Assembly (NCBI GenBank): GCA_963708295.1
Contig: CAVPSJ010000007.1
Location: 1 to 64,000 of the forward strand
Length of the DNA stretch: 64,000 nt
Source: an uncultured delta proteobacterium
GTDB taxonomy: Bacteria > Desulfobacterota > BSN033 > UBA1163
Direction of reading: 5' to 3'
Every line of letters starts with the position of its first letter. Position 1 is the stretch's first letter. Below are positions 1 to 64,000 of the stretch, one piece after another. A program made the translations under genes and the position numbers. The notes beneath the pieces were generated by a model. That model was not told the DNA's origin, did not search any database, and saw nothing but the letters and a program-made list of their open reading frames with translations.

Positions 1-291
1 AGATATAATAAATATTCTTTAACTTATAGTTAGTTACATGATTTATTCGCGTGAAGAAATACAATCGATGACTCATGCGACCTTTTTGTGAAGGAAAAAA
101 GTTTCTCAAAAAGGAAAAAATGATTCCTAAGAAATTCATTGACAAAGTCTCTTCTGTGTAGTAAAAACAGCGACGGGTGACAGTTCGAACAGATGCTTCG
201 ACTCATGGCCGGTTCTGAACGGGGAGGCCCGTGAGATTTTTTCGATCCGAAGGGGTTTCTTTCCTTTTCTCGACAACCGGGGGGGTCGCGG

Positions 292-1993
292 ATGCTTAGT
301 AACCCGTCTCGCGCCTTGAAGAGCCAAGCGGAACGTCTGATCGCCGCTGGACGCGTGGTGTTGTCAGTATTTTCCCTGCTCGCGATCTTGCTGGACCCGT
401 CCGGACCCGGCAAGTATGCCAATTTGGCGTTCGCCCTGTTGGCCGGTTATGTGGTCTATGCTACGCTCCTGGCTTTCCTGGTGTGGAGATTACCAAAACT
501 CCCGGGCCGCCTCCCCATTATTACCCATGTCTTCGATCTCATCGTGTTCTCCCTCCTCCTGTATTTCAGCGAACGCCCTGCCAATCCGTCTTTTGCCTGT
601 TTTGTATTCTCCATTATGGGCGCCACCCTGCGCTGGCAGTGGCGGGGGACGTTGTGGACCGCGGTTGCAGCCCTCGTGGCCTCCATTGGCCTGGGGGTAC
701 TCGCTATGCAGTTTCGGCATGACCCGGCCTTCGAACTGTATCGCTTCATCCTCCGGAGCATTTATCTGACCGTGGTCGCTATTCTGGTGGGTTACTTAGG
801 GATCTACCAGGAGCGGCGGCGCAGCGAAATCTCCATGCTGGCGGCCTGGCCCCGGGATCTCCCGCTTGAAGCCTCCGCCCTGGTGCGTGGCGTGTTGAAG
901 CAGGCTTGCGGTATCCTCCGCGCCCGGCGCATACTCATGGCCTGGGATGAAAAGGAAGAACCCTGGGTCCACCTGGCGTTATGGTCCTCCGGCGAGTTCA
1001 ACTGGACACGCGAGCCTCCCACCCGGTTCCAGCCGCTGGTGGCGGAGCCGCTGTCCGGCAGCGACTTTTTCTGCCAGGATCTCTGTACTCCAAGTCCCAC
1101 GGTGCTTCTTACATCCCCTGCCGGCTTGCAAACCTGGCAGGGTTCGCCGCTGCACTCTGATCTGCAGCAGCGGTTTGCCATTAAGAGTGTCCTTTCCTTG
1201 AAGCTCCGTGGGGAAAGCCTGGAAGGATACCTCTTTTTTCTGGACAAGCGGGGTCTGACCTCTGATGATCTGCTCCTGGGCCAGGTTGTCGCTCGGGAGG
1301 TCTTAGCCCGCCTGGACCTCTTCTACCTTATTCAGCGACTTAAGCAGATGGCAGCCGCCGAAGCGCGTCTTCGCGTCTCCTACGACCTGCATGACGGCCT
1401 GCTTCAATCCCTGGCTGTAGCCACGATGAAATTGGACACGGTCTGCCGCCTGCTGGACGAGGATCCATCGAAGGCCAAGGAGCCCTTGCTGGAAATCGAT
1501 CGTTTGCTCTGCGATGAGCAAGACGGCCTGCGCTCCTTCATCCGGGAGCTGAAATCTCTCTCAGGCGGCGTGGACCAGGGGGAAGCCAGCCTGATCATCC
1601 GCCTGAAGGGTTTGGTCAAACAGGTCGAGAGACAATGGGGTCTGCACGTGCACCTTACCATGGCGGGCCTTGACTCAGGGGTGCCTAAGACCCTGCCGCA
1701 GGATATTTACTACCTTGTCCGTGAAACCCTGCTCAATGCCGCGCGGCACGCCGGCGCCTCGTCGGTAGGCGTGGAACTACGCGTGGAGGACCATGAGATT
1801 CGGATTACTGTGGCCGATAACGGCCGGGGCTTCTCGTTCCGCGGCCACTATGATCACTCCACGTTGATGGAGAGAAAACTCGGGCCAGTGACTCTGAAGG
1901 GACGGATTGAGTCCCTCGGAGGGACTCTGGCCATTGACTCGAGCGAGGCCGGGGCGAGGCTGGAGATTATCGCTCCCTTGCTCCGGAGCCTGA
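292..1993 (+). CDS. Membrane sensor histidine kinase (HisKA_3/NarX-DegS type)
   Basis: About 6 N-terminal TM segments; H-box 'VSYDLHDGLLQ', N-box 'ETLLNAARHA', G1 'DNGRGF', G2 'LGGTL'. The ORF track runs to 2265 only because of a probable indel; TGA 1991-1993 directly precedes the regulator ATG at 1995. Confidence 0.85.
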
Positions 1994-1994
1994 G

Positions 1995-2635
1995 ATGCCG
2001 ATCACGCTGGTCCTGGCCGATGATCATCCTATCTTCCTCGACGGCCTGGAGGACATCTTTCGCCGGGAGCCGGACTTCCAGGTCCTGGCGCGCTGTCTGG
2101 AAGGTCGAGGCAGCGCTGCGGGCGGTGCGTCAACTGAAGCCGGATGTCTTGATCCTCGATCTCCGCATGCCCAAAATGGATGGCCTCGGCAGTCCTCCGG
2201 GAGATGCAAAAAGAGAAGCTCTCGACACGGGTGGTTGTCCTGACGGCGGCGCTGGACGAAGATGAGGTGCTCGAGGCCATCCGCCTGGGTGTGTACGGCG
2301 TAGTGCTCAAGGAGATGGCACCGCGACTTCTGGTTCAATGTGTCCGCAAGGTGCATGCCGGCGAGCAATGGCTGGAGAAACGTTCCGTCAGCCTCGCCCT
2401 GGAAAGATTGCTCAAGCGTGAGGCCGCCACCCGCCAGATCGCCGGGCTCCTGACGCCACGGGAGATCGAGATTGTGCGCATGGTGGCCGACGGCCTGCGG
2501 AACAAGGAGATCGCCGACCGCTTGTATATTAGTGAAGGCACCGTCAAGGTTCACCTCCACAATATCTACGAAAAACTCAAGGTGAATAGCCGCCTGCAAC
2601 TGGCCCGCTACGCCCGGGACGAAGGGCTGGTCTGA
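1995..2635 (+). CDS. NarL/FixJ family response regulator (REC + LuxR HTH), two frameshifts in this sequence
   Basis: Pieces in three frames: 'LADDHPIFLDG' (1995 ORF), 'PDVLILDLRMPKMDGL' (292 ORF tail), 'LTPREIEIVRMVADGLRNKEIA..SEGTVKVHLHNIYEKL' (2180 ORF). Confidence 0.88.
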
Positions 2636-2911
2636 ATTCCCCGTCTCCTCTCTCACGTCACTTCTTAAAGTATTTACCTTTATATTTTTCCTCACCACAC
2701 TGTTCCGGGCGCTTCGATTCAAATGGCTGCTTTATGCATTACCGGTCAGCGGAATTGGAAATTGGGGAACATTGAAGGCAGGATGGGTGGCCGGATTTCT
2801 GATGGTTGGGCTCTCCAAAGAGAAAGCAATCGCTACAGGGCTTCGGAATTCATATCATTATTTTCGTCACCTGCGCAATCATCAGCTTCTTCTGCTGGCA
2901 CACTTTTAAAA

Positions 2912-2966
2912 AACAAAAAAACCCTTCTCCGACCGCTCGTTAGAAGTCTGGTGGGAGAAGGGTTTT
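2912..2966 (-). terminator. Intrinsic terminator after the PxxKW gene (possibly bidirectional)
   Basis: Inverted repeat AAAACCCTTCTCC...GGAGAAGGGTTTT; long T-tract follows on the minus strand. Confidence 0.7.
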
Positions 2967-2998
2967 CGCTCAGGATCACCGAAATTAAAGGGTTTTCA

Positions 2999-3286
2999 TT
3001 AAGCCTTTTGGCTCACGTTTCGCTTGGAGGCCTTCAAAGGATTCAATTTGAAAGAATCCTCCTTGACTTCCTTCTTGACGTGAGTGGCGAAATTGCAGGG
3101 TCCTTTTGCCCACTTCACAGAGGGCTCACAATAGGTTTTGCAATAGGAACCTACTTCATAAGTGGCCACTCGGTCACATCCTTTGCAGGATTCCACGATG
3201 GGATAACATCTCCCACCGTTGTAGGAACAGCCGCTCTTCTTCATGAAGATACATTCTGCTCCCACTTTGACAGTTTGACAAACCAT
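2999..3286 (-). CDS. PxxKW family cysteine-rich small protein
   Basis: 'CQTVK.G.EC.FM...GC.YNGG.C..IVE.C.GC....C..Y..PSVKW..G.CNFATH....LNPLKASKR'; strong SD AAGGGAGG upstream. Confidence 0.85.
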   Translation of the reverse strand: MVCQTVKVGAECIFMKKSGCSYNGGRCYPIVESCKGCDRVATYEVGSYCKTYCEPSVKWAKGPCNFATHVKKEVKEDSFKLNPLKASKRNVSQKA

Positions 3287-3369
3287 GGCGATCTACCTCC
3301 CTTTCAATGAATTTATTTTCTTCCAACTTACCTAAAATAATTGAAGTTTGCTCTTTCGAAAAAGAGCAC

Positions 3370-3400
3370 AAAAAAAAGAGCTACCGGCTTCCGGTAACTC
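3370..3400 (-). terminator. Intrinsic terminator inside the 5' leader of the PxxKW gene
   Basis: Minus strand GAGTTACCGG-AAG-CCGGTAGCTC-TTTTTTT. Confidence 0.7.
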
Positions 3401-3517
3401 GATTTGGTCTCCTAAATAACGAGATACCGTGAAATAATTAGATAATTTGCCTCCGCTGTATAGCTAAGTTGTATAAAATAAAAAGCCTCCCCTACCTTAT
3501 CCGAAATCTATCTTAAT

Positions 3518-3546
3518 AATTTAAAACATCCGGAATTATTTGTCAA
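3518..3546 (-). promoter_or_regulatory. sigma70-type promoter
   Basis: Minus strand TTGACA-N17-TAAATT with an A-rich UP-like region upstream. Confidence 0.6.
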
Positions 3547-3674
3547 GGTTTTTTTAGATTTTTTTAGATTTTTTTTAGGAAAAAATCTTGACAGGTTTTG
3601 GAAACTTGGTTATTCGTCAATTGGTAGCCGATGAGACCCGGTCTCTCAAAGAAAATTAGAAAATTCAGGTTCCT

Positions 3675-5120
3675 ATGCTCCTTCACCGTTCATCTCTTGC
3701 TCATGAACTGACCGCAACCATTGCCTTTCTCCTTTTCATTCTTTTTGGACTTGGTCCCCGGGCCCTCAGCGCCTCACCGCGACTTCCCAACGTCACCCCG
3801 GAGATGGAGAAGCCTGGATTTTGGATTAAGAAGATTGAAAATCCAACGAGTCCGTTATTGACTCTTGAGAAGATTCAAAAGATGAACGAAGAAAATCTGA
3901 AAATAAAGGACCTTGGTCTTTTCAGAATAAGGAACCTTAAAGAAGCCTGGTCAAGGCAGGAAATTCTCTCTTTCCTGAAAGAGGATTGGGAGAACTTCGG
4001 AAGAAGCGAAGAAGTTCGATATGGCAAAAGCGGAGCCCCTCTCCGAGACTTTTTCTGGGATAAATTAAAAAACGACCTTCACCAGGAGCTGATCCAAGAA
4101 ACGAGCCGGATGCTTTTTGCTCTCGTCGTCAAACGGGCAGATATCCGTGTCTTCCCCACAGATGAACCTTCCATGAGTGCCCCGAACCAACAAGAGTTCG
4201 ACCTTTTTCAACAATCCTCCATCTCTCCGGGGTCTCCGGTCGGAATCTATACCTTCAATCAAGATAAAAAGTGGGCTTATATCCAGACCCAATTTATCCG
4301 CGGATGGATACACACACACGATCTGGCGATCGCTAAGGAGAAATCTGGGATAGCGGATTATGCAGAACCAAAAGACCGGTTGGTGGTGACAGGAAATGTT
4401 GTGACAGTCTTCGGTGATCCCTCTCTTCGACAGCCGGTTTTTACTGCCCAGATGGGGGATTCCTTCCCTCTCCTCAGCGTCCCCGGCGGGAGGAAAGGAC
4501 CCCACTCATTCTACGTCATCCAAATCGGCGCAAGAGAAGACAACGGACCATTGATCCTTCGTAAAGGATACCTCCGCGCGAGCGAGGATGTACACCGGGG
4601 TTTTCTTCCGTACACTCAGGAAAATGTTGCCCGTCAGGCGTTTAAGATGCTCCACCACCCCTATGGTTGGGGAGACAGGCTCGGCGGCAGGGATTGCTCC
4701 CGTTTCATCATGGACCTCTTCAGGACCTTCGGCATTCTGATGCCCCGAAATTCAAAAGAACAGGCATTGGTTGGAATGGATCTGGGTTCGGTAGAGGAAA
4801 AGGACGTCCAAGAAAAAAGAAAGATCTTGGATCAATCCATCCCCCTGGCGACCACGCTCCGGCTACCCGGTCACATCATGCTCTATCTCGGCAAGGATCA
4901 AGGGAAGCACTATGTCATCCATAGTATCTGGGGCGTCCAGAAGTCAGGAAAGGGAGGGTCGACACTGCAAAAAATTGGAAAGGTCGTCGTTACTGATCTC
5001 AGCTTAGGAGAAAAAGGGCCCAACCGATCGTTACTGGAGCGAATTACCCGTATCCGAATCATCGGGCCAAATCCCGAAATTCATAAAAAGCAAACTCCTA
5101 AGACATCCGAAGATAGATGA
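3675..5120 (+). CDS. SH3 + NlpC/P60 cell-wall peptidase (YkfC-like)
   Basis: Signal-peptide-like N-terminus; 'PYGWGD..GGRDCS', 'LPGHIMLYLG', 'YVIHS' catalytic Cys-His-His. Confidence 0.85.
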   Translation: MLLHRSSLAHELTATIAFLLFILFGLGPRALSASPRLPNVTPEMEKPGFWIKKIENPTSPLLTLEKIQKMNEENLKIKDLGLFRIRNLKEAWSRQEILSFLKEDWENFGRSEEVRYGKSGAPLRDFFWDKLKNDLHQELIQETSRMLFALVVKRADIRVFPTDEPSMSAPNQQEFDLFQQSSISPGSPVGIYTFNQDKKWAYIQTQFIRGWIHTHDLAIAKEKSGIADYAEPKDRLVVTGNVVTVFGDPSLRQPVFTAQMGDSFPLLSVPGGRKGPHSFYVIQIGAREDNGPLILRKGYLRASEDVHRGFLPYTQENVARQAFKMLHHPYGWGDRLGGRDCSRFIMDLFRTFGILMPRNSKEQALVGMDLGSVEEKDVQEKRKILDQSIPLATTLRLPGHIMLYLGKDQGKHYVIHSIWGVQKSGKGGSTLQKIGKVVVTDLSLGEKGPNRSLLERITRIRIIGPNPEIHKKQTPKTSEDR

Positions 5121-5191
5121 TCGAATTGACAGAGTGATCTATTTGCCGTAAAAAAGGCGAGGCGTCTGAAAGATTGCGACCACATTTTTTA

Positions 5192-5460
5192 TTAAGATCG
5201 CACCTGAAAACCCCGTCCTGTGGATGGGGATGAAAGGTGCGTCTGCTGAAAGCAGAAAAAATAAATCAGATGACTTTAAAACCTAATTTCTAAAGCCCAA
5301 AACCGAGATCGAGAAATCGATAGATCCTGAATCAAGTTCAGGACCTGGTTCGGGATGACAAAAAGATCAGAACCGAACCGTCATGTCATGCTTCTTCTGA
5401 ACCTTGGACTGATGAAAATCAGGCTTGTTTCAGCCCCGCCCTGTGGGCGGGGTTCTTTAC
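5192..5460 (+). mobile_element. Non-autonomous IS200/IS605-like palindromic element (MITE/PATE-like) with an internal REP-like hairpin
   Basis: Left hairpin CCCCGTCCTGTGGATGGGG, right hairpin GCCCCGCCCTGTGGGCGGGG ending TTAC; internal ATCCTGAATCAAGTTCAGGA. The right end recurs inverted at 24058. Confidence 0.5.
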
Positions 5461-5498
5461 TTGAGGCAGTTCGGGATCGTCCTTGGATTGAAGCTTAA

Positions 5499-6515
5499 AT
5501 GGTGGAAAAACGAAACAAGGTGTTTGTGACTGGAGGGACCGGCTTTATTGGACCAAAACTGGTAGCCGAACTGGTCCGGAAAGGGCACATCGTTCATGTC
5601 TTGATGCGGCCGACCAGTAATACCGAGGGACTGGAGCATGAAAAAATTCACCTTTTTACAGGCGACCTGATAAATAGCGAATCCATCAGAAAAGCGATGG
5701 AGGGGTGCACCCAAGTCTATCATCTGGCTGCCTATGCAAAGAACTGGGCCAAAGATCCGAAAACTTTCTACCAAAGCAACGTAGAAGGACTCTGTAATGT
5801 CTGGGAAATGGCGAAGGTCTTGGGCATGGAACGAGTGGTGTTTACTTCCTCCATTGTGACTTGTGGACCTACAGAGCCTGGGGTGGTGGGGAATGAGGAA
5901 AGACAATGTTCCATGCCAAACTGTTTCACGGACTATCAGGCAACCAAGATCATGGGTGAACAACACGCCTGCCGATATGCGGATCAAGGGCTCTCTCTAA
6001 TCACCGTTACTCCGACACGCGTTTATGGCCCAGGAAAAATGAATGAGGGAAACTCTGTCACGAGGATGATCGATCTCTATGACCGGGGTAAATTTCCTTT
6101 TCTCATCAATCACGGGATCAATGTTGGAAATTACGTCTTTGTGGATAATGTCGTCCAGGGGCTCATCCTCGCAATGGAAAAGGGCAACGTGGGTGAACGC
6201 TATATTCTCGGCGGAGAAAACATTCCTCTCAGACAACTTTTCGAACTGATTGATGAATTAAGCGGAGGGAAACATTTCCAAATCAACATCCCCACGTGGT
6301 TCGCCATGCTTTACTCCCGACTGGAACAGAAAAAAGCGGGGTGGTTTAGCCTCTATCCCCTCATTACGCCTGGCTGGGTAGAAACTTTTATCCATGACTG
6401 GGCCTATTCAAGTGCAAAAGCTGAGAAACAACTGGGTTACAAAATCACTCCACTCAGGGAGGGGATACGAACCACCCTGGCATGGCTGCATCAACTCAGG
6501 GACAAGGCCGCATGA
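5499..6515 (+). CDS. NAD-dependent epimerase/dehydratase (extended SDR, HpnA/DFR-like)
   Basis: 'VTGGTGFIG', 'HLAA', 'YQATK' YxxxK. Confidence 0.85.
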   Translation: MVEKRNKVFVTGGTGFIGPKLVAELVRKGHIVHVLMRPTSNTEGLEHEKIHLFTGDLINSESIRKAMEGCTQVYHLAAYAKNWAKDPKTFYQSNVEGLCNVWEMAKVLGMERVVFTSSIVTCGPTEPGVVGNEERQCSMPNCFTDYQATKIMGEQHACRYADQGLSLITVTPTRVYGPGKMNEGNSVTRMIDLYDRGKFPFLINHGINVGNYVFVDNVVQGLILAMEKGNVGERYILGGENIPLRQLFELIDELSGGKHFQINIPTWFAMLYSRLEQKKAGWFSLYPLITPGWVETFIHDWAYSSAKAEKQLGYKITPLREGIRTTLAWLHQLRDKAA

Positions 6516-7234
6516 ATCGACTCAAATCTCTCATCTGCCCCGATGGGTTCTTCAGCAGGGAAAATAAGAAATCGACCGTCATCCTGCTGAGCGCACCGAT
6601 TATTCTGACAACCTTTCACTATTTTGGAATGAAAACTTTTTATCTGAATCATCTTGCGCGGACATTTGTTCTCTTTGAAAACAGTGAACTGACTTCCGCC
6701 CTCTATGTATTCTTCTCTTCTTTCATTCTTCTGGGATGGATCCCTGCGCTGATTATAAGATTCGTTTTCCATGAACCTCTATCGGCCTACGGTGTACAAA
6801 TGGGAGACATCCGATTTGGAATAAAATCTTTCTTATTTCTCGCTCCCGTGATGATTGCCCTGAGCTATCTCTCTTCACGAACGGAGCCCTTTCTGCTCGA
6901 ATACCCTCTCTACAAAGGCGCAAGCAGTTCTCTGTGGATGTTCTCTTTCTACTCTCTTTCTTGCCTGATGTTCTATCTGGGATGGGAATTTTTCTTCCGC
7001 GGTTATATGCAGTTTGGATTACAGGAGAACTTTGGAGGCTGGAATGCCATTCTCGTCCAAACGCTTACCTCTTGCCTCTTACATATCGGCAAACCCCCTG
7101 CTGAAATTTACGGCTCTATCCTCGGGGGAGTCGTTTGGGGCATGATGGCATGGGGGGGTCATTCGCTCCTCTTTATTATTTTACTGCATTGGCTCTTGGG
7201 TGTTTCTCTTGATGTCTTTATATCCTATTTTTAA
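6512..7234 (+). CDS. CPBP (CAAX/Abi) intramembrane glutamic metalloprotease
   Basis: Multi-TM; 'WEFFFRGY', 'LLHIGKP..E', 'LLHWLL'; ATGA overlap with the upstream stop. Confidence 0.8.
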   Translation: MNRLKSLICPDGFFSRENKKSTVILLSAPIILTTFHYFGMKTFYLNHLARTFVLFENSELTSALYVFFSSFILLGWIPALIIRFVFHEPLSAYGVQMGDIRFGIKSFLFLAPVMIALSYLSSRTEPFLLEYPLYKGASSSLWMFSFYSLSCLMFYLGWEFFFRGYMQFGLQENFGGWNAILVQTLTSCLLHIGKPPAEIYGSILGGVVWGMMAWGGHSLLFIILLHWLLGVSLDVFISYF

Positions 7235-7302
7235 TAGTAAGACCATAGGATAACCCCGTGACCCTCATTCTATCAAAGGTCCCTTCTTAGGAGCTTCCAT
7301 CG

Positions 7303-7920
7303 ATGAATATTATTCTCTTCTTGAAGGGAGTCGTCGTCGGCTTATCCATGGCAGTTCCTGTGGGTCCGATTGGAATTCTCTGCATACGCCGCACCCTGTT
7401 GGAAGGCCGCCTCTCCGGCTTCGTTTCCGCTCTGGGTCTGGCAACGGCGGATGTGGTCTTTGGATGCATCGCCGGGTTTGGGCTGACTTTCATTTCGGAC
7501 TTTCTGATCAGCCAGCAATTCTGGCTTCGCCTGATCGGCGGCCTATTTCTCTGCGCCATCGGCCTCAAAGTATTATTGACCAAGTTTGTGGAGCGGGAAG
7601 TAGCTTCTCGGGGAAAGGGTTACCTGGGTGCTTATACCTCCATGTTCTTCCTTACGTTGACCTACCCCATGACCGTCCTTATCTTTCTGGGGATTTTCGC
7701 GGGGTTGGGCATAGGAAATGCCAGAGGCAACTACGCCGCTATTGCAGCACTGGTGTTCGGGGTTTTCATCGGTTCCATCCTATGGTGGGCTATCCTGAGC
7801 AGCTTCATAGGTGCGTTGCGTGACAGATTCAGAAATCAGAATTGGCAATGGGTCAATAAAATCTCTGGGATACTCATCACTGGATTTGGCTTGGCGGTAC
7901 TGTTGAGTCTCGTCCTCTGA
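7303..7920 (+). CDS. LysE family translocator
   Basis: 'AVPVGPIGILCIRRTL..G..SG...LGLATAD'; 6 TM. Confidence 0.85.
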   Translation: MNIILFLKGVVVGLSMAVPVGPIGILCIRRTLLEGRLSGFVSALGLATADVVFGCIAGFGLTFISDFLISQQFWLRLIGGLFLCAIGLKVLLTKFVEREVASRGKGYLGAYTSMFFLTLTYPMTVLIFLGIFAGLGIGNARGNYAAIAALVFGVFIGSILWWAILSSFIGALRDRFRNQNWQWVNKISGILITGFGLAVLLSLVL

Positions 7921-8183
7921 CGGTATTTCCCTTCATAAATTTCTCCCCCTCCCCCATTTTTTGCCCGCGACCTTGTGGCAAAGAGAAAATATTTTTTTCT
8001 CAAGACAGAGAGGGCGGGTTGGAGAAGGTTTGGCTGCACAGGTTTCAAGAGAAAAACATGTTTCAAGATCCCGCCCGGGCTCATCCTGTTTGCCCTCAAC
8101 GTGGGCCTTAGGAAGCCTCAGAGGGGATCTACCCCGGTCCGGGGGAAAGATTAAGCCGGGGGAAGGCAAGCTCATGAACCCCC

Positions 8184-8211
8184 TTGACAATTGACTGAAA
8201 ACAGATAGAAT
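8184..8211 (+). promoter_or_regulatory. sigma70-type promoter
   Basis: TTGACA-N16-TAGAAT, 30 nt before the TTG start at 8241. Confidence 0.55.
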
Positions 8212-8240
8212 TTTTAGGACTTAGACGGGAGAAAAGAAAT

Positions 8241-9212
8241 TTGAAAGCTTTGGTAACAGGAGGAACAGGGTTCATCGGAAGCCACCTCGCCGAAGCGCTA
8301 CTTCAGCGGGGCGTCCAGGTCCGCTGCCTCGTGCGAAAAGGGAGTGATTTGAAGTGGCTTAAAGGCCTACCCATCGAGACCATCTCCGGAGACTGCGGTG
8401 ACAGGGCCTCCTTGAGGGAGGCGGTGAAAGAGGTTGATCAGGTATTCCATCTCGCAGGCATCACCAAGGCGGTGAAGGAGAAAACCTACTTCGAGGTGAA
8501 TGCCTTCGGAACAGAGAACTTGATTCACGCCTGCCTTGAGAATAACCGTCGTATCCAAAAGTTTATCTATCTTTCGAGTCAAGCCGCCGCGGGCCCGTGT
8601 CGGAACGGCGATAAAAAGAAGGAGTCCGATGAGTGTCAACCCATATCCGCCTATGGCCAGAGTAAAAGAAGGGGAGAGGAGCTGGCCCTCGCTCATGCTC
8701 ACGAGATCCCCCTCATTATTCTACGGCCAACCGGGGTATATGGTCCAAGAGATAAGGATTTCTATGCCTTATTCAAATGGATCTCCAAAAGGATCAAACC
8801 CAGCTTCAGTGGAAAAGTCAGCCTCTGTTATGTTCAAGATGTCATCCATGCCATTCTACTGGCCTCTGAGTCGCAAACAAGAAGCGGCGAAATATTTTTT
8901 CTTTCCGACGGGACGGATTATCTGATGAAGGAAGTCGGCGATGTCTTTGCCAAGACGATGGGGGTCACCCCCTTCTCTGTTCCTATTTCCAAATGGCTCC
9001 TCTTCAGAATCGCCTCCTTCTCGGAGTATCTGTCCCTCGTCTCTCGGAAGCCCTCGTTCCTCAGCAGAGGGATGGCGGAACAGATGGTTCAGGAGGATTG
9101 GACCTGTGACATCACAAAGGCCAAAACCACGCTGGGCTTCCAACCCCAATTTCAGCTTTTGCAGGGGGCCAGATTAACCTACCAGTGGTACAAGAACCAG
9201 AATTGGCTATAG
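8241..9212 (+). CDS. NAD-dependent epimerase/dehydratase (candidate ceramide reductase CerR-like)
   Basis: 'LVTGGTGFIG', 'SSQAAAGP', 'YGQSK', 'RPTGVYGPRD'; adjacent to a bCerS-like gene. Confidence 0.8.
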   Translation: MKALVTGGTGFIGSHLAEALLQRGVQVRCLVRKGSDLKWLKGLPIETISGDCGDRASLREAVKEVDQVFHLAGITKAVKEKTYFEVNAFGTENLIHACLENNRRIQKFIYLSSQAAAGPCRNGDKKKESDECQPISAYGQSKRRGEELALAHAHEIPLIILRPTGVYGPRDKDFYALFKWISKRIKPSFSGKVSLCYVQDVIHAILLASESQTRSGEIFFLSDGTDYLMKEVGDVFAKTMGVTPFSVPISKWLLFRIASFSEYLSLVSRKPSFLSRGMAEQMVQEDWTCDITKAKTTLGFQPQFQLLQGARLTYQWYKNQNWL

Positions 9213-9318
9213 GAGATCGCCCCATGATCCTTGGAACCCCTCAAAAAATGCTTAAGAACCACCGAACGGACCGGGAGGTTGAGATCATTGAAAAGTCGGA
9301 AAAAAAACGGAGGCCGAT

Positions 9319-10461
9319 ATGATTAATACCGTCGGCACGACAAGGCAAGAACTCCGGATCGAAGAAGCAAAAAATCAGCAAGACCTCATGACTTTCGTCC
9401 GGTTCCCCTGGGAGATTTATAGGGGGGATCGTTACTGGGTCCCTCCTCTCATCAAAGACCAGCTATTGAAATTCAGTCCAACCCATCCCTTCCGCTCTCA
9501 TTCGGAGATGATTCTTTTTCTCGCTTACCGGGGAGGAAAGATTGAGGGAAGAATCGCAGGAATCATCGACCACAATTACATCGAGTTTCACCAGGAGAAA
9601 TTGGGTTTCTTCGGCTTCTTCGAATCCATTCCCGATGCGGAAGTGGCGGGAACTCTCCTTTCAAGGGTTGCCGGTTGGCTGAAAGGAAATGGAATGGAAA
9701 AGATGGCCGGGCCGATGAATCCCTCCACTAACGATGAATGCGGTCTGCTCGTCGAGGGATTCGATGCCTCCCCCTGCCTGATGATGCCTTACAATCCCCG
9801 CGCTTACCCTTCTTTGCTTGAGGGTTTTGGATTGAGGAAGAGGATGGATCTTTATGCTCTTCTCCTGGAAGAATCCACTTTCCATCTCGATCGTCTGGAC
9901 CGTATCACCGAGAGGCTGAAAAAAAGAGAACCTCGGCTTCATGTCCGGCCCATCAATCTCCGTCGCTTTGATGAGGAGCTGAAGATTGTCAAGGAAATCT
10001 ACAACCAGGCCTGGAGTAAGAACTGGGGATTTGTCCCCATGACCGATGAAGAGATTAACCTTGCGGCAAAAGAGCTCAAGCCCCTTGTCGTTTCTGATTT
10101 GATCCTCTTTGCCTACTGGGAAAAAGAACCCGTCGGCTTTTCAGTCTCCCTTCCGGATTATAATGAAGTCCTCAAACACCTGAATGGAAAGATCGGGCTT
10201 CTGGGTGCGATCAAGTTCCTTTACTATTCAAAAAAAATTCACAAGATTCGAGTGATGCTCCTGGGGATCAAACGTGACTTTCAAAAGAAAGGGATCGAGG
10301 GGCTTCTCTACATCGAGACGTTTAAGAGAGGGACGAGAAAGGGTTACCACTGCGCCGAATGCTCATGGATTCTTGAAGAAAACATCCTGATGCAACACGG
10401 GATCGAAGCGATGGGGGGAAAACGCGATAAGACCTACCGGGTTTACGAGGTGCCACTCTAA
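9319..10461 (+). CDS. Double-GNAT acyltransferase of the bacterial ceramide synthase (bCerS) family
   Basis: 'FVRFPWEIY..D.YWVPPL', 'GRIAGIID', 'GFFGFFE', 'GPMNPSTNDECGLLVEGF', 'MPYNP', 'AWSKNWGFVP', 'ECSWILEEN..M' are typical of this family. Confidence 0.7.
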   Translation: MINTVGTTRQELRIEEAKNQQDLMTFVRFPWEIYRGDRYWVPPLIKDQLLKFSPTHPFRSHSEMILFLAYRGGKIEGRIAGIIDHNYIEFHQEKLGFFGFFESIPDAEVAGTLLSRVAGWLKGNGMEKMAGPMNPSTNDECGLLVEGFDASPCLMMPYNPRAYPSLLEGFGLRKRMDLYALLLEESTFHLDRLDRITERLKKREPRLHVRPINLRRFDEELKIVKEIYNQAWSKNWGFVPMTDEEINLAAKELKPLVVSDLILFAYWEKEPVGFSVSLPDYNEVLKHLNGKIGLLGAIKFLYYSKKIHKIRVMLLGIKRDFQKKGIEGLLYIETFKRGTRKGYHCAECSWILEENILMQHGIEAMGGKRDKTYRVYEVPL

Positions 10462-11348
10462 TTGGAAGGCGGAGAGATGCTCCCGGTACGACCTTCCCTA
10501 TCCCACCATCGGTGGAGGAGAGGGCCGAAGATCATACACAGGATGGCCAATGCCATTCCGACCATCAGATCGATCACGTAATGGTACCTCAGGTAGACGG
10601 TGGAGAGAATCAGGGCACAGACGATGGGCAGAAAGAGATAGAAAAGGAACTTCTCATAGCGATGGGCCAGGTATAAGATGATGAGGACGATCTGGGTGTG
10701 GCCGCTGGGCATACAATCACATTTGTTGTGTTCCAGGGCATTCAACGTATCTCTGACAAAGTCGGTGATAAAGCTTCCTTCGAGGGGGACGGAATAGAGA
10801 TGGGCCATGGCGTACCGAGGTCCGACCGCAGGGAAGAGGATATAGCCGATGAATGAAACGTAGTACCCAAAGGCTAGGACAAATACCGACCGATCCAGCT
10901 CTGCTGTGCGGCCCTTTAAATAAAGGACGACGACCAACGCGACCGGGAGGAAATAATAGCTGAGGTAAGCCAAGGACAGGATATCCGTGAGCCAGGGGAC
11001 GATCCACCGCTGCATCCAGAGCGTCGGCTGGACGCCGAAAATCGAAAAATCGATCTGGATCAACCGTGGGTCGATATCCGGCTGGAGGTGCTTGATCAAA
11101 TCACCGAGAGACTCATAGATGACGATGATAAAGAGGATGGGAGAGAAATAATGGAAGAAGTCTCCTGCCTTTCCCATCGCTTTCCGATCCCACGATAGCT
11201 TCAGGACAAAGAGAAGACCCAATAGAATGGCGTACTGGAGGAGCAGAGAATGCCAGCGCGGGATCTGGCCATGGAAGATCAGCGTCAAAATGACCAAACC
11301 GATCAGGAAAAAAAGAGTCAATCCTTGAGTAGGAGCAATTCTTTTCAT
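10458..11348 (-). CDS. PAP2 superfamily membrane protein, Aur1/IPC-synthase-like
   Basis: 'LAYLSYY', 'FPAVGPRY', 'MPSGHT', 'STVYLRYHYVIDL'. Confidence 0.8.
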   Translation of the reverse strand: MKRIAPTQGLTLFFLIGLVILTLIFHGQIPRWHSLLLQYAILLGLLFVLKLSWDRKAMGKAGDFFHYFSPILFIIVIYESLGDLIKHLQPDIDPRLIQIDFSIFGVQPTLWMQRWIVPWLTDILSLAYLSYYFLPVALVVVLYLKGRTAELDRSVFVLAFGYYVSFIGYILFPAVGPRYAMAHLYSVPLEGSFITDFVRDTLNALEHNKCDCMPSGHTQIVLIILYLAHRYEKFLFYLFLPIVCALILSTVYLRYHYVIDLMVGMALAILCMIFGPLLHRWWDREGRTGSISPPSN

Positions 11349-11518
11349 TGAAAGAACTTTATAATACCCTCAAGGAAGAAAAATCAAGATGCCCCTCCCA
11401 GGGACAGTCCGTCAGGTTCCTCAGCCTTAGAATGCCGTCTCACCCGACCCCGCCCCTGACGGGATCCCTTCTTGCAGCGGAAGTGCTTTTTCGTTATTTA
11501 TAAAGAGAGAAAAGGAGA

Positions 11519-13249
11519 ATGGAAATGCGATATTCCCAATATTTACTGCCCACATTGAAAGAGGTTCCTTCTGAAGCAGAGGTTCCCAGCCACCAACTGA
11601 TGCTTCGGGCGGGGATGATCCGGAAGCTGGCCGCGGGTATCTATTCCTATTTACCTTTTGGTCTTCGATCCCTTCGAAAAGTCGAGACGATCATTCGCGA
11701 GGAGATGAACCGAGCCGGTGCCATTGAGGTTCTGCTTCCCTTTGTCCAACCTGCGGAACTGTGGCAGGAGAGTCATCGCTGGGAAGAATATGGAAGTGAG
11801 TTAGCCCGGCTGAAGGACCGACACAACCGGGATTGTTGTCTGGGGCCTACCCATGAAGAAGTCATCACGGATATTGCCCGAAAAGAAATCCGGTCGTATC
11901 GCCAGATGCCGGTTAACCTCTACCAGATCCAAACCAAATTCAGGGACGAGATTCGGCCTCGCTTCGGCGTCATGCGTGCTCGCGAATTCATCATGAAAGA
12001 TGCCTATAGCTTCGATGCCGATGAAAAGGGATTGGACGAAAGCTACCAGAAAATGATCGAGGCTTATACGCGCATCTTCACCCGATGCGGTCTAAGATTC
12101 AGGGCGGTGGAGGCTGAGACAGGCCTGATCGGAGGATCCTTCTCTCACGAATTCATGGTCCTGGCGGAAACAGGAGAGGAAACGATTGTCAGCTGTACCC
12201 GCTGTTCTTATGCAGCCAATATCGAAAAGGCCGAGTTCCGGAGACAAGATCAGAGGGATCAACCTTACGACAAGGCATCTCAAAAACCTGTCCAGAAGGT
12301 CGCGACACCCGAGAAGCGGACCGTAGAAGAAGTCACACAGTTTCTCAACGTCTCACCCAAGGATCTGGTGAAAACGCTCATCTTTGAAAGCGATAAAGGA
12401 TGTGTCGCGGCGCTGGTTCGCGGAGATCACGAGATCAGCGAAAAGAAGCTGAAAGCCGCATGGGGTTCGGAAGTCCTTCAATTAGCCGGTGAAGAGAAGG
12501 TCGAAGAGATCACCCGCGCTCCGAAAGGTTTTGCCGGTCCCCTCGGCCTTTCCGTCCCTATTCTCGCCGACCTGGACATTCACGAGATGGCGAACTTCGT
12601 CACGGGTGCGAACGAGAAGGATGCCCACCTCCTCCATGTCAATACGGACCGGGATTTTCAGGTTTCTCAATTTGTGGACCTCCGAAGATTCGCTCCGGGA
12701 GACCGGTGTCCTCTCTGCGGGGGAGAAACCCGGACGGACAAGGGAATTGAGGTCGGTCACACCTTTAAGCTGGGGACGAAATACAGTAAGACTATGGGAG
12801 CCACGTTCTCGGATGACCAGGGCAAGGAACGGGAGATGATCATGGGGTGCTACGGGATTGGTGTGGGAAGGACGGTGGCCGCCGCCATCGAGCAGTCCTA
12901 TGACCAAAATGGAATCATCTTCCCCATGCCCCTCGCCCCTTTCCAGGTCCTCATCCTCCCGATCAATATCGGCAATGACTTTCTGAAGGAAGCTGCCGAA
13001 CAACTCTATCAAATCCTTTCGGAGAACGGCGTCGAAGTCTTATTCGATGACCGCGAAGAAACCCCTGGAGTCAAATTCAAAGATTCGGATTTGATCGGGA
13101 TCCCGCTGAGGCTAACGTTGGGAGAAAAGAATTTGAAGAAAGGGCTGGTGGAAATCAAGAAGAGGAAGACGGGCGAAGTTTCCCTGGTGAAGAAAGAGGA
13201 AGCCCTATTGAAAATCAAAGAGATGATCGATCACGAGATGGGAAACTGA
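11519..13249 (+). CDS. proS: Proline--tRNA ligase (bacterial type with editing domain)
   Basis: 'LGPTHEE', 'QIQTKFRDEIRPRFGVMRAREFIMKDAYSF', 'MGCYGIGVGR'. Confidence 0.97.
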   Translation: MEMRYSQYLLPTLKEVPSEAEVPSHQLMLRAGMIRKLAAGIYSYLPFGLRSLRKVETIIREEMNRAGAIEVLLPFVQPAELWQESHRWEEYGSELARLKDRHNRDCCLGPTHEEVITDIARKEIRSYRQMPVNLYQIQTKFRDEIRPRFGVMRAREFIMKDAYSFDADEKGLDESYQKMIEAYTRIFTRCGLRFRAVEAETGLIGGSFSHEFMVLAETGEETIVSCTRCSYAANIEKAEFRRQDQRDQPYDKASQKPVQKVATPEKRTVEEVTQFLNVSPKDLVKTLIFESDKGCVAALVRGDHEISEKKLKAAWGSEVLQLAGEEKVEEITRAPKGFAGPLGLSVPILADLDIHEMANFVTGANEKDAHLLHVNTDRDFQVSQFVDLRRFAPGDRCPLCGGETRTDKGIEVGHTFKLGTKYSKTMGATFSDDQGKEREMIMGCYGIGVGRTVAAAIEQSYDQNGIIFPMPLAPFQVLILPINIGNDFLKEAAEQLYQILSENGVEVLFDDREETPGVKFKDSDLIGIPLRLTLGEKNLKKGLVEIKKRKTGEVSLVKKEEALLKIKEMIDHEMGN

Positions 13250-14440
13250 ATGGAATTAACTCCCCCCGGAGAAATTCAAACGAGGATCGAACGTCTTCAA
13301 TCCTTTTTAAAAAGCGCAAAAGTTGAATCCTGTCTCATCCTTCAAGATGTCGACCTCTTCTACTTCTCCGGAACCATCCAACGGTCTTACCTGTATATCC
13401 CGGGCGAGGGGGACCCCCTGCTGATGGTTCAAAAGGACGTTGACCGGGCCCAAAAGGAATCTCCCCTAAAGAACATCGTTCCCATTGAACGGCCCAAAGC
13501 CATTTCATCCATTCTCAAAAAAGAGCGCGGATTGAAACGCATCGGCCTGGAGTGCGATGTCCTGCCGGTGAACCAGCTCAAACAACTGGAGCAAATGTTC
13601 CCTCATTCGGAGTTTGTGGACATCTCAAGAGCAATTAAACAGGTCCGGATGATCAAATCTTCTTACGAAATCGACCAGTTGAGATGTTCCGCAAGAATTC
13701 TTGACGAAGTGTTCGAATATGCGAAGAAAGTCCTAAAACCCGGGATGACCGAAATTGAGGCGGAATCTCGTTTGATTGAATTGGGAAGGATCCGGGGACA
13801 TCAAGGACTGACCCGGATGAGGGCCTGGAACCAGGATATGCTCAATGCCTGCGTGCTATCGGGGAGCTCGGGCAGCGTGCTCACTCATCTGGATGTTTCG
13901 GTCATCGGCCCAGGAATCTCCCCTGCCTTCCCCCAAGGGTCCAGCTTCAATCCGATCGGAAGAGATGTCCCGATTCAAATTGATTTCAGCATCGCCTATA
14001 ACGGTTACATTACCGATGGGGCAAGGACCTATGTGGTCGGAAACCTCCCCCAGAAGCTCAAAAAGGCTTATGAAGTGGCCTTAGAGATCCGGGATGAGAT
14101 GGAAAAGATGGCAAAACCCGGGGTTCCCTGCTCTCAGCTTTACCATCTCTCTTCACAGCTTGTCAAAAAGCGAGGGTTAGAAGAACACTTCATTGGGACA
14201 AGAAAGAACCAGGCTCCCTTTGTGGGACACGGAATCGGTTTGGAAATCGATGAGTTTCCGCTTCTCGCCAAGGGATTTCCTCAACCTTTAGAGAACGGAA
14301 TGGTCTTCGCCTTTGAGCCGAAGTTTATCTTCCCCCAAATCGGCGCAGTGGCCCTGGAGGACGATTACGCAGTGACCGAAGGAGGCGTGGAAAAACTCAC
14401 GAAGGCAGATGATCAGATCATCGTCATTCCTGAATCGTGA
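13250..14440 (+). CDS. M24 family (Xaa-Pro) peptidase
   Basis: Creatinase-N domain; 'YITDGART', 'FVGHGIGLEIDE', 'AFEPK', 'LED'. Confidence 0.88.
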   Translation: MELTPPGEIQTRIERLQSFLKSAKVESCLILQDVDLFYFSGTIQRSYLYIPGEGDPLLMVQKDVDRAQKESPLKNIVPIERPKAISSILKKERGLKRIGLECDVLPVNQLKQLEQMFPHSEFVDISRAIKQVRMIKSSYEIDQLRCSARILDEVFEYAKKVLKPGMTEIEAESRLIELGRIRGHQGLTRMRAWNQDMLNACVLSGSSGSVLTHLDVSVIGPGISPAFPQGSSFNPIGRDVPIQIDFSIAYNGYITDGARTYVVGNLPQKLKKAYEVALEIRDEMEKMAKPGVPCSQLYHLSSQLVKKRGLEEHFIGTRKNQAPFVGHGIGLEIDEFPLLAKGFPQPLENGMVFAFEPKFIFPQIGAVALEDDYAVTEGGVEKLTKADDQIIVIPES

Positions 14441-14444
14441 CTCT

Positions 14445-14714
14445 CTATCCCTCGGGTATCCCTTCCGGCAGCAGCCCGAATCTTTCCTGAATCACCCGAT
14501 TAAACCTCGGCCGATAGATCAACTCAAATGTCTCTTCTTTCCCCGGAAAGAGGCTGCAAGCCGCCCGTTTCACATTCTCCACAATCTCCTCCGCCTCTTC
14601 GAATAAAAGCTCGTCCTGTTGGATCGACAAGATGGAAAAATCGACCAGGAACCGGAGGTAGCGGATCCTCCTGTTTTCTTCTTTGACTTCCTTTTCTTCT
14701 ATCTCCGTCCTCAT
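14445..14714 (-). CDS. Small hypothetical protein
   Basis: SD AGAGGG; protein-like helical sequence 'EENRRIRYLRFLVD...LFPGKEETFELIYRPRFNRVI'. Confidence 0.65.
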   Translation of the reverse strand: MRTEIEEKEVKEENRRIRYLRFLVDFSILSIQQDELLFEEAEEIVENVKRAACSLFPGKEETFELIYRPRFNRVIQERFGLLPEGIPEG

Positions 14715-14994
14715 ATCGTTTGCCCTCTTCTCTCTTTATACCAGGCAGACTACCTCTCTGCAAACCCCGTTGGAAAGTCTTCTATTTTCTGACGTGAAGG
14801 CTCGCAAGGGTCATGAAACCCCCTATTCGATGAAAAAAGAACAACCTTTATCCCGCTGCAAACAGCGGCTTTCTAACGGGGCAAAGATTCTCCTGAAAAT
14901 GATAGGAATCCGGCCTGCGTGGCGTAAATTATTCATTGACAGCACCTTTAGAACATTTATATGATAGGGGACGAAAGTTGAGGGATAGTCACGG

Positions 14995-15711
14995 ATGGCC
15001 GGCGATCCGAAGGAAAAGATCATCTTTGCTCTTGATGTGGACCACTTTACAGAAGCCCAGCGTTGGGTCAATCTCTTGAAGAACCATGTAGGGATATTCA
15101 AAGTAGGAAAGCAACTGTTCACTCACGCCGGACCCAAGGTCATTGACATGATCCGGCAGAAGGGTCAAAAGGTTTTTCTCGACCTTAAGTACCACGATAT
15201 TCCCAACACCGTCGCCAAGGCAGGCGAGGAGGCGACGAAATTGAACGTAGCGATGTTCAACCTCCATGCCCTGGGTGGGTTTGAAATGATGAAGAAGACC
15301 GTAGAAGCCTCCAGGGCTACGGCCAAGAGTACCGGGATTCCAAAACCTCTCATTCTGGCCGTCACCATTCTCACGAGCATGGATGAAGGCGCCCTGAAAG
15401 AAGTGGGGGTTCAAGGTTCGATCCTGGAAGAAGTAGGCCGTCTTGCTTCCTTGGCTTCGAAGGCCGGAATAGACGGGGTCGTCGCCTCTCCGCAAGAAAT
15501 TGGGACGATTCGGGAACGATGCGGAGAAAAATTTCTCATTGTCACGCCAGGTATCCGTGCTCCTTCCGATAAGAAAGATGACCAGAAAAGAACCCTCACT
15601 CCAAAAGAGGCAATCTCCGCGGGGGCGAACTATCTTGTCATCGGCCGACCCATCAGAGAAGCGAAAGACCCCCTTGAAGCCGTTCAAAAGATTATTGAGG
15701 ACATTTCATAA
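14995..15711 (+). CDS. pyrF: Orotidine-5'-phosphate decarboxylase
   Basis: 'IFALD', 'FKVG', 'FLDLKYHDIPNTV', 'VTPGIR', 'VIGRPI'; promoter-like TTGACA-N18-TATGAT at 14936-14965. Confidence 0.97.
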   Translation: MAGDPKEKIIFALDVDHFTEAQRWVNLLKNHVGIFKVGKQLFTHAGPKVIDMIRQKGQKVFLDLKYHDIPNTVAKAGEEATKLNVAMFNLHALGGFEMMKKTVEASRATAKSTGIPKPLILAVTILTSMDEGALKEVGVQGSILEEVGRLASLASKAGIDGVVASPQEIGTIRERCGEKFLIVTPGIRAPSDKKDDQKRTLTPKEAISAGANYLVIGRPIREAKDPLEAVQKIIEDIS

Positions 15712-15884
15712 TCCAAAATTCTAAATTCGAAGCACGAAATTCGAAACAATATCAACTGACCTAAGTTCAAATGTCTCAAGCAAACAAAGCAGTTTAGGAT
15801 TCTTGAATTCGGATTTTGAATTCGTTTCGGATTGGTCCGAGACGGACGCTTCGCCCGATATTCGGAATTTCGGATTTAAAATTC
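15709..15884. repeat. Inverted arms of degenerate 7-nt tandem repeats (AATTCGA type)
   Basis: aatccaa aattcta aattcga agcacga aattcga ... aattcgg attttga ... atattcgg aatttcgg attt, between pyrF and rlmB. Confidence 0.8.
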
Positions 15885-15885
15885 T

Positions 15886-16638
15886 ATGGCCCAGATCATT
15901 TATGGAATTCATCCTCTCCAAGAGGCATTAAGGTCGTCTCATCTCCAAATTGAAAAGATTCTGATCGGAACGCAAACCCCTCGTTCACCTCTCCAATCGA
16001 TCCTCGATTTGGCCAAGACGAGAAATATTCCTGTGGCGTTCACCACCCAGGAATCCCTCGAGCGAATGACAAAGGGTGGGGTTCATCAGAACGTCGTGGG
16101 CTTCGTCAAGGAAACTCCTTTTGTGGCTGTCGAAGAAATGCTGTCTCATTGGAAAAAACAAGGGACCCAAGCCCTTTTTCTCATCCTCGACGGGATCCAG
16201 GACCCGCAAAATCTTGGATCCCTGATTCGGACCGGTCTGGGATGTGGAGCCCATGGGATCATTATTCCGAAGGATAGGTCTGTCGGAATCACTCCGGTGG
16301 TCATCAAGGCCTCGGCAGGCGCGGCTGCCCACCTGCCCATTGCCAGGGTGGTCAATATTGCTGCCACGATTGATCTCTTTAAAAAAGAGGGAATCTGGGT
16401 CTACGGCGCCTCAGGAGAAGCCAAGGATTTAATTTACCAACTCGATTTTAATATGGACCTGGCTATCGTGATCGGCGCAGAGGGAAAAGGGATGAGGCCG
16501 CTTGTGAAGAAAAAATGTGATCGGCTCTTCTCGATCCCCATGAAAGGTCCTCTCTCCTCCTTTAACGCCTCGGTCTCCGGGGGAATGATCCTTTATGAAG
16601 TCATGCGGCAACGTTTTCTGGAAGGGAATGGGCGATGA
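15886..16638 (+). CDS. rlmB: 23S rRNA (Gm2251) 2'-O-methyltransferase
   Basis: 'HQNVV', 'LDGIQDPQNLGSLIR', 'KASAGA', 'IGAEGKGMR', 'IPMKG..SSFNASV'. Confidence 0.93.
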   Translation: MAQIIYGIHPLQEALRSSHLQIEKILIGTQTPRSPLQSILDLAKTRNIPVAFTTQESLERMTKGGVHQNVVGFVKETPFVAVEEMLSHWKKQGTQALFLILDGIQDPQNLGSLIRTGLGCGAHGIIIPKDRSVGITPVVIKASAGAAAHLPIARVVNIAATIDLFKKEGIWVYGASGEAKDLIYQLDFNMDLAIVIGAEGKGMRPLVKKKCDRLFSIPMKGPLSSFNASVSGGMILYEVMRQRFLEGNGR

Positions 16639-17105
16639 TTCATATTCAGAGACCCGGCCAAGAACCTTTGGAAATCGATTTTATTCTCATCGGTTTCGAG
16701 GGAACCCTTGCCTCAGACCGCCGAGTTCATCCGAAGGCGAAAGACAAGATCAACCTTCTTTCCAGGCGAAGCAAAATCTACATCCTGACAAAAGAAGAAA
16801 AGGAACGGATGGAAGAGGTTCTGAGAAAAGTCAACGTCGAGATCATCTATTTAACGGAGGGAGAATCTTCCCAAAAGAAATCGGACCTGGTACGCCAGCT
16901 GGGGGCAACCCGGGCGGTGACTGTTGGAAATGGAGTGGATGACGTGCCCATGATGAAGGAGGCCGCTTTCGGCCTCTGTGTCATCGGCAAAGGAGGGGCT
17001 TCCTCAGAGGCCGTCAAGAGTGCAGATGTCATTTTTACGGACATCCTGGATGCCCTCGATTTTTTGTTGAAACCCCTCCGGCAAAAAGCAACTCTCACCA
17101 AATAA
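16635..17105 (+). CDS. HAD family / soluble P-type ATPase-like protein
   Basis: 'FEGTLA', 'VGNGVDD..MM..A..G', 'ADVIF.DILDALD.L..P.R.KATL'. Confidence 0.75.
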   Translation: MIHIQRPGQEPLEIDFILIGFEGTLASDRRVHPKAKDKINLLSRRSKIYILTKEEKERMEEVLRKVNVEIIYLTEGESSQKKSDLVRQLGATRAVTVGNGVDDVPMMKEAAFGLCVIGKGGASSEAVKSADVIFTDILDALDFLLKPLRQKATLTK

Positions 17106-17212
17106 TCAATGCAAAATGCAAAGTTACCATTGAAAAATTATCAATTCTTGAAAAATCTGTTCTTGCAATGGCTAATTGCTAATTTTGCACTGATTAATTT
17201 GCAATGATTTCT
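17103..17212. repeat. Inverted arms of 7-nt tandem repeats (GCAAAAT/ATTTTGC type)
   Basis: aatcaat gcaaaat gcaaagt taccatt gaaaaat ... ttgcaat ggctaat tgctaat tttgcac tgattaa tttgcaa. Confidence 0.75.
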
Positions 17213-17219
17213 TAAAACG

Positions 17220-17516
17220 ATGTTTCCTTATTATTTTATTCGAGTCAGCGGTCCTCTGCTTCTCATCCTGGTCGGATTAAAAATCCTCTCCGGTTATTCC
17301 TTGGTCGGAAGGATCCAAGCCCCCTGGCTTTCAAATCTTCATATCAATAGGACCCTTGACGTCCTCCTACTCTTTGTTTTCATCTTTCATGCCCTTTATG
17401 GACTTCGACTTTTTCTGATCGATCTGGGAATGGCGAAACATGAAAGGATTTTATTCTGGGCGTTCACCCTCTTAAGCGCTGGATCATTTGTCTTCTCTTA
17501 TGTCCTTTTTTTCTGA
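17220..17516 (+). CDS. Succinate dehydrogenase/fumarate reductase cytochrome b membrane subunit
   Basis: 'RVSG..L', 'FHALYGLRLFLID' SdhC/D-like; 3 TM; directly upstream of the flavoprotein gene. Confidence 0.75.
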   Translation: MFPYYFIRVSGPLLLILVGLKILSGYSLVGRIQAPWLSNLHINRTLDVLLLFVFIFHALYGLRLFLIDLGMAKHERILFWAFTLLSAGSFVFSYVLFF

Positions 17517-17628
17517 GAATTTATTAACCCCCCTCATATCCCCTTAATCTAAGGGGGGAATAGAGCAAGGTTACAAGAGGGAGGATCGAAAGGCAGATTG
17601 CGAGGGATTTGAGATTTGAAGGTCTAAA

Positions 17629-19337
17629 ATGGAATTCCTCTCTCACGACATTTTAGTTATCGGCGGAGGTCTAGCAGGGTTGAGAGCCGCCATCGAGGCG
17701 AAGAAATCCGGCCGGGATGTAGCGATCCTTTCTAAAGTCCATCCTCTGAGATCCCACTCCGTGGCTGCCCAGGGAGGAATCAACGCAGCCTTGGGAAACG
17801 CGCCGGCTCCTTCGAAGGATACCTGGGAAAACCACGCCTTCGATACGATCAAGGGAAGCGACTATTTGGCTGATCAAGATGCGGTTGAGGTCATGTGCCG
17901 AGAGGCCCTGGAGTGCGTGGTTGAGATGGAACACTGGGGAACCCTTTTCTCCCGTACGGAAGAAGGAAAGATCGCTCAGAGACCTTTTGGCGGAGCAGGT
18001 TTTCCGCGGGCCTGCTATGCTGCGGACCGGACGGGCCACAATCTCCTGCACACTCTTTATGAACAGGTCATCGGCCTTCAAATTCCTGTCTATGAGGAGT
18101 GGGTTGCCCTTTCGCTCGTTGTAGGGGAAGGACGATGTGTGGGCGTCCTTGGCCTCCACTTTTTCGAAGGGAAGATCATCCCCATTCAGACGAAGGCCGT
18201 GATCCTGGCAACAGGGGGTTATGGCCGAATCTATCTCAGATCCACCAATGCCGTCATCAATACCGGGACGCGGTTGCTTCCTCGCTTATCAAGCCGGCGT
18301 CCCTCTCGAGGATATGGAGTTTGTCCAATTCCATCCGACAAGCCTTTTGGGACGAACATCTTGATGACAGAAGGAGCCAGAGGGAGAAGGAGGATATCTG
18401 GTCAATGCGAAGGGCGAACGATTTATGGAACGATACGCCCCCCATCTCATGGAACTGGGACCTCGGGATATTGTGGCCAGAGGCACTCAGACCGAGATCG
18501 ATCAGGGCCGAGGATTTGAAGGAGGATATGTCCACCTCGATCTTCGACATCTGGGAAGAGAAAAAATCATGGATCGTCTCCCGGGGATTCGCCAGATCGC
18601 CATGGACTTTGCCGGGGTGGACCCTATTTTAGAGCCTATCCCAATCCAGCCAGCCCAGCACTATTCCATGGGAGGAATTCCAACCAATGTGGATGGCGAA
18701 ACGCAACTTCCTGGCCTTTTTGCCGCCGGTGAATGTGCCTGTGTCAGCGTTCATGGAGCTAACCGCCTGGGTGGAAATTCCCTTTTAGAAACCATGGTCT
18801 TTGGAGAACGGACCGGGAGAAAAGCTGCTGAACAGGTGGGGAAGGAAAGTGAGATGCCCCATCACACAATCTTTCAGAATCAATTGAGAGCATTTCAATC
18901 CGGACTTGAAGAAGTCTTTGAACGGAAAACGAGAAGAACCCTGTTTTCTCATTGAGAGATGAGATGAAAGCCTCTGATGACCTCCCAGGTTGGAATCTTT
19001 CGAAAGGAATCAGATCTGCTCTCGGCAAAAGAGAAGATAAAGGAATTGAAGAAAGATTTTTGAAGAGTTGGACTCAAACAGAAAGACCTTGCCTTCAATT
19101 ATGAGTTTATCCAATATCTGGAACTTGGAGGGAATGCTCCATCTAGCGGGCGCAATTGTGGAAGGAGCCCTGGCCCGAAAGGAGAGTCGTGGTTCCCATT
19201 TCAGGGTGGATTATCCCAATCGGGATGATGAGCATTGGCTTCGTCATACCCTGGCCTTTAAAACACCAGAAGGAGTAAAGCTCGATTATAAAGAGGTGAC
19301 CATTACCTCCTATCCTCCGAAAGAAAGAACATATTGA
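17629..19337 (+). CDS. sdhA: Succinate dehydrogenase/fumarate reductase flavoprotein (several frameshifts in this sequence)
   Basis: 'IGGGLAG', '[13 protein letters not shown]', '[10 protein letters not shown]', 'QHYSMGG', '[11 protein letters not shown]', '[10 protein letters not shown]' spread over ORFs 17629, 18425 and 19068. Confidence 0.92.
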
Positions 19338-19338
19338 G

Positions 19339-19420
19339 GAAGTTTTGAGTTTTGAGTTTCTAAATTCTAAATTTCCCAGTCTTGAATTTGAAGTTCACAG
19401 CTTAAAGCCTGAAAGTTGAT
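19339..19420. repeat. 7-nt degenerate tandem repeats between sdhA and sdhB
   Basis: gagtttt gagtttc taaattc taaattt ... cacagct taaagcc tgaaagt. Confidence 0.6.
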
Positions 19421-19432
19421 AAGTGGAACCTA

Positions 19433-20195
19433 ATGAAGTCCAGTCTTCTAACCTTGAGTATTAAACGGTTCCATAAGGAGAGGGATCCCCAGCAGTGGAT
19501 CGAAACCTTTCAGGTGGAGATTAGAAAAGGAATGAATCTCCTGGAGGCGTTATTGCGCATTCAAGATGAGCAAGATGGGACGCTCTCCTTGCGTTATTCC
19601 TGTCGGGGAGCCGTATGTGGCTCTTGTGCCATGCGGGTCAATGGCAAAGATGTCCTGGCCTGCCGAACCCGTGTCGAAGACCTCCTGGAAAAACCTGCCC
19701 TGATTGAACCCCTCCCTCTTTTTCCAGTGATTCGAGACCTTATCGTAGATCTGTCCGTTTTTTTTGATCATTATCGAAAAATTGAGACCTACCCTCCAGG
19801 GAATGCCCGTCTCCCCACACGTGGAATATTTGATGAAAGAAGAAAAACGTAAGGAGGTCGATCCCTATATCAACTGCATCCTCTGCGGCATCTGCTTCGG
19901 AACTTGTCCTGCTTTTGAAAAGGACTCCGCATTCTTAGGGCCTGCCATGCTGGCCAAGGCTTATCGTTTTCTGGCTGATCCAAGGGACAGAAGACAGGAA
20001 GAAATTTTGAAGGCGGTAAATACCCAGCAAGGTGTGTGGGGTTGTAAGACCGTTTTTAATTGCGTGAAAGTTTGTCCGAAAGAGGTCCCTCCCACTCATG
20101 GTATTGTCAAAATGAGAAGTAAGATCCTGCGATATAGACTTGCTTCAATCGTCTCCCGTCTATCGTCTCTATTCCGATCAAGCCAACCTACCTAA
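19433..20195 (+). CDS. sdhB: Succinate dehydrogenase/fumarate reductase Fe-S subunit (one frameshift near 19790)
   Basis: 'SCRGAVCGSCAM..NG...LAC', 'CILCGICFGTCP', 'CKTVFNCVKVCP'. Confidence 0.92.
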
Positions 20196-20258
20196 GGTTG
20201 TTTATCCTTGTTTCTCCTTCTTCTCCTCCTTCACCGCGTCTCCCCGTCTCCCATTTCC

Positions 20259-21247
20259 CTAGAGACTTAGTGACTGCCTTTTAAGAAATCCATGTACAGG
20301 GAACGCTGTTTCCTCCGGCCTTTCGATCATCGGCACATGCCCGCAATCCTTCATGATCGCTTTCTTATGATTTCTAATTTTCTCAAATATCAAAACACTG
20401 GACACGTCGAGCACCCGGTCGGTATCTCCCCAGAGGATTAGTGTCGGTTGGGGTATTTTTGATAAATTGCCTTCTAATTCTAAATTATCAATCAGCATGT
20501 CCTGGAATAGCTTTTCATTTTTCGATTTGTCCGCAGCCGCTTCTTCTGCGAAAACCCTTTTTGCAATTGGAGGGATGAAAGGGGGTTTTACAAAAATGAA
20601 TTTCAAATACCGGGGGATGACAGGAGGTTTTACAAAAATGAATTTCAAATACCGGTCGAAATCAGCCCGACTGTGCACGATCATTGGGTTAAAGCCCTTT
20701 TCGATGAGCCTTTCCCGCTCGCTTTGGATTGGCGAATTCACACCACTCGCGTCAAAGAGCGCAAGCGTCTTAACCATCTTTCCGGATACTTCGCAGCATA
20801 ATTCCCGGAGATATTCCCGCCCATTGAATTCCCCACCATGTGGAATTGAGAGATCCCCAATCCTTTAAAGAATGCGTTCAGCCTTTCGACCTGAGCCATG
20901 ATGTTGTAACGGGCATCCTCAAGTCTCGTGCTTTCTCCATATCCCGGGAGATCCGGTATGATGACATGGTATTGAGGAGTGAAAAATTTTGCAAAGCGCA
21001 GCCAGTTGTCTTTATTCCCTCCAAACCCGTGAACCATGATAATGGTTTCTCCGGTTCCGCCTTCTGAATAGACGATGGTATGATCTCCGACAACAGCTGA
21101 TTTGACGGTCAGTTTTGCTGCCTTCCGCTGAAGCCCGATCAACCGTTTGACGATCAGTTTCGGTGCAGCAACGTAAAGGATACGGGGATAATAACTGCCA
21201 AACAAATTAGCCAATAAAATGATTCTCTTTCTTGATACTTTTGGCAT
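20259..21247 (-). CDS. Alpha/beta hydrolase (lipase/esterase), frameshifted
   Basis: 'HGFGG', nucleophile 'GNSMGG', 'WGDTD', 'CGHVPMIE' across ORFs 20738..21403 and 20259..20777. Confidence 0.85.
20572..20655. repeat. 42-bp in-frame tandem duplication in the hydrolase gene
   Basis: Two units differing at 2 positions, encoding RYLKFIFVKPPVIP / RYLKFIFVKPPFIP. Confidence 0.9.
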
Positions 21248-21454
21248 GGGGAACTCCTTGCTCAAACTCATCCGCAACCCTGTCATGAATACGGCACTTC
21301 CTGCTTCCAGGCACACATCGGCGATCAGAAGAGATGATAATGAAACGTCGTTAAATGTACCCGATAAATCGATGGCATTAGAGGTACGCGGCAGTTCCGG
21401 CAACTGGACTCGACTGCCTTGTTTAGATTCACGTGAAGAAATCCGATCAGCCCC

Positions 21455-21794
21455 TTAAGCCAATTCACTGACACCGCACTTTAATGTGATCTTAGTCGGA
21501 TCGGACTCCCAGGGCCAAAGAGCAGCGTATGTCACCTGATGACCATTCTTGCCTATAGAAAAAGGATTGTCCCTTTCGCAACCCTCCCAAAGAATCAACG
21601 AATTCCTCAATTTCTTTCGGCAGATTGACTTCTTTCCCACGCTCCTTGGCGGCTGGGCCTAAATATCTCTTTAATAAGGAATTAAGCAATTCTATGTCTT
21701 TCGTGTCCATGACTGCTTCCAGATACTCTGATCCTTGTGAGTTCGGTCTAATTTCCATTCTAAACGTTTTTTTTATCTCTTCAATCATGTTCAT
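21455..21794 (-). CDS. Conserved-looking hypothetical protein, frameshift near 21555
   Basis: 'YLEAV....L..LL..YLGPAAK...GGLRKGQSFFY' continues in another frame as 'YAALWPWESDPTKITLK'. Confidence 0.55.
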
Positions 21795-21891
21795 CGGTTC
21801 TCACACCGTCGCTTCCGCTATGCTCATGCCTTCTCGTAAAGGGGGAAGTTCCTATGGAGCATGTTTCGCCGCTGGATGACGCTATCACCGA

Positions 21892-23178
21892 CTATTTTCC
21901 TGTAAACTCCAGAATATGAAGACCGGCCCCGGCGCGATCCGTGATATAGATCAGCCCTCGGCCGTCGAGATCCACATCGTTGGTCTGAATCACCTTTTGG
22001 GATCCACGCCCTTCCCTTGCCTTCTCCGCCGGAGCAGGGATATAATGGCCCACCTCTCTGGGCTTAAATGGATCGGAGATATCGACGATTCTTAAGCCGG
22101 CATTGAAATAGGCAACATAGAGAAGAGACCCTCCGATGATTTCCCCGTCTTTCGTCTCCGCAAATTGGTGAGGCCCAAAACGCCCTCCCCGGTCGCAGAA
22201 GTCTCCGTCCGGAACCTTGAAGGTCGAGATCAGGCGACGGTTTTTTCTCATCCGTTGCGTCAAGGATATAAATCTGAGGCCGAGCCTCCTGGCATCCATA
22301 GCTCAGAGCCTCTTCCGAGACAACAAGGACCTGCCTAGGACGGCCTTCCGCTCTGTTGAAGCCGGCCTCCCTGAGAGGCGGGAACGGCACCGTCGTATGT
22401 GATCTCGACGAAGGCGGCAAAAAATCTATATGGGCAATCATCTTTGGTTGAGTCTTATCAGCAATATCCAGGATGACCACATCGCCGCCCAGAAGGTAGG
22501 AGAGATAAGCCCTGTCTCCATGAGATGACGGGGTGGTGAAGGCTAACCCCGCTCCTGGTCCGCCGGGGATTGACCGGGAAGACCCCAGTTGGAGACGAAC
22601 TTAGGCGTGTAAGGGTTTTTCAGGTCGTAGATGATCAGGTGTTGTCCCTTCCAACCCGGCCATATTCCGGAAAGGTATGCATAGCCGGTTTTCGCATCCC
22701 ACCATCCCTTATGGGCTGCGTTGAGTCCCTCAATTCTTGAAACAAGCCTCGGGGAGGCTCGATCCGTGATATCCCAGACCTCAAAACCGAGTGAAGTGGC
22801 TTCGGACTCCTGGTTCCGGAGGAGATAATCCCTCCCATCGAAATATTTCTCCACCACCTGAACCGCACGGCTCTCCGCTCCCTCATATCCCGGGAGATGC
22901 TTGACGATCCTGGGTTGCCTCGGATTTGAGACGTCGAGGATCGTTGTTCCATTCCATTCAAGGGCTCCGGTCATGGGATTCCTCTCCCTTCCCCGGTGGT
23001 GCCCGACATACGCATAGTTTCCCTTTAATACCACCTGGAGGGCATCACGGCCCTGCAGGTCGCTGTGGCCCACGAGTCGGACATTTGCTGCGTCAGCGGC
23101 AGAGGTCCTCTGAGGAACTGAGAGAGGAATCACTGCGAAACAGGGAAGCCAAAAGATAAGAAGGAGAGACTTGTTCAT
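21892..23178 (-). CDS. LVIVD-repeat beta-propeller protein (secreted), frameshifted into fragments
   Basis: Signal peptide; 'YAYVG', 'TILDVSNPRQP', 'VILDIADKTQP', 'YVAYFNAGLRIVDISDPFKPREVG', 'QTNDVDLDGRGLIYITDR'. Confidence 0.8.
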
Positions 23179-23566
23179 GAAGAACTTTGCCCCGGTATTG
23201 ACGAACCCTGGTCAATTAAAAAATAATATACACTTCTTTTTTATTTCCGTCAAAAGTGTAGACCAGATACCTCATCTCCCACGAGACTATTATTTAAGAT
23301 TTGACGGTGCGTTCGGGGAATAGACCTTACCGGAACGGCAAAATTATTTACATGCGTTTTTATTCGTTGGAGGTTGGGGCCCGACGCCCTTGTCATTCGT
23401 TGGGGCATGGGTTTGAAGTCCTAATGGGCCAAAAGAAATATTTTGGAAGGGTCTGGTACATGATTGGAGTATTCCATTGCGGCCTTCTTTAAAAGGTCTC
23501 CGAGATTATTTCCCCTTTCTTTTCTCCTTCTCTCAATCACCGTTCCAAGATAGACCATGCAGCGGG

Positions 23567-23893
23567 TCAGGTCATCTCTATAATACACTTTGAATTCCCC
23601 ACCAGTTCTTTACCCGACGATGAAGGTACTGTTTCCAATCTCGGTAGAAGGGCAGGGGGACCATGAAGGGTATCTTTTTCAGGAAAAAATCTCTCCCATT
23701 CCCCCAACCTCTCTAAAAGGCAGCCTTTCCCCAGGAGCTCTGACACGCAAAATCGAATTCCTTTATAGAGCAGCGAGTACCCGCAGGTCCTTCCTCCCAC
23801 GAGACATCTTGATAATTTCTGATCCATCGCCATCTTAAATAGGTTTCTTGCCCGTATCTTCTGTAATTCATGTTTGGCCTCAAGAATATCCAT
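23567..23893 (-). CDS. Possible small hypothetical protein
   Basis: ATG 23893 with upstream GGAG; 'MDILEAKHELQKIRARNLF...C..GRTC...FC....GC'; no recognisable family. Confidence 0.3.
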   Translation of the reverse strand: MDILEAKHELQKIRARNLFKMAMDQKLSRCLVGGRTCGYSLLYKGIRFCVSELLGKGCLLERLGEWERFFPEKDTLHGPPALLPRLETVPSSSGKELVGNSKCIIEMT

Positions 23894-24057
23894 GGAGACA
23901 ACTCCAGGGAAAACATTTATCGAAGTCTCATTCCACACTAATAAGGGGAGCAAGAAATGTACCAATCCCTAATGATAGTATCTCATTGATATTAGATTCG
24001 TTTGTTTAAGTGATCCTTGACGAGATGGGTATTTTTTTGTGCACTATTCACATTTTT

Positions 24058-24170
24058 GTGAAGCTTCCCGCCCACAGGGCGGGGCTTCCCGGAGAGGAAG
24101 TTTTCTTCACATGGTTCCCCTTGATCCCGCCTATCCCGCTTGGGCGGGACGGGGCACGTTCCGGCCGAAG
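24058..24170 (-). mobile_element. Second IS200/IS605-like palindromic non-autonomous element
   Basis: Minus strand GCCCCGCCCTGTGGGCGGGAAGCTTCAC is near-identical to 5433-5460; second hairpin TCCCGCTTGGGCGGGA. Confidence 0.55.
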
Positions 24171-24316
24171 GGCATTGTTCAACCAAGGGCACATCTCTGA
24201 GGGTCTTCACCGGCGTCTTTTTCCGTGGAAAGTTAAATCAGAAATTGATATATTTGAGACCTTGCCTTACCGGGATGGAGAACCACCCCGAAAGTCACGA
24301 TCGAGAAGGGGGAGTT

Positions 24317-24814
24317 ATGGGAAATATATCGAGCCTGCTTGAAGGGACCGGAAGCGGAAGGATGAACCGGATTGTCATGGGAAAGCTCAAAATGGACGTT
24401 GATCTCCTGCAAGGGATAACAGAAATGGCAAAAAACGAAGGGGTTCAAACGGGGATTATCCTTTCTGCGGTCGGGGCTCTGAAAAAAGCCGTCTTCAGAA
24501 ACCTTAAAATTCTACCGCCGGACCTCAAAATCGAAAAACATCACCGACTCTATCTTGATTTGGAGCAACCCATGGAGATCGTCTCTCTGACCGGATGGAT
24601 CGCAACCAAAGAAGACGGCGAAATAGAGGTCCACGCCCATCTCTCTGCCTCCACGGTCATGCAGGAACAGGTCACCACCCTGGGAGGCCATCTTACCTCC
24701 GGAATCATCACCTCCGTAAAAGTCGTGGTTGTGATCGGGGTGATTGAAGAGAGCAATATCAGAGCAGGTCTGGATCCGAGAACGAATCAAACCGATGTCA
24801 GGTTTTCTTTCTGA
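24317..24814 (+). CDS. PPC/DUF296 domain protein
   Basis: 'ILSAVGAL', 'EIVSLTG', 'VHAHLS', 'TLGGHL'; SD GGGGGAG before ATG 24317. Confidence 0.85.
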   Translation: MGNISSLLEGTGSGRMNRIVMGKLKMDVDLLQGITEMAKNEGVQTGIILSAVGALKKAVFRNLKILPPDLKIEKHHRLYLDLEQPMEIVSLTGWIATKEDGEIEVHAHLSASTVMQEQVTTLGGHLTSGIITSVKVVVVIGVIEESNIRAGLDPRTNQTDVRFSF

Positions 24815-24977
24815 GAAGGAGGAGGCAACCGTAAGAAGGCTCGCGCTATAAACTCACAACCTTAGGCTCCCTTCCTCTTCGTTGCCTAGTGCAGGAGCGG
24901 AATAATCATTTCCTTAGAATTTCTGAAAAGCTTCAGTCGGGAAGATCCGAGGGGTTTTGGCGCAGGGACCGAATCTT

Positions 24978-25349
24978 TTAAAAGATGTCTCCCATTCTTT
25001 CTTTTATAAAATCGTGGACCTCCGAAAAAATCTCAAAACCTAATCTGTCGCTCGTTTCAATGATCTCCGCCCCTATGAGGTAATCTCCTTCTGACTCATC
25101 TTGATTGCAATATTTGACCACCCCGATAAAAGGAATCTCCTTTGTAATGGATTGAGGTGCGGCAATTAAGCATTCAATCGCCGAATGAACCGGTATTTCC
25201 TCCGAACTTTTCATCCGGATACCCTTGGGGCTAAAATTCAGGAGTTTCACGAGACGAAACTTTCCAGACGCTCCTTTGACCTTCAAGGTGATATATTTCC
25301 GGTATATTTCCGGTACAACATGTCTTTTTTCCTCACGTCTCTCTTCCAT
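24978..25349 (-). CDS. PilZ domain protein
   Basis: 'ERREEKR' RxxxR and 'NFSPKG' (D/N)xSxxG motifs. Confidence 0.75.
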   Translation of the reverse strand: MEERREEKRHVVPEIYRKYITLKVKGASGKFRLVKLLNFSPKGIRMKSSEEIPVHSAIECLIAAPQSITKEIPFIGVVKYCNQDESEGDYLIGAEIIETSDRLGFEIFSEVHDFIKERMGDIF

Positions 25350-25394
25350 TTGCCGGCTTACACTCCATTTCCCTTCATCACGGATAGCTCCAGC

Positions 25395-25493
25395 TTACGT
25401 GCTTTTCTTCTCTTTCTTCATCCTTCTCTTCTCTTTGAGGCTTTTTTGTGCCGCCTTCTTGCTTTCTCTTACCCCTTTGCTTTTCTCTTTCGT
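25395..25493 (-). CDS. Putative 32-aa Lys/Arg-rich small protein with ACG at the start position
   Basis: AGGAGG-N5-ACG, then KEKSKGVRESKKAAQKSLKEKRRMKKEKKST-TAA. Confidence 0.45.
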   Translation of the reverse strand, partial: TKEKSKGVRESKKAAQKSLKEKRRMKKEKKST

Positions 25494-25646
25494 GACACCC
25501 TCCTCTCTCGTGCCTTTCTATGTCTTGTTCCTTCCGTCTTATGAAAACAATCGGAAACGAGCACTCGAGTTTCTGTCTCTGACCGCTAAGCTTTCTGCGC
25601 AAATTTGGAGCGAATGATGTTCACTTTCGATGATCCCCCCTGTGCT

Positions 25647-25724
25647 TTACGCATTTTGCAGAAATGCAACCACTGCAAGTAAGATTAACCATGTGACGGT
25701 GCCGAGAACGACCTTTTTCCACAC
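25647..25724 (-). CDS. Putative 25-aa single-TM small protein
   Basis: GGGGGTGAGG SD, GTG start, MWKKVVLGTVTWLILLAVVAFLQNA. Confidence 0.45.
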   Translation of the reverse strand: MWKKVVLGTVTWLILLAVVAFLQNA

Positions 25725-25794
25725 AAACCTCACCCCCTTCTTATCTGCTGGCTCTTCTCAACTCTCCTTCCTTCAGCTATAGAAGTGAGATAAA

Positions 25795-25810
25795 AGCAAA
25801 TAATGTGCCG
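25795..25810 (-). promoter_or_regulatory. sigma54 -24/-12 promoter
   Basis: Minus strand CGGCAC-ATTAT-TTGCT. Confidence 0.6.
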
Positions 25811-26070
25811 AGGCTTGAAGTTTTTAATCGACTGAAATCTATAGAATTTTCGAAGTCCCCGCTCGGGGGAAAAATCATTTGAATGGTAAATTCCTGCTCA
25901 ATTGTCAAGATATTGCCAGCAGGCTTCGGAATGGGCCGGCGCCCCATCTTTGTGCTTTTAACTCCTGAACTGAACCGAAGTTCTCCAAAAGATGGCATGG
26001 GTCCCTATTTCACTTGACAGGGATTGTCCTTATTGGTAACACTTTCCAGAAGAAAGAGGAGGGAGAAAAC

Positions 26071-26727
26071 ATGGAAGACGGCGGAATCGTGAACACCCCT
26101 TTTAGAATCCAAAGAGGAAAGACGGCCCTGATCGTTGTCGATTTACAGAATGAGTTTGTGAGGGATGGGGGCCTCATTCAAGTGAAGGACGCAAAAGCCA
26201 CCCTTGATACAAATAGGAAGTTGATCGAATTTTCCCGTAAAAAGGGGGTGCCGGTCGTCTACACCAAGATGTCATTGCACGATGATTGGGCTCTCCCGAT
26301 GAGAATGATCCGGTTCAAAGAACCCGATCGAGTACGGGGGAAAGCGCTCTTGCCCGGGCACAAAAGACTCTTCACCGATGCTGGGAAAGAGCTGGACGTG
26401 ACGGACATCGTCGAAGAAGTGTACCCTGACAAAGGGGATCATATCATCCATAAACACTGGTTCGACGCTTTTAACGGAACCCATCTGGGACCTCTCCTTC
26501 ATGGCTTATCTGTTGAATATGTCCTTGTCACCGGAACCGTCACCCATATCTGTGTCGAGTCGACTGCCAAAGGGGCGTTTAACCACGGATATTTTCCCGT
26601 CATCGTATCGGATGGTGTTTCCTCTTTCGCGCCTGAGCATTTTATAAAGGAACTGCTGAATCAATTTGCAGATCTCTGGGGGAGAGTGATGACGTCGGTG
26701 GAGGTCATGGAGGAATTATCGCAGTAA
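26071..26727 (+). CDS. Isochorismatase family cysteine hydrolase
   Basis: 'ALIVVDLQNEF', 'HKHWFDAF', 'TGTVTHICVESTA'. Confidence 0.88.
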   Translation: MEDGGIVNTPFRIQRGKTALIVVDLQNEFVRDGGLIQVKDAKATLDTNRKLIEFSRKKGVPVVYTKMSLHDDWALPMRMIRFKEPDRVRGKALLPGHKRLFTDAGKELDVTDIVEEVYPDKGDHIIHKHWFDAFNGTHLGPLLHGLSVEYVLVTGTVTHICVESTAKGAFNHGYFPVIVSDGVSSFAPEHFIKELLNQFADLWGRVMTSVEVMEELSQ

Positions 26728-26792
26728 CCCGTCCTGAATCTCCCCATCCTCATTTTTGCGGATGACACTCATCAAAATGAGAATCGTAAATT

Positions 26793-27272
26793 TTATGGAG
26801 GTGCTTCCATCCTCTGCCTTTCGATGATTTCGAACAGGACCCCTCCAATCTCGCCTGAATTCATGTAAAACGCCCGACGCTTTCCTCGAACCCGATCTTG
26901 CGCTTCAATTTCGCAGAGGATGTCTATCCCCTTTTCTCTTGCATAAGATTTCCATTCATCGTAATTTTCCACATAATACCCAAGGTGCTGCAGGCCTTCT
27001 CCGTGAACCTCCAGGAAGTCGCGATGCGGGGGCTCCCCGCGGACAACTTGAATGAGCTCAAGGTTCGCTGACCCGACGGCGGCCGTCGCGATCCTCAATT
27101 CAAAGGGTCTCACTTCCTTTCCCCGCACCCAGGCCTTGTGAGGCCGGAAATCGTAAATTTCAAAAGGACCTATCCCGAAAACAGGCGAATAGTACTCAAT
27201 GACCCGATCGATATCTTTGACCACGACACCGATATGTCCGACATTCGGAAATTTCAGACGTTTGGATGCCAT
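26793..27272 (-). CDS. VOC family protein (methylmalonyl-CoA epimerase-like)
   Basis: 'HIGVVVKDI', 'LELIQ', 'HGEGLQHLGY', 'FEIIE'. Confidence 0.85.
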   Translation of the reverse strand: MASKRLKFPNVGHIGVVVKDIDRVIEYYSPVFGIGPFEIYDFRPHKAWVRGKEVRPFELRIATAAVGSANLELIQVVRGEPPHRDFLEVHGEGLQHLGYYVENYDEWKSYAREKGIDILCEIEAQDRVRGKRRAFYMNSGEIGGVLFEIIERQRMEAPP

Positions 27273-27545
27273 ACTCTATCCTTTTTTGACCGTTCATTAC
27301 CTTCCCTATATACTACAATATACCTTCCAGCGGCAGGGACCATTTACCGAAGATAAATCATACATCAACCACTTCCCCAATAAAATAGCTATTTTTCTCT
27401 CGGTTTTTGACCCCGCATTCCGGTTCGGCGGTAAGAATTCTATTTCGGAATAGCAGGTTCCACTCTCAAGCTTCCCCGTTAGCTACTCAAATTCCGTTGT
27501 TTTCTTCTTCGTTGTGGTTTATATGGTAACTAGGAAAGAAGAAGA

Positions 27546-28676
27546 ATGGAACAATTCTTCGCGGTCAGCACCCCGGGGCTTGAACCCTTTGTAGCACAGG
27601 AACTCCATCAGTTGGGCCTGATGGGTGGCGATAAGAGCGGGTCTCTGTATGAACCGGGGGGCATCGAATTTCAAGGTTCTTTTCATGATGTCTATCGAGC
27701 CAATCTCTATCTTCGTACGGCAAGCCGGGTATTAGTGCGGCTCGGCCGGTTTTATGCTGCTGAATTTTCCGAACTCCGCCGGAAGGCAGGCCGCCTGCTT
27801 TGGGAGAGCTATCTTGCTCCAGAACAACCGATCGCATTACGCGTGACCTGCCAAAAGTCGCGTTTATACCATGAGACCGCGGTCGCCGAGCGGGTGGCAG
27901 GGGCCATCGGAGACAGGCTGGGAAACCCTCCACCCGTTCGCAAATACCAAGAAGACCCAGGCAATGACCTCCCCCAATTAATCGTCGTTCGGTTGTTTGA
28001 TAATCTCTGCACGATCAGTATGGACTCCTCCGGAGCGCTTTTGCATCGGCGAGGATATCGATTGGCCACGGCAAAAGCTCCGCTCCGGGAAACCCTTGCA
28101 GCCGCAACGGTGATGGCTTCCGGATGGGACAAAACCTCCCCTCTTCTCGATCCATTTTGCGGATCGGGAACCATTCCGATTGAAGCGGCCCTGCTGGCTG
28201 AAAGAATTCCTCCGGGGTTTCGCCGGCGCTTCACATTTATGGATTGGCCTCACTTCGATTCGAAGGTCTGGGAGAAATTGCTGGCCGATGCCGCTCGGGC
28301 AATCGTTTCGGACATGCCAAAAATTATTGGATCAGACCGAGATGAAGGAGCGATCCGGGCGGCACAGACCAATGCAGAGCGGGCAGGTCTCGCAGGCCAC
28401 ATCGAATTTTCAAGGAGAGCAATCTCTGCCATAGACCCTCCTTCTGGCCCGGGTTGGGTCGTCACCAACCCCCCCTATGGCGTCAGGGTGAGTCAACCGA
28501 GTGATTTGCGAAATTTATACGCCCAGTTTGGCAAAGTCATGCGCGCCAAATGCCCTGGTTGGCGGGTCACCCTCATCTGTGACAGGGTCCAGATGATTCG
28601 CAATACCGGATTGGACTTTGATAAGGGAATCCCAACGATGAACGGGGGATTGAAGGTGAGATTATTCCGCATGTGA
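27546..28676 (+). CDS. THUMP-domain RNA methyltransferase (RlmL-like)
   Basis: 'ANLYLRTASRV', 'DSSGALLHRRGYR...KAPLRETLAA', 'DPFCGSGT', 'TNPPYG'. Confidence 0.9.
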   Translation: MEQFFAVSTPGLEPFVAQELHQLGLMGGDKSGSLYEPGGIEFQGSFHDVYRANLYLRTASRVLVRLGRFYAAEFSELRRKAGRLLWESYLAPEQPIALRVTCQKSRLYHETAVAERVAGAIGDRLGNPPPVRKYQEDPGNDLPQLIVVRLFDNLCTISMDSSGALLHRRGYRLATAKAPLRETLAAATVMASGWDKTSPLLDPFCGSGTIPIEAALLAERIPPGFRRRFTFMDWPHFDSKVWEKLLADAARAIVSDMPKIIGSDRDEGAIRAAQTNAERAGLAGHIEFSRRAISAIDPPSGPGWVVTNPPYGVRVSQPSDLRNLYAQFGKVMRAKCPGWRVTLICDRVQMIRNTGLDFDKGIPTMNGGLKVRLFRM

Positions 28677-29510
28677 ATTCGTCCGTTTTTTCGGATCACT
28701 CCAACAGTCGGAAAACCTGACGCCGGAGTCATCTCCCTCCCAGATCCCCCCTTTTTTTAACGATGTTCTTTCAGAAAAATGTTCTTCCCTGCTCCTGAGG
28801 AACCGGAAATGCATAACGGCGAAGACTGCAAAAGGCGGGTAGAGGATCAACGCGATCCGAAAGAGCAAGATAAAAGCCTGTTTCGGGGGATAACCGGCGA
28901 TGAGGCTGAAGATTCCATAGAACCCGAAGAGGATAGGCATCAGGGTTCCTACATATTTTCCGATCATCTTTAGCTCTTGATCCTTTCGATTCACATACCT
29001 GATCCCCACATCGTCGAGAGTCCAGAGGACAGATAGAAGGAGGGAGATGACCGCTGTGATCCCGGTGATGATCAGCAGCCGACCTGGCTGAAATTGCGCC
29101 CGGGAGAAGAAAAGCACCGGTTGAGCAGTCACCCCGGTGAGGATCTGAAGGGCTGCGAGTAGTTTTGCCTCAAAGAGAAGTCCGATCCCAATTCCCTGCA
29201 AAGGTCGAAAGACCCAGTGATTCATCGGATGGATGCACGCTTCCCGTTTCTTGTCGGTTTGAAGAAGCTTCTCGCTCATTCGGGCGATAAGGAACCGATA
29301 AACGGGCAAGAGGACATAAAGTGGAAGACAAAGAGGCAAGGCGAATCGGATGAACCGGATCAATGCCCTGAGAAAAACCTCCGACCCCTTGATGGAGGAG
29401 GGGCTGTCGAAAAAGTATGAGAAAATAGTTGAGAAGACCAGGACGATCAAGGCAGGAGATATTTCTTTTGACAGGTGTAAGACGCCTTTCCCAGTGATTC
29501 GAACGACCAT
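28662..29510 (-). CDS. Hypothetical integral membrane protein
   Basis: 282-aa ORF with about 6 hydrophobic segments. Confidence 0.6.
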   Translation of the reverse strand: MVVRITGKGVLHLSKEISPALIVLVFSTIFSYFFDSPSSIKGSEVFLRALIRFIRFALPLCLPLYVLLPVYRFLIARMSEKLLQTDKKREACIHPMNHWVFRPLQGIGIGLLFEAKLLAALQILTGVTAQPVLFFSRAQFQPGRLLIITGITAVISLLLSVLWTLDDVGIRYVNRKDQELKMIGKYVGTLMPILFGFYGIFSLIAGYPPKQAFILLFRIALILYPPFAVFAVMHFRFLRSREEHFSERTSLKKGGIWEGDDSGVRFSDCWSDPKKRTNSHAE

Positions 29511-29606
29511 ACTTAGCCCGCCTCTCTGTCAGCTCAACCCATAACGCAATGACCTGATGACCGATAACTCAATCCCCTAACGAGCTCTTCAATTTGATAA
29601 TCTTCC

Positions 29607-30089
29607 CTACCACAAGGCGCGGACAAAATAGTACGTCATCACCCCTGAAATTCCCAATCTCAGGATTGTTGCAAGCAGCGTCCCCATCACCACCCCCCAA
29701 CCCGCTCTGAGAGCATCTCCTTTTTTCTTCCCGACGAGCCACTCGGCCAGGACTGCGCCAATAAAAGCCCCCGCAAGCATGGCGAAGGGAGACCAGAATA
29801 TCCCTATCGCCATTCCCAGCACGGAACCCCAGATCCCCCATTTCGACGCTCCGTACCTTTTGGCCCCAAGCAATGGAATGATATAATCCATGGCGACCAC
29901 AAGGATCGTCACCACCGCCAGGACGATGACCAACGTCGGGGACAAGGGAGGTGAGAAATGCTTTTGCAGAGCCAGCAAAAAGAGCCCGATGAAGCTAAGC
30001 GGCGGGCCTGGGAGAATGGGAACGACACTCCCTGCCAGTCCGAAAATCATTAAAATTGAACCAATAACGATCGTAGCCCCTTCAAGCAT
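29607..30089 (-). CDS. DUF456 family membrane protein
   Basis: 'GSVVPILPGPPL', 'DY...LGAKRYGASKWG..G', 'GAFIGA...E'. Confidence 0.85.
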   Translation of the reverse strand: MLEGATIVIGSILMIFGLAGSVVPILPGPPLSFIGLFLLALQKHFSPPLSPTLVIVLAVVTILVVAMDYIIPLLGAKRYGASKWGIWGSVLGMAIGIFWSPFAMLAGAFIGAVLAEWLVGKKKGDALRAGWGVVMGTLLATILRLGISGVMTYYFVRALW

Positions 30090-30116
30090 TTCTTTTTTCC
30101 ATTAAGAAGCAGATTC

Positions 30117-30734
30117 CTAGGACTCTTCGATTCTTCGCCGGGCCAGCTCCTCACGTGCCAATTGTCGTGAAGCGGAGAGGAAGAACCATTTCTCCAGATG
30201 CCTCTCCAAATAACTGAGATAATCCCCTTGAGGGACATGAAACCTATTCAGGTCAATAGCCACACCTTTGCGAGAATATCGGAAAAGCTTATCCGCGTCC
30301 TTCACAACTCGATCACTTCGAGAGACGGATCTTTTTCTCGAATCGTGCCCCCGGATGATTCGACAGATTTCATTTACCTTTTCAGAAGGGTAGCCGAGTT
30401 CCTCCAATATCTTTCTGGCCATCTTCGCCCCTTCCACTTCATGAAGCCTTGCGGCCTGACGATTGGATAAGTTTGGACCGAAAGCAGTAAGCTGAAGAGG
30501 TTCGGGAACAGCCTTCCAGCCCACATCGTGGAGAATAATGGCAGGGATAACGACTTCCTCGTCGCCTTTTCCTTCTCTTAAGAGTCTGATCGCACATCGA
30601 AGGGCGATCTGAGTGTGGATGAGGTTCTTCCGGGTTCGCAGGAAGGGTTTCGCCCGCTTAAAAATTTTCTGGTAAATCGGCTTCATTTTTTTATCTGACG
30701 CTGTCCAGGCAAGGGAGAATACCTTCGGCCTCAT
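30117..30734 (-). CDS. HD domain phosphohydrolase (start possibly 30686)
   Basis: 'H...', 'AIILHDVGW', 'HEVEGA', 'GHDS', 'DADKL'. Confidence 0.85.
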   Translation of the reverse strand: MRPKVFSLAWTASDKKMKPIYQKIFKRAKPFLRTRKNLIHTQIALRCAIRLLREGKGDEEVVIPAIILHDVGWKAVPEPLQLTAFGPNLSNRQAARLHEVEGAKMARKILEELGYPSEKVNEICRIIRGHDSRKRSVSRSDRVVKDADKLFRYSRKGVAIDLNRFHVPQGDYLSYLERHLEKWFFLSASRQLAREELARRRIEES

Positions 30735-30840
30735 TCAACGTAGGAATAATCACAGAAATTTTAAGCCCTGAGCCTTCAGCTTTGAGCCTTCCTAATTTCT
30801 GTAGCGTGGGGCGGGTCTCCGCAATCCTGTGTCGTCTGGT

Positions 30841-31329
30841 TCACCTCAGCTTCATGGCCATGACCCTTTCATAGTTATCGGTATCACAAAACTCGAATCC
30901 GACCTTATGGTAAAGCTTAATGGCTATGAAATTTGAGACCCTTACGGTCAGCCAGACCGATTCGAAGTCGAGGGCTCTGAACTTTTCAAGGATGAACCGC
31001 GCCAGCTCTGTCCCGATCCCGAGGTTTCTGTGGTTTTGATTCACGAAAACTACAAGTTCACCCGATTTCACTTTCACATCCGGGATCAGCACAGCATGGC
31101 CGATGACTTCATTGCCTCTCCAGGCGAGGGCATTCAAACCTATTCTGGCAAGCGTCTTCAGCCAGTTCCGACAAGTTTCAGGGTCTTCAGGCGGAAGCCC
31201 CTGGGAGGCAGGCTTCGGAGAGAAGGTACGGTACATCTCTAGGAGGGGTGGAAAATCTTCAATACCATAAATCCCCAATTGGAAGGAATTCGCCGATTTG
31301 TCAGTCTTGGTGATACGCTCTGTCCTCAT
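30841..31329 (-). CDS. GNAT N-acetyltransferase
   Basis: 'FVNQNHRNLGIGT', 'N..AIKLYHKVGF'. Confidence 0.8.
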   Translation of the reverse strand: MRTERITKTDKSANSFQLGIYGIEDFPPLLEMYRTFSPKPASQGLPPEDPETCRNWLKTLARIGLNALAWRGNEVIGHAVLIPDVKVKSGELVVFVNQNHRNLGIGTELARFILEKFRALDFESVWLTVRVSNFIAIKLYHKVGFEFCDTDNYERVMAMKLR

Positions 31330-31730
31330 TCTGTCCTTCTGTCCATGCCTGTCCGAGGCTGAAACACCTTCCACCATTCACCGCCGGGGCGCCGATCGGT
31401 CACAGTATTTTGTTCCGCTTCTTTTTTGTAAGGGATACACTATTTTCTTTTTCTTTGTCAAGAATTTACCTATAAACGTTTAACCCTGTGCTTCCTCAGG
31501 GTGACGTTTCCTCTTGACCTGCCATCTCTTTTTCGGTATGGTTATTTTGATCAAAAGGGTTTCTATCATTTCCATTTTTGGCTCGCTGGTTTGTGGTCAC
31601 CTTCGAATCACAAAAACGGATTTGATTCTCTAAAGTCACGCTATGCGCCGCTTGTCTTCCTTCGTCCCGCAAGGTCAGGCGAAGGATGTATGCCTATGCG
31701 TTATGATATTTTTTGCACAAGGAGGAATCA

Positions 31731-32672
31731 ATGGAATACCGCAATCTCGGCAAATCGGGCCTCAAAATATCTGTCCTGGGATTGGGAGCAAACAACTTTG
31801 GCTGGTGGATCGACGAGCCCGCTTCCGCGGCAGTCATCAACCACGCGCTGGAAATCGGCGTCAATTACATCGACACTGCGGACATGTATGACACCGGAAG
31901 ATCGGAAGAATTCATCGGTCGAATCCTCAAAGGGAGGCGCAAAGAGGTTTTGATTGCCACCAAATTCGGTATGCCGATGGGTGAGGGCATCAATGACCGG
32001 GGAGGCTCGCGCTGGTACATCCTGAGGGCATTGGAGGCCAGCCTGAAAAGGCTCCAGACCGATTACGTGGACCTGTATCAAATGCATCAACCTGACCCGA
32101 CGACTTGCATCGAAGAATCTCTTCGCGCCCTTGACGATCTGGTGAAATCCGGTAAGGTGCGTTACCTCGGCTGTTCCAACTTTGCCGGCTGGCAGCTTTC
32201 AGAGGCGCTGTGGACATCCCGCATCAACAGTCTGAATTCTTTCGTAACGGTGCAACCCAAATACAACCTCTTTGAGCGCCAGATTGAACAGGAGTTGGTC
32301 CCCTGCTGCAAGGCCCACGGTATTGGCGTTATCCCCTGGGGGCCCCTTTCGGGCGGTTTCCTCACAGGCAAATATCGACGCGGTGAGCAACCTCCGACCC
32401 CGGCCCCGGGTGCAAGGCCACCCAAGGCCTTCCTTTACCTTTACAGCCCCGTGATGACGGACACGAACTGGGAAAGGCTCGCCAAGCTTGATGCCTTTGC
32501 AAGAGCCCGCGGTCGCAAAGTCGCTGACCTGGCTATCGCTTGGCTGCTCTCCCACCCCTGGCTGAGTACGGTGATTCCCGGCGCCACAAAGCCGGAGCAG
32601 CTGGATGCAAACCTCATCGGCGCCGAATGGAAACTGACCCCGGAGGAAGTCGCCCAGATCGAGCAGATATAG
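31731..32672 (+). CDS. Aldo/keto reductase
   Basis: 'YRNLGKSGLKIS', 'IDTADMY', 'SLKRLQTDYVDLYQMH', 'GCSN', 'IPGATK'. Confidence 0.93.
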   Translation: MEYRNLGKSGLKISVLGLGANNFGWWIDEPASAAVINHALEIGVNYIDTADMYDTGRSEEFIGRILKGRRKEVLIATKFGMPMGEGINDRGGSRWYILRALEASLKRLQTDYVDLYQMHQPDPTTCIEESLRALDDLVKSGKVRYLGCSNFAGWQLSEALWTSRINSLNSFVTVQPKYNLFERQIEQELVPCCKAHGIGVIPWGPLSGGFLTGKYRRGEQPPTPAPGARPPKAFLYLYSPVMTDTNWERLAKLDAFARARGRKVADLAIAWLLSHPWLSTVIPGATKPEQLDANLIGAEWKLTPEEVAQIEQI

Positions 32673-32710
32673 TTTTGAATTCCGAGATCCGCACCAATGA
32701 GATGATCTCC

Positions 32711-34252
32711 TCACTCCGGCTGCTTCAGATACATTTCGAGGCGGCAATTGAAGCCTCCGAGATCAATCACCTTCCGGTACTTCAATTTGAGCGATGGGTC
32801 CAGGGGTTCTATGCGCAGGGGGTTGGCAAATATGAGCCGTCCCCCAGGCTTTAACACTTCGGCAGCGGCGACAAAAAGATCCCCAAACAATCCGCGGAGG
32901 TTGGGGATACGAATTCGCCTTCCCATGGGAGGGTTGGTGATGATGAGGGTAACGCTCTTGGGTCCCAGGCCTTCCATCTTGACATGGTCGCGAAAATCAC
33001 AGCAGGCGAGCTTCGCCCGAATGTTCTTCAATTTCGCGGCGGCAAGGTTGGCCCGGCAAATGGCAATGGCATCGGGGCTGAGATCCGTTCCGTAGATGCT
33101 CTGTACGCCGCCCAGCAGTGCCCTTTCTATTAGCTCTAAACCCGATCCGCAGAACGGGTCCCAGACGATCTCATGGTTGTCCCTTCTGCCCAGGCGGGCC
33201 ATACAGGCGGCCAACGGAGGGTGGGAGGCTGCACGAATGTCCTGCTCGCGATAGGTAAATCGCGGATCGGGCGTCAGCTTCGGGCGCAATTCGACAGAAA
33301 TTCCATGTCCGGTGGGGAGGAAATCCATCGACCAGGGAGCGCTTCGCGGATCGTTGAGAATGTCCGGGCACATCGCATAGGCCCGATTCGCCAGGAGACG
33401 AACAGCGCCCCTCTGGTGCCCCTTGTCAACAAACTCCAGACGATAGCGAATGGATCCCTCTGTGAAAGCTGCCAGAACAGATCGCGACAGGGGCGAAGTC
33501 ATCATTGACGCCAGACCATCAAGGGACTCTGTCGGGTCGGACTTCCGAACCTGGCCAAGAAAAAAGCCAACGGTGGCAAAACATCGAAGGGTATAAATGT
33601 CGTCCAGAGAAAAGGGCGCCACCGGTGTGATCGCGACCAGGCCGCTCCGCACCTCTACGATGCGGAATTTCCCGTGCTTCGCCGTATCCTCTTTCACTTC
33701 ATCGTGGAGAATCTCTTCCAGCCCCTTGCGGCAGTGCAAATGGATCCGCAAGCGGGTGAAATCGGAGAGGATCCTTTCCATTCGAATGACGCTCGGCCTT
33801 TCCCTGCGCGCCACACTGGCTTTCACCTTCTGTTCGGTTTGTGGAAGGAAGCCACGGTCCCCGGCCACGACATCCAGCGTAGCCGTTCCGCCGATTTTTT
33901 CCAGAGCCTGACCCAGGTATTTCTTCTCGCGCTCGACCGTGGTTGTCCGCAACAAGGAAAGCAGCGTCTCTTCCTCCCTGGTGCCGGCGCCAAGCTTTGG
34001 CAACGCCGTCATGGCATAGCGTCTCACTTTCTCGCTTGGATCCTGCAATAGACGAACAAGCCACGACCTCGCCTCGGCTTTCTGCTTCGCAGTCCCCACC
34101 TCGGAAAAGACGACGCCCACTGCGCGAATGACCGCCACTCGTTTTACTCGCTCCTCGGGAGTGGATCGATCGAACCGTGCGACCTCGTCGTTCCATAACC
34201 TTTCACACGATAAGCCGCGCAACCCGCGATAAAGTTCCTTGTCGGTTTTCAT
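32711..34252 (-). CDS. HEAT-repeat + class I SAM methyltransferase (TRM11/RlmL-like catalytic domain)
   Basis: 'LLQDPSEKVRRYAMTALPKLG' HEAT; 'AASHPPLAACM', 'WDPFCGSG', 'ITNPPMG'. Confidence 0.75.
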   Translation of the reverse strand: MKTDKELYRGLRGLSCERLWNDEVARFDRSTPEERVKRVAVIRAVGVVFSEVGTAKQKAEARSWLVRLLQDPSEKVRRYAMTALPKLGAGTREEETLLSLLRTTTVEREKKYLGQALEKIGGTATLDVVAGDRGFLPQTEQKVKASVARRERPSVIRMERILSDFTRLRIHLHCRKGLEEILHDEVKEDTAKHGKFRIVEVRSGLVAITPVAPFSLDDIYTLRCFATVGFFLGQVRKSDPTESLDGLASMMTSPLSRSVLAAFTEGSIRYRLEFVDKGHQRGAVRLLANRAYAMCPDILNDPRSAPWSMDFLPTGHGISVELRPKLTPDPRFTYREQDIRAASHPPLAACMARLGRRDNHEIVWDPFCGSGLELIERALLGGVQSIYGTDLSPDAIAICRANLAAAKLKNIRAKLACCDFRDHVKMEGLGPKSVTLIITNPPMGRRIRIPNLRGLFGDLFVAAAEVLKPGGRLIFANPLRIEPLDPSLKLKYRKVIDLGGFNCRLEMYLKQPE

Positions 34253-34490
34253 GGGCGAATGGAAACAGGGGGTTATTTCTAAACAATCTCCGAAACGCAA
34301 ATAAAATGGTAGCACAAACCTCCTTAAAGAATCCACATCGCCCGTAACCTCATCGGGCTGTCGAGTGATTCAACGGAATCATCGATCTTTCCCTTTTCTT
34401 GGCAACTTTCCCGGAGGTTGCCGTCAACATTCCGAAATGCAAAGAGCAAATCAAGGAATCAGGAACCAGAGGGGAGTGGGGTGGGACTAA

Positions 34491-34997
34491 TTAGAAAAAT
34501 GAGATTCTGGATCCAAATACCATTTGATAAAGGAATAAGGCCAGGAGCAGTATATTCAGAAGGAGGGAGGCGGTGAGAAGTCCTTTTGTGATTTTGTTGC
34601 CGGACTTCGTCTGCTTTTGATCGACCGGAATCGTTTTATCCGCGAGCGCAGCCCTGCTCTCCGCTTCTTCTCGCTCATCGAGAATCTTCGTGATCGTTCG
34701 GGTCAGTTTTTCATAATCCAGTTCCTTCTTCTCTTTGGGAATCGCTTCCTTAATCAGGTCGAGAAGTTCAGCTCGGATGGCGTCCGTAATTCCTTTCTTC
34801 AGTTTGGAAGAGAGTCGCTCCACCTCTTTTCGGATGGACTGCTCCGCTTGTCTTGATATTCCGTCCGCGGTTGTCTTTAGTTTCGCGGTGATCTCGGAAT
34901 CAACGGCCGCCTGTAGTTCCTCCTTAATATATTTTGCATAGATCTCCCCGAAGATTTCCTGTATTTCGGTTTTGTATTCCTGGCTTAAGCTCCCCAT
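34491..34997 (-). CDS. Helical/coiled-coil protein with C-terminal TM anchor
   Basis: Charged helical body, then 'GLLTASLLLNILLLALFLY'; third gene of the dynamin-like operon. Confidence 0.7.
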   Translation of the reverse strand: MGSLSQEYKTEIQEIFGEIYAKYIKEELQAAVDSEITAKLKTTADGISRQAEQSIRKEVERLSSKLKKGITDAIRAELLDLIKEAIPKEKKELDYEKLTRTITKILDEREEAESRAALADKTIPVDQKQTKSGNKITKGLLTASLLLNILLLALFLYQMVFGSRISFF

Positions 34998-35021
34998 GGC
35001 CCGGGCTTCCCCTCCGACGAT

Positions 35022-36866
35022 TTAGTGATCGGTATATTCGAGATATTTTAGGATTCCCCAGAGTTCCAGAAATCCTTTCAGCTTGATGTCGGTGCCGTCG
35101 TTTTTCCGGGGTTCTCTCCAGCCCCGGAGGGCTTTTAAAAAATCCTGCCTCAGTTGACCGTTCATCTGGGTCAGTGCGCCCGTGCTCTTCAACATTTCCT
35201 TCCCAAACAAGGACAGTTTCTTGAATTCCTCCTCGGCTTGACCCAGTTCCGCTGCCGCCCGTTCCTTTTTCTCTTCGTATTCCTGCGCGATGTCCCTTTC
35301 CCAGCCTCGTTTGAGCTCGCTGAATTGCTTTTGGACCGAAGCCTCAAGTTCTTCGATGTAATTTCTCAAGGGGGCGACCGGAACGCAATCCAACCCCTGC
35401 GCAAAAGACGTTTTCAGCTCTCGATTGACTCCCATATGGCAGAAATCCTTGATGTTTGACCAGAGCGGGTTTACCTTTAACTCTAATATTTTTTCTCTTA
35501 CACCCTTACTGTGAAATAATGCGGCTAAGAGAGAAGAGATTTCTTCCGGTTTCAGCGCCGAGTTTTTTATCTTGCTCCCGAGTTTATCGACCAGCGCGGA
35601 AACATAATCAGCCAAGTCTCTGACACTCCGATTGTAACGGTCGTTGGATCTATTGTCTACAATCTTCTCGCAGAGGCGGTTGATTTCCTCCCTGAGACCG
35701 TCGAAATTCACGATGTCCTCCAGAACGGGAAGGCCTGCCATTCTGTCTTTCTGACGCTCTCCCAGCACCTCCAAACTCCTTTTGACCGTATCCAGGGCGC
35801 CGCGGAGGTCCTTCTTTTTTCGAGAAAGTGAAGGCCTGAAGATTTCAAGCACCTGAATCAGTTTATCGGAGGCGTTTCCAAAATTAAGCAGATGTATCTT
35901 TCTGGCGTTCTCCGCAAGATGTCTTTCGATCTCCAGCAGACTCTTTTCCGTCAGCGTTTTGTAACGGAGGTAGCCGTTCTTCTGGCTCTTGAAAACAGAA
36001 AACAAGAAGCCAGAAAAACCCAGGTCCGTCTCCCTGGCATAGGTCAGGAATTTTTCGCGAATGAAAGTCTCGGGGTCCTCCAGGCCATGATCGCGGCAAG
36101 TCTTATCGAGCTGGTCAAAGAAATTCGAGACAAAGACGAGCCTTTCCCTTTCGATTTCTCGAGTCAGATGGCGGTTGTCATCCAAGACTTTCAGAGATTC
36201 CGACAGGTTGGGTTCGTTTCCGATCAGTATCCACAGAATGAGAGAGTGGTTAAACATTCTCACCGTCACTTCCTCTTCCGTCTCGGATTTCCACGACGCC
36301 AGCCCTGGCGTATCGTAAATCATATAATCTTTAAAAAACCTTACCGGGTAAAAGAGATCGATATAGTCGATGTGCTGAATCGGGTCGTATTCCCGTTCCG
36401 GATCGGCTTGGATGAGCCTGTGAAAGAGCTCGATGCCGGGCTCAGCCTCAAGAGGGATCTCAATACTGCTTTTTTTCTCGTCGAACCTTGCTTCATCCCA
36501 GCAGACCTCTTTCCTGAGGGACGCCGGGAGGGAACTCTGGGGGGAAAGTTTGAGGGAAGCCTTCTTTTCATTGCTGTGCTGAAGTCTTAGGATCCTGCGT
36601 GTTTCCGTCTTGCAGGTTTCAGGAATCACTTTGAGCCCGTCGCCCTCAAGGATGTAGTTCAGGAAGGAGGACTTCCCGGAACTCGTTTTCCCTGCGAGGT
36701 AGATGCTTTTTCGTTTCGAGGAAATCTCCTCGATGAAAAGCTCTACGAGCCTGACCAATCTCCGGCCTTCTTTCTCCTCGACCAATCCCCATTCGTCGGA
36801 GTCTCTGACGCATTGCAGCGTCTCAGCGAGTTGCCCCGCATAGGGACTGATGGCGTCAACCAACAT
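35022..36866 (-). CDS. Dynamin-like GTPase (bacterial DLP) B
   Basis: G1 'AGKTSSGKSSFLN', G2 'TET', G3 'YDTPG', G4-like 'NFFD'; long C-terminal coiled coil. Confidence 0.8.
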   Translation of the reverse strand: MLVDAISPYAGQLAETLQCVRDSDEWGLVEEKEGRRLVRLVELFIEEISSKRKSIYLAGKTSSGKSSFLNYILEGDGLKVIPETCKTETRRILRLQHSNEKKASLKLSPQSSLPASLRKEVCWDEARFDEKKSSIEIPLEAEPGIELFHRLIQADPEREYDPIQHIDYIDLFYPVRFFKDYMIYDTPGLASWKSETEEEVTVRMFNHSLILWILIGNEPNLSESLKVLDDNRHLTREIERERLVFVSNFFDQLDKTCRDHGLEDPETFIREKFLTYARETDLGFSGFLFSVFKSQKNGYLRYKTLTEKSLLEIERHLAENARKIHLLNFGNASDKLIQVLEIFRPSLSRKKKDLRGALDTVKRSLEVLGERQKDRMAGLPVLEDIVNFDGLREEINRLCEKIVDNRSNDRYNRSVRDLADYVSALVDKLGSKIKNSALKPEEISSLLAALFHSKGVREKILELKVNPLWSNIKDFCHMGVNRELKTSFAQGLDCVPVAPLRNYIEELEASVQKQFSELKRGWERDIAQEYEEKKERAAAELGQAEEEFKKLSLFGKEMLKSTGALTQMNGQLRQDFLKALRGWREPRKNDGTDIKLKGFLELWGILKYLEYTDH

Positions 36867-36937
36867 TTATTCCACTCTCCTGAAGGTCGTTTGAACACCG
36901 CCCCCACAAATCACCGCAGAGGGGAACCCTAGAACCT

Positions 36938-39265
36938 TTACCCTCCATGATTGGATTCCGCATCGGGAGGAGGAAGGGGGCCAGAGGTTTTGAATTGAAG
37001 CTGATAGGTCTCGAAGATATGGATCGCGCGATCGCAAAGCCCCATGCCCTTTGAAGCCTCATCGGATTCCCTGCTTTTCGGCTTAAATGTTTCTTCCAAT
37101 CCTTCGAAGATCGCATTCTGGACCTCTTCATAGGTCGGTTCAAGAATTTTCTTAAAATGGTCAAAGAAGTCGTCTTGGTTCTCCACGATGGCGCTTTCCA
37201 GCTTTCCCTTCAGCTCATCCAGCATGTCGTTCAGCATCAAACCGAGGTCGACCAAATCCTTGACGATCAGCAGCCATCCGACGAAAGGGATCCCTTTGGC
37301 GGGTGCAATCTCCGCCTGCTCTTTCGCGTAATCCAGGCTGAGCTTGACGAAGATTTTCCTGAACATCTTTACAAAGAGCTTCTTAAATTTGGTCATCCCC
37401 CTCTTTCTCATGTCGGAGGCTGCCATTTTTTTGACCAGGCCCCCCATCATTTTTCCCAGCTTATCCATCAGGTCCTTCACGACCTCATTGACCCCTGAGT
37501 CGTCAAACCTGGCGTGCTTGACGCCGCCCTTCGCGTTCACCCCGTCGCGTTTTCCCTTTCCTATTCTGAATTCCTTCGTTCCGATCTTTTCGCCGCCAAG
37601 AGATCCCAGAGTGACCTCAGCAATGATATTCTTGACCTCCTCGACCGCCTCCGCAATGAGGCGCTCCGTCTTCGCCTCCGCCAGGGTTTCGAACTCCGCA
37701 TCGATAATCCTGCTGATCTCCCTCATCACAGGCCCCTCGTCATCGCCCCGGAAAATCTGTGGAGTCATCTGCTTTAAGAATTCTTTCCAGAGATCTTTCT
37801 TGCCGATTCTTTTGCCGATCTCTTCGAGTATTCTCTTTACGAGATTCTCGCTCATCTGCATGGAGTACCTTTGGATTTTCGCAAGATACCACTCCCGGTA
37901 GTTCCGGCGGATCGCCTCCTTCAAGGCCTCCCTTTTCTCCCGCTCCTTTGCAAATGCCCGATCTTTTTCCTCGATGACCTTCTGGTATTCACCCCTTTTT
38001 CCATTTATGGCCGACAGGATATTCTGTTGCCCGTAGAGACGGGTCACTCCGTTTTTGACCCTCGCGATCTTCTCTTGAAGCGACCGGTTGAAAATCACCT
38101 CCTGCGCAAAGTGCTCGATGGCAGGCAGCATGGAGCTCTCGAAGGAAAGGGATCTCCCTTTTTCCGTCAGGACATATCCGCGGTCCTTCTTTTTGATAAA
38201 ACGATTTGTGTAAAGCCAATGGAGGAACCGGTCTCTGTCGAATGGAGCCTTTTTTTCTGTCAGGCCACCGTCGTCACAGCCGTTCCAAAGTGAAAATTCG
38301 TTCATCACGGAATCCTCATCGGAAAATGGAAATCCATGGCTCAAATAGTTCCAAACCATTCTTAACCCGGCTTCCTCGCCCGGCAGAATGTCATCCGAGT
38401 TGGCGAGGATTTGGTCGGGCTTCATCCCCAGTGCGGATTCAGCCGCCAGCCCGTTATAAACGAAAAAACAGATGCGTTCCTTTCCTCCAAACTCCTTTCT
38501 GAGAAGCAACTTCTTCTCGGTCTCTTCAAAAAATTCCTTAAGCACATCCCTCACTCCGTTCACACCGTCGCTCTGGTAGAGATCGTCGGCGAATCCGAGG
38601 ACACCGATAATGTTTCCATTATCCCGATGGATCAGGGGAATCAGTCTCGTGTTGAATGAATCGAGGATCTGGTTCCGTTTGTTCATCCATACAACCAGAT
38701 CCGCCCCTATGAATAAGTGCTTGATTTTCTGTAGAAAATCCGCAGTCACGGTGTTCAATCCGGGCGTATTAATGAATTGAATCGACTGGAGCAGCGGATT
38801 GCGGGAATAGATTTCAAAGAATGCGATCGAGTCCCGATAAGCGGCGTTTTTCTTAAGCTCGCCGTTGGTGCTCAAGTCGATGCGTTTGTAGAATTCATCG
38901 CGGCTGATCCATTCCTCCGTATAAACACCTTCTCGGTCGGTGAAATACTTGACGCTGGCCTTCTTCTCTAGCTCGGCATTTTCCGTGTGGGACAGTTTGA
39001 TGATACTTCCTTCTGTTTCATCATAATGGCTGGTCATAATGGGCTCACCGAGCAGAAGGTTAATGAGGGTAGATTTTCCCGTTCCTTGCACACCGACGAC
39101 GGCTATCTTAAAGGGTTCGGTGAGAGAATCCCTGAGCGCGTCTATTTTCTCCAGCCCTTCACCGAAGATTTCAAGAAGATCCTTCTGCCCCGCCCTGGAT
39201 TTCATTAAGGCCTTTAATTCGTCCGACATGGCTGTCAGGGTATCGGCAATCCTCTCTCTCTCCAA
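36938..39265 (-). CDS. Dynamin-like GTPase (bacterial DLP) A
   Basis: G1 'VVGVQGTGKSTLIN', G3-like 'INTPG', helical stalk, hydrophobic paddle 'GIPFVGWLLIV'; likely TTG start at 39265 after GGAG. Confidence 0.8.
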   Translation of the reverse strand: MERERIADTLTAMSDELKALMKSRAGQKDLLEIFGEGLEKIDALRDSLTEPFKIAVVGVQGTGKSTLINLLLGEPIMTSHYDETEGSIIKLSHTENAELEKKASVKYFTDREGVYTEEWISRDEFYKRIDLSTNGELKKNAAYRDSIAFFEIYSRNPLLQSIQFINTPGLNTVTADFLQKIKHLFIGADLVVWMNKRNQILDSFNTRLIPLIHRDNGNIIGVLGFADDLYQSDGVNGVRDVLKEFFEETEKKLLLRKEFGGKERICFFVYNGLAAESALGMKPDQILANSDDILPGEEAGLRMVWNYLSHGFPFSDEDSVMNEFSLWNGCDDGGLTEKKAPFDRDRFLHWLYTNRFIKKKDRGYVLTEKGRSLSFESSMLPAIEHFAQEVIFNRSLQEKIARVKNGVTRLYGQQNILSAINGKRGEYQKVIEEKDRAFAKEREKREALKEAIRRNYREWYLAKIQRYSMQMSENLVKRILEEIGKRIGKKDLWKEFLKQMTPQIFRGDDEGPVMREISRIIDAEFETLAEAKTERLIAEAVEEVKNIIAEVTLGSLGGEKIGTKEFRIGKGKRDGVNAKGGVKHARFDDSGVNEVVKDLMDKLGKMMGGLVKKMAASDMRKRGMTKFKKLFVKMFRKIFVKLSLDYAKEQAEIAPAKGIPFVGWLLIVKDLVDLGLMLNDMLDELKGKLESAIVENQDDFFDHFKKILEPTYEEVQNAIFEGLEETFKPKSRESDEASKGMGLCDRAIHIFETYQLQFKTSGPLPPPDAESNHGG

Positions 39266-39411
39266 ATTTCGTTCTCCAAAGTCGCCCCCTTTTTCCAAAA
39301 CTTCCTCTCTCCTCAAAAGCGAATGACCAGGCTTATTTGAAATGGAATTTCCTCTCGCTCTTTGCAACGTTGTCGCAGGATATGGGAGATTCTTCACGGT
39401 GGCAATAATCA

Positions 39412-39427
39412 AGCATTTTTTGTGCCA
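39412..39427 (-). promoter_or_regulatory. sigma54 -24/-12 promoter of the dynamin-like operon
   Basis: Minus strand TGGCAC-AAAAA-ATGCT. Confidence 0.6.
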
Positions 39428-39537
39428 GAAGTGGACGTCTATAACTGCATGGTTTAAAAGGCTTTCTGCCAAAAAGAGGAAATCGAACTGGTCAGAAATC
39501 GGCCAAAAATGTCCTAAGTGTGATGAATTGTACTAAA

Positions 39538-39676
39538 GGGATAAGGAAGGTTAAAGAAGGAAAAAGAAGATAGGGATGCGGTGATAGGGGACCAAAAAGA
39601 ATATGATGGAGAGTCAGGGAAATGAGGGGATGGAACCACCTCTCCCCATCTCCTTATCACCCTATTCCCCCATCTG
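39538..39676. repeat. Inverted arms of degenerate 8-nt purine/pyrimidine-rich repeats downstream of argJ
   Basis: gatagggat gcggtgat agggg..gagagtca gggaaatg aggggatg / tctcccca tctcctta tcacccta ttccccca. Confidence 0.6.
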
Positions 39677-39680
39677 TCTA

Positions 39681-40901
39681 TTAGGAGCGATAGGAGGCGT
39701 TAATTTTGACATAATCGATGGAGAAATCGGAAGTGAGGACTGAGAATTCGCTCTTGCCCTGATGGAGATCAACCGTAACCTTGAAGGATTTGTTTTTGAG
39801 AGTCTGACCGGCCCGCTCTTCTATCCTACCGCCTACTCCCATTCCTTTTTTCACGATGGGAGCTTTATCAAAATAGACGTCAACTTTGTTCGGATCGATG
39901 TGCGCGCCGGAATAGCCCAGAGCGCAAAGAATCCTCCCCCAGTTGGCATCCTCCCCGAAGAATGCCGTCTTCACCAGCGGCGAATGGGCAACCGAATAAG
40001 CCGCCTGTTTGGCCTCTTCCTTGTTTCGGGCACCCCGGATCAGGATTTCGACGAATTTCGTCGCCCCCTCTCCATCCTTTACCACACTTTCGGCCAGACT
40101 CCGGCAGACTTTTGAAAGCATCGACTGGAATGCCTCGCCATCCCGGTCCATACGGCTCAAAAAGGGATGGCCTGCCTTTCCGTTGGCTAAAAGCAATACC
40201 GTGTCATTGGTACTGGTTTCCCCGTCCACCGTAATCCGGTTGTACGATGCCTCAGCCGCCTCTCTCAGCATTCGTTGGAGAAGGGGAGTTTTAATGCGGG
40301 CGTCCGTGACCAGGAAGGAGAGCATCGTTGCCACATCGGGGCGAATCATTCCTGCGCCCTTGACCATCCCGCAGAGCTTCACCTGTTTTCCCTTGATGCG
40401 GCAGGTCGCCACTTCAACCTTCGGAAAGGTATCTGTGGTCATAATCGCTTCTACCGTACTCATCCAACCTTCCGGAGAAAGGCGAACCACCAATTCCGGA
40501 ACTCCTTCCTCAATCTTCTTGATCGGGAGGGGGCTCCCGATCACTCCGGTCGAGGAAGAAAACACCAGCCCTTCGTCGATCCCCAGGCGCTCTGCGACAA
40601 CCAAAGTCATCCTTTTGGCGTCTTCCAGCCCTCGGCTCCCCGTACAGGCATTCGCATTTCCGCTGTTCACAACGATGGCCTGGCAGAGGCCTCTCTTCAT
40701 ACGCGCTCGATCCAATTGTACGGGGGCTGCTTTCACGGCATTGGTGGTGAAAAGCCCGGCCACCTGGGCGGGAACCTCGGAATAAATCAAGCCTAAATCT
40801 CTCTTTCCATTCTTCTTAATCCCCGCGGCAATCCCTGAAAAAAGAAAACCCGGCACCCTAAAATCAAGTGGCTTCATCTTACGTCTCGCTTTTGCTCCCA
40901 T
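39681..40901 (-). CDS. argJ: Bifunctional ornithine acetyltransferase/N-acetylglutamate synthase
   Basis: 'NSGNANACTG', 'STGVIG', 'IMTTDT', 'KGAGMIRPDVATML', 'DGEGATK', 'INASYRS'. Confidence 0.96.
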   Translation of the reverse strand: MGAKARRKMKPLDFRVPGFLFSGIAAGIKKNGKRDLGLIYSEVPAQVAGLFTTNAVKAAPVQLDRARMKRGLCQAIVVNSGNANACTGSRGLEDAKRMTLVVAERLGIDEGLVFSSSTGVIGSPLPIKKIEEGVPELVVRLSPEGWMSTVEAIMTTDTFPKVEVATCRIKGKQVKLCGMVKGAGMIRPDVATMLSFLVTDARIKTPLLQRMLREAAEASYNRITVDGETSTNDTVLLLANGKAGHPFLSRMDRDGEAFQSMLSKVCRSLAESVVKDGEGATKFVEILIRGARNKEEAKQAAYSVAHSPLVKTAFFGEDANWGRILCALGYSGAHIDPNKVDVYFDKAPIVKKGMGVGGRIEERAGQTLKNKSFKVTVDLHQGKSEFSVLTSDFSIDYVKINASYRS

Positions 40902-40932
40902 TATCGATTGAATGAATCGATAGGTGGACTCA

Positions 40933-41147
40933 TGTCAAATGTCAAAGTCTAAAGTCCAAATGAAATCCAAAGCTCAAATGGCAAAGAAAAAAGAGGAAGA
41001 ATGGAATAATGGAACATTGGAATACGGGGTTAAAAAAACATTCTTCGTATCTCTCTCATCATCCCTTCATTCCATCATTTCAGGACTATTTTTTATTTTG
41101 ATATTTTGTCATTCATTTGACATTTGAACTTTGAAATTTGAAATTTC
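40933..41147. repeat. Nested inverted tandem-repeat element (7-nt outer arms, 8-nt inner arms) between secA and argJ
   Basis: Outer caaatgt caaagtc taaagtc caaatga ... atttgac atttgaa ctttgaa atttgaa; inner aatggaat aatggaac attggaat ... cttcattc catcattt. Confidence 0.8.
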
Positions 41148-41154
41148 TCATTAT

Positions 41155-43830
41155 TTACGCTCTGGCTTCTTCCTCTTTGGGTAGGCAGCATCGCTTGTAC
41201 TTCTTTCCGCTTCCGCAGGGGCAGGGGTCATTCCGTCCCACTTTTTTTCCTTCCCGCCGAACCGTCACGCCTTTCCCGTCCTCCGTCTTTCCGCCCCCGC
41301 CCTCGGCTGTCTCTCCCCGGCTCATGACAAAAGTCTGTTTCCGCTCCATCTTGATTTGTTTGCCCTCTTCCTGTTCCTTGGCCATCTGAACGGCGAAGAG
41401 CTTTTCGACGGTGTCCTTTTTTATCCTGTCGAGCATCTCAAGAAACATTTGATAGGCTTCTTTTTGATATTCAATGCGAGGGTCTTTCTGACCATAACCT
41501 CTTAAACCGATCCCTTCCTTCAATTGATCAATGGCAAGGAGATGATCCTTCCAATGGTAATCAATCGATTGAAGCATGATCACCTTCTCCAGGTATCGAA
41601 GCATCTGCGCCCCAAATGCCTCCTCCCTCTTCTGATAAACGTCCTTCGCACTCTGAATGATCATGTCTGCTAACTGATCTCTCCGGATACCATTCTCCAA
41701 AGAGGGGCCGGACCACTTGAAAGAGAATTGCTGATAAACGGCGTCCTGAAGTGCCTTCAGGTCCCAATCCTCGGGGTGTTCCTTCTCATCGGTGTAGAAA
41801 TCGACGAGCCCCTCACTCTGTTCTTCAATCATCTCCGTAACCGTTTCTCTCAGGTCTTCGCTGCCCAGAACCTCTCTCCGCTGGGAATAGATGACCTCTC
41901 TCTGTTTGTTCATCACGTCATCGTATTCCAGGAGGTTTTTCCGTATCTCAAAATTATGGGCCTCCACCTTCCGCTGAGCATTTTCAATGGCCTTGGTCAC
42001 GAGTCCGTGTTCGATGGGCTGGTCTTCTTCAATCCCCAGCCGGTCCATAATCTTCGATATCCTCTCCGCGCCAAAAATCCTCAGAAGGTCGTCCTCTAAA
42101 GAAAGATAGAATCGGGAGGACCCGGGATCGCCTTGTCTCCCCGATCGTCCTCTCAGCTGATTGTCAATCCGCCTGGCCTCATGCCGCTCGGTTCCCAATA
42201 CATGGAGGCCTCCCAACTGGACGACCTTTTGTTTCTCCTTCTGAACGATGGCGGTCGTCTTTTCGTAGGCCTCTTTCGTAGCCTCCTCGGTAGGCGCCTC
42301 GCCCGCCATGGTTTTTGCCAGGAACTTGGGATTTCCCCCCAGGAGGATGTCTGTCCCTCTTCCTGCCATATTCGTCGAGATGGTGACCGACCCCACCCTT
42401 CCCGCTTGGGCGATGATTTCAGCCTCGCGCTCATGATGTTTGGCGTTCAGGACATTGTGCGGAACCCCCTGTTTCTTCAGAAGTTGACTCAGTCGCTCAG
42501 ACTTCTCAATGGAAATCGTGCCCACCAGGACCGGATGGCCGGATTGATAGAGATCTTTGATTTCCCTGACGACGGCACGAAACTTCTCATCCGAGGTTTT
42601 GTAGATGACGTCGGAGTAATTCGTTCGCCTCATGGGCATGTTCGTAGGAATGACCACGACATCCAGATTATAAATCTTGCGGAACTCCGCAGCCTCCGTG
42701 TCCGCTGTCCCGGTCATCCCGGACAACTTCTTGTACATCCGGAAATAATTTTGAAATGTGATCGTGGCCAGGGTCTGGTTCTCATTTTCGATCTTGACGT
42801 TCTCTTTGGCTTCGACCGCCTGGTGGAGGCCATCGCTCCACCTCCTCCCGGGCATCAGCCTTCCGGTGAATTCATCGACGATGATCACCTCCCCGTCTTT
42901 CACCATGTAGTCCACATCTCTCTTAAAGAGGGCATGGGCTCTCAAGGCCTGATTCACGTGGTGGAGGGTCTCGATATTTCTGGGATCGTAAAGATTTTCG
43001 ACATGAATTAATTTCTCCACGTGGGCCACTCCCTCTTCCGTCAAAAAGGCCGCGTGGCTTTTCTCTTCGAGTTGATAATCTTCCCCCTGCTTCAAAGAGG
43101 GGATGATCCGGTTGATCTTATAGTATTTATCCGTCGATTCTTCCGCAGGACCGGAGATGATGAGCGGGGTCCTGGCTTCATCAATCAGGATGCTGTCGAC
43201 CTCATCGACGACGGCATAATTCAAGTCCCGCTGGACGTAATCTTCAAGGGTGAATTTCATATTGTCCCGGAGGTAGTCGAAACCAAATTCGTTATTCGTC
43301 CCGTAGGTGATATCGCACCCGTAGGCTTCCTTCCGTTCCCGGTCGTTTAATTCGTGCAGGATCACCCCGACGGAGAGGCCCAGGAATCTATAAATCACTC
43401 CCATCCATTCGCTGTCCCTTTTCGCCAGGTAATCGTTCACCGTGACGATGTGGACCCCTTTCCTTTCGAGGGCGTTCAAGTAGGCGGGGAGTGTGGACAC
43501 CAAGGTCTTTCCTTCACCGGTCGCCATCTCGGCGATCTTGCCTCCGTGGAGAACAATTCCTCCGATCAACTGCACATCGTAATGTCTTTCGCCAAGGGCC
43601 CTTTTTGCTGCCTCGCGAACGACTGCGAAGGCTTCCGGGAGGGTCTCGTCGATGGACTCCCCGCGCTCAATTCGCTCTTTGAACTCAGCGGTTTTGGCCA
43701 CGAGACGGTCATCCGCCAGCGGACTGATCTTGTCCTCCAACTGGTTGATTCTGTCGACAAGGGGTTGAATGCTTTTCAACTCTCTTTCGTTCTTACTACC
43801 CACGATCTTCTTGATCAGTGACCCAATCAT
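41155..43830 (-). CDS. secA: Preprotein translocase ATPase
   Basis: 'MATGEGKT', '[19 protein letters not shown]', 'NMAGRGTDI', C-terminal SEC-C '[18 protein letters not shown]'. Confidence 0.98.
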
Positions 43831-44016
43831 AAGAAGCTTCTCTCCTCCACCTTCTTCTTTCGCACCGAAAAATTATATAACGGATGACAACGGGTTGCAA
43901 TCCCCAAAAATGAACACGATTACGAGCTGTTATCTTCGCCTTGATGCATGCCCGTCGCCTCCTCGATTGGGCCTGGCCAGTGGTAGGGAAGAAGGCAGAG
44001 ACAGGGCTGCCATACT

Positions 44017-44053
44017 TCCCCTGGCCCCTGCCCTCTCCCCCGAGGGGAGAGGG
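44017..44053. repeat. REP-like palindrome
   Basis: CCCCTGGCCCCTGCCCTCTCCCC-GA-GGGGAGAGGG hairpin. Confidence 0.55.
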
Positions 44054-44169
44054 AAAATGGCATTATCTCTTCGCTAACCTCTAGGGAAACTCAATCTTTC
44101 CGGAAAATGATCTTGACAAGAAGGGGTCTTTCATTTGAAAGATATCTTGGAAGGCATTGGACCCTCCCT

Positions 44170-45297
44170 ATGCGATTTAAGACTCCATTGATCCTACTGT
44201 CCCTATTTTTCCTTCCGTTTGGGGCGGAGATTTCAGCAAACGAAGAACCTTCGGCAGTATCTTCGGTAATCACGGTGGCGGCCGTCGGGGATATCATGAT
44301 GGGAACGGATTATCCCTCCCCGAAACTTCCAGAGAAAGACGGGAGGCTCCTTTTCGAGAAAGCAAAAGGATTTTTGAGGAGGGCAGATCTTGTCTTCGGT
44401 AACCTTGAAGGACCCCTCACCGAGGAAATCTCTCCTGCAAAAAAAGTGAAGGATGAGAAGGAAGCTTACTTCTTCCGAACGCCACAGAGGTATGTCAAGA
44501 ATCTTGTCGACGCGGGGTTTAACGTCGTTTCTCTTGCAAACAATCATGCGGGAGATTTTGGAAATAAAGGGATGTCTTCTACCAAAAAAGTCCTTGCTGC
44601 CGCCGGGATAAAGTACTCAAGCAAAGCAGGCGAGGTGGCCGAGTTTGAAATCAATGGGCTGAAATTGGGTTTGGCCGCATTCTCTTTTGGTTCGCCACCG
44701 AGGTCTATCGTATACCCTGACGAAGCGCTGGCAGAGATCGATCTCCTTTCAAAAAAATATGATCTGTTGATTCTCTCGATTCACGGAGGCAAAGAAGGAG
44801 GAACAGCCTTACGGACCGAAAACGAGTTCGAATATTTCCTCGACGAACCCAGAGGCAATCTGATTCAATTCTCTCATGAAGCGATCGAGCGGGGCGCGGA
44901 TCTTATTCTTGTACACGGTCCCCATGTTCCGAGAGCCCTTGAGATCTACCAGGACAGACTGATTGCTTATAGCCTCGGCAACTTCTGTACCTACCGGGGA
45001 ATGAGTTTAGATAAAGAAAAAGGCTATGCTCCTCTGTTATGGGTTGAATTGGGTCGAAATGGCGAGTTTGTCAGAGGAAGGATATTTTCTTTCATCCAGG
45101 TCCCTCCGGGAGGTCCTAAGAGAGACGAGGAAGAAAGAGCGTGGGCTTTGATTAAAAGACTCTCTCAAGAGGATTTCCCGGAGACGAGTCCTCTTTTCGG
45201 TGCATCAGAAATCATTCTCCCAAGGGAGAAAACTCCGGAGAGAGACGCCCCTCCCACCTCACTGCAAAGCCCGCTTTCTCCGGTGAAAACAGAATGA
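44170..45297 (+). CDS. CapA/PGA_cap family metallophosphoesterase-fold protein
   Basis: Signal peptide; 'AVGDIM', 'GNLEG', 'SLANNH..DFG', 'HGG.E', 'HGPHV', 'YSLGNF'. Confidence 0.88.
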   Translation: MRFKTPLILLSLFFLPFGAEISANEEPSAVSSVITVAAVGDIMMGTDYPSPKLPEKDGRLLFEKAKGFLRRADLVFGNLEGPLTEEISPAKKVKDEKEAYFFRTPQRYVKNLVDAGFNVVSLANNHAGDFGNKGMSSTKKVLAAAGIKYSSKAGEVAEFEINGLKLGLAAFSFGSPPRSIVYPDEALAEIDLLSKKYDLLILSIHGGKEGGTALRTENEFEYFLDEPRGNLIQFSHEAIERGADLILVHGPHVPRALEIYQDRLIAYSLGNFCTYRGMSLDKEKGYAPLLWVELGRNGEFVRGRIFSFIQVPPGGPKRDEEERAWALIKRLSQEDFPETSPLFGASEIILPREKTPERDAPPTSLQSPLSPVKTE

Positions 45298-45390
45298 TCC
45301 TAATTTGACTGGACCCCGTTTCCACCGAGGTGACAAATGAAATTCAATTTTTTTCAGAGGGGAATGGAAATTTCGCTTTAATTGGAGGGA

Positions 45391-46299
45391 TTATTCCAGA
45401 ATATATCTCGATGGGTTAACAGGAATGCCATTTATCCTCACTTCATAATGGAGATGGGGACCTGTTGACTTACCCGTCGTACCAACCTCGGCAATCTTAT
45501 CGCCCCGTTTCACCCTCTGCCCCGCACCGACTAAAATTTTACTCAGGTGATTGTGGCGGGTGATGATTCCAAATCCGTGAGAGATCACAACAACATTCCC
45601 ATAGGAAAAATCCTTGCCCGTGGCCGAAACAATTCCATCTGCCGGGGCAATCACAGGGGTTCCTTCACGATTCGAAATATCAAGACCTTCGTGCATCTGG
45701 TTTAATCCCGTAAAGGGATTGGTTCGAAAGCCAAAACCCGATGTCACCCACCCATGGACCGGCCAGATCGAGGGGGTATGGGTCAACATGTCTTTCTTGG
45801 TGAGCAAGAGTTTCTCGAGTTCGGAGAGGCTCTCTTCCTGGGTTACGGCTTCAGATTTGAGGCGCTCAACATCGGTCCTCATCTGCTGAACCAGCCCCGT
45901 TTCGTCTTTTTCCAATCTCAATTTCTCTCGGACATCGGAGGGAGAGGGTCCGCCCATTCCCACAAAGGAGGTTGTTTCCCCGCCCTTCTCCAAATTGGCA
46001 ATGATTCGAATCTTCTTATCAAAATCCTTTAATCTGGCGAGTTGTTTCTCCAGGTCTTCTATTTTCGACGAGAAAAAATGAATCTTGGTCCTCTGCTCCT
46101 CGGTTTCGTGTCGCAGTTGCGCCAGTTCAAAGCCCTTCTTCCTCACCTGGATGTAGTCACAGAAGAAGAAAATGGTGAGGAGAAGGCAAAAAGCCAGGAG
46201 ATAAAGTCCAATTTTGAACGTCTTTTTGTGTACCCTAACGTGGCGGGTCTTAGAGGTCTTCTGGCCAAAGACAAGGATATTGAAATAGTCTTTATCCAA
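45391..46299 (-). CDS. M23 family metallopeptidase
   Basis: TM + coiled coil; 'HEGLD', 'TGPHLHYE'. Confidence 0.92.
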   Translation of the reverse strand: MDKDYFNILVFGQKTSKTRHVRVHKKTFKIGLYLLAFCLLLTIFFFCDYIQVRKKGFELAQLRHETEEQRTKIHFFSSKIEDLEKQLARLKDFDKKIRIIANLEKGGETTSFVGMGGPSPSDVREKLRLEKDETGLVQQMRTDVERLKSEAVTQEESLSELEKLLLTKKDMLTHTPSIWPVHGWVTSGFGFRTNPFTGLNQMHEGLDISNREGTPVIAPADGIVSATGKDFSYGNVVVISHGFGIITRHNHLSKILVGAGQRVKRGDKIAEVGTTGKSTGPHLHYEVRINGIPVNPSRYILE

Positions 46300-46457
46300 A
46301 ATAAACTCCTTGTTTCATTGATTCACAAGTGGTATCTGAATTTACGGCCCCCATCTAAATACCAGAGTAAATATCGCCGTGTCAAGTTTTTTTTTGTCCC
46401 CTCTTCTTTCCCCGAATTCTTCCCTGGAAAGAGCGAGGAATTATATATAATTATCTT

Positions 46458-47855
46458 TTAATTTCCACTAATTACAAGCTCTTTAATCAGGAGACTTGGG
46501 GCTCCAACGGCACCAAAAAATCTGAGATCCTTCCCGACCCCGATCACCCCCCGGAAGAGTTCGAAAAGGTTCCCTGCGATGGCGACTGATTTCACCGGAT
46601 GGACCTTTTGCCCTCGATCGATCCAGTCGCCTGAACAGCCCAGAGAAAAATCTCCCGAGATGGGGTCTACGGTATGGAGGCCCATGACCTCCTCTACCAC
46701 CATCCCATGCAAAAAGCCTTCCAACAGCTGTGGTAAATCGAGGTCTCCTGGTTCAACGAAAAAGTTTGAAATCCCTACCCCGGGGGGGAATTTGATTCCA
46801 GCACGTCGACTGTTCCCCGTCGACTTTTCCTGTGACCCCGGGGAGAGAATCCTCTCCCGGTTCGCCCAATATCGATCGTATAGATAATGGGTGAGTTCTC
46901 CCCGGGTGACTAAACAGGTCCGCTGGCTCGGCATCCCCTCTCCGTCGAAGGGAGCAGTGGAAACTCCCTTTGAATAAAGTCCATCATCCACGATCGTAAG
47001 GAGGGGGGAGAAGAATTCTTCTCCTCGCTTCCCCCTCAAAGGAGATTTTCCTTTCTGGACCTGGTCAGCGAAAAAGGAATGGGCGAGAAGGGATAAGAAT
47101 TCAGCGGCCACATGATTTCGAAGAAGTACCGGATAAGCGCCCGATAGGATCCTTTTCCCGCCCAGCCTCTCCAATGCTTTCCTTCCGGCGGATCGCCCGA
47201 CTTTCTCGACATCGAGGTCCTTAAAAAAATGGCTGGCGTCGAAGTCCCAGGCCACCTCCGATTCCCCCGATGCTTCCGCCACGGCGGTGACGCTCGCTGA
47301 GGCAAGAGAGTGGGCGTAGGAGTTCCGAATCCCATTCGAGTTCACCAGGGTTGTCCTGGAGAGAACCTCCTGGTAAGAGGCCTTCCTCACCTTCTTGATC
47401 CTCTCCGGATCCACTGCCCGGGTTGACGCCTCCAAATCCTTTGCCTTTTCGATCTTCCTCTTCTCTGAAATCCCCTCCAGGGACTCATCAAAGATGGGTA
47501 ATTCGGGAAGGGGGTCTTGGAGCGCAGGGGCAAAGTCGAAGCACGGATCTGGCGAGGTCGGCTCGGCACTTCGGATCGCATCCTCTATCATCCGATCCAA
47601 CTCGTCCGAAAAATTCTGCGGGGCGGAAGAAGAAGAGGGATTGGACAGGGTCGTGTAAGAAAAGCCAATTCGTTGATGATTCAGTATACGGAAGGCCATT
47701 CCCAAGTACTGATCGGTCTGGAGGGTTTCAATCTTTCCTTCCTTTGACTCAATATCAAAATGGGAGGATTGATTAAAATAGATTTCATAGCCATCGATGG
47801 GCTTCTTCTGGAGAATCCTCAGAACCTGGTCGATGATTTCCTCGTTATAAATCAT
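46458..47855 (-). CDS. pmbA: TldD/PmbA family protein (PmbA/TldE-like)
   Basis: 'PFDGEG', 'STGN', 'ISGDFSL', 'IAGNL', 'APSL'; lacks the TldD HExxxH motif. Confidence 0.85.
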   Translation of the reverse strand: MIYNEEIIDQVLRILQKKPIDGYEIYFNQSSHFDIESKEGKIETLQTDQYLGMAFRILNHQRIGFSYTTLSNPSSSSAPQNFSDELDRMIEDAIRSAEPTSPDPCFDFAPALQDPLPELPIFDESLEGISEKRKIEKAKDLEASTRAVDPERIKKVRKASYQEVLSRTTLVNSNGIRNSYAHSLASASVTAVAEASGESEVAWDFDASHFFKDLDVEKVGRSAGRKALERLGGKRILSGAYPVLLRNHVAAEFLSLLAHSFFADQVQKGKSPLRGKRGEEFFSPLLTIVDDGLYSKGVSTAPFDGEGMPSQRTCLVTRGELTHYLYDRYWANRERILSPGSQEKSTGNSRRAGIKFPPGVGISNFFVEPGDLDLPQLLEGFLHGMVVEEVMGLHTVDPISGDFSLGCSGDWIDRGQKVHPVKSVAIAGNLFELFRGVIGVGKDLRFFGAVGAPSLLIKELVISGN

Positions 47856-47888
47856 ATCGTACCCCACTCCAATGCGTATTCACGCCTC

Positions 47889-48938
47889 TCACCATCGGAT
47901 TAGGCTGCTCGCCCAGGTGAGTCCTCCACCGAACGCGGTGAGAATGATCAAATCTCCCTTTTGAATGGATCCATCCCGAACGGCTTCGTCGAGGGCGATC
48001 GGAATGGTCGCGGATGAGATATTGGCATATTTCTCGATTGTCAGGTAGACTTTCTCCATTGGGACATCTAATCTTTTTGCGACTTGCTGAAGCATGCGTA
48101 GATTGGCCTGATGGGGAATGATCCATTTCACATCCGAAAGGCTGACACCGTTGAAGGCAGCGGCCTCTTCCGCAGCTTCTGCAAACCGTTTCACCGCCAC
48201 CCGGACCGATTCATTCGCTTTGATCATCCGAAGGGTATGGAGTTTCCTGTCCACGCTTTCGTAAGAGATCGGCGTCGTCTTTGATCCACCTCCAGGAAGA
48301 AGCAGGTTTTCACCGTTCGCCCCATCGGTGTGAATATGGACGGAAAGGATTTCGCCGACATCCCTCCCTGATTTCCGGAGAGACTGATTTCCCTTCGAAT
48401 CCTCAAAAGCTCGAAGAACGGCTGCACCCGATCCGTCTCCCCAGAGGATACAACTCTCTCGATCCGTCCAATCCAGAGTCCTGCTCATGATCTCTACCGA
48501 TGCAACCAGAGCGGTTTTGTAGGTCCCCGCTTTAAGATATTGCTCGGCGACGGAAAGACCAAAGACAAATCCGCTACACGCCGCTGTCACGTCGAAGGAG
48601 ACCGCTCTTCCCGCACCGAGTTTTGCCTCCAACCAGTTAGCGCCGGAGGGACAGGCCGTATCCGGCGTCATGGTGGTCATGATGATGAGATCTAATTCCT
48701 CGACGGGAATGCCTCCCATTTCCAGGGCACGGAGGGAAGCCTCTTTGGCAAGGTCCGAGGCATTGACATTCGGCGCCGCAATTCTTCGTTCCTTGATTCC
48801 TGTCCTTTTGTAAATCCACTCGTCATTGGTGTTCAGAGTCTTTTCCAAATCAAAATTGGTGACGGCCCGCTCCGGAAGAAACGAGCCGGTCCCCAGAATC
48901 CCGATTCTCTTGCCGCCCATCAGCGAACTCCTTTTCAC
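47889..48938 (-). CDS. fabH: Beta-ketoacyl-ACP synthase III
   Basis: 'WIYKRTGIKERR', 'AACSGF', 'PHQANLR', 'YANISSA', 'FGGGLTW'. Confidence 0.93.
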   Translation of the reverse strand: MKRSSLMGGKRIGILGTGSFLPERAVTNFDLEKTLNTNDEWIYKRTGIKERRIAAPNVNASDLAKEASLRALEMGGIPVEELDLIIMTTMTPDTACPSGANWLEAKLGAGRAVSFDVTAACSGFVFGLSVAEQYLKAGTYKTALVASVEIMSRTLDWTDRESCILWGDGSGAAVLRAFEDSKGNQSLRKSGRDVGEILSVHIHTDGANGENLLLPGGGSKTTPISYESVDRKLHTLRMIKANESVRVAVKRFAEAAEEAAAFNGVSLSDVKWIIPHQANLRMLQQVAKRLDVPMEKVYLTIEKYANISSATIPIALDEAVRDGSIQKGDLIILTAFGGGLTWASSLIRW

Positions 48939-49015
48939 TCAGATTTGAAGGGATGTTCAGCTCCTCATCCCCGCCTGCGGCAGGCACGCACACCCATCTC
49001 GTTTGGCCCAGAGAC

Positions 49016-50146
49016 TCAATTTTTGTAAATTCTCGGGACCCTTTTCCCTATCGAGCACAACACCTCATAGGGAATCGAGTTGATTTTATCTGCGATTTCC
49101 TCGGGGGTGATCTGCTCTTTGCCTTGCCGCCCCATCAATATCACTTCATCTCCTTCTGAAGCACGCGGGATATCGGTAACATCCACCATGATGAAATCCA
49201 TACAGACCTTCCCGACCACAGGTGCCCTTCTCCCGCGGATCAACACCTCTCCATGATTCGAGAGATGACGGCTATACCCATCCGCGTATCCGATCGGAAG
49301 CGTCGCGATGAGACTCTCCCGTTTTGCCTTAAATGTCCCTCCGTAACTGATCCTCGTTCCAGGTCGAACCGACTTCAAAAAATGGATGCGGGTCTTCAGG
49401 GTCATCACGGGCTTGAGCGAAATAAGAGATCGGAATGCGGGAGAAGGATACGAGCCGTATAGCATGATCCCGGGTCGAACCAGCCGGGCGGAATATGCCG
49501 GAAAAGCCGTAAGCATCGCACTGCTGGCCATGTGAAGATACGAACAGCAAATTCCCAACTCTTGGGCAGCGGCCACAGCTTCTCGAAACGCTCTCCATTG
49601 GGTTTGAGTAAAACCCTTTTCTTCGTCCGTCATTGCGAAATGGGAAAGGATGCCTTCTGCTTCAATCCTCGGGAACCGTCTCAACTCGCGCAAAAAGTCG
49701 TACCAGAGGTGGTGGGGCACCCCCAATCTTCCCATTCCCGTATCCACCTTGAGGTGGACCCTCACCTTCCTCCCGCGCCTCTCCGCTTCTCTGGAAAGAA
49801 TCTTCAAAGAATCCTTTCCGAAGACGACAGGGGTGAGGCGGAAGCGAAAAATTTGGTCTACTTTCTTTCCGAAAATCCCTCCTAATACGAGAATGGGGGT
49901 TTTCACCCCTCCCTTTCTGAGCTCCACTCCTTCTTCAGGGATTGCGACACCCAGGTATTCCACCCCCAACTTCTCCAATCGAAGTGAAACCGGAATGGAC
50001 CCATGACCATAGGCATCCGCTTTGACCACAGCCAGGAGTTTCACGCCCTCGGGAATTCTCTTCTTAATCTGCCGATAATTAAACTCCAGTGCTCCAAGGT
50101 CAACTTCCCCAACCGTCGGTCTTCCGGATGAAAGTGGCATATTCAT
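49016..50146 (-). CDS. alr: Alanine racemase
   Basis: 'AVVKADAYGHG', 'KVDTGMGRLG', 'RPGIMLYG', 'GYADG', 'VCMD'. Confidence 0.96.
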   Translation of the reverse strand: MNMPLSSGRPTVGEVDLGALEFNYRQIKKRIPEGVKLLAVVKADAYGHGSIPVSLRLEKLGVEYLGVAIPEEGVELRKGGVKTPILVLGGIFGKKVDQIFRFRLTPVVFGKDSLKILSREAERRGRKVRVHLKVDTGMGRLGVPHHLWYDFLRELRRFPRIEAEGILSHFAMTDEEKGFTQTQWRAFREAVAAAQELGICCSYLHMASSAMLTAFPAYSARLVRPGIMLYGSYPSPAFRSLISLKPVMTLKTRIHFLKSVRPGTRISYGGTFKAKRESLIATLPIGYADGYSRHLSNHGEVLIRGRRAPVVGKVCMDFIMVDVTDIPRASEGDEVILMGRQGKEQITPEEIADKINSIPYEVLCSIGKRVPRIYKN

Positions 50147-50331
50147 CACGATATCTCTAACTGTTTGAATAAGAAGAAAAAAAACATTAAACAAATAACA
50201 TCAACCCTATGGAAAGTCAATGGAAGCCATTTGCTGGGCAGGCTAGCTTTTTCTTCTGTACCCGGCGTAATTATCAACATAATGATCGACACAAAGGGGC
50301 GATTTCCGAAGCTCGCCGCCATTGGGGTGGG

Positions 50332-50462
50332 CCCCTGAAGAGGCTTCATCAGCCCACCTTCTAGGGTTTGGCTGCATCGGGCTCAAAGGAAAACTGTGGT
50401 TCAAGGTCTTGCGCGGTTCATCCTATTTCCCCCAACGCGGGCCTGATGAAGCCTCGGAGGGG
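50332..50462. other. About 130-nt region closed by a ~24-bp imperfect inverted repeat (structured RNA or MITE candidate)
   Basis: CCCCTGAAGAGGCTTCATCAGCCC ... GGGCCTGATGAAGCCTCGGAGGGG. Confidence 0.55.
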
Positions 50463-50551
50463 ATTTACCCGATCGCGGTAAGCAAAAACTGGGGTAGAGC
50501 AAGGAGAAGCCATTCTTGACAATCTCCTCCCCATCCATTAATCTGGTCTTC

Positions 50552-51379
50552 GTGAATGAACCGCCTCCCAAAAATATTCGCATCAAGATCAATGAAAAAG
50601 AAACCCCTATTCCTTCGAACACCACTCTCCTTCAACTCAAAAGTCAATTCAACCCTGATGCAGATTTGATCATTTACAACGGTTTCCCGGCCGCTTCAGA
50701 TTACCCCCTGAAACAGGATGACGAAATTATTCTCATCGAAAAAGGCAAAATTCCCTCCTCCGAGGAGTTCGAGTGTTTCATGATGGCGCGTCACACACCC
50801 GGAATTCATCAGAAAATCAAAAACTCCGTTGTGGGAATCGCCGGATTGGGAGGTCTTGGGTCGTCCGTTGCCGTTGCCTTAGCTCGTGTGGGAGTGGGCA
50901 AGCTGATCCTGGTTGACTTCGATGTGGTGGAGCCGTCCAACTTGAATCGGCAACAATATTTCGTGGACCAGATCGGAATGCCGAAGGTCGAAGCCCTCCG
51001 AAAAAACATCGCAGCCATCAACCCCTGCGTGAGGGTCGAGATCTATCAGGAAAGACTCGATCGAGGCAATGGCGAGAAAATCCTTCAGGAAGCAGAGGTG
51101 GTGGTGGAGGCTTTTGACCGCGCCGAAGAAAAGGCGATGCTGATCAACATCGTCTCAGAGAAGATGCCGGATAAATATATTGTCGCCGCATCAGGTGTCG
51201 CGGGTTACGGAGACAACAACGAGATTAAGACAGTTCGGTTCTCTTCAAAGATCTTCATTGTGGGGGACCAAAAGACAGCCGCACAACCTGGCATGGGCCT
51301 GATGGCACCACGGGTGGGAATCGCCGCCCACCATCAAGCAAACACTGTCTTGAGGATTCTCTTGGGCGAGGAGAAGTAG
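50552..51379 (+). CDS. thiF: ThiS-like + ThiF sulfur-carrier adenylyltransferase fusion
   Basis: N-terminal beta-grasp ending 'LIEKG'; 'GIAGLGGLGS', 'DFDVVEPSNLNRQ', 'APRV..AAHHQAN'. Start uncertain (50516 or 50552). Confidence 0.85.
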   Translation: MNEPPPKNIRIKINEKETPIPSNTTLLQLKSQFNPDADLIIYNGFPAASDYPLKQDDEIILIEKGKIPSSEEFECFMMARHTPGIHQKIKNSVVGIAGLGGLGSSVAVALARVGVGKLILVDFDVVEPSNLNRQQYFVDQIGMPKVEALRKNIAAINPCVRVEIYQERLDRGNGEKILQEAEVVVEAFDRAEEKAMLINIVSEKMPDKYIVAASGVAGYGDNNEIKTVRFSSKIFIVGDQKTAAQPGMGLMAPRVGIAAHHQANTVLRILLGEEK

Positions 51380-51715
51380 TTACTTCGCTATCATTTTACA
51401 ATTTCCCTCAAAAATTCCGCCGTCCTGAATCACAAAAACGGGAGTAAAAACGGTCCCGAATAACTTTCCTCTCGCATGGATCTCCATTCGCTCTTTGGCA
51501 GTTACATCTCCTTCCAAGCTGCCATTGAGGATCAGGGTTGTGGCCTCTACTTTCCCCTTAATGACCGCTGTTTCGCCTATGATTAATGTCCCGGTATGAT
51601 AGATTTCTCCCTCCACTTTCCCATCGAGGCGAAATATTCCTTCCGAATTGACTTTCCCCTTTAACAAGGAATCTTTGCCCCAAAAAACATTCATCTCTTC
51701 TGTGACTGGCTTCAT
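51380..51715 (-). CDS. Bactofilin (polymer-forming cytoskeletal protein)
   Basis: 'LDGKVEGEI...GTLIIGETAVIKG', 'G.FEGNCKM'. Confidence 0.9.
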   Translation of the reverse strand: MKPVTEEMNVFWGKDSLLKGKVNSEGIFRLDGKVEGEIYHTGTLIIGETAVIKGKVEATTLILNGSLEGDVTAKERMEIHARGKLFGTVFTPVFVIQDGGIFEGNCKMIAK

Positions 51716-51789
51716 TGTTTTAAGAAAGCTCCGGGTTCATCTTCCAAAGGGTGATTGAACTATGTGTTAGGCCATGGATATGAGTCTTC

Positions 51790-51805
51790 AGCAATATTAG
51801 TGCCA
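51790..51805 (-). promoter_or_regulatory. sigma54 promoter of the bactofilin gene
   Basis: Minus strand TGGCAC-TAATA-TTGCT, matching the consensus. Confidence 0.7.
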
Positions 51806-51930
51806 AATTTTCTTAAATTCTCTTTTTCCTAAACGGACCGGATTCTAAGGGTTTCCCTGATTCATCGCCCGGCCCCGGTGGAAAATTTATAGCCACCGGT
51901 GTCCGTTTTGTTCAAATTTGGGTTGATCTG

Positions 51931-52383
51931 CTATACCAGCTCTTTTACCAAAGCAGTTTCATCGCAATCCGGAAATTTTACACACCTCAGGCAGTCGGTC
52001 CAGATTTTGTGCGGGAGGGCTGTCTTATCCACTTTCTTGAAACCTAATCTTTCAAAGAATTCAGCCTGGTAAGTGAGCGCAAAGACTCTCTTCACCCCTA
52101 AGAATTTCGACTCCTTCAAGCATTCTCTCACCAACTTTGCGCCGATTCCTTTGCTCTGATCTTTCTCTTCTACCGCCAGGGACCGTATTTCCGCCAAATC
52201 CTCCCAGCAGATGTGAAGGGCACAGATGCCTACGACGTTGCGGTTCCTGATGAAAACAAAAAAATCCCTGAGATGGTCATAGAGTTCGCTCAGAGACCGG
52301 GGGAGAATCCCTCCCCGGGGAGCGTAGACTTTAAGAAGCCGCTGAATCTCTTTGATGTCATCGAGTTTCGCCTTTCGAATCAT
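51931..52383 (-). CDS. Short amino-acid N-acetyltransferase (ArgA-like GNAT)
   Basis: 'LPRSLSELYDHLRDF', 'WEDLAEIRSLAV', 'LPHKIWTDCLRC.KFPDCDE'. Confidence 0.88.
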   Translation of the reverse strand: MIRKAKLDDIKEIQRLLKVYAPRGGILPRSLSELYDHLRDFFVFIRNRNVVGICALHICWEDLAEIRSLAVEEKDQSKGIGAKLVRECLKESKFLGVKRVFALTYQAEFFERLGFKKVDKTALPHKIWTDCLRCVKFPDCDETALVKELV

Positions 52384-52418
52384 CGTTTTTCTCTCCGTCG
52401 AGAATTCCCCTCATACTC

Positions 52419-54098
52419 TTATGCCTTCTTGGCGCTTTCAACCATTTCTCTGGCATGGGCTTTGGTCTTCTCCGTAACCTTCACCCCTCCCAACATCCTG
52501 GCTATTTCATCCACGATCGACTCCTTATCCAGTCGATCCACCAAGGTCGTGGTCCGCCCTGATTTTACCTCTTTCCTCACACTGTGGTGCTGGTCGGCAA
52601 AACAGGCAATCTGAGGAAGGTGAGTGACACAGATCACCTGATGATGCCGGGAAAGTTCTTTCAACTTCTTCCCGACCACTTCTGCCATCGCCCCTCCAAT
52701 TCCGGAGTCGACTTCATCGAAGATGAGAACCTGTCTTCCGCCGACCTTGGCCAAAATTCTTTTCATGGCCAGCATGATTCGTGAGAGCTCCCCTCCAGAA
52801 GCAATTTTCGCCAGGGGCTTCACCTCCTCGCCGACATTGGGAGAAATCAGAAACTCTACACGATCCACCCCTCTCGGAGAAAGGGGGGCAGACTCCATCC
52901 GGATTTCAAAAATGGTCTTTTTCATGCCCAGAGAATTCAATTCCCTCTCCACCGATTTTTTCAATTCCAATGCCACTTTCTTTCTCTCCCCCGAGAGTCG
53001 CTTCCCCAGATTATCCAACGTTTGCCGGAGCGGCTCCAAAAGGCCTTCCAGTTGGGAAAGCCTTTCTTCATCGGAAGTAAAGGATTCCAACGCTTCATCC
53101 AACTTCTGTTTCAAGGAGAGAACGGCTTCAACAGTCGGCCCATATTTCCTCTTCAGCCGGTCGATCTCCTCCAGCCTGTCCTCAATCTCGTCCAACCTCG
53201 TCGGGTTGATCTCCACCCTTCTCGAATACTCTCGAAGCGTGAGCGCGGCCTCCTCCAGCTGAATGAGGACGGAATCCAGGGCCTTCAAGGGTTGAGAAAG
53301 GAAAGGATCAACCGCCGCTGCCTCCCGGCACTGAGTAAGTACGTTCTGGACCCTTTCGATCGCTGAACCTTCTTCGGAATAAAGCGCTTCTTCGGCGGCA
53401 AGGGCAAAATCCATCAATTTCTTCGCATGGGTGAGGAGGATTCGGTCCTCCTTCATAGACTCTTCTTCTCCAATTTGGATTCCGGAAGTTTCAATCTCCC
53501 TCGACTGGAAAGCCATTAGGTCTCGTTCCTTCGCTTTTTTCTCCCTCTCATCCCGGATCTTTTGAACCTCTTCAGATAAAGAGATAAATTCCAGGTACTG
53601 TCTTTGAAATTCCTCTCGGAGTCCGACCAGTCCCCCGAATTCATCCAGAATACCAAGGTGCGTCTCTACCCGCTGAAGCGTTTGATGTTCGTGCTGACCG
53701 TAGATGCTGAGGAGCCCTTCTCCGACCTCCGAAAGCACTCCGAGAGTGGACAGATTTCCATTGATAAAGACCTTTCCCCGGCCGCTTCGGGAGATCACGC
53801 GGCGAATGAGGAGGGAATCCTCTTCTCCGGTGCCCTGCAGATGCGGAGCCTTCTCTTTTATCTTCTCCCTGATCTCTGAATTTCCACAGAGGTCGAAGAG
53901 GGCCTCCACGTTTGCCTCTTCTTCTGAACTACGAATCCATTCCTCGGTCGCTTTATCCCCTAAAAGCAGGTGGACGGCATTGAGGATAATGGACTTCCCC
54001 GCTCCCGTCTCGCCGCTGAGGATATTGAAGCCTTTGGAGAAGGACAAATTCAGCTCATCGATGATAGCAAAATTCTTGATTCGAAGCTCGATCAACAT
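52419..54098 (-). CDS. recN: DNA repair protein RecN
   Basis: 'SGETGAGKS', 'IYGQH', 'ASGGELSR', 'FDEVDSGIGG', 'VTHLPQIA'. Confidence 0.97.
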   Translation of the reverse strand: MLIELRIKNFAIIDELNLSFSKGFNILSGETGAGKSIILNAVHLLLGDKATEEWIRSSEEEANVEALFDLCGNSEIREKIKEKAPHLQGTGEEDSLLIRRVISRSGRGKVFINGNLSTLGVLSEVGEGLLSIYGQHEHQTLQRVETHLGILDEFGGLVGLREEFQRQYLEFISLSEEVQKIRDEREKKAKERDLMAFQSREIETSGIQIGEEESMKEDRILLTHAKKLMDFALAAEEALYSEEGSAIERVQNVLTQCREAAAVDPFLSQPLKALDSVLIQLEEAALTLREYSRRVEINPTRLDEIEDRLEEIDRLKRKYGPTVEAVLSLKQKLDEALESFTSDEERLSQLEGLLEPLRQTLDNLGKRLSGERKKVALELKKSVERELNSLGMKKTIFEIRMESAPLSPRGVDRVEFLISPNVGEEVKPLAKIASGGELSRIMLAMKRILAKVGGRQVLIFDEVDSGIGGAMAEVVGKKLKELSRHHQVICVTHLPQIACFADQHHSVRKEVKSGRTTTLVDRLDKESIVDEIARMLGGVKVTEKTKAHAREMVESAKKA

Positions 54099-54110
54099 AG
54101 AATTAGAGTA

Positions 54111-54193
54111 ATGAGTTCGGAGTTCATGGTTCGGAGCCCGAAAACTATTCAGAAAATCTAACACTCCGAGCTCCCAACTCCCAACTCCGAGCT
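54111..54193. repeat. Inverted arms of 7-nt tandem repeats (GGAGTTC/ACTCCGA type) between nadK and recN
   Basis: tgagttc ggagttc atggttc ggagccc ... actccga gctccca actccca actccga gct. Confidence 0.8.
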
Positions 54194-54197
54194 ATCA

Positions 54198-55082
54198 TTA
54201 TCTTTCCCCCCATTTTAGCTTTTCCCTCAGCAATTCAAAATACTGCCGGTAGGGCGATTTGATCAGAAGGATGCGCCCTTCCGCCTTTTCGACCTCCACC
54301 ACGTCCTCAAATTCCAGAGTGAATCCCTGCTGGCCATCCAACGTGAGAGTCACTTCTTCGTCTCTCGATTTCAGCAACGCCCGAATCTTCACATCATCGG
54401 GAATAATAATAGGACGGATCGTTAAGGTATGAGGGCAAATGGGCGTGATGATGATCGTATGGAGCGAGGGGTAGACAATCGGTCCTCCGGCGGAAAGATT
54501 ATAGGCGGTGGAACCTGTGGGTGTCGATATAATTAACCCGTCCGATCTGAAAGTCGACAAATATTCGCCGTTAACCGTGGTCTCCAGATCAATGATTCGT
54601 GCCAGGGCTCCTTTGTTGATCACCGCATCGTTCAGCACGATGAATTCCGCAATCCGCTTCCCACTTCGAATCACACCCGCATTCAAAACTTCTCTCTCGT
54701 TGGTGGCAAAGTCATCTTGAACGATTCTCTCCAGGACAGGGTACAATTCATCCAAACTGATTTCGGTCAAGAAACCCAGTCCACCCAGGTTGACGCCAAG
54801 GATAGGGATGTTCTTGTTCCATACCTGGCGGGCCACACTGAGAAGCGTCCCATCTCCTCCCAGGACGATGATCATCTCCAGATTATCCGGAATTTCATCC
54901 CTCTCGATGGACTTCCAATGCCCCCCGGAGGGGGAGACGGGAAGGAGTTTTCCAAATTCTGCGTCAAGATAGACTTTGATCTTCCTCGTCGACAGCCATT
55001 CCACCAGATGGCTTGCAATCGTGACAACCTCCGGTTTATTCCTCTTCGCAACGATGCCGATTCGATTCATTGCAGACCCCAT
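54198..55082 (-). CDS. nadK: NAD kinase
   Basis: 'LGGDGT', 'NLGGLGFL', 'LND', 'DGLIISTPTGSTAYNLSAGG'. Confidence 0.96.
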   Translation of the reverse strand: MGSAMNRIGIVAKRNKPEVVTIASHLVEWLSTRKIKVYLDAEFGKLLPVSPSGGHWKSIERDEIPDNLEMIIVLGGDGTLLSVARQVWNKNIPILGVNLGGLGFLTEISLDELYPVLERIVQDDFATNEREVLNAGVIRSGKRIAEFIVLNDAVINKGALARIIDLETTVNGEYLSTFRSDGLIISTPTGSTAYNLSAGGPIVYPSLHTIIITPICPHTLTIRPIIIPDDVKIRALLKSRDEEVTLTLDGQQGFTLEFEDVVEVEKAEGRILLIKSPYRQYFELLREKLKWGER

Positions 55083-55087
55083 TCACC

Positions 55088-55155
55088 CCGTATCTCGTGT
55101 CCGTTTCCATGTCCGGAAGAAAACAATTTAAAGGGACGCGGTCAAAGACGTGTCC
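55088..55155. repeat. Inverted arms of 6-nt repeats (CGTGTC type)
   Basis: cgtatc tcgtgtc cgtttc catgtc cg ... ggacgc ggtcaa agacgt g; same unit as the flanks of the four-helix-bundle gene. Confidence 0.55.
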
Positions 55156-56187
55156 TTACATAAGATGATACTTTATTCGAATCTTTTTTGACAACTCCTT
55201 TAGCACCTCAAACGCTTTCTCAACGGTCTTCTCCTTATCCACATTCAGCAGGTTGCAGGTTGCCGGTGCCAGAAGCGATTGTCGAAGGAGTCTCTTTGAA
55301 TCGATTCCCTTCAGAGAGAGAGCCTCCCAAAAACTTTCCAACCTCTCCATCAGAGAATCAATAGTCTCCTGCTCCAAAAGCTCTGTGTACGTAGGGACAA
55401 TCCCCCAGGAAAGGACTCCTCCCCTCTCTACAAATTCTTTCAGGGAGGGGTAGTGGACGATCATGGCCCCGGAATTCAAGGAATCGAAGGAAAGGATATC
55501 TATCTTTGATTTGAGGAGAAAATCCCAATCCGGCTTGGCACAAAGATGAACCCCTTTGGGTCCTTCCAGCCCTTCCAAAAACCGATCAAAATCAGTCTTC
55601 GCCTGGAACTCGTTGTATCCGGATAACGCATTGAAGATGAGCGCCAATCCGGGATCATCGACCCATACAAAGGCATTGGGGTTTCTCTCTTTCAATTCCC
55701 GGTATTGTCGATTCACTTTCTTTTGAATAAAATCGAATAAAACCTCTTTGACCTCATCATGATAATTGATCGATTTTTGGTTCTCGTCCACGATCTTCAT
55801 CCCCAGACTGATGGGACTGATCACCTGGCCCCGGATGGCGGCGTAATGAGAGAGGTCTCTTTCCAAAAAACGATGGTAGACGAGAGAAAACTCTTTTGTC
55901 AATTCAAAGGTCCCGGGGTCATCTGCCTTCTCAAAATAGGAAGGAAGCTCCTGTTCGAAACGGGAAAGGTTGAAATCGATTTTTTGATGGACCGGGTCGA
56001 TTCTCACCCCCGGAAAATTCTCCAGAGCCTGCACGTACATGTCCTCGAAGTAACTGACCTTCGGAAGTTGGGGCCAAAATGGGATGTCGAGGGTCAAGGC
56101 GACGTCCAGAGCTCTCTGAACATCTTGGTGAGGCATAATGCCCATAGCAGTGGTCTGACAATTGGGCGAGAAACCTAGGGCGACCAT
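55156..56187 (-). CDS. Cobalamin-independent methionine synthase (MetE C-domain)-like protein
   Basis: 'IPFWPQLP', 'GQVISP', 'VDDP', 'GVHLCA..DW', 'WGIVPT', 'PATC' (HxC...C zinc-ligand pattern). Confidence 0.7.
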   Translation of the reverse strand: MVALGFSPNCQTTAMGIMPHQDVQRALDVALTLDIPFWPQLPKVSYFEDMYVQALENFPGVRIDPVHQKIDFNLSRFEQELPSYFEKADDPGTFELTKEFSLVYHRFLERDLSHYAAIRGQVISPISLGMKIVDENQKSINYHDEVKEVLFDFIQKKVNRQYRELKERNPNAFVWVDDPGLALIFNALSGYNEFQAKTDFDRFLEGLEGPKGVHLCAKPDWDFLLKSKIDILSFDSLNSGAMIVHYPSLKEFVERGGVLSWGIVPTYTELLEQETIDSLMERLESFWEALSLKGIDSKRLLRQSLLAPATCNLLNVDKEKTVEKAFEVLKELSKKIRIKYHLM

Positions 56188-56903
56188 TATGGGAGTCCTT
56201 CCAACAGGCGGACCAGCCTGCGAATCTCTCCCCGATTCGGGAGAAGGGGATCTAACATTAAAGCGGTTTTCAGATGGTAAAGGGCCTTTTGTTTGTTCTG
56301 AAATTCATACCAGTAGATTTGCCCGAGATTGAGATGGGCAAGGGCGTAGGAGGGGGAAATTCTAATTTCCAACTCCAATTCTCTGACGGCTTTATCAAAC
56401 TTCTTTTGGGCCATATAGACAACGGCTAAGAGATTGTGAACCTCTGGAATATAAGGGAATATACTGAGAAATTTCTGAAAAGCTTTTTCAGATTCCTCAT
56501 ATTGGCCGGTTTCAAAATAGATCTGCCCGAGAGAATAATAGGCCAAACTAAAACCCCGATCCACTTCGAGTGTCTTCTTCTCCATCTCGATCGCCTTCTG
56601 GGCATCTCCCATTTGCTTGTAGGTAAGGCCAAGGATGTAATACGCCTCCCCATGCTTCGGATCGAGTTGTATTGCCCTTTGTGCGGCCTCAAGAGATCGA
56701 TCATAGGCCCCTGCATTAAAATAGGCAAACCCGAGTTGAATATACGGTCTTGCTTTTCTTGGGGATTTCTTCACACAATCGACGCAGAGTCCTATCTCGT
56801 CATTCCAAATGTTATTCCTCGAAAGGGCCCCGGCAGAGAGGAGCAGGATGATGGCTCCGAAGATTACGATCTCTAAGAGATGGGGTTTCATCCGCTCGAT
56901 CAA
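56187..56903 (-). CDS. Membrane-anchored TPR protein
   Basis: TM, then 'RNNIWNDE..L..D.VKKSP.KAR' and about 5 TPRs. Confidence 0.85.
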   Translation of the reverse strand: MIERMKPHLLEIVIFGAIILLLSAGALSRNNIWNDEIGLCVDCVKKSPRKARPYIQLGFAYFNAGAYDRSLEAAQRAIQLDPKHGEAYYILGLTYKQMGDAQKAIEMEKKTLEVDRGFSLAYYSLGQIYFETGQYEESEKAFQKFLSIFPYIPEVHNLLAVVYMAQKKFDKAVRELELEIRISPSYALAHLNLGQIYWYEFQNKQKALYHLKTALMLDPLLPNRGEIRRLVRLLEGLP

Positions 56904-57658
56904 TTCTCTTTCCCCTTCTTCTGTCTTTGGGCCGCCTCTAGCGCTAAGACAACCTTACCAATTTTTTCAGCATCAAGTAGACCGGGATGACTCAGCGCCT
57001 TTCTATAATGGGCAAGTGCCCCAGGATAATCTCGGATGGCCTCATAACTCTCCCCTAAGTAAAGGTGGGCATAAATATTATCGGGATGAACTCTCAGCTC
57101 TTCGTGAAATGACCGGATCGCCTTATCCCATTTCTTTAGCCCGTTATAAGCGAGTCCCATATGATTGTGCCCATTTTCATAGTCAGGCTTGACTTGTAGA
57201 AGTTTCTCAAAAGTCTGAACGGCATCTTTGTGGAGACCTTTTTTGTGATACGCAAGGCCAAGATTGTAAAGACAATCCGGGAAATTTGAATTCAATTCGA
57301 CTGCCCTCTTGTAGTGATCAATGGCCTCATCCATCAGTCCTTTTTCGTAATAAACCAGGCCTAAGTTATACAACGACAGGAAATAGGAAGGATTCAAGCT
57401 TAATGCCTCCTCATATTCCTGTTGAGCATCATTCAACCTTTTTAGTTCGTGATAGGCAAGACCTAAATTGTGGTGAGTCCTCTCTTTATGAAGAGACTTT
57501 CTCATGCAGTCCTTCCATAACTCTACTTCACTTTTCCATACAGCATTCCTTCGATAAGTTCCCGCGAGCAGGAAGATCACAATAAAAAATAGAATCAACC
57601 AGTCAAGGATCTCCCCTGTGGGCTTTTTCGTATTCATACTAGGGGTTTGATTGACCAA
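56900..57658 (-). CDS. Membrane-anchored TPR protein
   Basis: TM, then 'RNAVWKSE..LWKD..RKS..K.R' and 'HNLGLAY'/'YNLGL' TPRs. Confidence 0.85.
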   Translation of the reverse strand: MVNQTPSMNTKKPTGEILDWLILFFIVIFLLAGTYRRNAVWKSEVELWKDCMRKSLHKERTHHNLGLAYHELKRLNDAQQEYEEALSLNPSYFLSLYNLGLVYYEKGLMDEAIDHYKRAVELNSNFPDCLYNLGLAYHKKGLHKDAVQTFEKLLQVKPDYENGHNHMGLAYNGLKKWDKAIRSFHEELRVHPDNIYAHLYLGESYEAIRDYPGALAHYRKALSHPGLLDAEKIGKVVLALEAAQRQKKGKEN

Positions 57659-58910
57659 CCCCCGGGGTGGGTTTCAAGAAGGAGGTTCTGTTCTTGATTT
57701 TTTCTATGCCTCTTATCATCATGAGACTGAATAAAACGAAAGGACCCACGGCCGGGAGATAAAGCCTGTGTTCATATACCATTTCCAAAGGGAAAATAGA
57801 TGATTCAATGACCAAGTTTCCGAAATACCATAAAACAAAGAAGGAAAGGACAGGCTTTTTTCTAGCGACCCAGATGCTATATCCCACTATCCCAGCGATG
57901 ATTAAGATGGAGATCAGTGTCGTAGCAGGATCAAGAATCGTCTTTGAAATGGGAAAATCATAATCCAGATTGAGACGGGAGGGATGCGGATAAATAAGGA
58001 GGGTGACATAATAGAGGACGACCCTGAACTGAGTCAGCACCCTCTCCGACATCGTGAACGTCCGATATTGGTAACCCACTATCGTGAGATCAATATACCT
58101 TCTTCCCCAGAAGATAAATCCGAACGCCCCCACAACGACCACAATGCCAATGAGAACAAGAAGAATATTCTTACCCCTCGGGCTCAGGTCCAATTTTTGA
58201 AAAAAATAGAACTCATAGAGAGCAATAAACAATGGGAGGATGGCTACATTCTCTTTTGAAAAAACCCCGAGTAGATAACTCAACACCATTCCTCCAAAGT
58301 AAAGGGTCCGGAGTAGACCCGTTGTTAATCTTCCCTTAACATAGAGGATCAGGGAGAGGAGATAGAACATCCCGGCCATACTGGTCATCCTTTGAACAAT
58401 ATAGGTGACCGATTGGGTTTGAATAGGATGGGAGATAAAGATTAGACTTGAAAAAAGAGCCACTTTGTATGAAATGGCCCCATACCTTTCTTTTAAGGAC
58501 GGTAGATTGAAGGTCAGGAGAAGGAACCAGTATAAGAAGATTCCTGAAGCGACATGGATAACAAAATTTACTAAATGATAACCAAAAACGTCGAAACCTC
58601 CAAAATAGTAATTCACGGCTATGGTAAAGAATGAAAAAACTCGAATCGTTTCCTTGTAAGTATGCGTGACCAACTGAACCAATCGATCCAATGTGAAAAC
58701 TCTTATCTGGATGTTGGGATTTAGGGTAATCTGGGGCCGATCGTCGAAATGGAATGGAGCATGAAAAGTGTTGGAATAGGCTAACAGCGCCACTCCGGCA
58801 ATCAGTCCCACGGCAATGAGATGGTGAATGACGGGTCGACGTTTCAAGCCTGTTTTTGGGAGGATCTTCTTCTTCTGATCTGATTTTTGATTGTTATTAG
58901 GCTTCGCCAC
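57639..58910 (-). CDS. TMTC-like GT-C glycosyltransferase membrane domain
   Basis: 'YSNTF..PFHFDD', 'YHLVN..IH', 'HPIQTQSVTYIVQR', 'SKEN', 'LNLDY', 'YEHRLYLP'. Confidence 0.82.
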   Translation of the reverse strand: MAKPNNNQKSDQKKKILPKTGLKRRPVIHHLIAVGLIAGVALLAYSNTFHAPFHFDDRPQITLNPNIQIRVFTLDRLVQLVTHTYKETIRVFSFFTIAVNYYFGGFDVFGYHLVNFVIHVASGIFLYWFLLLTFNLPSLKERYGAISYKVALFSSLIFISHPIQTQSVTYIVQRMTSMAGMFYLLSLILYVKGRLTTGLLRTLYFGGMVLSYLLGVFSKENVAILPLFIALYEFYFFQKLDLSPRGKNILLVLIGIVVVVGAFGFIFWGRRYIDLTIVGYQYRTFTMSERVLTQFRVVLYYVTLLIYPHPSRLNLDYDFPISKTILDPATTLISILIIAGIVGYSIWVARKKPVLSFFVLWYFGNLVIESSIFPLEMVYEHRLYLPAVGPFVLFSLMMIRGIEKIKNRTSFLKPTPGVGQSNP

Positions 58911-59844
58911 AGGTCTTCTTTTTCTCTTGTCTCTGGAGTTGTTCGAGTAAGTATATCATTCCAATCAATCCGATTTCAATAAGAGTCATCCAAATACGGG
59001 TGAGAACGGAAAGAATCACTGCGACCGGAGTGGCCATGACAAACGAGAGAAGAAAAACTAATGCTCCTTCTCTTACCCCCAACCCGCTCGGAGCAAAAAT
59101 GGCGATCAATCCCAAAGTGCTTGAAATGGCCAGGGCACCTGTTAAGAACAAAATGGACCGGAGTGCCAAGGGGTAGATCGAGTCGACAAAGAGATAAAAG
59201 CCGAGTCCTCCAACCAACCAGGCCACGATACAGACAGTTAATATCCAGAGAATATCCGAATAAGACGCGGATAAAGAGATAGGCTCCCTCCTGAAGAGAA
59301 CGAGCACCCAATTCATTATCTTTTGAAGAACTTGTGGATGAATAGAGGCGAAGGATAAGATGAAAACGGGAACCAGCCACCAGAGTTGCTTACCGGAATA
59401 AAGATACCTTGTCTCTCGAACCAGAACCGGGGAGGCCAGAAAGATCATCCCGCCTGCTATCACAACTGTGACCATTTCAAAGTACAGCGCAACGGAGATC
59501 AATTTCCTCGGTTTTCCTCTGGATTCGTAAGAGTAGATCCGGCCCAGAAGAAGCCATATCTTCCCCGGCAAATATTTACCCAATTGCGAATAGAACCAAC
59601 TTTTTGTTGTTTCTGGAAAGGAGACTGCGATTTTCAACTTCAACGTGATAAGATACCAGGCCCAAACCTGGATGAAATAGCTGGAAGCAAAAATGAGGGT
59701 AGACAAAATGAGAGGAAAAGCTCGGAGCGTAAAAGGAGTGTCCCTTACCTGACTCCAATTGTCCCATACCATCTTTCCCAAGAAAACAAAAATGGCAAAG
59801 GCAATCACCCATTTTAGGGCCAGTTTGTAATTGAAACGTACCAT
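58897..59844 (-). CDS. LPG-synthase TM / flippase-like (UPF0104) protein
   Basis: 'SQLGKYLPGKIW', 'APSGLGVREG', 'TR'. Confidence 0.82.
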   Translation of the reverse strand: MVRFNYKLALKWVIAFAIFVFLGKMVWDNWSQVRDTPFTLRAFPLILSTLIFASSYFIQVWAWYLITLKLKIAVSFPETTKSWFYSQLGKYLPGKIWLLLGRIYSYESRGKPRKLISVALYFEMVTVVIAGGMIFLASPVLVRETRYLYSGKQLWWLVPVFILSFASIHPQVLQKIMNWVLVLFRREPISLSASYSDILWILTVCIVAWLVGGLGFYLFVDSIYPLALRSILFLTGALAISSTLGLIAIFAPSGLGVREGALVFLLSFVMATPVAVILSVLTRIWMTLIEIGLIGMIYLLEQLQRQEKKKTCGEA

Positions 59845-59850
59845 TATCTT

Positions 59851-60603
59851 TTATCTTTTCGTCAATACCCAGATATAGGTGGGAACCCATGGATAGAAAT
59901 AAGGTGCCAGCACGCGAATACACCTGTATAAATATGAGTTGGGATTAAAAAGCTCGGTCGCAGAAAACTTCTCGGGGTTTTGAATAATGGGAAGAGTATA
60001 ATCGTAGATTTGGAATTTTTGAACTAACTTCTTTAGCCCTCGCAGGGAGAGGTGCTCTTCATAATAAAAACTACCTTTCCCGGTCATTTTAAGATAATAA
60101 TGGGCAAACGATTTGGGAACCCAGGATAGAAAGGGAAGACCGTAATGCCCTTCGAGAATCATATGCTTGTTCCCTGCAGAAAAATAGCAGAAACCTTTCT
60201 CTTTCAGAACACGATAAATTTCATCCATCATCCGATCCGCGTACGGAACATGCTCGTAAATGTGGTTGCATACGATCACATCCACTGAATTGTCGTGGAG
60301 TGGAAGGGCCATGGAATCAGCCATTAGGAATTGAACGCGAGGCGATGAAGAATGATCTTGAGCATATCGAATAGCTTCTTCATCAATATCCATCCCGAAG
60401 GACATCCGGAAATGATTTCCGAGGAGAGAGGTGATAATCCCGCTGGAACATCCGATGTCAAGGCAATTCATGGATGGGGTGCCGGGATTAAAATCTTGGA
60501 GAACGCTTCGGATTTTTTCGGATTTCTGGGTTCGCCCCTCAACATCTTTTAGAACAAAATCCCCTCGGGATAAATGAAGCTGATAACTTCTCTTTTGAGT
60601 CAT
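59851..60603 (-). CDS. Class I SAM methyltransferase
   Basis: 'LDIGCSSG', 'LP..DNSVDV', 'HIYEHV', 'RVLK..G'. Confidence 0.88.
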   Translation of the reverse strand: MTQKRSYQLHLSRGDFVLKDVEGRTQKSEKIRSVLQDFNPGTPSMNCLDIGCSSGIITSLLGNHFRMSFGMDIDEEAIRYAQDHSSSPRVQFLMADSMALPLHDNSVDVIVCNHIYEHVPYADRMMDEIYRVLKEKGFCYFSAGNKHMILEGHYGLPFLSWVPKSFAHYYLKMTGKGSFYYEEHLSLRGLKKLVQKFQIYDYTLPIIQNPEKFSATELFNPNSYLYRCIRVLAPYFYPWVPTYIWVLTKR

Positions 60604-60610
60604 GGCTTCT

Positions 60611-61360
60611 TTAACAGGAATAAGTGGTCCTGATAGTAAGAAATGTAATCCTCTCTTTTCTATTCTTCTTCAATTCCCAAGAGGCGATGCGAGAAAACCA
60701 CTTACGGGGGACCAACCCGTACCGAATCAGATAAAGGAGCCACCATCGGCCCATTCGGATAGGATAATGCTGAAGACATTCCATTCCGGATGAACCAAAG
60801 GCATCCAGGTATTCCTTCAGGCTTGGCCTGTTCCGCTTCGTGTTGTCTGATACTTGCTCTATAAAGTAAAGCCTCCCACCTTTCTTCAAATAACGAGCCA
60901 AACTGGAAAGGGTGTATTTTAATAATTCTTCCTTCATGGTCTGCAAGACACCCACGGAAAGGATGAGGTCAAAGGGATAAGGGAAAACGGGAAAATGAAG
61001 ACCGTCATAGACCGCGAATTCCACATTCTCTGCCACACGATTTTCTTCGGCGAGATCGATCATCTCCCGGGTAATTTCTAATCCCACTACTTTCCTCACC
61101 CTGGGTGCAATCCAATAAGCAACCCTTCCACTGCCACATCCAAAATCCAAAACGACTTCTTCCCTCTTTAACCGCAGCACCTCCTCCAGGGCCGCTTTCT
61201 GGAGAAGGTCAATGTAATCATTCTTATCGCCGATTCGATCCGCTGGATCGATGCCGGACCTCAAGAATCCCTTTTGTGCCCTATTCCCCCAATCTACATT
61301 CTCGGTCAAGTCATTCCTCACCGCGTGCCTGTGGCAGGGCCCGTATTCCTTCCAGAACAT
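60611..61360 (-). CDS. Class I SAM methyltransferase (ends possibly frameshifted)
   Basis: 'VLDFGCGSGR', 'FDLILS', 'LKKGG'. Confidence 0.8.
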   Translation of the reverse strand: MFWKEYGPCHRHAVRNDLTENVDWGNRAQKGFLRSGIDPADRIGDKNDYIDLLQKAALEEVLRLKREEVVLDFGCGSGRVAYWIAPRVRKVVGLEITREMIDLAEENRVAENVEFAVYDGLHFPVFPYPFDLILSVGVLQTMKEELLKYTLSSLARYLKKGGRLYFIEQVSDNTKRNRPSLKEYLDAFGSSGMECLQHYPIRMGRWWLLYLIRYGLVPRKWFSRIASWELKKNRKERITFLTIRTTYSC

Positions 61361-61363
61361 TCT

Positions 61364-62368
61364 TTAACGGCCCTGGATCCATCTGACTATATTCGACCCC
61401 CAACTTGACGCGCCTAACCTTTTACCCCATTCCCAAGCTTTGCACCGAAGGGGATGATAATCCTTCACATAAGTGAAAATGCCCTTCGATTGACTACCCC
61501 ATTTCTCTTTAAATCGGATTAAAGAAAGGTCCATCGGATCCGAGCCCATAAAATCGAAGAAGGAAATCCTTTTCTCCAGTGCATTCTCTATCGATGAATG
61601 AACCAATAGTTCATTGGGACAGAACTTTAAGAATTCATACTGCGAACCATTATGGAAATAATGCGTTGAGGAAGCCGAATAAATGAGAATGATGCCGGCA
61701 ATCGCCACGCCATTCAGATGAGCCACGTAGATGGCGCCCAACCCTTTTTTTGTTAGTACTTCATAAAGGGTCTCAAACCAGCGCATTGGATACTTGGCCA
61801 TGGCCCTATTCCGGTCCATCGAGGCTATATAGAGTTCATAGAATACCTTTGCATCTTCTCTGGAATCTCCGCGACGAATTGTAACCCTACTTCTCTGTGC
61901 TTTTCTAACATCTCTACGAATATTTTTTTTGTAGCCTTCCCAAATTCTCTCTTTGTCATACCCTCTCAAATCTAATAGAGTGCACTTGGCGGAAGCTGGC
62001 CTAAAAGAAGGGTCCAATGGATAGGATTCGGAGAAAGGGGATTCGGTTAACCGGGCCTGGTCAATCCTTTTATTTCTAAACTCCTTTTCCAAGACTTCTA
62101 AAAAGGTCGGATAATAAGACCTTTGACCAATCAAATTTCCATACGGTATAGAGGCATATAGAATTTTGAAAATCCTAAAATTGAGCAAGACCCCCGGCAA
62201 ACCAGCAACGATCTCTCCTCCTTCTCTTAAGCAAAAATAAAGGGGTTGTCCTCCCAACCCCTGTTTGAGCACGTCACTCCATACCGATTGATAAAAGATG
62301 AGATCCGTGTATCGGGAGGCAAATTCATCCCATTCTTTTCCAGGCGACTCGAAAACCTTTAGTTCCAT
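61364..62368 (-). CDS. FemAB-like GNAT acyltransferase (polysaccharide locus)
   Basis: 'NIRRDVRKA', 'FYELY', 'PNELL', 'FDFMG', 'L.RFKEKWG'. Confidence 0.8.
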   Translation of the reverse strand: MELKVFESPGKEWDEFASRYTDLIFYQSVWSDVLKQGLGGQPLYFCLREGGEIVAGLPGVLLNFRIFKILYASIPYGNLIGQRSYYPTFLEVLEKEFRNKRIDQARLTESPFSESYPLDPSFRPASAKCTLLDLRGYDKERIWEGYKKNIRRDVRKAQRSRVTIRRGDSREDAKVFYELYIASMDRNRAMAKYPMRWFETLYEVLTKKGLGAIYVAHLNGVAIAGIILIYSASSTHYFHNGSQYEFLKFCPNELLVHSSIENALEKRISFFDFMGSDPMDLSLIRFKEKWGSQSKGIFTYVKDYHPLRCKAWEWGKRLGASSWGSNIVRWIQGR

Positions 62369-62408
62369 GAAGCCTCGTGTTGGCCATAGGTGATTAGTCT
62401 CATCCGAT

Positions 62409-63562
<1,154 letters not shown>

Positions 63563-63590
63563 CGTGTCCGTGTCCGTGATCCGTGTCCGT
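63563..63590. repeat. 6-nt tandem repeat arm (CGTGTC)n downstream of the four-helix-bundle gene
   Basis: cgtgtc cgtgtc cgtgatc cgtgtc cgt; the inverse cggacacggatca starts at 63988 and is cut by the window edge. Confidence 0.8.
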
Positions 63591-63598
63591 TATCAAAC

Positions 63599-63949
63599 TT
63601 ATTCCAAAGATTTAGCTAACTTGGTCAACATCTGACTAACACGTTCGTATTGGGGTAAAAGCTCTGAATATTTATTCTCAATAATATATTTTAGATCTTT
63701 CACCAATAGCAATTGATATTTCATTTCGCCCGTGGACCCTTTTGCAATACCAACGAATTGCCTATACTCTTTCCTATTTAAGCGGTGGCCTCCCTCCATA
63801 AGGTTCATTGGTATGGAATAAGCTGCTCTTCTCATTTGGGAAACGAGTCCAAATTTCTCTCCCCCGGGAAAGGATTTTGTCAGCTCGAAGATTTCAAGCG
63901 CCAATGAATGAGACAGTTTGAATACGTCTAATTCCTCTACAGTTTTCAT
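63599..63949 (-). CDS. Four helix bundle protein (23S rRNA IVP / Avd-like family)
   Basis: 'ELDVF..SH.LA..I..LT.SFP..EKFGL.SQMRRAAYSIP.NL.EG..R....EYRQF..IAKGS..E..YQL'. Confidence 0.92.
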   Translation of the reverse strand: MKTVEELDVFKLSHSLALEIFELTKSFPGGEKFGLVSQMRRAAYSIPMNLMEGGHRLNRKEYRQFVGIAKGSTGEMKYQLLLVKDLKYIIENKYSELLPQYERVSQMLTKLAKSLE

Positions 63950-64000
63950 GGTTAATCTCCTTTCGCGATCGGGAAAGTTGAGTTTTCCGGACACGGATCA

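Follow-up and report, generated by a model that had tools for sequence, protein, structure and literature searches.

Pairs of dynamins are widespread in bacteria, but little is known of how they are regulated or which partners they have. In the window analyzed here, a stretch of 64,000 nucleotides from an uncultured delta proteobacterium, a first-pass annotation had pointed to an operon of two divergent dynamin-like GTPases followed by a small membrane protein. The locus raises the question of what a pair of dynamin-like proteins (DLPs) does together with such a third protein behind a sigma-54-type promoter, and whether the three genes belong to a system already described.

Organization of the operon

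The features of the locus are shown in Table 1. The prediction of three co-oriented genes of about 775, 614, and 168 codons was confirmed at the level of open reading frames, all on the minus strand, with g1 encoding either 786 or 763 residues. The reading frame of g1 is open from position 39472, with translation probably beginning at a TTG codon (39298). This codon is preceded by a ribosome-binding site (GGAG), the codon-position periodicity of g1 sets in there, and in genome G006 an in-frame stop lies just upstream of the equivalent start. The public annotation of the protein (P0190) begins at an ATG at 39229 and has 763 residues.

Table 1. Features of the dynamin-like operon and its upstream region (positions in the window)
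Feature	Position	Strand	Description
g1	36938-39298	minus	Dynamin-like protein, BDLP/mitofusin class; 786 aa from TTG at 39298
g2	35022-36866	minus	Second, more divergent dynamin-like protein, 614 aa
g3	34491-34997	minus	Orphan tail-anchored protein, 168 aa
5' leader, promoter to g1 start	39299-39411	minus	First ~30 nt conserved (alignment)
Sigma-54-type -24/-12 element TGGCACAAAAAATGCT	39412-39427	minus	TGGCAC-N5-ATGCT pattern
Candidate upstream activator site	39479-39514	minus	Conserved block with palindromic core

The adjacency to argJ was borne out: this gene lies at 39681-40901 (Pfam ArgJ, 3e-150), directly upstream of the trio, with secA beyond it. In 20 of 23 loci, g2 and g3 are separated by 14-30 nt. 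A simple scan revealed no convincing terminator after g3.

Two divergent dynamin-like proteins

Both large proteins exceeded the gathering score of the Pfam family Dynamin_N (27 bits), g1 with 47.7 bits (2.2e-12) and g2 with 40.3 bits (4.4e-10). A Dynamin_N scan of the whole genome again placed the two above the cut-off, and they are its sole clear Dynamin_N genes; two further matches were weak and partial (E 3.3e-4 and 7e-3), and we take them to be other GTPases. The homology between g1 and g2 is confined to the GTPase domain (hhalign probability 95.6%, E 1.1e-8). The description of the pair as two divergent dynamin-like GTPases therefore holds, since both pass Dynamin_N, share a homologous GTPase domain, and the g1 model matches known DLPs.

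An AF2 model of g1 (pLDDT 71.8) had BDLP (2j69) as its best Foldseek match, at 5.6e-13, and it also matched SynDLP, IniA (6j72, 6j73), Cj-DLP1/2, and mitofusins; the probability was 1.00 for BDLP, SynDLP, IniA, and Cj-DLP1/2, over 770-885 aligned columns. Judged from the model, the fold class of g1 is that of the BDLP/mitofusin type, with a helical neck and trunk after the GTPase domain. Among DLPs of known structure, a profile search with g1 reached the Nostoc BDLP alone, at 5.8e-7, and single-sequence PDB searches with g1, g2, and g3 gave nothing significant. The GTPase domain, neck, and trunk of Nostoc punctiforme BDLP1 are paralleled in g1, and its tip paddle has a candidate counterpart there, with a sequence identity of about 12% in the structural alignment. 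The paddle-like region of g1 (residues 626-690) consists of a basic amphipathic stretch at 626-655 and a hydrophobic segment at 664-690 that includes GIPFVGWLLIV (Kyte-Doolittle mean 1.64), which suggests that the protein carries its own membrane-binding paddle.

Two features distinguish g1 from BDLP1, a small, extra winged-helix-like insert at residues 355-390 and the sequence NTPG where DxxG is expected. The G1 motif is GVQGTGKST. NTPG is invariant in the 26 sequences of the g1 family (26/26), and the alignment contains no evident invariant switch-1 Thr, so g1 may not hydrolyze GTP like a standard DLP. The invariant NTPG may reflect specialization of one partner in a heterotypic pair.

The nucleotide motifs of g2 are canonical and invariant (GKTSSGKS, of the form GxxxxGKS, and DTPG). 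The protein has no hydrophobic or paddle segment, its maximum hydropathy being 0.89. Its model is of low confidence (pLDDT 61.3, below 50 in the GTPase domain); the best Foldseek matches of this low-confidence model were again BDLP, SynDLP, and Cj-DLP.

A tail-anchored orphan protein

The sole hydrophobic segment of g3 spans residues 139-160 of 168 (Kyte-Doolittle mean 2.22 over 19 residues), and this strongly hydrophobic C-terminal segment supports the earlier description of a tail-anchored protein. The charged, conserved N-terminus would be cytoplasmic, as the lysines preceding the helix suggest. Residues 1-112 are highly conserved, most sharply at 5-28, and are followed by a variable linker (113-138) and the membrane helix. 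The dN/dS ratio is 0.10 in the N-terminal part, 0.54 in the linker, and 0.17 in the membrane segment; by this measure, g3 is under purifying selection.

No family for g3 was found in Pfam, NCBIfam, PADLOC, or the PDB, in agreement with the first impression that it resembles no recognized partner. Matches to helical families, which would bear on the coiled coil suggested earlier, were weak only (E ~0.01), and the protein has no P-loop. A search of 1.84 billion representative sequences with the g3 profile returned only eight matches, made up of the cluster of g3 itself, fragmentary sequences, and two singletons of divergent sequence, and a scan of the genome collection found only two close relatives. 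The N-terminal motif MG.LS.E[YF]K.EIQEIFGEIY is retained in the two divergent relatives, one of which also keeps the C-terminal membrane helix. The protein is a candidate membrane adaptor strictly tied to the DLP pair.

A conserved promoter and a candidate activator site

The TGGCAC-N5-ATGCT motif that had been noticed ahead of the trio was located at 39427-39412 on the minus strand. The element, TGGCACAAAAAATGCT, sits 129 nt ahead of the g1 start with canonical spacing and in the correct orientation, and transcription would be predicted to start near 39401. In the window, TGGCACNNNNNWTGCW has two matches where 0.05 are expected, and none of 100 shuffles reached two. Of 23 related loci, 18 have TGGCACAAAAAATGCT without any change; the remaining five carry one or two substitutions, and the -24 GG and -12 GC are intact in all 23.

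A block upstream of the promoter (Table 1) is near-invariant across a three-species alignment. Its core is an imperfect palindrome, TGGCCGATTTCTGACCA (39505-39489), which is perfect in G006 (TGGTCA-N5-TGACCA). Upstream sequence is available for 23 loci, and 21 of these have the block (15 found by pattern and six as block-like matches), and its exact pattern occurs once in the genome. In the pattern-matched loci it starts 77-78 nt upstream of the TGG, despite a variable distance between promoter and gene. This distance ranges from 74 to 430 nt among the loci, and a conserved longer leader variant exists; an Rfam search of the operon and the long leader variant gave no credible family. From its conservation and fixed position, the block would be the activator site of an enhancer-binding protein (EBP).

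The genome has the machinery for such control. It encodes rpoN (Sigma54_DBD 4e-62, contig C13) and has 27 Sigma54_activat matches, 22 of them strong; an EBP gene was not found beside the cassette or on its contig. By our own calculation, the pattern TGGCAC-N5-TTGCW occurs 25 times genome-wide against about 4.7 expected, approximately fivefold over chance. Palindromes similar to that of the cassette lie upstream of 10 of 97 sigma-54-like sites, compared with a mean of 0.58 in random windows. The proposal of a sigma-54-preceded operon is thus strongly backed by the conservation of the promoter and by the rpoN and EBP content of the genome, and the cassette is apparently switched on via this promoter. 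A literature search for a link between bacterial dynamins and enhancer-binding proteins found none. The promoter and upstream site travel with the genes, and the identity of the activator would reveal the inducing signal.

Linkage and distribution of the cassette

The related loci represent about 29 lineages distinct at 97% nucleotide identity. Among them g1 lies upstream of g2 in 31 of 32 loci. Of 29 loci in which g2 is followed by 250 nt or more of sequence, 28 have g3 there; the third gene therefore co-occurs with the DLP pair elsewhere. Locus L027 has no g3 in its last 329 nt, but these are made up of repeat sequence found dispersed in G000 (65-75 blastn matches), so the locus counts neither for nor against the linkage. 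Loci L046 and L047, considered as divergent g2-g3 pairs, were rejected: both are contigs of the same close family with many frameshifts, and they add no depth. More distant relatives of g1 (50%) and g2 (40%) were each found on a 7399-nt contig, which we take to be one and the same. A metagenome scan with P0189 alone returned nothing, and the scan with alignment A2 came out without the P0189 contig.

The trio had been placed at the end of an accessory region. Its accessory nature was upheld, whereas the accessory unit proved to be the trio with its promoter itself. The cassette is a clean presence/absence element of about 5.4 kb whose boundaries are defined by an empty site: in G004 this site joins exactly the two flanks seen in G006. 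In G010 the order of the trio is kept in a different genomic context. Four of the 15 genomes in the genus carry the cassette. It was found in none of 400 other genomes sampled across the phylum, and no other sampled member of the family has it. The trio and its promoter are a self-contained, lineage-restricted accessory unit. Its GC content (49-51%) equals that of the genome (49.9%), so composition gives no hint of recent transfer. The carriers are some members of one wetland and sediment bacterial group.

Comparison with known systems

The trio as a whole matches none of the systems already described: the LeoA and LeoBC models match the P-loop region only, and g3 has no family.

The chains of Campylobacter jejuni Cj-DLP1/2 are among the best structural matches of both g1 and g2, with no significant sequence match in single-sequence and profile PDB searches, and we know of no reported sigma-54 control of the Campylobacter DLP operon. 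Cj-DLP1 and Cj-DLP2 (cj0411-cj0412) are reported to be an adjacent larger and smaller DLP, like g1 and g2 (786 and 614 aa), in an operon that likewise has a third, non-dynamin gene, cj0413 (PMC6104087). That gene is described there as encoding an HcpA-like beta-lactamase, whereas g3 is a predicted tail-anchored helical protein.

Full-length matches to LeoA or LeoBC were lacking in the trio, for which the HMMs cover the P-loop region only. LeoABC, of enterotoxigenic Escherichia coli, is presumably the defence system named Eleos. It is a three-gene dynamin locus with a small, C-terminally anchored product, as here; LeoC is reported to supply the N-terminal half of a GTPase that is split in two, including the P-loop and switch 1 (PMC4159319), whereas g3 has no GTPase motif.

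The mycobacterial iniBAC operon also combines two DLPs with a third protein under stress induction, and IniA ranks near the top in the structural comparison with g1; PDB searches gave no sequence-level match of the operon's proteins to g1 or g2. IniB is a Gly/Ala-rich protein that is probably unrelated to g3, and the regulation of iniBAC is not known to be sigma-54-dependent. Induction of iniBAC by drugs is reported (PMC6715688).

The PspF-controlled psp operon, like the cassette, is membrane-related and lies behind a -24/-12 promoter, and its upstream activator site has a candidate counterpart here; its effector proteins are unrelated to g1-g3. PspA/IM30 (PF04012) was not found in G000, a genome 91.5% complete. 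Of the parallel that had been drawn with the psp response, the type of regulation therefore remains; the absence of PspA/IM30 from this roughly 91% complete genome and of an EBP gene from the contig does not fit it.

Proposed function and alternatives

The reading that we prefer, with a probability of roughly 45%, is an inducible module for membrane remodeling or repair in which the paddle-bearing g1 pairs with the paddle-less g2 and g3 anchors or organizes them. Most bacterial DLPs are reported to be paired in operons and to work as heterotypic complexes, and Cj-DLP1/2 (84.5 and 71.2 kDa) to assemble into a membrane-tethering 2:2 tetramer (PMC6104087). For the present trio we infer heterodimerization, anchoring by g3, induction through an EBP, and a physiological role along the following lines. 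Transcription of the cassette would normally be off and would be turned on by a host EBP that binds at the block, some 78 nt ahead of the -24 element. The g1 protein would act as a complete BDLP/mitofusin-type DLP using its own paddle on the membrane, and g2 as its divergent partner, with a canonical GTP site and no membrane-binding segment. Like other paired bacterial DLPs, the two may form a heterotypic complex, which could bind, tether, remodel, or reseal the cytoplasmic membrane. The g3 protein would be held in that membrane through its C-terminal helix, and its conserved cytoplasmic N-terminal helix might dock g2 or the g1/g2 complex; we propose that the docking would therefore fix the place where the machine assembles. 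The patchy spread of the cassette (4 of 15 genus genomes) is equally typical of defence or niche genes and of stress-repair genes.

A bolder proposal, which we regard as rather doubtful, is that g3 is the first bacterial DLP receptor. In the division of eukaryotic organelles, Drp1 is an anchorless dynamin-family GTPase that is recruited by the small tail-anchored, partly helical receptors Mff and Fis1. The arrangement proposed for g2 and g3 is the same, as a working analogy without homology, and the scheme of a soluble dynamin with a tail-anchored receptor would have evolved independently in bacteria. The invariant N-terminal helix of g3 would then bring g2 to the cytoplasmic membrane, where it would pair with the paddle-bearing, catalytically unusual g1, and the machine would be a portable cassette wired into the sigma-54/enhancer network of the host. 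Among the matches listed in a literature search combining bacterial dynamin with tail-anchored, only eukaryotic organelles appeared.

The first-pass annotation had also considered a defence system, for which we found no positive evidence, and we consider it unlikely that the trio is an anti-phage module like DynA or Eleos, one by which infected cells would delay lysis or seal their membrane and in which g3 would serve as membrane sensor or anchor. The cassette is an accessory presence/absence element in a variable spot, patchy within the genus, and in G010 it adjoins an AAA_14/DUF4143 ATPase; DynA is reported to be implicated in phage defence (PMC12998192). PADLOC includes LeoA and LeoBC models, but g1 matched LeoA only at residues 37-96 (E 5e-5) and LeoBC over about 60 residues of the P-loop region (E 3e-3), and the match of g2 to LeoA (E 3e-3) had no stretch passing alone. 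The neighbors are secA, argJ, a methyltransferase, RecD2 with a PD-(D/E)XK nuclease, a DAPG hydrolase, and a beta-lactamase-fold protein, that is, housekeeping or miscellaneous genes and not a defence island. No relatives occurred among 50,697 phage records, and 72,556 plasmid records gave only three matches, all to the GTPase domain. The tight sigma-54 control points instead to a response to a defined signal.

It appears improbable that the cassette belongs to a wider sigma-54 regulon and serves development or envelope biogenesis (septation, vesicle formation, or internal membranes) rather than stress repair. DLPs of Streptomyces do function in sporulation septation. An identical 16-nt promoter core stands ahead of an unrelated membrane protein of 351 aa on contig C11, where an upstream site resembling that of the cassette is found equally far from the promoter, and related upstream sites precede genes for a CsgG-like lipoprotein and zinc-ribbon proteins as well as pilB-pilT-pilC-like genes (identified by eye from the sequence). 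The shared upstream motif may, however, mean related activators and not one regulon, and the cassette cannot have a core developmental function because 11 of the 15 genomes in the genus lack it, as does every other genome sampled in the family.

Least probable of all is that g2 and g3 are halves of one split DLP, as LeoB and LeoC are, with g3 as the detached stalk-and-paddle piece: g2 has no membrane segment and g3 supplies one 14-30 nt downstream in most loci, and g3 very weakly matches the LeoBC stalk region (E 0.011) and the Sey1 three-helix bundle (E 0.014), but such matches are at the level expected from a helical, charged sequence, and its profile-profile probability is 0.3% against g1 and 0.4% against g2. 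The precedent is LeoC, a protein of 206 aa that is reported to carry a membrane anchor of 22 residues at its C-terminus (PMC4159319); there LeoC is the upstream, N-terminal GTPase half, whereas g3 lies downstream and lacks a P-loop.

As regards the preferred reading of an inducible membrane-remodeling module, the cassette is a self-contained unit of 5.4 kb and is therefore suited to heterologous reconstitution.

Gene organization

The cassette comprises two genes for dynamin-like proteins (DLPs), g1 and g2, and one for a tail-anchored protein, g3. Its features and those of its surroundings are listed in the table. Judged from the sequence, the most likely start of g1 is a TTG codon. It is preceded by a GGAG ribosome-binding site, and in the alignment genome G006 has an in-frame TAA directly upstream of its position. 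Across 18 aligned loci, third-codon-position variability from this codon on was 0.20 versus 0.12 and 0.09, and codon periodicity was absent from the 60 nt ahead of it. Three loci have CTG in its place, so the start may differ there. The public annotation (P0190) begins g1 at ATG 39229 (763 aa).

In the 541-aa protein encoded beyond g3, a UPF0020/RMKL-like methyltransferase domain is confined to residues 362–512, and the first ~360 residues gave no match at E <= 1e-5. Its gene followed the trio in some loci only (L025, L031, and L036).

Features of the cassette, its variants and its surroundings (window positions unless a locus, L, is named)
Feature	Position	Strand	Remarks
Sigma-54-type site TGGCACTAATATTGCT	51790–51805	minus	about 75 nt upstream of the 111-aa ORF
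111-aa ORF	51380–51715	minus	repetitive, G/V/I-rich
argJ	39681–40901		Pfam ArgJ 3e-150; borders trio
Upstream site	39479–39514	minus	conserved palindromic block, candidate activator site
Sigma-54-type motif TGGCACAAAAAATGCT	39427–39412	minus	129 nt ahead of g1 TTG
g1	open 39472 down to 36938	minus	786 aa from TTG 39298
g1 insert, residues 355–390	about 38129–38236	minus	helix/beta-hairpin/helix
g2	35022–36866	minus	614 aa
g3	34491–34997	minus	168 aa
Methyltransferase-domain gene	32711–34336	minus	541 aa; borders trio beyond g3
Long 5′ leader variant	L009 4210–4639; also L020, L027, L038, L049		300–430 nt
Dispersed repeat, starting CAGGTTGCTGAAAAAGTGG	L005 11872–12052; L024 4124–4323; L027 6333–6658		intergenic

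g1 and g2 encode divergent dynamin-like proteins

The first-pass annotation had proposed two divergent dynamin-like GTPases, and this held: both proteins exceeded the Pfam Dynamin_N cut-off of 27 (g1, 47.7 bits; g2, 40.3 bits), and a profile–profile comparison (95.6%, E 1.1e-8, 214 columns) restricted the homology between them to the GTPase domain. They are the sole clear Dynamin_N genes of G000, the genome carrying the window; its scan otherwise gave two matches that were weak and partial (E 3.3e-4 and 7e-3), presumably to other GTPases.

An AlphaFold2 model of g1, built from 26 input sequences down to 27% identity, had a mean pLDDT of 71.8, and its best Foldseek matches were Nostoc BDLP (2j69, 5.6e-13), SynDLP, IniA, Cj-DLP1/2, and mitofusins. 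The alignments ran over 770–885 columns at about 12% identity with low TM-scores (0.2–0.35), as expected for flexible multi-domain proteins. Among solved structures, the g1 sequence profile reached Nostoc BDLP alone (5.8e-7). g2 is more divergent, and no DLP was found for it in the PDB, either with the single sequence or with a profile. Its model was poor (pLDDT 61.3, GTPase domain mostly <50), and the top Foldseek matches were again BDLP, SynDLP, and Cj-DLP.

The nucleotide motifs GKTSSGKS and DTPG of g2 are both invariant. g1 keeps GxQGTGKS but has NTPG in place of DxxG, invariant in 26/26 sequences, the 27%–31% identity tier included; no invariant switch-1 threonine was evident in this alignment. 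A strongly basic amphipathic stretch (residues 626–655) precedes a hydrophobic segment of g1 (664–690, KD 1.64), and together they look like a paddle; the hydropathy maximum of g2 is 0.89. The insert that follows the GTPase domain of g1 was confidently modelled (pLDDT 87–94), gave weak winged-helix matches (HTH_45 E 0.007, Sso10a 0.007), and carries a TEKG motif conserved across the g1 family. We know of no similar insert in other DLPs.

g3 is a constrained orphan gene

The third gene had been described as a tail-anchored coiled-coil protein unlike any recognized partner. The anchor was supported by a single clear membrane helix at residues 139–160 (KD 2.22), while a helical or coiled-coil nature is suggested by composition only. 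Its orphan status also stood, as Pfam, NCBIfam, PADLOC, and PDB contained no family for it and gave helical similarities at chance level only.

A word-indexed search returned 160 relatives, at least 120 of them at 73%–96% identity and almost all exactly 168 aa among the matches listed. Against all 1.84 billion cluster representatives, the g3 profile had eight matches. One was a full-length cluster, and five were close-family members that were fragmentary or frameshifted. The last two, P0266 and P0268, are divergent singletons of 134 and 112 aa, encoded on contigs of 3080 and 977 nt, respectively; both retain the N-terminal motif MG.LS.E[YF]K.EIQEIFGEIY, and P0266 also retains the C-terminal membrane helix. 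The close family has a highly conserved part (residues 1–112), a variable linker (113–138), and the membrane helix, with dN/dS of 0.10, 0.54, and 0.17, respectively (16 sequences; 120 pairs, 116 for the helix). g3 is thus a genuine gene under constraint, laid out like a tail-anchored adaptor.

Linkage and distribution of the three genes

We sampled 36 loci with a g2 relative (the window, four genome-collection loci, and 31 metagenome contigs), or about 29 lineages once near-identical contigs were collapsed. The three-gene neighborhood was conserved: g3 lay downstream of g2 in 28 of 29 loci where at least 250 nt was available for it, and g1 upstream in 31 of 32. The exceptions were L027, where the sequence stops within a dispersed repeat, and the noisy contig L046. 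In L046 and L047, both from one metagenome, the g2–g3 genes have many frameshifts, which are probably sequencing noise and not pseudogenes. The g2–g3 spacing was 14–30 nt in 20 of 23 loci and 181–200 nt in the other three, which contain an inserted copy of the repeat. This repeat has 65–75 blastn matches in G000; where it lies between g2 and g3, neither gene is disturbed.

g1 and g2 have close families as narrow as that of g3. All 69 matches of g2 had at least 70% identity save P0189 (40%), and the 72 of g1 fell into three groups: a core at 69%–100%, P0248 (50%) with P0250 (47%), and 11 full-length proteins at 27%–31%. P0248 and P0189 each occur on just one contig, 7399 nt long in both cases; thus, the g1/g2 pairing probably persists at that distance. 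Within the genus, g3 occurred in four of 15 genomes, and it was found in none of the 26 other relatives sampled. In 401 sampled genomes of the phylum, its profile found G000 and two short chance-level matches only, and g1 (E <= 1e-8, two candidates scored per genome) found G000 alone. Source-given names assign the lineage to Thermodesulfobacteriota MAGs.

The cassette and its empty site

argJ precedes the trio in most loci (13 metagenome loci, L006, and L009) and is absent upstream of it on several contigs; in G010, the trio lies between genes for an AAA_14/DUF4143 ATPase and a beta-lactamase-fold protein. Trio-less genomes of the genus are no more distant than carriers (secA identity to the window of 87%–89% vs. 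88%–95%). G004 has an exact empty site when compared with G006: its sequence beyond argJ matches the beginning of the G006 argJ–g1 spacer for the first ~95 nt and the end of the G006 g3–recD2 spacer over the other ~270 nt, and the same RecD2 and PD-(D/E)XK genes come next in both. The presence/absence unit therefore takes in the upstream site and promoter as well as the trio and about 280 nt of downstream sequence. At its two borders in G006 (L006 about 6960 and about 12520) lies a short 8-of-10 direct repeat (CTGCAGTCCC/CTGCATCCCC), which does not suffice to infer a target duplication. Neither an integrase nor a transposase was seen, and the GC content of the cassette equals that of the genome.

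The promoter travels with the genes

The sigma-54-type motif noticed ahead of the operon recurred as TGG(C/A)A(C/T)AAAAAATGCT in all 23 loci with upstream sequence; it was exact in 18 and had one or two substitutions in five, with GG and GC never touched. The pattern TGGCACNNNNNWTGCW matched twice in the window, versus 0.05 expected. Genome-wide, TGGCAC-N5-TTGCW and TGGCAC-N5-ATGCW occurred 25 and 10 times, each versus about 4.7 expected by our own calculation, so the promoter argument rests on conservation and not on the match alone. The distance from promoter to g1 start varied from 74 to 430 nt because of a longer leader, conserved among several lineages, that replaces the ~130-nt one; it had no Rfam match.

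The upstream block, which contains TGG(C/T)C(A/G)ATTnnTGACCA, was recognizable in 21 of 23 loci, was a perfect palindrome in some, and lay 77–78 nt 5′ of the TGG in the 15 pattern-matched loci. G000 encodes sigma-54 and has 27 Sigma54_activat matches (22 at E <= 1e-56), none of them on contig C7. A PspA/IM30 gene was not found in G000.

Possible function and relation to known systems

The anatomy is firmly established: the operon is conserved, portable, and of sigma-54 type, and it encodes one DLP with a paddle-like segment, another lacking it, and a tail-anchored orphan. From this anatomy and by analogy we favor, at a probability somewhat short of even (about 0.45), an induced heterotypic DLP machine. 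Induction of the operon would yield the machine, which would remodel or repair membrane, and g3 would anchor or organize it. Cj-DLP1/2, which resemble g1 and g2 in size, order, and fold class, are described as a 2:2 tetramer that tethers liposomes, and their operon includes a third gene, cj0413 (PMC6104087).

IniA is induced by drug treatment (PMC6715688), and DynA has been connected with protection from pore-forming antibiotics and from phages (PMC12998192); together these cases show that a bacterial DLP can be a membrane protein tied to stress or infection. A defence function of the cassette, with DynA as a parallel, is unlikely. The locus is not Eleos/LeoABC, because the match to the PADLOC LeoA and LeoBC models is confined to the P-loop region and LeoC differs from g3. 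A developmental or envelope role seems less probable again. Least likely is that g2 and g3 form a split DLP: LeoABC, too, includes a small product with a membrane anchor, but this protein, LeoC, makes up the N-terminal half of a split GTPase and is encoded upstream (PMC4159319), whereas g3 is neither, and profile–profile comparison gave g3 no similarity to g1 (0.3%) or g2 (0.4%).

No literature joining "bacterial dynamin" with "enhancer-binding protein" was found, and the matches listed for "bacterial dynamin" with "tail-anchored" were all on eukaryotic organelles. New here are the sigma-54/enhancer control traveling with the genes, the g3 family, and an NTPG that is invariant throughout the g1 family.

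Other sigma-54-like sites

The identical 16-mer TGGCACAAAAAATGCT occurs again in G000 at C11:50575 (locus L062) and C20:30234. Ahead of the C11 copy, at the same spacing (80 nt), lies a similar palindrome, TGTCCAAAATCTGACCA. The gene that follows this copy encodes a 351-aa protein that has a membrane helix at its N-terminus and belongs to no Pfam family; it is present in nine of the 15 genomes of the genus, all four trio carriers included. The C20 copy precedes a putative two-gene pair, presumably a HigB/HigA toxin–antitoxin, and then large helicase-like genes.

Of the 97 sigma-54-like sites of G000, 10 had a look-alike of the upstream site (TGGNCA-N5-TGNCCA-like, up to three mismatches) no more than 200 nt upstream, versus 0.58 on average and at most 3 in random windows (200 sets) and 0 on the downstream side. 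These 10 may be one regulon or answer to a family of related activators. The recurrence of promoter and upstream site suggests that the cassette has joined a class of enhancer-dependent promoters of its host. Among the 10 are sites ahead of a CsgG-like lipoprotein with an SH3 domain, double-zinc-ribbon proteins and, by reading of the sequences, putative pilB-pilT-pilC-like genes. The window itself has a second sigma-54-type site, TGGCACTAATATTGCT, ahead of an ORF that looks bactofilin-like.
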